The notes under the pieces: generated by a model
What the model was told of the DNA's origin: nothing
Database searches by the model: none
What the model saw: only the letters and a program-made list of their open reading frames with translations
Program-made: the position numbers and the translations under genes
From: Neocallimastix sp. 'constans'
Lineage: Eukaryota
Direction of reading: 5' to 3'
DNA length: 64,000 bases
Assembly: GCA_050613775.1 (NCBI GenBank)
Contig: JBODTK010000014.1
Location: 434,001 to 498,000 of the forward strand
Shown: positions 1 to 64,000 of the stretch, in pieces
How the letters are laid out: every line of letters begins with the position of its first letter
How positions within the stretch are numbered: position 1 is the stretch's first letter

Positions 1-226
1 AAATTCAGACAATCAAGCAGCAATATTCAATTGCGAAAATAATACAATAAATCCAAAATCAAAACACATTAATATTCGATATCATAAAATATGAGAATTA
101 ATTGAAAATAACATTATCAAAATCAGATATATAAAAACGATAAATAATCTAGCTGACGGTTTTACAAAATTTTTAAATGGAAAGTTAATGAATAATTTTA
201 GAAATAATTTGCTTACAAAATTTTAA
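1..226 (+). pseudogene. Ty1/copia pol C-terminus (RNase H), truncated by window edge, one in-frame stop
   Basis: Frame 2 reads NSDNQAAIFNCENNTINPKSKHINIRYHKI*ELIENN...NNLADGFTK...LLTKF*, with copia RNase H motifs DNQAA, KHINIRYH and LADGFTK; TGA at 92-94. Confidence 0.9.
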
Positions 227-250
227 AATAATATCAAACTTTAGGAGGGA

Positions 251-506
251 TGTTGAAAATAAAGTTTAATATTATTCCTATTTCATTATTAATTATATAG
301 TTATACAAATTTATATATAGTAAAATTTATAAAGTAAATTTATGTATGTAAAATGTGGCTTGCTACATTATAAATATTTATGTAATACATTTATGATTCA
401 TGTAATGTTATTGTTATGATATATTAAGATGTATATTATATTATTTTTAATAAAATGAAGTTAATAAAGTAATTTCAATTGATCAATTTACATTTAATTT
501 TCATCA
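251..506 (+). mobile_element. 3' LTR of the copia element
   Basis: Polypurine tract AGGAGGGA (243-250) directly precedes TGTTGAAAAT; the end ATTTTCATCA is a 9/10 inverted match; TG...CA termini. Confidence 0.75.
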
Positions 507-516
507 ATATACATAC

Positions 517-554
<38 letters not shown>

Positions 555-724
555 TAATAATATTCATACATAATAACTATGATTTTTAGATATTAGCCAA
601 TTAAATTAAACTAGAATAAATATAATATTTTAATTTTTTTTTTTAGAATAATATTTTTTTTTAGAGAAATTATATATAAAATAAGGACTTCAAGGGACGA
701 AGTCTACTCAAAGCAGGGGCGTCT

Positions 725-1266
725 TGATACGACACTTACAAATAATATAGAAATAACTATAAAAATAATTTAAATAATAGATAGATAATTTAATACATGT
801 AAATAAAAGAGTTTGTACAATTATAAAGTATTAATAAAATTAAATAAGATAAACTAACCAATAGAATAGAGTTAAGAGAAATAATGAAATATAAAATGAA
901 GAAAATAAATAATAAATTAAGAAGGAAGTTAGAGAGCTAACTAAAAAGTTAATATTAAGGAGAGAAAACTTAATATTATTATAATTATAGTTATAAAGAA
1001 AATAATTAGTTATTCAGAGGAATTAACTAATATAAAATTTAGTAGAATTTAATATGTATTAATATAACTAAAATAATAAAATATATTGATTAATATTTAA
1101 ATATAAAATAAAATAATAAAATTAAAATACGACAAAAGAATTATTATTGTTTACTATATATTTTATTAGTGTGTGTTTATTATTATATTCTTCTGTTAGA
1201 ATATATTATTTTATAATTAAACAACTTGCTCAACCGAACACTGATACTTTTAATAATATCGTATCA
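725..1266 (+). mobile_element. LTR 'A' (542 bp), probably a gypsy 3' LTR
   Basis: Perfect 8-bp terminal inverted repeat TGATACGA...TCGTATCA; preceded by AAAGCAGGGGCGTCT, similar to the GTCGGGGCATCT that precedes the LTR at 8523. Confidence 0.7.
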
Positions 1267-1272
1267 TTTTGG

Positions 1273-2127
1273 TGTAATAATTCTATTAAGAACTAACTCA
1301 AAATAGAATTATTAACTACAACTTAACGACTAATTCATTAAGTTGAGAAAATAAAATAAAATAAATTTTTTTACCTTTAGAGTAGAGTTTATTATAAAAT
1401 TAATTATAATAACACAAAAAGTAAGAGAAGAATTGTTTGTATAAATTGATTTTAAAAATATGTTTTTGAATAAAATATTTTTATTAATTTATTAAAGTTA
1501 AAAATATAAAATTGTTACCATTATAACTATGTTTTTTATAATAATAACTCTTGATTTCTCAAAGAGAACTCAAGAGCCTTATTTATATTTTTTTATGAAA
1601 ATAAGGTTAAATAAGAAAGGGTTTTCTAATCTTAACAAATCTCTTATCTAGGAAAAGATTAGATAGAAAAACCTAGATAAGTTTTCGATCGATATTCTAT
1701 CCATATCGATCATCGCATTAATTAAGTAAAACCGATTACTTCTAAAAAGTAATTGGAAAAAATCTTAATTAACCGATTTTCCAATCTAATGATCGAAAAT
1801 AAAAGAATAAAATAATAAAAGATATTTCGATCATATAATTTATCCTTATATTAAAAATATAAAATTTAATAGTTAATAAAATACAGAATACATTATAAAA
1901 TAAAGAATAAAATACAATACAAAATACATTAGTTACAGTAGAGAATTTAACATATTGTAAATATATTATTTAAAATTAATTAAATAAATTTTGTTAAATT
2001 AATGAATATTTAAAATTAAATTAAATAAATTTAATAAATATTATATGTAATTAAATAAAGTTATAGTTATAATAACTTAACTAAGAAAATATAATTATTT
2101 GTTAGCAAATAATTATAGATTCTTACA
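1273..2127. mobile_element. Solo LTR 'B' (~855 bp)
   Basis: Starts TGTAATAATTCTAT and ends ATAGATTCTTACA (imperfect inverted repeat); TTTTGG on both sides (1267-1272 and 2128-2133). Confidence 0.6.
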
Positions 2128-2130
2128 TTT

Positions 2131-2887
2131 TGGTAAAGAATGACTATAAATTACTTATTTTGTTATGTTTAGACATAACTTAACCATAATTAAGTTTATA
2201 TTCTTTACTAATGGAACTTTATTATATTCTTCCCTGAATTAAATTAAAAATTTTATTATATAATATTATAAATTAATTAAAATTATTATAATATTAATTA
2301 AAATCTTTATAAAAATATTTTTTATAAAATCATTACTGAATCTTAATTAAATTAATATTAAAATACATATAAACTCTTCAAAAATTTATATTAACAAATT
2401 CTTTATTGAATCTATATTAAAATTATTTTATATTTTTATTATATTTTTATCAAATTAATTATTATTAACTTTCAATAACACTATAAATTAATATTAATTT
2501 TTATTAAACTTAAAATAAATTATCATTAAATAATTTATTATCTTTTATAAAATTAAATTAATATTTTTGTAAACTTTTAATTAAAAATTTTATTAAAAAC
2601 TTTTTAATTATTTACTCCAGATATTATTTAATTAAAATCTTTATAATATCTTTTTTTTTTAAATAATAATTTTTTATTCCTTTATGGAATTTATATTAAA
2701 CTTATTATTAATAATTTTATTTAGCATTTAATTAAGAATGAATTAATAATTCTTTTAATTAAATACTTAAATTCTTTTTCATTTCCAAGATATTAAACTT
2801 TAAAAATGAAATCGAATATAAATATCTGAAGAAAATAACTTCTTCTAAAAAAAAAAAATAACACAAAACAATAATAAAAATAATAAA

Positions 2888-2940
<53 letters not shown>

Positions 2941-3203
2941 TAATAATAATAATAATAAAAATAATAATAATAATAAAATAAAAATAGTAATAATATTAGT
3001 AATAATATAAGTAATAGTATTAATATTAATATTAGGAATAGTAATAATTTAGCTAATAAAATTTAATTAGTTTAATAAATAATGTAATTACTTTAAAAAT
3101 TAAATAAATAAATAAATTATAAAATTGTTATTGTGTAAATAAATATTTTAAATCTTTATCTTTTCTGTATAAAAAATTTTGTTTTTCCCAATGAACCATA
3201 ACA
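2131..3203 (+). repeat. 5' LTR of element C (1073 bp)
   Basis: By eye matches 8523-9589 except within the internal (AAT)n tract. Confidence 0.95.
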
Positions 3204-3210
3204 TAAGTTT

Positions 3211-3227
3211 TGGTGGAAAGATCGGGG
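3211..3227 (+). promoter_or_regulatory. Primer binding site, possibly tRNA-Ala
   Basis: TGGTGGAAAGATCGGGG lies 7 nt after the LTR; its complement ends ...TCC-A-CCA, as in tRNA-Ala acceptor ends. The tRNA identity is inferred. Confidence 0.7.
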
Positions 3228-3767
3228 AAAAACAAAATTTTAATATTACATTAGATAATTATTTAAAATATTAGTTGTTAATTTAAAATTTTTTTTATGA
3301 AATAGTTTTTTTTTTATAAAACATTTTTTTTCTAAAATCTTTTTTTTTAAAAAAGTTAAAGCGATAGATAAATTTTTTTTTTTAAAATTTATTAATGAAG
3401 CTTTAATTAAATAACTTTTGATTAAGTTATTTTATTTTAATTGTTATAATTAAATTGAATTAGTACGCTTCAGAAGAAGTACTATTGTTGGGATTGTAAG
3501 AGTAAAAATTATCGACCTAAGTATATCCTTAACAATTTTTATATTGTAAGGCAATGTGCTACAATTTTCGTTTGAGAATAATTGTACTCTGTGCGTTTTA
3601 TCCATGACACCGTTAATAGGTAAGCTATGTAAAACGTAAACGATTTTTACTAATCCTAACAATACTATTGGATAGTAGCTGGAAATGCTATTTGATTATA
3701 ATAATTAATTTTAAAATATTTAATTTTTAAATTATTAGTATATATTAAAATTGTTATTAATTATAAA

Positions 3768-3798
<31 letters not shown>

Positions 3799-4181
3799 TT
3801 TTTTTTTTAAAAATATACGCATTAAAATATTTTTCTTTGAGTAAATATTTATTCCAACAAAAATTTTTTTTTTAGGTATCCGGTGTAATTATATACCTGC
3901 ATATAGTATCTAGATAACGATATACGTAGTAGAGGTTATAAAGATATAAAAATAATTTTAAATTCGCAAAGTAAAACAGAGTGAGGTTGCATTGAAGCGG
4001 GGTAGTAGAGATTTTAAAGATAAGGTTACGATATATCAAGAGTATCTAACTGACGGTCTTTAGAACGAGGTCGAACGACGCAGTAACTTCACTTGGGGTT
4101 TGAAAAACGATTTAAATTTATAATATATGCATATGAAATAATTATTGATTCTCCGGGTATAGTACTTATATTATTTACTCA

Positions 4182-4235
<54 letters not shown>

Positions 4236-4271
4236 TAATTTTTTTTTTTTTTTGAACAAAAGTTTTCTTTC

Positions 4272-4485
4272 TTTATTGTCGAACAGAGTGTTTGAAATAA
4301 AGTAAATATTAATATTATTAACAATAATTTTATTTATTCGTCAAACAGAGTGTTTGGAATAAAAGATTCATTAATATTACAAAAATTTTTATTTATTCGT
4401 CAAACAGAGTGTTTGGAATAAAGGATTAATTAATATTATAACAATATTATTTTTTTTTATCTGTTAAACAGAGTGTTTGAAAAAA
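4272..4485 (+). repeat. Four ~60-bp tandem units, each with a stem-loop, in the 5' leader of element C
   Basis: Core AACAGAGTGTTTG repeated four times; units 2 and 3 read TTTATTC-GT-CAAACA-GAG-TGTTTG-GAATAAA. Confidence 0.85.
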
Positions 4486-4666
4486 AAAAAAAAAATAAAT
4501 AAAATAAATTATATTATTTACAATTAATATATTTAATATATATATATAATTTTTTTTTACAAATACTTGATAGTTTTGTTATTTTTCTTTAATAAAACTA
4601 CTTAAAATAAAATATTAATTAATAAATAAATTAAATTCAAATTAAATACTAAAAATTCTGGTAAAA

Positions 4667-5584
4667 ATGAGTGACATTCATTTCAAAGAACTAAAGAAAG
4701 AATTAAAGGATATCGAAAAATTGTCTAAGGACAATTTAGATATCAAGACCTGGTGTTCTGATCTTGAACTTTGGGTAGAACTTGGTGAAGTGACAGATGA
4801 AAGAAAAATTTTCTTGGCTTGCGTTTTAACTTCAACAGGAGAACCGAGACAAATTATTCAAGAACTCGGAAATCAAATTAATACCAATGATAGTTCAATT
4901 GACAATGATGAAGAAGATAGCTCTTCAGGCTCGGAATTTTCATCTGAAAAGTATTATCCTTCCTTACAAGAGATAACTAATGCATTAGAAGAATTTTATG
5001 GCACTAAAGAAGACCAAAATATATTATTAAGGGAATTACGGTCTTTAAAAATAAAAAGAAATGAAAGGGTAAAGGATTTTAATGTCAAATTTAAAACCTT
5101 ATACTTAAAACTAGATAAAAAGAGAAAAAGACATGTCAGTGTATTAGATTATGTTGATGCTTTAGAAAACAACCAAGAAGCTTGGAAACGAGTAGCATTG
5201 GAAGATGATTTAACTCTCTCAAAAGCTTATCAAATCGCTGAAAAGGTAGACCGTTTGCAAAATAGGTCAACTCAAGGAAGTACCCAACCAAGGCAAAATT
5301 TTACATCTAATAATTCTTTTTCTAATAACTATTCTCGTTCTAATCTTAGAAGTAGTAATACTAACAATTATAATAACCAAAAAAGTTTTGATAAATTAAG
5401 AATAGAAAGGTCTAAAGAAGGAAAAGAAATGGAGGATTTAACAAGAAAAATGAAAAATCTAACTATCAAAGCATGCTATTTCTATAAAGAACAAGGCCAT
5501 TTTCAGAGTAACTGTCCTAAACTTCGTAAAATTATACAGAAAAACCGGGAAGAGTTAATTCAAGATGATCATTTAAATCAGTAA
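4667..5584 (+). CDS. gag: Retrotransposon Gag (305 aa) with a degenerate zinc knuckle
   Basis: First ORF after the PBS; C-terminal CYFYKEQGHFQSNC is Cx2Cx4Hx4C with the second Cys changed to Tyr. Confidence 0.9.
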   Translation: MSDIHFKELKKELKDIEKLSKDNLDIKTWCSDLELWVELGEVTDERKIFLACVLTSTGEPRQIIQELGNQINTNDSSIDNDEEDSSSGSEFSSEKYYPSLQEITNALEEFYGTKEDQNILLRELRSLKIKRNERVKDFNVKFKTLYLKLDKKRKRHVSVLDYVDALENNQEAWKRVALEDDLTLSKAYQIAEKVDRLQNRSTQGSTQPRQNFTSNNSFSNNYSRSNLRSSNTNNYNNQKSFDKLRIERSKEGKEMEDLTRKMKNLTIKACYFYKEQGHFQSNCPKLRKIIQKNREELIQDDHLNQ

Positions 5585-5604
5585 GAGGGAGTAGAAGCTC
5601 TCCC
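5572..5604 (+). promoter_or_regulatory. Putative -1 programmed ribosomal frameshift signal (gag-pol)
   Basis: Slippery heptamer T TTA AAT in the gag frame followed by a GGGAG...CTCCC hairpin; the -1 frame is open from here into the pol ORF at 5725. Confidence 0.7.
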
Positions 5605-8499
5605 ATTGTCAATAAAACAGCTTCATTAAAATATCATCAAGAATCAATTAATAAAGAGTTTAGTAATATTAAAGAAATATTAGATTCAGAAAATTTTAAA
5701 AATTCCAACCATTTAATAGCGGCTATGACTAGGAATTCAAAGAGAAAAAGTGACCAAGTGGATAGCATTACACATGAAAGTGGAAGGAAGAGAAGTCATA
5801 GAAGCTTAAAGGACAATCCTATTACTATTTTAACTCCTGCCTTAAGGAAGAAACAAGAAGAAGAAATGACTAGTAAAACTCCACAAGAAAAGTATAAAAA
5901 TCAAGTCAGTCCTTCTATACTAACTGAGCCTAGGATTGAAAAAGAAAAGATGAAAGAAAAAGCAATTCGTGATAAAGAACGAGCAGAGACAAATCAAATC
6001 TTAGATTCCGATTTCACTAAAGAAAATGTTACTGAAGGAAATAAGAGTGACCAAAATCTTGGAAACCATATCTCCTTGACAAGACTTATTAATGATCAAC
6101 TTCCTAAAGACAATATTCCGGAAAACAAAAATATAAAAATATCCAGAAAAATACAAATGCAAATAAATAAAGAACCTTACGATGTAATTGATTTAAATAA
6201 GACTCAATGTAATATTACCTTTGGAAAACTTCTGGATGTATCACCTAAAATACGTACGCAAGTGTCTCATGGTCTTAGATTAGAAAGGAATCAAACTAAG
6301 GTTACTGGTGTAGTGGATAACTTATCTGCAACCACTGTTATGGTAAATAACATAGAACATACTTATAAAAGTTGAAGTCGTGAAGCACAGGAAGATGATG
6401 TGGCTATGGTAGATATTACGGTAGATGGTGTTAAAGGAAAAGCATTAGTTGATTCTTGTAGTAATTTAAGCATAATTACTAAACAGTTTCTAGATAAACT
6501 TCCTAATAAATATGAACCTATTGGAATTAGTTGTGGTAGGATTCGACTAGCTACCAGGAATGATGATTATTCTGAAAGCTATATTCTAAAAATTCCTATA
6601 CAAATTAATAAATTCAAAATGATTGTTAACTGTAGATTAGTTGAAAAAGAAGATCCATTTTATGATGTTCTTATTAATCTGAAATCTCCTACTAATGTTC
6701 ATGAGCTCAGATCTTTTCTGGGAGCAGTTGGTTACTATCGTAATTTTGTTAATAAATATTCACAAATTTCAGCACCTTTATGCAAACTTTTAAAGAAAGG
6801 GGAAAAATATATTTGGAATAAAGAACAAGAAGAAAGCTTTAAATCACTTAAAGAGGGTTTAATTAATGCACCTATATTAAAATTTCCGCAATTTGACAAA
6901 GAATTTATAATAAGAACTGATGCCTCTTACGATGGAATAGGCGGACTACTCCTGCAAAAAGATGAAGAAACAAAGATTGAGCATCCGGTTCACTATATTA
7001 GTAGAACCTTAACTAAATCGGAGAAGAATTATGGAATTACTGATTTAGAAGGTGCTGCACTATATTATTGTTTAACTAAATTGAAACCTTACATTATAGG
7101 TAATCCCATTAAAACCATCATATATACGGACCATAAACCATCAATAGGTTTATTTAAAAATAAAGAACCACATAATGCAAGACAAACTCGTTGGTGTCTA
7201 ACTGCAAGTATGCTAGGAGTTGAGATAAGGTATGAAAGTGGCAAGAAAAATGTCGTTGCTGATGCTCTCTCCAGAATGAAAAATGAAAGTAATAAAGTTG
7301 TTTTAGCTACCAATATTAATTCTGAAATTGATGAAACCCTGTTATCTAAAGTAATCAAGGAATTTCTTGAAGAAAAATTTACTGTTATTGATGGAGTTGA
7401 ATATTTTATCGATGGAAATAATTATCGTAAATTAATAACCAATACTGAAGAAAAATTAAAACTTATTTTTGCAGCACATAACGTAGGTCATGAAGGATAC
7501 TACAAGACATATCAAAGGTTAAAAAGATGTTATTATTGGAATAATATGATCAGCGATGTCAAGAGGGTAGTTAGTAAATGTGAGAAATGTCAACTGAACC
7601 GCCCTCAACCATATCCTAATCCAACTGAAGGAATTCCAACCCAAGTTGAAGGACCATTTGTACATATGGGTCTGGATATCATAGGTCCATTGGTTCAAAC
7701 GAGAAATAAAAATCAATATTTAATAGTAATGGTAGACTATTTCACTAAGTGGGTGGAAGCCGAACCTACAGAAACCATCACTGCAATGGATGCAATAAAA
7801 TTTCTTATTAATATATTTTCGAGGCATGGGATTCCACAGGTGATTACTACTGATAATGGAGTACAATTTACTGCGGACATGACTAAAATATTTCTTGATC
7901 TTTATGATGTCTATGTTAAGTTTACCTCAACCTATCATCCTGAGAGCAATGGCTTAGTAGAAAACAGAAATAAGGAGATAGGCAAATTATTGAGATTGCT
8001 AGGAACTAAATATAAGGATTGAGATGAAATCCTCCCTTCCGCTTTATAGGCTTTACGTACTACTTAAAACAATGTAACAAAATATTCTAGCTTTGAACTT
8101 GTGTATGGTCGTGAAGATCAGCAACCCTTTGATATTGCAGCTCGTCCAACGAAAGATACCAAAGGAAAAACATCAGATGAAATAATACTTGAAAAATTTA
8201 TTAATCATTATAGATGGACATTAGAAGCTGCCAAAAATGTCAAAAATGCCAACAAATATTGGGCAATTCGTAGACAAGAGAAAAATAGTATGAACAAAGG
8301 AAAAAGCATTAATCCTGGAGATTTGGTTCTGGTAAGAAATCTATCTAGAACTAAGTTGGAGCCTTACTTTGTAGGTCCCTTGAAGGTTATAAAGAAACAA
8401 TTTAATACAGTTACTTTAGCAGATCCTAATTCAGGCGTACAATTAAACAGAAATGTTCATTTAAAGAATATAGTAAAGTATAACTCAGCTTCAGGATAG
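5572..8499 (+). pseudogene. pol: Gypsy pol: protease, RT thumb/RNase H and integrase; RT catalytic core absent; four in-frame stops
   Basis: ALVDSCS protease; LRSFLGAVGYYR; TDAS...TDHKP...ADALSR RNase H; GH...CEKC, DIIGP, TDNG and NGLVE integrase; GPLKV tail. Single frame with stops at about 6373, 8020, 8047 and 8065. Confidence 0.92.
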
Positions 8500-8522
8500 C
8501 TTGAGTCTTCGTCGGGGCATCT

Positions 8523-9279
8523 TGGTAAAGAATGACTATAAATTACTTATTTTGTTATGTTTAGACATAACTTAACCATAATTAAGTTTATATTCTTTAC
8601 TAATGGAACTTTATTATATTCTTCCCTGAATTAAATTAAAAATTTTATTATATAATATTATAAATTAATTAAAATTATTATAATATTAATTAAAATCTTT
8701 ATAAAAATATTTTTTATAAAATCATTACTGAATCTTAATTAAATTAATATTAAAATACATATAAACTCTTCAAAAATTTATATTAACAAATTCTTTATTG
8801 AATCTATATTAAAATTATTTTATATTTTTATTATATTTTTATCAAATTAATTATTATTAACTTTCAATAACACTATAAATTAATATTAATTTTTATTAAA
8901 CTTAAAATAAATTATCATTAAATAATTTATTATCTTTTATAAAATTAAATTAATATTTTTGTAAACTTTTAATTAAAAATTTTATTAAAAACTTTTTAAT
9001 TATTTACTCCAGATATTATTTAATTAAAATCTTTATAATATCTTTTTTTTTTAAATAATAATTTTTTATTCCTTTATGGAATTTATATTAAACTTATTAT
9101 TAATAATTTTATTTAGCATTTAATTAAGAATGAATTAATAATTCTTTTAATTAAATACTTAAATTCTTTTTCATTTCCAAGATATTAAACTTTAAAAATG
9201 AAATCGAATATAAATATCTGAAGAAAATAACTTCTTCTAAAAAAAAAAAATAACACAAAACAATAATAAAAATAATAAA

Positions 9280-9357
<78 letters not shown>

Positions 9358-9589
9358 AATAAAATAAAAATAGTAATAATATTAGTAATAATATAAGTAA
9401 TAGTATTAATATTAATATTAGGAATAGTAATAATTTAGCTAATAAAATTTAATTAGTTTAATAAATAATGTAATTACTTTAAAAATTAAATAAATAAATA
9501 AATTATAAAATTGTTATTGTGTAAATAAATATTTTAAATCTTTATCTTTTCTGTATAAAAAATTTTGTTTTTCCCAATGAACCATAACA
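8523..9589 (+). repeat. 3' LTR of element C (1067 bp)
   Basis: Direct repeat of 2131-3203, directly downstream of the integrase end and GTCGGGGCATCT. Confidence 0.95.
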
Positions 9590-9619
9590 TTTTAGTATTC
9601 GTTACAATTATTAAAAAAC

Positions 9620-11700
9620 AAAAATTTAATATCTCATGTATATGAAAAGAAATTTAAAAATTTTTCCGGTAATGATTTGAAAAAAGAAAAAGAAAAGAAT
9701 TTAATTTTAGTAGATGGTACAATACTTACTTTGAATCTACCGTTACAAAAGAATTTGTCAGTAAAGATGAAAAGCAAAAGAATTAATTTTAAACAGCATA
9801 GAAAATATAATAGCTATTAATATAGACTTCATTTCATTAATAACATATGAAGTTTATGAATTATTAAAAGGAACTAATGAAAGAAATGCAAACAAAGAAG
9901 AAATTAAAATTTTAAATAAAGAAAAAAGAAATAATAACGATTTTGATATAAATGATAACGAAAATAATACAAATAATATAAATATTAATAATAATAATAT
10001 TGAATATGATGAAATTAAAAATGTTTTTGATAATTACAAAAATAATGAAGTTAAATTCATTAAATATAAACAATGGTAAATATTTCTGAAAATAAACAAA
10101 AAAATGAAAGTATGTTAAATAATAATGAGAGTATAAATAAAAATCAAATAACAAATAAAAGAAAATATGAATACGAAAGCGAGGATGAATTTTCACTAAA
10201 TGAAAAAAATAGACTAATATGCTTGTTAACTTTCATTAATCACTATGACTTTCCTCCACCCAATTCATATGAAGAAATTGTTAATAGACAAGATAAAGAA
10301 GGGTGGTTGGAAGCAATAAAAGATGAAAAAAATAATTTAATTGAAAAAATAGTATATGAAGAGAGAGATCATATTCCTCCAGGTAAGAATTTAATTACAT
10401 TGAAATGGATATTTACTTATAAGAGAAATAATAAGAAAAGGTAATAAAATTTAAGGCGAAACTTGTTGCGAGAGGTTTCTCACAAATATATTTAGTTGAT
10501 TATATAGAAACCTTCTCACCAACACTGCAAAAAAACTCATTAAGAATAATAATTTCAATTTCATTATATTATAATTTTAAGATTTTTCAATTAGATATTA
10601 AAGCAGCATACTTAAATGCTGAATTAAATGAAGAAATATATACTGAAATACCTATAGGAATTAATGGAAAAGGTAAGAAATTTTGGAAATTAAGAAAGCA
10701 CTATATGGATTAAAACAAGCAGGCAGGATATGGAATGAAAAATTAAATGACAATTTAATTAAAATTGGTTTTATAAGATTAAAAAGTGAACCATGTATAT
10801 ATTTAAAATTAAATATATTTAACAAAATTATCTCAATTATAGCAGTTTATTTATGCGATATTTTATTAGCAGGTAATAAAAAAGAAATTGAAAAAATTAA
10901 TTTACAAATTAAAAATGAATGTGACATGACAGATATAGGTAATGTAGATTTCATAATTGGAATTAAATTTATAAATTGTCATGATGGAATTATATTGCTT
11001 CAATTATTATATTTAGAAAAAATATTAAATAAATTTGAAATAAGTAAATTTTATGGATGCAATAATATGAAATTTGAGGAAAATAAAAAATTAAAAAATA
11101 AATTATTTGATGCTAAAAAATATATGCAGGCTGTTGGTAGTTTACTCTATTTAGCTATGGGAACACGACCAGATATTTTATTTGTGGTAAGTAAAGCCTC
11201 AAGAAAAAATAAAAATCCAATTTATGAAGATTGGAATAATGTAATAAAAATTTTTAAATATTTAAAAAAAAATAAAAATTATGGATTAAAGTTTAAAAGG
11301 AATATAAATATAAAAACTTATGTTGATGCAGATTTAGGTGGTTACATAGAAACTCGCAGACCAACAAGCTTTATTATAATAATGGGGGGAACACCAATAA
11401 CTTGGTATTCCAAATTACAACATTATATGGCTGTGTCTATAGCAGAGCGAATATTATAGCCTGAATGAGTGTGCATTAAAGTGTATATGGATAATAAATT
11501 TATTAAATGAATTAAATATTAACATAAAAAATATTACAATAAATGTTGATAATAAAGCTGCTATTTATAATAGTAAAAATAATTCATTAAATATAAAATC
11601 AAGACATATAGATACCAAATATCATAAAATTAGAGAATTAGTGAAGGAAAACAAAATTAATTTAAACTATATAAAATCAAAGTATATTTTAGATAATTTA
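9620..11700 (+). pseudogene. pol: Degenerate Ty1/copia pol (RT and RNase H), frameshifted
   Basis: WLEAIKDE, KWIFTYK, FKAKLVARGFSQ, QLDIKAAYLNA, KKALYGLKQAGRIW, GSLLYLAMGTRPDI, YVDAD and DNKAAI motifs spread across frames; the 5' boundary is approximate. Confidence 0.9.
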
Positions 11701-11854
11701 TAAATATTATATAGATTATTATTCAATATTATAATAAAATGTATAATGTGGCGTATAATGATATTATAAAATCACATGTTTTTATTATTTTATGTAGAAT
11801 TATTATAGATAGCTATATTTAATATTTATTATGAAGTAAATTAAAAGATGATTA

Positions 11855-14345
11855 TTGTGTCGTTTTACTTCAGTTGAAAAATTTGATATCATTGCTCCTA
11901 TTGTGGAAGACCAAGATATGGAAATGATTGCCTGTTATATTAGATATATTGGACCTAATAAAAGTATTAATACATTAGGAATGTTTTTGACAGATAACGG
12001 AGATTCATATTTAGAAAAAAAAGAACGTATAAATAAAAGTACTGATGAATCTTCCATTAAAGAGAAAGATGTAATGTTTCCTTTAGAATATATTCATTCT
12101 ACTAAGTTTTATTCAAAATTAGATCCAAAAGTTAGAAATGAAATAATAGAAATTTTAGTTGTATATATTGATGTTATTTCTACTTCAACTGATGAACTTA
12201 CACCTTCCAAATTAAATCTTCATCATATTGAACTTATTAAGAACGCATAACCATTTAAAAGCAAATTTTATAAATTAAATAAAATTAAGTCGGATATACT
12301 TAAGGAAGAGTTGATTAAACTTATTAATCAGGGGTTAATTGAGCACTCTAAATCTTCCTGGTCTTCTCCTATTGTGTTAGTACTAAAGAAAAATGGAAAA
12401 TGGAGATTGTGTTCTGACTACCGTAAGCTAAATGCTATAACAGTACCAGATTCTTATTCTCTTCCTAATATTGATGAAATTTTTGACAGTCTAGGAGGTG
12501 CGAAAATTTTCTCAACTCTGGATCTCTTCTCAGGTTATCATCAAATTAGAATGGACGAAGATAGTATCGGCTTAACATGTTTTACCACTAAATTTGGTAA
12601 TTTCGTCTACAATGTTATGCCCTTTGGACTTACTGGTGCTCCAGCTACTCAAATGAATCGGATTCTCTTTGATTTATTGGGTAAATGTGTATTTGTTTTT
12701 ATTGATGACATTTTAATATTTTCTAAATCAAAAGAATATCACTTAAAACATTTAAACATGGTATTTGAAGTATTCAGAAAATATGAAATAAAAATCAATA
12801 TTGAAAAATGTTCCTTTTTCCCAGAAGAAGTTGAAGTTTTAGGTCATATAGTTACTAATAAAGGTTAATGCTGTTAAAAACTGGATTAGACCTTGCAATA
12901 TTAATGAATTACGATCTTTCCTGGGTACTGTTGGATATTATAGAAAATTTATAAATAATTTCGCTATGTTAGCCGCTCCCTTAAATAAACTTTTGAGAAA
13001 GAATGTTTCATTTACATGGACAGAAGTACAACAATCTAGTTTTGATAAATTAAAAAATTCTATTATTCAGACTCCTATCTTAGCTTTTCCCGATTATAAT
13101 GAGCAATTTATAATTAAAACTGATGCTTCAAAAGATGGGTTAGGTGGAGTATTATTACAAATAAATGAAGAAGATGGACTTGAACATCCTGTTCATTTTG
13201 TTAGTAGAACGATAGAAAAAGCCGAAAAAAATTATAGTATCACAGATTTAGAAGGTACTGCGGTATATTTCTATGCAAAAAAAATTTAAATCTTATATTT
13301 CTGGGAATAAATTTGAGACGCAACCACTTACAGACCATAAACCTCTAGTTGGTTTATTTAATAATAAAGAGCCTAATAATATGAGGCATAAGAAAAATTC
13401 TCATGCAGATGCTCTCTCAAGAATTAAGTCAAATAATCAAAATATTAATGAAAATAAGAATACTATAGAAATATCTAATAAAAGGGAAGTATCATCTCAG
13501 GAGGGAAAGAATAAGGACTTAGAAAATAAGGACAATGAGAAACCAGAAAATAAAGATATTAAGAAATTTATATAAAAATGAAAATTTAAAAAATTCTAAT
13601 ATAAAATTTCAAAAATTAATTTAGACAAAAAAATTAAAAATTTCAAAATTATTTCTAATTTAAAAATTTCGAGGGAAAAAGCAAGGTATATAGAAGATCC
13701 AAAAATCATGGAATATTCTAAAAATTTAACAAATCCTAGATCTATTTGACGTATATGTTAAATTTACTGTTACTTATCATCCAGAATCTAACGGCTTAAC
13801 AGAAAATAGAAATCGAGAAATCGGAAAATTACTAAGACTACTGGGAAATAAATAAAGAGAATGGGATATGCTTTTACCTTCTGCTTTATGGGCTTTAAGA
13901 ACTTCAAAAAGTTCAGTAACGAAATATTCCAGTTTTGAACTTGTTTACGGTAGAAAAGATCAACAACCATTCGAATTATCCACAACCTTACCTACCACTT
14001 ATGTTCAAAGAACTTAAGAAGAAAAGTTAATTGAAAAATTTATAGACCACTATAAATGGGTTATAGATGCTTGTAATAATATCATTAAAAATAATAAATA
14101 TTAGGAAACTAAAAGAGAAGAAGAAACAAGTTTTAATAAACAAAATGAAATAAAAATAGGCGATTTAATTAAAGTAAGGAACTTTTCGAGATATAAATTA
14201 GACCCTTATTTTGTTGGACCTTATCAAGTAGTTAAAAAGAAATTTAATACAGTTCAATTAATGGATCCTACCACACATACATGCTTAGAACGACCAGTAC
14301 ATATTAAAAATATTACCAAGTATAATACAATTAAGGTAGAGTTGT
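11855..14345 (+). pseudogene. pol: Degenerate Ty3/gypsy pol (RT, RNase H, partial integrase), related to element C
   Basis: SPIVLVLKKNGKWRLCSDYRKLN, LDLFSGYHQI, MPFGL, FIDDILIFS, TDASKDGLGGVLLQ, YHPESNG and PYFVGPY; many stops and frameshifts. Confidence 0.92.
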
Positions 14346-14363
14346 ATCTTAAGGTGGGACGAA

Positions 14364-14904
14364 TGATATAAAATAAAAATATTCAAACCTTAATTAATAT
14401 AAAATAATTTTTAATATTCAAACATAAATTAACGTCATAAATCAAATTTAAATCTAATGATTTTATAACAATATGTGGCTTGATTTCTATAGATTAATTA
14501 TATTTATAAATAATAATAAATTTTATAGTATAAATCAATGCTTTAATTATATTCTTACTATTTTATATTTATATTTATATAGTTATTAAATATTTCCTTA
14601 AATAATAATTATTAATAGTTTATTTTAATCACAAGAACAATTAATTAAATAGTTAACTATAACTAAATGACATAAAAATAAAGCATTTCTCTGAATTAAG
14701 AGAAGTGTTAAGTGTTAAATTAAGTTATGTCGTGTTTAGTAATGTTAAGTTAGTTTGTAATTAAAAGTATAAGAAAGTTGTTAAATAGCTCTTTAAATAT
14801 ATGCAATTTTTAAATAAAATCAATTAAAGAAATAAACTAATAAACTAATAAATTTAATAAATAAATCCCAACAAAAGTACATAGAACTTTTGAGTTGTAT
14901 ATCA
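14364..14904 (+). mobile_element. 3' LTR of the 11855-14345 gypsy relic (541 bp)
   Basis: AAGGTGGGACGAA purine tract then TGATATA; ends TATATCA (7-bp inverted repeat). Confidence 0.7.
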
Positions 14905-15444
14905 TAAATTAATAATTTAATTTGTGAAAATTAAGTTTTAAATTTTAATCATGACTTTTTTAATATTGTTTTTAAATTGAAAATAAATAAAGATTTTACT
15001 TATAATATTAAAATAATAAATAGATAATAAATGTCCTTAATTTAAATTATTTAGAATTTAGTTTAATTAATAATTATATTTTTCTAAATTTAGCTATATT
15101 TTATAAATTTATTATTTAATAAATTTTATTAGGATAGTTTTATATTATAATATATATAATTTAAATAAAATAATATATTATTAATGTATTTAGGAAAAGT
15201 ATAAATAGAAGATTTTTTTTCGATGTAATTATTATTAACTATTATTAATTATTAAATATTAAGAAAGAAGATTTTTAATAAAAAATTAATAAAACAAAAA
15301 TTTATCCTAAAGTTATTGTAATCTATTTTAGTGCTTGTTTTATAATACCTATGTGATTCCGAATCAGAAAGCAAAGCTGAATACGTTCGTTGAAGAAATC
15401 TTAGAATCATTAATGATAGTGGTAATGATAGTGATAGTGATAGT

Positions 15445-15742
15445 GATACCTATTTTTCATGTATCTTTACTGGAACCGTACTATATAAATGAATTTGCTA
15501 ATAGAAATAATAGGAAAAGAAAGAATACTAAGTTAACTATCGATACCATTAATAAGGTTCCTGAAATAATTATTGATATGAGGACATATAGGAAAAAATT
15601 GTTTCCTCGTATCTTGGAAAGGCCTTAATTCTGTTGAAGATTCTTGGATCGATGAGGATCAAATTAATGATAGACAACTAATTCAAGAATATTATCGTAT
15701 ATCTAAAAGGAATAGACCAAATGAGGTTGATGATGGTGATTA
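15445..15742 (+). pseudogene. Chromovirus integrase tail with chromodomain
   Basis: PIFHVSLLEPY, then after a frameshift FLVSWKGLNSVEDSWIDEDQINDRQLIQEYY (chromodomain). Confidence 0.85.
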
Positions 15743-15851
15743 AGATTTTAATAAAGAAAACATTAGGCATAAATATCAACCATTTGTAATTGATATTCCT
15801 TCTCGGAGATTGAACTTTCAGTTCGCAGGAGCTCAACTTGAAAGGCGAGAA

Positions 15852-16614
15852 TGTAAAGTTTTAATAAAATCTTTAATAAGTAATTATATAATAATTAATG
15901 TAAAACAATACATAAATTTATGATTCAATTTTATTAAAATTTATTATAATTTATGTAAATTCTTCAAAAGGATAAATTATTATATAAATAATTTTGGATA
16001 ATAAATTAAATCTAAATAATTTACTTAAGTTAGTCAATTTAGTTTAGTTTATTTAATTTAGTTATTTTATTTAACTTAGTTAATTAGTTTAGTTAGTTTA
16101 AAATACTTCAAAATTAATTTTGGAGTAGTTTTAAATAGTTAAAATTAGTTTAAATAATTTATAAAAATAGTTTTGATTTGTAAATATATAAACATTAGTA
16201 TTAATAATATTTATATAATAAATAAATAATAAATGAGCTCTTATTGAATTTAGTTATTATTGTAAATAAATTGAAAGTTTATTGAATTAATAATTGTTTA
16301 TTTTTAGATAGTTGTTATTTAATAAAATTATTAATATATATTTTGTTTATAAATAAATAGTAATATATGTAAATTAGATAGGAATAATATATTATAATGT
16401 AGTCAAGAAAAAATATAAATACGTGTAAATATTATTATTTAAATCGATATATCAGTTATTGACTATTATATAGTTTATAACAAAGGAGATCTAAATATCA
16501 ACAATTAATAAAGATTAAATTTAAGAGGAAAGAAATTTTTTTTGTGCTTTATTTTAAAAAAATTTTTGTGTTTATTTAGTTATTTGTAATCTGTTTTATA
16601 ACAAACCTTTTACA
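15852..16614 (+). mobile_element. 3' LTR of the chromovirus relic
   Basis: Purine tract GAAAGGCGAGAA then TGTAAAG; ends CTTTTACA. Confidence 0.65.
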
Positions 16615-16619
16615 GTAAA

Positions 16620-17493
16620 CGTTCAAGAAATTTAAGTAATTTAAGTAATCATAGTAGTGTTAATAGTTTTAATAATGGCGTTGAACAACAAATTAAAGTT
16701 AATCACTTTGGTAGTCCAAAAGTTTCATATTCCCCTCCAAATTCTGCATATAATTCACCAAACTTACAATATTCTGTAATTAGTCTTACCCTTCCATATA
16801 AAAATGCTTCAGGAAATCAAGCTCCACCAAATCCACCACCACAGCAACCACTTCCTCAATCACAACAGCAACAAATTATGGAAAGAAATCGTTATCTTGT
16901 AGAATTAGTTCAAGAATATCAAACAAATATTGATCAAATCCAACTTGATTACAACAGTAAAATATTTCAGTTAAAGGAGCTTGAAGAAAAATAAGATCAA
17001 AATTTGAAGAAAATCAAAATCAAAATATGTATAAACAAACTTTGGAAGCAAAAGATTCAAAAATCGCTAAATTAGAAGAAGAAATTGTTATGTCCTTAAC
17101 TCGAAAGATGATCATAGTTGATATTATAAATCACTTGAATTCTACTCAAAAGAAGTTAAATAATTATAAACAAGAAAATGAATTCCTTCATCAACGTATA
17201 AAGAAAATGACGGATGACGAAGATAATCTTAAGAAATCTATGAACCAAGCTAAGACCACCTTATAAAACCAAATAAATTTTAATTGAACAAGTTAATCAA
17301 TCCAAAATAGAATGAAGATGGCTGATCAATTAAAAATTGCTATTGGTGATAAGGGTTCAATATATTATACTTCATTAGCTGTGAACAAATTATTGAAGTA
17401 GAAAAAGAGAATGAACGTTTATATCAAAAGAAAAATGAATTAAAGGGTCAATTAAAAATTCTTAACAACCAAACTGATATTAAAAGCATTTAA
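16620..17493 (+). pseudogene. Decayed intronless fragment of a Pro/Gln-rich plus coiled-coil protein gene
   Basis: Reads ...SPKVSYSPPNSAYNSP...QAPPNPPPQQPLPQSQQQQIMERNRYLVELVQEYQ..., then coiled-coil heptads with stops and frameshifts; no start codon or splice sites seen. Confidence 0.55.
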
Positions 17494-18288
17494 ATTTTTT
17501 AAATTAAAAAATAAAATAAATAAATAAATAAAATAAAGTATTAAAAATAAAAAGTTAAAAGAATTAAAAAAGGAATATTCAATTAGAAAATATAACTTAA
17601 TTTAATAAAATAAATTAGTCAATAAGAATACGATTTATACATAAGAATAATATTTTATATATTCAATTACAAATATATAAAATAATTTATTTTAATATAA
17701 TAGATTTAATATTATATAATTTATTTATTATATATTAATAATTTATAAAATAGAAAAAAAAAATATATATATATATATATTTCAAAATTATTAAATATCT
17801 AATAATTAAAAATTAAAAAAAAAAAAAAAAAAAAAAAAATTCATTTCATTCATAATGCATTATTTAAAATTAATACCCCATATAGACTTTTTCAAGAGAA
17901 AAAAAAAAAGGTTTTTTAATGCATTAAAATAAATAAATAAATATAATATGTTTTTTTTTAATTTTTTTTTTTATTTATTTTTATTTTTAAAATTAGAGCA
18001 AAAATAAAATAATTTACAAATATATAATTTATAATGTATACAATTAAAAAGTAAAAATAAAATATATAATAAAATTATATAAATAGTAATGAATCAATTA
18101 AATTTTGTTTAAATTATAATATTTTGTTTATTTTGTTTTGATATATATACAATGCTTATTAAGATATTTATGAAGAAATTAATTATAATAATTTTAACAT
18201 TAATATTATTCATATATTATTTTTAGTAAGATATTAATTATCTCAAAAAAAAAAAATAAAGTTTTTTTTTTTAGTGATTTGACTTTTA

Positions 18289-18984
18289 TTATTGTTCTTC
18301 AGATGGTTGTTCTTGATGTTGAGTATTAGTTTCCTGTTGATCTTGTGAATTTTGTGCAGTATTAGGATCTCCTGTTAAATATACCCAAGGTCTTCTATCC
18401 ATTGGACAGGCTTGATTACTTGATTCAGTTTGAAGCCATTTTATCATACAATGTAAATGAAAACAATGTCTACATTGACCCCACACTTTATAGTTTATAA
18501 ATTAATTCAATATTTTATGTTAAGTTATTTATTAATTTATTTAAATTTACATATAATATATATATTTTTTATTTTTTAAAAAAGTCTGCATATTACTACC
18601 TAATGGACAATCATCTCCTGGAATTTTACAGGATGGGCAGCATCTATCAAATTGATTTCTACATATACCGCAAACATCATCCTCATCAGTTACAGCCCAT
18701 TTCCATAAAGCTACACTTGACCAGCTTTTTATTTATTTATTAATTGTATTTTTTAATAAATAATTAGTTTAAACATAATATATATATTTATAATGTAAAA
18801 ACATTAAAAAAAACGATTATTATTTTACCCTATATTCAAGAAATTTATTTTAAATATTCATAAAAAATAGAATTGTTTTTTAAAATATTTTAAATTATTA
18901 GAATATATTTATATAACAAAAAAAAATAGCCATTATATATAATTATTTTTTTTTCTCAATTTTACTATTTAATTTAATTTTCAT
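18289..18984 (-). CDS. APC11: Anaphase-promoting complex subunit 11 (RING-H2); exons 18984-18966, 18829, 18724-18600, 18485-18289
   Basis: Spliced product [66 protein letters not shown]...CPMDR; all introns are GT-AG only if the 1-nt exon is used. Confidence 0.95.
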
Positions 18985-19685
18985 TTTGAAAATTGGATAT
19001 AAATTTTGAAATTAAAAATTTAAATATAAAATTTTTTATAAAAAATAAACATAAAAATAGAAATACTTATTTTAAATATATTTTATTTATTTATTGTTTA
19101 AATAATATATTAATATCAATAATATCAAATAAATAAATAAATAAATAAATTTTGTTTATTAAAATTTTAGGAAAGTTGATTTTTTGTTATTTATTCAATA
19201 CTTCATTAATAAATTGTTATTTAAAAAATAAATAATTCAGATTTTCTAGAATAAGTCTATATTTTATAACAGATTATAATAGAATTTCAATTTATAGGTA
19301 ACTATTAAGAAATTATCTTTTTATATTATTAATAATAATATTAACAATAAATTATATATATTATATAAATATATATATATTTATATATATAATTTAAATA
19401 ATAAAAATATAATCATTTTTTAAAACAGTAAAAAGTAATTTCTTCATATGACATAATTTGATGTTCAGAAAAAAGCTCATCCTCAAATCAATAGAATTAT
19501 TAAAATTTATTCAGTAGCCTGAAAAAAAAAGGAAGGATAATTACTACTATTTATTTAATGTTTTATGAAATAAAGATATAACAAAAATAGTTTTTATTTA
19601 GTATTTGGTAATTCTTCAGTGTTGTATTAGCATTATCTTAAACTGATGTGATTGCAAAGGATTAATTAATTTCTTTCACATTATT

Positions 19686-19741
<56 letters not shown>

Positions 19742-19768
19742 ATATTACTACTAATAATAATAATAATG

Positions 19769-19811
<43 letters not shown>

Positions 19812-20422
19812 TTTTTATATTACAAAAGTCAAAATCTCTTCTATAGCTATTAAATTATTACTTTTTAGTTCTAAAATTCTTATTTGAATATTTGAATTAT
19901 TTTAACTGTTCTTTAAATAAACGAAGAATATCATTTATTCTTAAATACTTTAACTGACTACACATCAATAAGAATAAACAATTGACAATTTAAAAGGAAA
20001 AGTTTTTCTATGAAAATTTACAGAGTTTGATATTTTAAAAATAATATATTTTATCAAGCAAACAAACAGACAGACAAAAAAAAACAAAGTTATAAGCTAT
20101 ATAGATTTTATTTATATAAATATAAATATATTTATTTTTATTTTTTACTTTATTAATGAATAATTATAAAACTTGTATTTAAATTCAAATCAAAATCAAA
20201 AATACATATTCATACATAAATATATATATATATATAAAAGAAAAAAAAAGGATTTGTATGAAAATAAAAAATAAAAAGTGGAATATTAAATAAAATAAAT
20301 ATATATATATTGTTTATTATTATTATTAGTTTTTTTTATTTATAATATTCATTAAATTAAATTTTTATAAACTTTTTTTTTATCATTATTATAATTATAA
20401 ATTTTATAAGTAAAATAAAATA

Positions 20423-20453
<31 letters not shown>

Positions 20454-21081
20454 AAAAAAAAAGGATATATTGATTTATTATTATTATTATTATTTAGTAA
20501 TATATATATGGAATTCAATTAGAAAAAAAAAGAAAAAAATAATATATATATATATCATATATATATTTGCAATTATTATAATTATTATGAATAAATAACG
20601 GATATAAAATACATATAAATAAATATATATATATATAAATTTTTTGGTTTATATTTTCTTAATTTTGACTAACTACTTTCTTTTTTATTTTTATTTTTAT
20701 TTGTTTTTGTTTTATGCATTTTTTTTTTCTTTATTGTATATTTTATCATCTTAATAGGGGTCATTATGATTATTATTCTAATTTAATATTAATAATTAGA
20801 ATATTTTATTAAATTTGAATTTAATAAAAATATTTAATAATTAGTTATTATTTAAAAAAATTATTTTTTAAAAAAATAAAAAATAAAATATTCATATTAT
20901 TATGCTTTTATTATATAAAATAATTTACCTCTATATATATATCTTATTATTTATTTATTTATCTATTTAATTATTTTATGGATGGTATGTTAATTCCATT
21001 TTTTTGTGAGAGATAACATATATATATATATATTTAAATATATATATAATAGAATAAAATAAAAAAGTAATATTGAATTAT

Positions 21082-22559
21082 TTAATCTTCTAATTTAATG
21101 TTATTTGCTTCTTCTTTTACATCAACAACGTCATCTTTAGATTTTAAATGTTCTGCTAATATTTTATTCATTTGGAACATATGAACTCTCTTAGTTTTAA
21201 AGATGGAAAATAGATTATCATCACAGAGAATGTAACGTTTATCACTTTCATCTTGTAATTTTTTTTCTTTAATATATTCCCATATCTGTTTCACTACCTG
21301 AGGTCTGGGTAGTTCTGTTTGATTATTAAGAAAACTGGAAAGTACTGGACTCAATAGCATAGGCTTATTAAATCCATTATTAGGGGCTGCCTTTTTAGGT
21401 TTATCAGCTTTGGAAGCTTTGCCTCTACCACCAGCTTTCTTTCTGGCAGCTTTCTTTTCTTTTTCAGCTTTTTCTTCTTCTTCTGTTTTTTCCTTTTTAC
21501 AGGAAGTTCCATCCAATTTTGTTAAGTGATCATTTAGTAATTTATTCATTGAAAATCCTGAAAATCTATCTACACCAAATACATTCTTTAATTTACTGTC
21601 ACTTAGTATAAAACGTTTGTCAGCTGGATCTTGTAAATCATTTTCTTTAATATAGGCCCATAAGTTTTTAACAATTTCTGTTCTTGACATTTGCTCTGCC
21701 CCTAAGAATTTTCCAAGTTTTTCACTTAATATCAGTGGAGCATTTAAACCTCCTGATCCTGGTTTTCTCTTTGTTTTTTTAGCTTTAGCTTTTGTTTTAG
21801 TTTTAGTTTTACGTTTTCTTTTATCTCCTGCTTTAACTGCTTTATTTACATCATCATAAACATCACTATCAACACTATCACTGTTCATTTCTTCTTCTGA
21901 TGAAACTAAGTTGGTATGATTAATACCATCTGATTTTGAATTTTTAATGGAATCAACATATTCATCATCTGATAATCCATAAGATTTTTCTTCTATTTAT
22001 TGAATTTTTATTATCAAAATTTTATTAATATAAAATATTTTAGCATTATATATATTAAATTATAAATATTGATATCAGAATGAATAATTATAACAAAATT
22101 TTTATAATATATTTATATATATATTGTTTAAATGGTATAGCATAATATTTGAATATTAATATTGAATAAGTACGATAAGTATTAATGATTAAATATTAAG
22201 CATATAAACATGATTGATATTATTGTAAAATCATATTCTTATTATTCATTAAACTATTGTTTTAAATATAATATCATAATATTGTAATTCAATATTAAAA
22301 AATATATAAATATATTTTTACCTGTACCTTCTTCTTCACTTTCTTCTTCTTCACTTTGTTCTGTCACTTCATCGTATATTCTTCTAATTAAATCATTAAT
22401 TGCTTTTTTTTCTTCTTTTGTTGAAAAATGAACGTTAAAATCATTTTCTAATTGTTTTCTTATTAACTTTGTTGTAATAGTTGCTAGATCAATATCATCT
22501 TTTTGTAATAATTGCCGTATTTGACCTGAATAAAGTGCTGGATATTCTGAAACTGACAT
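21082..22559 (-). CDS. DEK-C plus two SWIB/MDM2 domain protein (UAF30/TRI1/spp27-like); exons 22559-22322 and 21992-21082
   Basis: N-terminal DLATITTKLIRKQLE (DEK-C); two SWIB repeats (LSEKL...RTEIVKNLWAYIKENDLQDP and LSPVL...RPQVVKQIWEYIKEKKLQD); GT-AG intron in frame. Confidence 0.9.
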
Positions 22560-23652
22560 AATTATTCGTCTTTTTTTTTTTTTTTTTTATCTTTAAAGAA
22601 TTATATACGTGTTTATATATATTTGAAAATAATTATAATACTATAAAAAAGAATAATAGTAGTAATAATTATAAATAATAAAAAATAAAATATATTTTCT
22701 ATTCTTTATAATGGATGATACGTCTCAAGATAAAATAAAAAAAAAAATTTTTTTTAATAAAAATTATTTTTATTATATATATTATATTTCAATGACTATA
22801 TTTCAAGGTATAATTATTTATTAATCTAAAAGAAATAAATGTATTTAATTTTCTTTTAAACAAAGTGAAATAGTGTAATATAAAATATATAAATATTTAA
22901 AGTAAATCAATAAATGAATAAATATAATTTATTTTTAACTTTTATTATTAATTTAAAAACTTTGATATGACTTTATAATTATTTTTTTAATAAATTATTA
23001 TTTAAAATAAAATTAAAATTTTTATAATTTATTTTTAATTTTCTTTTCTTTTTTTTTTTTTTTTTTTCTAAAAAAAAATAAATTATTTTTATAAATTTAA
23101 TTTTATCTTTAATAAAAAAGAATATAATAGCAAAATATAAAAGTCACAATAAAAATAAATATATAAATTATATAAAATTATATAAATGAAAAATATTTAA
23201 AAAAACAATAATAAAATATATAAAAGAAAAAAATATAAATTATAAATTGATATAATAAAGTCAATATATATTAATATAATAAATAATAAATAATAAATAA
23301 TAAATAATAAATAATAAATAATAAATAATAAATAATAAATAATAAATAATAAATAATAAATATAATAAATAATTAAATAATAAATAATAAATAATAAATA
23401 AATAATAAATAATAAATAATAAATAATAAATATTAAATATTAAATATTAAATATTAAATAATAAATATTAAAATTTTAATTAATTATTTATTTATTTTAA
23501 TTTATTAATACTTATTATATATGAATGTAATGTATTGATTTTGTATTAAAATGTATCAATAACGTATTAAATTTTTATTTTTTTTATTTTTTTTTTAGCA
23601 ATTAATTAGAATATTTAAGATTTGAATTTTATATGAAAAGATTAGATTTAAC

Positions 23653-23840
23653 CTAAAAGAAGTTAGGAACTGGAGAGGCACCTCGAGAAAAAATCTTACT
23701 AGAAAATTCCAAGCAATAATATGCATGTCAAAGTACCAATGCTGAACACTCAGTAATGCCATCTAACGGAGACAATATCCGCCTATACGAAAGCATACCT
23801 CAACACTCCCATGTCTTGCTAAAGGGCGGTACACAATGGC
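23653..23840 (-). ncRNA. Unidentified structured element, copy 1 (candidate ncRNA)
   Basis: GC-rich island in AT-rich intergenic DNA; nested stems GCCATT/GATGGC and CCGCC/GGCGG; alignable to 54538-54750; no conserved reading frame. Strand inferred from G-U pairs and splice-like signals. Confidence 0.4.
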
Positions 23841-24289
23841 AAAAAAAAAAAACTAATAGAAAAGGATTTTATTTATATTATTCATTGTTTTTCTTATTTA
23901 TCCTTTACTGAATTTCATTTTTTATTTTGAATATTGCTAAATAATTCTTATTTTTTATTTTATTAATATATATAAATAATTATTATACAATTTTATTAAA
24001 CTATTCCAATTAATTAAATAATTAACTATATAAATGAATAATGAATAATAATTAAATAAATGAATGGATGAATAAAAATAACTAAATAAATTAAAATATT
24101 TTTGTAGTAAATTTATATTTTTTTATATTTATTAAAATTATTAATATTTTTAAATTTTTCATAAGGAAGAAAAAAAGTTTAAAATAGTTTAAAAGGAAAT
24201 ATTCAAATATTTTATTATAATTTTTTTTTATTATTTTAAAAATTAAATAAAAAAGGCTACTCTTTATTTTTTAAAAGAAAAGGAATTTG

Positions 24290-24335
<46 letters not shown>

Positions 24336-24487
24336 AATAATTAAAAAGAAATAGTATAGAATAGAATATATATTATTATATTTTTACTATATAAAAATAT
24401 TTAAATCTATTTATAAAAAAACAAAAATATTTAATTCAATTATAGTATTTATTTATTAAAGGAAAAAAAAAAATAAATTAGTTATTC

Positions 24488-24812
24488 ATGATGAATGAAT
24501 TAGAAAATGAATTTCCCGAGTAAGATTTAATTTAAAATATAATAAATAATATTATTTAATAATTTAAAAATAATTATAAAGTAATTTAAATATATATTAA
24601 AAAATAATTAATAAAATCTAATATTAATATGAATTATAATTGTTTTTAATTTTTTAATATTTATCCTTTACATATATTGTATTTAAAGATTAAACAATAC
24701 TTCAGGTGTTATTGATATTAATGAAGGTTATTATTATTATTCATATACAAATTCAATGGAAATATTTTATTATTTTTTTTTTCAAAATTATAATAATAAT
24801 AGTAGTAATAAC

Positions 24813-24845
<33 letters not shown>

Positions 24846-25090
24846 CTTGTATTATTAATGAAATCTCATTTATTATATATAATACTTTTTAAAATGAATT
24901 TCATTATTAAATTTTGTTTTATCCTAATTAGTTCAAGAAGGTGATGAATTATTTGCACTATTAACCCTTGCATTCTTGTTTTGTTCTCAATTTGGAGTTT
25001 TAGCTTGGAAAAAGGTTAATGCAAAATTTAATATTTATCAATTTTAATCAATTTATAATATAATATTGAGGACATTATATTGATTTTTCA

Positions 25091-25142
<52 letters not shown>

Positions 25143-51328: not shown

Positions 51329-51477
51329 AAAAAGAAAAAGATAAAAAAAAAAAAAAAAAAAGAAAAAGAAAAAGATAAAAAAAAAAAAAAAAAAAAAAGG
51401 AAAAAAAAATTTTTTTTATTATTTTGTATTTAATTATTTTCTAATTAAAGAAGAAGATATATAAATTATAAAATATG

Positions 51478-51512
<35 letters not shown>

Positions 51513-51565
51513 TTTTTTATTTTATATTTAATTATTTTCTAATGAAAGAAGATATAAATTGTAAA

Positions 51566-51608
<43 letters not shown>

Positions 51609-51758
51609 AGAGAGAGAAAACTAAATAAATAAAAATTAAAAGACCTGTTATATTTGAACATTTTAATATTAATAATTATAAATAAAAAAAAATTAAAAAA
51701 AAAAAAAAAAAAAACTTTATTAGTTTTATCATTATTATTATTATATATAAATAACATA

Positions 51759-51804
<46 letters not shown>

Positions 51805-51880
51805 TTAATTATTATTATTATTATTATTATTATATAATATATTGTATATTTAAATTTTTTAATTTTTTTTTAATTATTTA

Positions 51881-51931
<51 letters not shown>

Positions 51932-52261
51932 TTTTTTTGAACACAAAAAACATTATCTCTAACAACAGATTTACTGTGATGATGATGATAACTGACACTG
52001 TCATAAATTAATAATAATAAACATCTCTTGAAATTTTATACTTTTTTTTTTTTTTTTTTTTTTTATATATATATTTGCAAATACTAACCAGGAGCGTCCA
52101 TCCATCAATACTGAAAATGCAGTTAAGATAGGCTAGCTAGTACTAGTATAAGACAGGGCAGGAAACCCAATGCCTCTTTGAAAGGAGAAGAAGAAGAAGA
52201 TTATAATTTCTTTTTTTTCAAATCGTCTATTCAAACCCTCATCCATAAAAGGGAGGTGAGG

Positions 52262-52445
52262 TGAGGTTCATTGCAAAGGAACCTTTTTTTTTTTTTTTTT
52301 TTCTGAATTTTTTTATATACTTTTTCATTTTGAATATTAACTTTTTTTTTTTTTTTCTGAATTTATTTATATACTTTTTCATTTTGAATATTAACTTTTT
52401 TTTTTTTTTTCTGAATTTATTTATATAGTTTTTCATTTTGAACTT
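52262..52445. repeat. Three tandem ~55-bp units
   Basis: (T)n-CTGAATTT...TATATAC/GTTTTTCATTTTGAA repeated three times. Confidence 0.8.
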
Positions 52446-52948
52446 TTTTTTTTTTTTTATTTCACATTATTATTTGAAATATTATTATATTATATTCTAA
52501 TTGGACAGATAATATTTATTTATTTTTATTTTTTTATTTTTTTTTTTTTTTTTTTTATTTTTCTTTTTTCTTTTATTAATCCTGTGTATTTTTTTTTAAA
52601 AAAAAAAAAAAATAAAAAATAAAAAATATTCATGTAGTTAATAAATAAATAAATAAATAAATAAAGATTAAAGTTAGCAATAATAATTGTGGCTCTAAAA
52701 AAAAATTAATAAAAAAGAAATCTCATAAAGAGGCATAAGAAATATAATAATTTCAAAAGAAAAAAAAAAAAAAAAAAAAAAAAGAATAGAAAAGAAACTT
52801 GTTTCATTAGGTTACTCTTCTTTTTAGGTTTTATCTATCACTTGATCTTTTTAGATTTCATTAATGAATTTTTTCTTTTTCTTTTTTTTTTTTTTTTTTT
52901 TTTAATAATATTCAGTAATAAAATAAGGACTCTTTCCTTATTACCTAC

Positions 52949-52986
<38 letters not shown>

Positions 52987-53253
52987 ATGAAGAATATGAA
53001 AGAAAAAAATTTTTTATCAATAAATATATTTATTTATTTATTTATTTATTTTACATTGACATTTACATCATTCCCTTCCCTTGGTGGAATTTTTTTCAGT
53101 TTTAGACGAGCAGTAGTTACAAATTCGATAATTTCGATACTAGGAGGAGGGAGGAATGGAACGGAGGACAGACATAGAAGAGACATAGGAGAGACATTTT
53201 TAAGTGAGTTACACTTTAAACAGTTTCACAAAGGGTCTACTATTCCCTATATA

Positions 53254-53288
<35 letters not shown>

Positions 53289-54302
53289 ATAGGACTTTTG
53301 CGTCGTCGTTATCTTGTTTACTTACTTAAAAACAATACCTATCATTCATGAGTTGCTCTCTCTCTTCTCTTCTTCCTCTTCTTTTTTTAAGTTTACTTTT
53401 TTTTTTTATGATCGATTTAGTTAAGTAAAGCAAGATATATTTTTCAGTATACCAAAGGAACGCCAACAGTTGTACCAGCAGTGTAGTGATATGGTTTAAG
53501 GAACAATACTCTTAGTAATCCTATTGTTATATATATATATATTTTTTTTTTCAGACAAAAATTGTGTTGGTTATATTTGTAAATACTAACCAACAGTCTA
53601 GTTTCGTTTTCATAGAATCTACATAACAATAATTAATAAGAGAAAGAGAGTAATTCTCTTAAATAAGAATATTTATATAAATTTTTTAGAGAGGGGGGGG
53701 AGGAGGGAAAGTTTACTGGCCAACCACACTCTCAATTTTTAAAAAAGTTAATTTCTTTTTTTCTTTGTATTATTATTATTATTTTTTTTTTTTTTTAGAT
53801 TTAAATGGTGATCATGTCACTACCATATAATATACATCACACAGAAGTTTTTTTTTTTTTTAAAACTTTTGAACTTATTTTTACTCTATATTACATTAAA
53901 ATTTTCAATGATTAATAATAATTTTTTTTTTTTTTTTTTTTTTTAATTTTTATTATTATTTTTTTATTTTTATTTTTACTTAATCTTTTATGTAACATTT
54001 TATTTCTACCTTTAAATTATATATTATATATATATTTTTATAAAAAAAAAAAATTGATAATCCATAAAAATATAATTATCTATTTCTATTGCAAAAAAAA
54101 AAGGCTCTGGAAATGTTATTCTCTTCCCCCTAGTCTAAATAAATAAATAAAAAAAAAAAAAAAAAAAAAAAAAACGAACTAAGGTTCTATCCCTTGTTGT
54201 TAGTTTCGCCTCCTATGACCATTTTCTAGGTTTTCCTCCCAAGTGGTTTTTACTGAATAATGGCGGTTAGGGTTAGAGGTAAATATATCTGGAGGAATCT
54301 AG

Positions 54303-54545
54303 GGGAGAGTTGCATTTCCCCAAATTGCATTTCGACAAGTGGAGTATTGATATAAATAAATGAATAAATAAATATAAATTCAAAATAATTTTTTTTAAAA
54401 TTGTTTTTATTCGATATTAATAATATTTAATTTATTTATTTATTTATTTAATAATTTTCAATTTGGCGAAATGCCACATTTTTTTAATACGCCACATGCT
54501 TTCAAAAAAATGGCGAAATGCAGCCTGGCGAAATGCCCTTTTAAG
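54303..54545. mobile_element. Possible MITE relic with repeated inverted subterminal motifs
   Basis: Left GCATTTCCCC and GCATTTCGAC versus right GGCGAAATGC three times, around an AT-rich core; no target-site duplication identified. Confidence 0.4.
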
Positions 54546-54750
54546 GAAAGTTAGGGTTAGGAACTTGGAGAAAGTACTTTGAGAAAAAAAAAAAAAAAAA
54601 AAAAAGAAAACCGTACTAGAAAATTTCTCAGCAATACTAAGTATGTCCGAGTGCGGATGATGAACACTCCGTTAAGGCCGTTCAGCAGGGAAATTATCTA
54701 CTTACATATAGAAGTGTGTGACTACCTTAATATTTCCACTGCCCAGAAAT
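54538..54750 (-). ncRNA. Unidentified structured element, copy 2 (candidate ncRNA)
   Basis: Shares ordered blocks GTTAGGAAC, TGGAGA, TACTAGAAAATT, AGCAATA, ATGTC and TGAACACTC with 23653-23840. Confidence 0.4.
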
Positions 54751-54963
54751 AAAAAAAATAATTATAATAACAGAGGTTACCATCACCACCATTATTTTCA
54801 CTATCCTTTTTTTTTTTTTTTTTTTATTATTTAACAAACCTTTTGTTTCTGATTTAAAAAAAGTTATAAGAAAAAATAATAAAAAGGATAAAAAAAAAAT
54901 AAAAAATTATTTTCTAATATAAATACCCTCTTTATTCTTTTTCAATTTTTAGGTTTAATTTTA

Positions 54964-55010
<47 letters not shown>

Positions 55011-57593
55011 CTAATTTAACAAATTATCATTAATAATAAAAAAAATAAATAAAAATAAAAAAAAAAAAAAAAGAGAAAAAATAAATTTTTATTATTATAA
55101 TCTTTGAATGGAATTGAATTGAATAATTTAAATAAAATAATATTATTTAAATAATAAAAATAAAGAATAAAAAAATTTTTATTCATCAAAAAATAATTAT
55201 TCCACCAAATCAAACTTTTAAAAAATAAAAATAAAAATAAATAACAATGAATAGAGAATAAAATTTTATTTTATTCTCATTTCATTGTTATTTTATTCTG
55301 TATTGTATATTCCATATATTCTCTGTTCATTGTTATTTTATTCTGTATCTATATTAAAATATATTCATTGTTATTTTATTATTTTATTCTGTTCATTATT
55401 GAATTATATTGTGGCATTAATATAAGAATAAAATGTTTATATTTTATTTTATAATTTATTTTATATATATATTTTTTTATAATTTATAAAATTTAGTGTT
55501 AATTGATTATACTAAATAAGGAAATTTTAATTTATTTTTATTTTTTAAAAAAAAAATATAAAAAATTTAAAAAAATATAAAAATTTTAAAAAATTAAAAA
55601 TATATAAAAAAATATAAAAAAAAATATAAAAAATTTTTAAATCTATATGTTTTAGTTTAAGACATAACAAAAATATTTATAATTAATTTTTTTTCTTTAA
55701 TATTTTATATATAAGTTATAATATTAACTGGTATAATTAATCATTATAAAATATATTTTAATTATTCACCATAAAATATGAATTGATTATATTTGATTAT
55801 ATTATAAAAAAATGAGTAAAACTATTTTATAATATTATACTTTGTGACTTTTTTTTTGTTAAATTTTTAGGTCACAATATTATTATTTTTTAATTTTCAT
55901 TAATGTATAACATTTTTTTTTTAACCTTTTTTCAATAGATGAAAAAAAAAAAAAAAAACAATTTAAAAATTAAAAATACAAAACAAAAACTTATTCACAT
56001 TTGATTTGATTATTAAATATTAATTGATTATTATTTAATTGATTATTATTCAATCTATTAATATTAATAATATTATTATTCATCAAATTGTTAAATATAG
56101 ATTGAATTAAAAGTATTAAGATGAAATTATTATTATAGTAGATGTAGTATAATTAAAATTATATACTTACTATTTATTTATTCATTTATATTATTATTAT
56201 TTATTCATTTATATATTTATCAATTTATTTAATTTATTTAATAATGATGAAATTAAAAAAAAATTTTTTTACTTTATTTTAAAATTTAGGTTGTCTTTGT
56301 CTAAAAAAAAAGGGTATAAAATTTTATTAAATAAATATAAAATATATGAAATATAATTTTTTTAGTATTTATTGTCATATATTGTTAATTATTTATTTTT
56401 TATACTTATAATGATGGCTAAATTTGATAAAAGATTAGAATAAAGTTTGAATCGCCACTTCCATTAATAAAAAAATTAATTTAGAAGAAAAAAAATTTTT
56501 ATTTTTTCTATTTTTCATTTTTTTTTTATTTCTTTTTCTATTTTTTTTTTCTTTTCTCTAATTCTGCCTATTTATCTATTTATTTATTTATTTATTTTAA
56601 ATTTTAAATTGAATAAAAAACCATTAAATATAAGATAATATGAGATAATAAAATATAAGATGTAATTATAGTGAATAGAACAAAATATTATAAATAATAA
56701 AAACAATTTTTTATTAATTTTTTATTACTAAATTTTTCTTCTTTTCTATATGTCTTTAATTATCATTTATGATTTTTTTATATTTACAATTTTTTATTTA
56801 TAATTTCTATTTTTGAAAATTCTTTTTTTTTAATTTTTATAATATATATTAAAACAAATTCTAAAGATAAAATTGAAAAGATAAAAAAAAAAAAAAAAAA
56901 GAAAAAAAGGAAAAATTGACTTTTATTTATAATACTTTTATTTTAAAAATTTAAAAATTTAATTTTTATTTATTTTATTAATTTATTTTTATTTCATTTT
57001 TATTTTATTTTATTATGTGATGACACCATCTTCAACTATTATGATGAGATCATTTATTAAAAGAAAAAAAAATAATTTGAATAGTCATAAAAATTTAGGC
57101 TTTATTGGTTATTTATTTTTAATATTTTAAAATATTTTTATTAATTATTATGTATTTTTTATTTTAAAATATTTTTATTAATTATTATATATTTTTTATT
57201 TTTATTAATTATTATAGTTTTTTTTTATTTTTTATTTTTATTAATTATTATAGTTTTTTATTTTTTTAGGCTTCTCAAAAAAAGAATAAAAAATATGGAA
57301 TATATATTGCCAATATTTTCCATTCTAATGTTTTTATTTATATTTTATATATTACTTTATAATTCATTTCCATTTATTTGTATTGCTTTGCATTGATTAT
57401 GATTGGATGGATTAAATGATTAATCATTTAATAAACTTTATTTAATAATAAAATTATTTTAGAATAGAATAAAAAAAAAGGCATAAATTATATATAAAAT
57501 ATTAAATATTAAATATTAAATATTAAACATTTAATAATATTTAATAAATATAAATATAACTTATATTTAGAATGGGAATAAAAAATTATCTAA

Positions 57594-57644
<51 letters not shown>

Positions 57645-58380
57645 AATAGTAAATAAATAAATAAATAAATAAAATAGTAAATTGTTTTGTAATAATTTTC
57701 TATTTCCATTATTAGACTGGATTAGATAATTAGTTCTTATGGCAACGGAATCATTCTCTTCTTAAGTTATAAGTAACAATTATAATAACAAACAAACAAA
57801 CAAAATATGTTATTTATTTCTATTATTATAAATGAGAATGAAAAGCATTGAAATAGAAGTTTATTTCAAAAATTATATTTTTCATATTAATAATCCTAAA
57901 GAAATTTATTTGAATGAGCAAAGAAAAGATAGAAAAAAGTAAAAATAAAAAAAAATAAAAATAATTGAATATGAATATGTCAATAAATTTAATGAAAATA
58001 AAATTTTTATTTTTATTTTATTTTATTTTAAAAATTGAAATTAATTAATTGAAAAAGGAAAAAAATAAATTTATTTTCTTTTAAAAAGATAAAAAGAAGA
58101 AAAGAGCCTTTCTTCACTTCTTTTCCTTTAATAATAATAATATCATTATTATTCTAAAGAATATAAACAAAAACAAAAAAAAAAATAAAATAAAAAATAT
58201 AAGAACATTAAAGCCAACAAAAGAATAATAATAATAGTAATAATTATAAAGTCTATTTATTTGTAAGTAGCTTTTCATATAACCATCAAACTCTTTTTTT
58301 AAAGTCTTCACATATTTGTTACGATTTTGATAATAAGAATTTATTAATTCTTTATCAAAATAAATTTTTATAATTAATTA

Positions 58381-58580
58381 TTTATTCAATTATTTATTTA
58401 TACATTCAATTAATTAATTAATTATTTATTCAATTATTTATTTATACATTCAATTAATTAATTAATTATTTATTCAATTATTTATTTATACATTCAATTA
58501 ATTAATTAATTATTTATTCAATTATTTATTTATACATTCAATTAATTAATTAATTATTTATTCAATTATTTATTTATTCA
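58381..58580. repeat. 44-bp minisatellite, ~4.5 copies
   Basis: Unit TTTATTCAATTATTTATTTATACATTCAATTAATTAATTAATTA. Confidence 0.9.
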
Positions 58581-59469
58581 AATATTTTATTAATGAAAAA
58601 TAAACATTCATCATTAATTAATTATTATTTGATTCATCATCAAAATTTATTCCATTTTATGAAGTTTTTTTTTTTTTTAATTTATTCCAAATTTTTTAAA
58701 CTTTAACTGATAATAAATATTTTAACCAATGAACATTCAGCAATTATTTGTATGACTTTTACAAATATTTATTTAATTAATTAATTATTTATTCATTGAA
58801 TTAATTAAATAATTAAGTAATTGATTATTTATTTATTCATTCATTTAATATCATCAAATAAAAAAATAGTTTATTATTCAATTATATTTCTATTTATTTA
58901 TTTATTTATTCTATTATTTATTTATTTATTTATTTATTTTTATATTAATTAAAATTTAATAATGTGAAAAATAAATAATAAAAATAATAAAAATATTTAA
59001 TAAATAAATAGAAAATAGAAAATAGAAAAATAATTGAATAATGAAATTTTGATATAAATAAAACTTCTTTTTTCTCATTTTTTTTTTTTTTTCTTTTTTA
59101 ATACTTTGCAAAAATTTTTTTTAATTTTTTATATTCTTAATCACATATCACATAATTCCTTTTTGAAATTATTATTTTTTTTTAATCTTTAAAAAAAAAT
59201 ATCAAAAATTAATTAAAAATTAAAAAAAAAAATATTCATAAATAATTTTAGATTTTATTTAAAAAAATAATTAAAACTAAATTTATTTAAATAATAAGAA
59301 GACTACTGTTTAGAAATTATTTTTTTTTATCGGGATAAATACTTATAAAAGAAACTATATTTTTAAACAAACTAAAAACAAACAAACAAACAAATATAAA
59401 AAAATCAAAATATCAAATATAAATAATAATATTTAAGTTTAATTAAATAAAAAAAAAAAAGTATTAAAG

Positions 59470-60435
59470 ATGGCCTCAACTACTACTTCTGAAACTCCAG
59501 CTACTCACACTTTCAGAGATGTTGCCATTGAAAAATTTAACCAAGTTAAATCTACTTCTTTGGGATACTATGAAACTTCAAAGGGCTATGTTAAGGAAAA
59601 TCCATTCTTAAGTATCGCTATTGCCGGTACTGCTTTTGTTACTTCTTTACCATTATTCTTTGTTATTTCTACCTTCTTATTCATCTTATTATGTGTTTCT
59701 TCTGTCTTCTTTGTTGTTTTCTCCATCATGGCTACTATTGCTGGTAAATATTTATTTATTTATTTTTATTTAATACTTTTTTTACATAAAGGAAAAAAAA
59801 ATAATAATAAATGGATATAATATAAAATAAAATAATGATATAAAATAAAATTATAATATATATGAAAAATTATTAATATAAATATTTGAATGTTATATAA
59901 AATTTTATATAATTGTTTGAATGTTTATATTAATATTAGAATGTTAAAAAATTTAATAATAATAATAATAATAATAATAATATATAATATTAATTCTTTT
60001 TTTTTTTTAATTTCTTTTTTTTTTTAATTGGTAATAATAGGTATTGTTTTATTTATTCCAGTTACCATTACTCTCGGTACTTTAATATTCTATTACGCCT
60101 TATATTACTTGGCTTACAACACCTACTCCAAGGTTGCTGTTACTTTAAGTGAAGACAGTGATGCTACTTTCAGTATTAAATTAGTTGTTGACTCTTTAAT
60201 TAAGACTATTAAGGAATTTGGTGAACATATTCGTGACTACTACAACAAAATTATTGGTTTTGTTATTTTAAAGTTTGGTGCCTTAAAGCTTGAAGAATTA
60301 AAAAGAAATGTTAACTTTGATGGCATAAAAACTAAAAAGGATGAAGTCATCCAAAAGATTAGAAGTTTAAGAGCTAATAAGGCTGAAGCTCAAAAGGCTA
60401 CTGTTCCAGAAAAATTAGCTGAAAAGGAAGAATAA
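59470..60435 (+). CDS. Hydrophobic-hairpin membrane protein, promethin/LDAF1-like; exons 59470-59743 and 60041-60435
   Basis: In-frame GT-AG intron; a long continuous hydrophobic stretch (NPFLSIAIAG...SLPLFFV...GIVLFIPV...) between polar ends. The family call is from pattern only. Confidence 0.7.
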
Positions 60436-61921
60436 ATAAAAAAAATTATTCTTTACCTAATCTTTCTATTAAAAAAATTAAAAAAAAAATATAAATAATT
60501 GTTTTTTCTAAAGTAGAAAAACATTAAAAAAGAAATAACGACATATAATATAATTAAGAAAAAATAATTTTTTTTAAAAAAGAAAAAAAATTAAAAACCA
60601 AAATAGTAATAATAATAATAAAAAAAAAAAAAGATAAATTTTTTTCATTCTAAAATATTATTCATTTTTCTTTTACTTCATATTATTATTTTATAAATTA
60701 TATTAATAGAATAACAAATATCAATATATTATTAAATTAAAGTTTATATATTTTGTAATTAAATTTATTTATTCTTATAATATATATCATTAATATCCAT
60801 TCTAATATTTTATGAAAATTTAATATTAAAAGGAAAACAAACAAAAAAACAAACAAACAAAAAAAAAAGAGATAATTTAGCAAGGAAAATTTTTGGTAAT
60901 AATTTAAACAAAGTAATAATATTTTTGACATCTAAAGAAAAAAATAATATCTGATAAACATACATAGGATTTCTATTATTATATAGATAATTATATTTTT
61001 ATTTTTTTAAAAAAAAAAATGAAAAGAAAAATGAAGAATGAAAAATTTTATCATCCATTTCATTTTTTTTTTTTTTTTTTATTATAATTTATTCATTAAT
61101 TTTATTTTCTTTTTTTAAATAAATAAAATATAACAATATTTATTTATAACTTAATAAAAATTTAATCATAAATCATAAATAACCAAAAATATCTTATAAA
61201 GAAGAGATAAAAAAATTTATAAATAATATATAAAAGTTTATGTGTTAAAGTATTAATTTATAAAGTTTAAAAAATATATATATATATATATATATATTTT
61301 CTTTTATGTTTTCGTTTTGTATATTTGTTTGTTTAATTTCCCCAATGAAGTGGACTGTTTTTCCAGGTCCATGGAGGGTTGATGGAAAAGGAATAACCTA
61401 TATCAGGTGTACTAATTACAGCTTTCTGTGATTCTGATGATAATCAATGGTTATCCTTTCTAAAGTGGCTTCTAGTACGAAGAGAGAAATCTGGAATACT
61501 GGAAGACTGTAGAAAGTGAACTTGACGTTCTATAATGTCTTAAACTGGATATGTAGTAACATTGGAGTTGTATAATTAATAATATCATGTAGTTTCTACA
61601 TATTATCATTGTAATGAATCTATTGTATTTTTTACTTTAGCATTTTTTTTTTTTTGTATATGTTTTTTTCTATAGTATTATTTATATTCTCATGTAGCTA
61701 TTGTAAAATGGAAATGTAGGAGATTGATTCACTCCAAAGCTTGTGTTTGAGACATTATTTAACGGATGGGAATCTTTTTATAGTTTTTCACAACTATTAT
61801 TTCATTAACATTTAAATTTTATATTATATATGATTATTTTACAGAAATTTTTACATAAAACAGGAATTTATAACATTTATTCAACGTCTATCTTTTAAGA
61901 GTATTCACAATTTTTCTTAAT

Positions 61922-61961
<40 letters not shown>

Positions 61962-62316
61962 AAGAAAGAAAAAAACATAACTTAGTATCAGAATAATTGT
62001 CCAACATGCTGCCCTTGTTGTGGTGAGAGGCAACAGTATGCCTAGGTTTTTTTTTTTACACATTAGGATACTTTGATGCTCAAAAAAATTTATTTGAATT
62101 TGAATTTGAATTATTTCATTTAATTGTTCATAAGAAATCTTTGAACATTCCTGATGATAATATGAATTTTTTATAAGTACTTGTGCCTTCTTCTTGGACG
62201 GAAATACAGTGTATTGAAATCTTTAAAGATTGGCCCAAAAGGGGAAAGAAAAAACATTATTATTAATCGTATCATTCCATCTACCTTTCACCTTCCAGAG
62301 GGAGTCTTTTTTCCCG

Positions 62317-62347
<31 letters not shown>

Positions 62348-62609
62348 ATATTTATTTATATTTTTTTATATTTATTTATTTATTTATTTAGATACTTAAT
62401 TATTTAATTATTTATTTTTTTAGATACTTATTTATCAATTTATTTATCAATTTATTTATTTATGTTTAAATATTAAAATAAATAAATAAAAAAAATTTTC
62501 AATGATTATAATAAATATTGTTTCTAAAAAATAATATATAATAAGTAAATATTATTATTCATTTATTTTATTGTCTTTTCTTTTCTTTATATATATATAT
62601 ATAAAGTAA

Positions 62610-62642
<33 letters not shown>

Positions 62643-62922
62643 TGAAATTACCCTTTTAATAGAAATTTAAAACATATTATCTGTAATATGCTTTAAATTT
62701 CTATTATTATTAAATAGGTTAGAGTTTATTATTATGATGATGATAACGATGATGATATAATATATATATTATTAATAAATTTTAAATTTTTTTTATGATA
62801 TAAAAATTAAAATATATAAATATATGGTGTTATATATTTTAATTTTTATATTTATATATTTAATTTTAATTTTAATTTTTATTTTTAATTTTTATTATTA
62901 TTTTATTTTTTAATGTTTAAAT

Positions 62923-63695
62923 TTAATTTGGGACATTAATCATGATCTTATCCTTTCCTGGGACTATTAAAAGTTTATCTGTTCCATTAGCAAATTCAAC
63001 GGGAAGGGTGGCTTTCGAATTCTTGAAGTTTTGACTTATTTAATATGAAATAAATAAAAAAAAAAAAAAAAAAAGAAAAAAGGAAAAGGGAAAGAAATAT
63101 AAAAATAAAAATAAAAATAAAAATAAAATAAAATAAAAATAAAATAAAATAAAATAAAATAAAATAAAATAAAAAAAAAAAAGGTATAAGTTAAGTATTA
63201 TTATTATAATTATTATTATTACTATTAATAATAATAGTAAGAGTAGTAGTAGTAGTAGTAATAGTAGTAATACTAGTTATTTAATAGTCAAGTTTTATTA
63301 TTATTTTTTTTATTTTTTTTTATTTCTTTATATTATTTTTTATTTCTTTATTATTTTTTTAATTTAATACTTACTTATCATTAACGGTAATCTTAATATC
63401 TTTACCCTTCTTCTTGGCTGCTATATAAATTTGAGTAACAGCCTCGATACATTTATTATCCGTTCTAATTATTAAGTCCCCCTTCTTATCAGAGGTATGG
63501 AAAATAATAATTCCATCTTTTTTGGTGGAACAGCCAATTTCTGAAATATTGGCTAAAGGTATCCTATCCTTTAATCCAACCGCGGTGGTAATTAGATAGA
63601 GATCATTCTCGGTCACGACGGCTTTTCTGGGAACTTCTTTTGATGGCTTTCTTCGATGGAATTTTGTACAATCAAAGCTTTGTACTACCTTTGAA

Positions 63696-63740
<45 letters not shown>

Positions 63741-64000
63741 TTTTGTATAATATATATTATTATCATTATAGATTATAAGTATAAAAAAAAAAAAAAAAAA
63801 AAAACAAAGAAAAATTTTAAAATAAATATATATATATATTTTTTTAAATTAATCTTTAATTTTTTTAATATACTTTTTTTTTTAAATAATTTATATATAT
63901 ATATAATAAATATATGATTTATGAAATTGAGAATAATAATAATAAGAAAAATAAATAAAAAAAAAAAAAGAAAAGAAAAACTTACTATCCGTGCATATCT
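62923..64000 (-). CDS. 3' end of a myosin-I tail (TH1) domain protein; continues beyond the window
   Basis: CTKFHRRKPSKEVPRKAVVTENDLYLI...KDRIPLANISEIGCSTKKDGIIIFH...KGDLII (TH1/PH-like fold); last exon ends ...KIMINVPN* at 62923. Confidence 0.75.

What the first reader, a model, noticed from the sequence alone, without database searches (positions are those of the whole stretch)
18725..18965. Single-nucleotide exon in APC11
Seen: exon 1 ends AAT A|gtaaaa and the next large exon starts aaaaag|C TGG, which is one base short of frame. Midway lies atatag|G|gtaaaa (minus strand, G = 18829). Using it gives A+G+C = Ser7 and MKIKLNSW, via two canonical introns of 136 and 104 nt. Established: a single-nucleotide exon has been reported in Arabidopsis APC11. 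Inference: if the position is homologous, this 1-nt exon is shared by plants and fungi and so is very ancient; standard gene finders would miss it.
Basis: partly seen in the sequence, partly recalled or inferred. Interest (0 to 1): 0.9.

Follow-up and report, generated by a model that had tools for sequence, protein, structure and literature searches.

The report
Ancient one-base exon in APC11
A gut-fungus cell-division gene (APC11) needs a single G, set between two short introns, to spell its protein; this one-base exon very likely sits at the same spot as the one known in plants, and traces in coral and sea-urchin gene models suggest it may predate the split of plants, fungi and animals.

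Summary
The gene is Neocallimastix APC11 (minus strand): 19-nt exon 1, 136-nt intron, G18829, 104-nt intron, exon 3. The spliced product equals a database protein at all 113 residues. Contigs of 5 of 8 runs laid (5 studies) splice out the downstream intron, keep the G and retain the upstream intron. Removal of the upstream intron was not seen. No extra G lies at the exon 1 donor. Mis-annotated N-termini of 61 land-plant APC11 hits place the plant 1-nt exon at base 20, the middle of codon 7, as here (inferred from proteins, not plant DNA). A sea-urchin and a coral RefSeq model and a coral-like contig show the same signatures. Another fungus and a protist have only the downstream intron; basidiomycetes have neither. 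One-base exons are a known kind, and this scan noted others in other genes, none in APC11. What is new is cross-kingdom sharing, not found in my paper searches. Real exon about 0.93; same position as plants about 0.9; common ancestry about 0.6.

The parts
18966..18984 (-). Coding exon 1 (19 nt, codons 1-6 plus first base of codon 7)
   Evidence: product identical to P0007
18830..18965 (-). Intron A, 136 nt, GT..AG, phase 1 of codon 7. Retained in every contig that covers it; only YTRAY branch-like site lies 72 nt from its 3' end
   Evidence: retention; its removal is inferred from protein identity, not seen
18829..18829 (-). One-nucleotide exon (G), CDS base 20, middle base of Ser7 (A-G-C)
18725..18828 (-). 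Intron B, 104 nt, GT..AG, phase 2 of codon 7; branch-like CTAAT 43 nt from its 3' end
   Evidence: spliced out in contigs of X14, X15, X16, X17, X18
18600..18724 (-). Exon 3 (125 nt; last base of codon 7, Trp8 to the DDCPL motif)
18486..18599 (-). Intron 3, 114 nt, phase 1 after DDCPL
   Evidence: joint 18485-18600 in 3 of 4 runs
18289..18485 (-). Exon 4 to stop codon (second half of the RING-H2 finger and a Q/E-rich tail)
   Evidence: Pfam PF12861 at 110.9 bits, cut-off 25

Best explanation
G18829 is a one-base coding exon of the Neocallimastix APC11 gene: the downstream intron is spliced out first, joining the G to exon 3, and the upstream intron is likely removed afterwards to complete Ser7 (A-G-C), at what is very likely the same position as the plant APC11 one-base exon. 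Shown: both introns have canonical ends, the G is needed for the frame, and the downstream-spliced, upstream-retained RNA exists. Inferred: two spliceosomes cannot sit on both sides of one base, so the introns go one at a time. After intron B is gone, the AG at 18831-18830 is the first AG downstream of intron A's branch site and is followed by a normal-sized exon (G + exon 3). Intron A is probably slow or detained, as reported for upstream introns of plant microexons (PMC8831610). Retaining it gives a stop after 13 codons, so its removal would be the limiting step for making APC11. Skipping the G frameshifts an essential ubiquitin-ligase subunit, so selection would keep the exon until both introns are lost together. 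I favour inheritance from the common ancestor of plants, fungi and animals (about 0.6) over independent origin.
For: RNA: joint 18724-18829 (skip 104, CT..AC = GT..AG on the minus strand) in X14 (1 of 4 runs) and X15, X16, X17, X18 (4 of 4), five studies; each continues into intron A. X15, X17 and X18 are on record as RNA; X14 and X16 are guessed RNA. The joint can slide by one base, but only this cut gives GT..AG. Protein: the four-exon product is identical to P0007 (KAG4084960.1, KAL6631167.1); P. finnis and A. robustus proteins also begin MKIKLNSW. Met1-to-Trp14 spacing is the same in human APC11 and in the fungal alignment. No extra G: contigs of X4 (18600-19055) and X15 (18829-19021) cross the exon 1 donor with 0 other letters and 0 gaps. 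Plant position (61 land-plant hits among the best 150): 11 have a full N-terminus, all with Q or K at codon 7 (middle base A); 12 read as exon 1 in a shifted frame joined to Trp8 exactly one base short; 21 end in R before Trp8 (AG|R TGG, acceptor of intron B); 7 end in E (5 after T or I, i.e. YAG|A|R TGG, the intermediate); 8 others and 2 without Trp8 are unexplained or mixed. The shifted signature fits 21 of 4240 control 7-mers, 2 of them themselves shifted exon 1. Juglans and Melastoma models read through a GT right after base 19, and a Dionaea model through a GT after base 20 (decoded by hand). The Arabidopsis primer used on both cDNA and genomic DNA stops at base 19 (PMC4674806 supplement). 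Animals: Lytechinus variegatus XP_041464599.1 has the one-base-short signature; Pocillopora verrucosa XP_058958007.2 ends SE before Trp8; coral-like contig L058, with an identical downstream protein, reads tcag|AG TGG after an intron-like stretch. Intron B alone is present in DNA of a fungus-like locus (L051, 77 nt) and one non-fungal eukaryote (L073-L076).
Against: No contig of the 8 runs laid shows intron A removed. This is a gap rather than evidence of absence, since contigs drop short or rare paths, but the last step is unproven here. I could not see how the P0007, P0008 and P0009 gene models are joined, nor genomic DNA of other gut fungi. The plant position rests on back-translated protein models: the figure of PMC4674806 and the main supplement of PMC8831610 could not be read, and PMC3095333 lists Arabidopsis codon 7 as R (and poplar as R in one file, Q in another), which I read as genome-forced models but did not test. 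None of the 80 metagenome loci shows both introns: 70 are uninterrupted at codon 7 (many basidiomycete-like; some are transcripts), 5 have intron B only, 2 are truncated after an acceptor, 3 are uninformative. These were the best 80 of 177 by tblastn, which disfavours interrupted genes. Intron-B-only lineages are not what loss through a fully spliced cDNA would leave. The sea-urchin signature could be a one-base assembly deletion in a run of A; L058 could be a gene with intron A only.
Confidence: 0.85

Rival explanations
1. The exon is real but arose independently. Intron B is the ancient one, and a second intron was gained one base upstream separately in land plants, gut fungi and perhaps some animals.
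For: Intron B alone is seen in DNA of L051 and L073-L076, and an intron-B-type acceptor in L014. No fetched locus outside the window shows both introns. The base differs (A in Arabidopsis, G here). PMC8831610 concludes that the plant exon evolved in early plants. Other one-base exons have arisen in fungi (PMC12940212).
Against: It needs two or three gains at exactly the same base. A coral model and a coral-like contig have an acceptor at site A, and a sea-urchin model is one base short in codon 7.
Confidence: 0.3
2. Intron A is never efficiently removed at 18830. The functional mRNA uses a single GT..AG intron to the 18711 acceptor (losing Trp8-Ala12), another first exon, or a non-AUG start within intron A.
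For: Intron A is retained in every contig that covers it. The 18711 acceptor is the one in-frame single-intron alternative. A paralog model (P0006) joins exon 1 to a later acceptor.
Against: No contig uses 18711. It would delete residues conserved across the alignments. With intron A retained no in-frame ATG exists, and the frame is closed 10 codons upstream of Trp8. Three gut-fungus genera have database proteins beginning MKIKLNSW.
Confidence: 0.05
3. Assembly error: the genome lacks a G at the exon 1 donor, and the 241 nt are one ordinary intron.
For: Very AT-rich DNA (about 16% GC) is error-prone, and the missing base equals the G of the donor.
Against: Contigs of X4 and X15 bridge the donor with 31 or more letters a side and no difference; X2 and X17 cross it with fewer. 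The internal donor is used in 5 runs.
Confidence: 0.01
4. One non-canonical 240-nt intron (GT..AA, or cut after the donor G) is removed in a single step, or the stretch is a stwintron with no true exon.
For: The mature mRNA would be the same. Stwintrons, in which one intron interrupts a splice signal of another, are known in fungi (PMC5587772, abstract passage).
Against: The two-step canonical route has its intermediate in RNA. After intron B is removed the G lies downstream of an intact AG and must stay in the message, so it is exonic, not part of a split donor or acceptor.
Confidence: 0.04

Closest known systems
Constitutive 1-nt exon A333 of Arabidopsis APC11 (PMC4674806; whole main text and supplement table read, figure not visible) and plant microexon cluster 1 (PMC8831610; section 12 and passages read, main supplement too large to read)
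   Same: Same gene, same size, needed for frame, missed by annotation. By my decoding of plant protein models it is the same base (CDS base 20, middle of codon 7). The upstream intron is retained in the intermediate, as in the moss isoform and the plant trend described.
   Different: Different kingdom. G (Ser7) rather than A (Gln/Lys7). Short introns of 136 and 104 nt versus a 422-nt region in Arabidopsis. Described there as having evolved in early plants. No mutational test here.
One-nucleotide exon of Fusarium CYP621A (PMC12940212; first of three parts and passages read)
   Same: Fungal 1-nt G exon in AG-G-GT, middle base of a codon, between a phase 1 and a phase 2 intron.
   Different: Unrelated gene, confined to one genus, no cross-kingdom counterpart; shown there by reads across the full junction.
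1-nt microexon of plant VPS55 (PMC8831610, section 12)
   Same: Conserved 1-nt exon near the start codon, with upstream intron retention.
   Different: Unrelated gene; alternatively used; land plants only as reported.
Fungal stwintrons (PMC5587772; two passages seen)
   Same: Two GT..AG units removed one after the other.
   Different: In a stwintron the inner intron splits a splice signal of the outer one; here a base stays in the mRNA.

Membership tests
APC11 (zf-ANAPC11 RING-H2) | Pfam PF12861 above its cut-off; closer to APC11 than to RBX1 | tested here: met
   110.9 bits versus cut-off 25; human APC11 E 1.9e-33, best RBX1 1.8e-17
Single-nucleotide exon | One base between a canonical AG and GT, with both flanking introns of ordinary size | tested here: met
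Single-nucleotide exon | Base required for the reading frame of a conserved protein | tested here: met
Single-nucleotide exon | Downstream junction (base to next exon) present in RNA | tested here: met
   5 of 8 runs laid
Single-nucleotide exon | Upstream junction (previous exon to base) present in RNA | tested here: inconclusive
   0 of 8 runs; contigs only; inferred from identity with P0007
Single-nucleotide exon | Not a genome error | tested here: met
   X4 and X15 contigs bridge the exon 1 donor without difference
Single-nucleotide exon | Substituting the base changes the cDNA | not testable with these tools
   bench test as in PMC4674806
Plant APC11 microexon (cluster 1) | Same codon and phase (both introns in codon 7, phases 1 and 2) | tested here: met
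   Indirect: back-translation of 61 land-plant protein N-termini with a control; no plant genomic DNA read
Plant APC11 microexon (cluster 1) | Descent from one ancestral exon (continuous presence in deep lineages) | tested here: inconclusive
   Supporting traces in a sea-urchin model, a coral model and L058; intron B only in L051 and L073-L076; neither in basidiomycete-like loci
Stwintron | Inner intron interrupts the donor, branch site or acceptor of an outer intron, and no base is left between them | tested here: not met
   The AG at 18831-18830 is intact before splicing and the G is needed in the message

The most novel reading that the evidence does not exclude
The one-base exon in codon 7 of APC11 was already present in the common ancestor of plants, fungi and animals. 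It survives, mostly unannotated, in land plants, gut fungi, corals and sea urchins, with the same order of splicing (downstream intron first, upstream intron detained). [quoted passage not shown]
Probability: 0.6. Interest if true: 0.82.

Novelty: new member of a known kind. Interest (0 to 1): 0.68.

Why it matters
One-base exons are known from a handful of genes and have been treated as lineage-specific; PMC8831610 places the APC11 exon's origin in early plants. If the same exon is in fungi and animals, the ancestral spliceosome already handled the smallest possible exon, and the structure lasted across kingdoms. It also gives a simple test of intron loss: two introns one base apart should be lost together by cDNA recombination, yet some lineages keep only one. 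In practice it explains many broken APC11 models in public databases (50 of the 61 land-plant hits examined lack a normal N-terminus or Trp8) and names specific coral and sea-urchin models to check.

Tried and rejected
Fully spliced junction: not found in any of the 8 runs laid of 22 listed. All are contigs; with only 19 coding bases plus a short leader upstream, the spliced path may be trimmed in assembly (my inference, untested). X19 gave no real cover of the gene. Contig depths were not used to measure intron retention. No whole genome is held for this window, so paralogs and other microexons were not surveyed. Viral contigs gave nothing (105 and 58 pattern matches, none confirmed). Genome contigs gave one weak bacterial match, L081, judged spurious. 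The tree of 25 APC11 rows was mostly unresolved: it places L051 outside the non-fungal group, L058 with an animal-like row, and L073 on a long branch, and was not used for order of events. Porites harrisoni (P0231), Blattella germanica (P0225), P0236, P0226 and P0249 have junk N-termini; some fit an intron-B acceptor but none is decisive. L005, L010, L012 and L068 are uninterrupted at codon 7 (two have introns at other codons). Non-AUG start inside intron A rejected. Paper searches finding no report outside plants: APC11+single-nucleotide exon (4 papers), APC11+microexon+fungi, an N-terminal peptide, APC11+1-nt microexon, APC11 gene structure in land plants, microexon+Neocallimastix, ANAPC11+microexon (15 of 272 listed, none on this), anaphase promoting complex+one-base exon wordings, microexon+last eukaryotic common ancestor (unrelated by its listing). 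The library lacks most subscription papers. The unreadable supplement of PMC8831610 (Supplementary Fig. 7) would give the plant phase directly.

Full report
Observation. The window is very AT-rich (12-32% GC per 2 kb). On the minus strand the gene starts at 18984. Exon 1 is 19 nt; a GT..AG intron of 136 nt (18965-18830) is followed by one G (18829), a second GT..AG intron of 104 nt (18828-18725), a 125-nt exon, a 114-nt intron and a last exon ending at 18289. Without the G the frame stops after 10 residues; with it the product is 113 aa. The 241-nt stretch has three AG dinucleotides and one AG-N-GT. The only single-intron in-frame alternative uses the AG at 18711 and deletes Trp8-Ala12. In 5000 shuffles a YAG-N-GTR appeared in 1.2-3.4%, and any frame-restoring microexon in 5-16%, so the motif alone would not be enough.

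Identity. Exon 3 matches a Neocallimastix californiae protein at 100%; that model is 'partial' and begins IKSW, which is the end of intron B read in frame. Its 90% cluster has 7 members. One (P0007; KAG4084960.1, KAL6631167.1) is identical to the spliced product. Piromyces finnis and Anaeromyces robustus proteins also begin MKIKLNSW, Piromyces E2 is partial from Ser7, and two are a paralog, one of which joins the 19-nt exon to a later acceptor (the join is my reading). The protein scores 110.9 bits on PF12861 and aligns from residue 1 with human APC11 without a gap before Trp14. That the N-terminal strand binds the cullin APC2 is recalled knowledge, not tested.

RNA. Of 22 runs holding the stretch, 8 were laid, all as assembled contigs. 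The joint 18724-18829, skipping 104 bases with CT..AC ends, is in X14 and in X15, X16, X17 and X18: 5 of 8 runs, five studies. In each the contig continues into intron A. X2 and X4 show both introns retained; X19 gave no real cover. Intron 3 is spliced in 3 of the 4 runs. No contig shows intron A removed, with or without intron B. Contigs crossing the exon 1 donor match the window with no gap, so no G is missing from the assembly. This is the order that PMC8831610 reports for plant microexons (upstream intron more often detained) and matches its moss APC11 isoform with the base at the 3' end of a larger exon. With intron A retained, translation stops after 13 codons and no in-frame ATG exists.

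Is it the plant position? The papers' text does not give the codon, and the supplement that would was too large. The Arabidopsis primer used on both cDNA and genomic DNA ends at base 19. PMC3095333's supplements list rice as MKVKILQW, Arabidopsis with R7, and poplar with R7 in one file and Q7 in another; the R would follow from borrowing the G of the donor, which is my inference. I then searched 1.84 billion representatives with a plant-like protein from L022 and decoded the 61 land-plant hits among the best 150. Eleven have a full N-terminus, all Q or K at codon 7. Twelve read as exon 1 in a shifted frame joined to Trp8 one base short, keeping the first base of codon 7. Twenty-one end in R before Trp8, as an acceptor with one base before TGG would give (10 of the 20 with a preceding residue must end in a pyrimidine; background 26%). 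Seven end in E, five after T or I, as YAG + A + one base + TGG would give. One ends in Q, one G, one S, five otherwise, and two lack Trp8. If the exon were the third base, Q would be common and E unexplained. Juglans and Melastoma models read through a GT after base 19 and a Dionaea model through one after base 20 (names; decoded by hand). The shifted signature fits 21 of 4240 control 7-mers. So all four plant splice sites map to those of the window. This is indirect: no plant genomic DNA was read.

Beyond plants and gut fungi. Among 27 animal-type hits in the same list, 20 are full-length and 7 are not. The sea urchin Lytechinus variegatus RefSeq model has the one-base-short signature, leaving A and a pyrimidine of codon 7 where relatives have Ser. 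The coral Pocillopora verrucosa model ends SE before Trp8. Metagenome contig L058, with the same downstream protein, reads tcag|AG TGG after an intron-like stretch with CTAAT and has no intron 3, as a partly spliced RNA would. Each has another reading: an assembly deletion in a run of A for the urchin, a gene with intron A alone for the coral. Of the 80 best of 177 metagenome loci, 70 are uninterrupted at codon 7, L051 (fungus-like) and L073-L076 (one unidentified eukaryote) have intron B alone, L014 and L058 are truncated after an acceptor, 3 are uninformative, and none shows both introns (tally by hand). The ranking favours uninterrupted genes.

Mechanism and origin. Shown: canonical sites, frame requirement, intron B removed while intron A remains. 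Inferred: intron A is removed second, using the AG at 18831-18830; it is probably slow, and its only YTRAY branch-like site is 72 nt from the acceptor against 43 and 38 nt for the best sites of the other two introns. Origin: intron B is widespread and old. Site A occurs in plants, gut fungi and apparently corals. One ancestral exon with repeated losses is simpler than several gains at the same base, but the intron-B-only lineages keep independent gain of intron A alive (about 0.3).

Known work. One-base exons are published for Arabidopsis APC11 (PMC4674806), plant VPS55 (PMC8831610) and Fusarium CYP621A (PMC12940212). This scan has noted others in unrelated fungal genes (unchecked), and none like this sequence. 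My ten paper searches found no report of the APC11 exon outside plants (passages of PMC12409088 and PMC12780178 only cite the Arabidopsis case). The library lacks most subscription journals.

Verdict. A real one-base exon (about 0.93), very likely at the plant position (about 0.9), probably inherited from a common ancestor (about 0.6). It is a new member of a known kind; its interest lies in the cross-kingdom sharing, which is testable with a few genome look-ups.

Noticed in passing
window 18453-18584 (+ strand): A GT..AG stretch of 132 nt on the plus strand is skipped in a contig of X4, and the same junction shows as a loose end in X17: a spliced antisense transcript over APC11 exon 4 and intron 3, perhaps the 3' UTR of the convergent plus-strand gene (ORFs 16602-17266). 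Antisense RNA could account for some unspliced contigs.
   Followed up: no
window 18601-18721: Run X2 holds a second version of exon 3 with 7 differences; by hand all fall on third codon positions and are synonymous: another strain, species or gene copy.
   Followed up: partly
window 18486-18599: Intron 3 (phase 1 after DDCPL) lies at the same place as an intron in basidiomycete-like loci, in L051 and apparently in a plant model (P0211).
   Followed up: partly
P0006 / P0010: A second Neocallimastix APC11 copy; its model lacks Trp8-Ala17, so it is either mis-annotated for the same reason or degenerate.
   Followed up: no
window 11852-14371 (+ strand): Broken ORFs that look like protease, reverse transcriptase, RNase H and integrase pieces of a Ty3/gypsy-type retrotransposon (recognised from recalled motifs, not scanned).
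   Followed up: no
window 21082-22586 (- strand): A gene with what look like DEK-C and two SWIB/MDM2 domains (recognised from recall, not scanned).
   Followed up: no
L012 about 1400-1500; L068 about 515-570: Animal-like APC11 genes with introns at other N-terminal positions (after codon 2 and after codon 9), not in codon 7.
   Followed up: no
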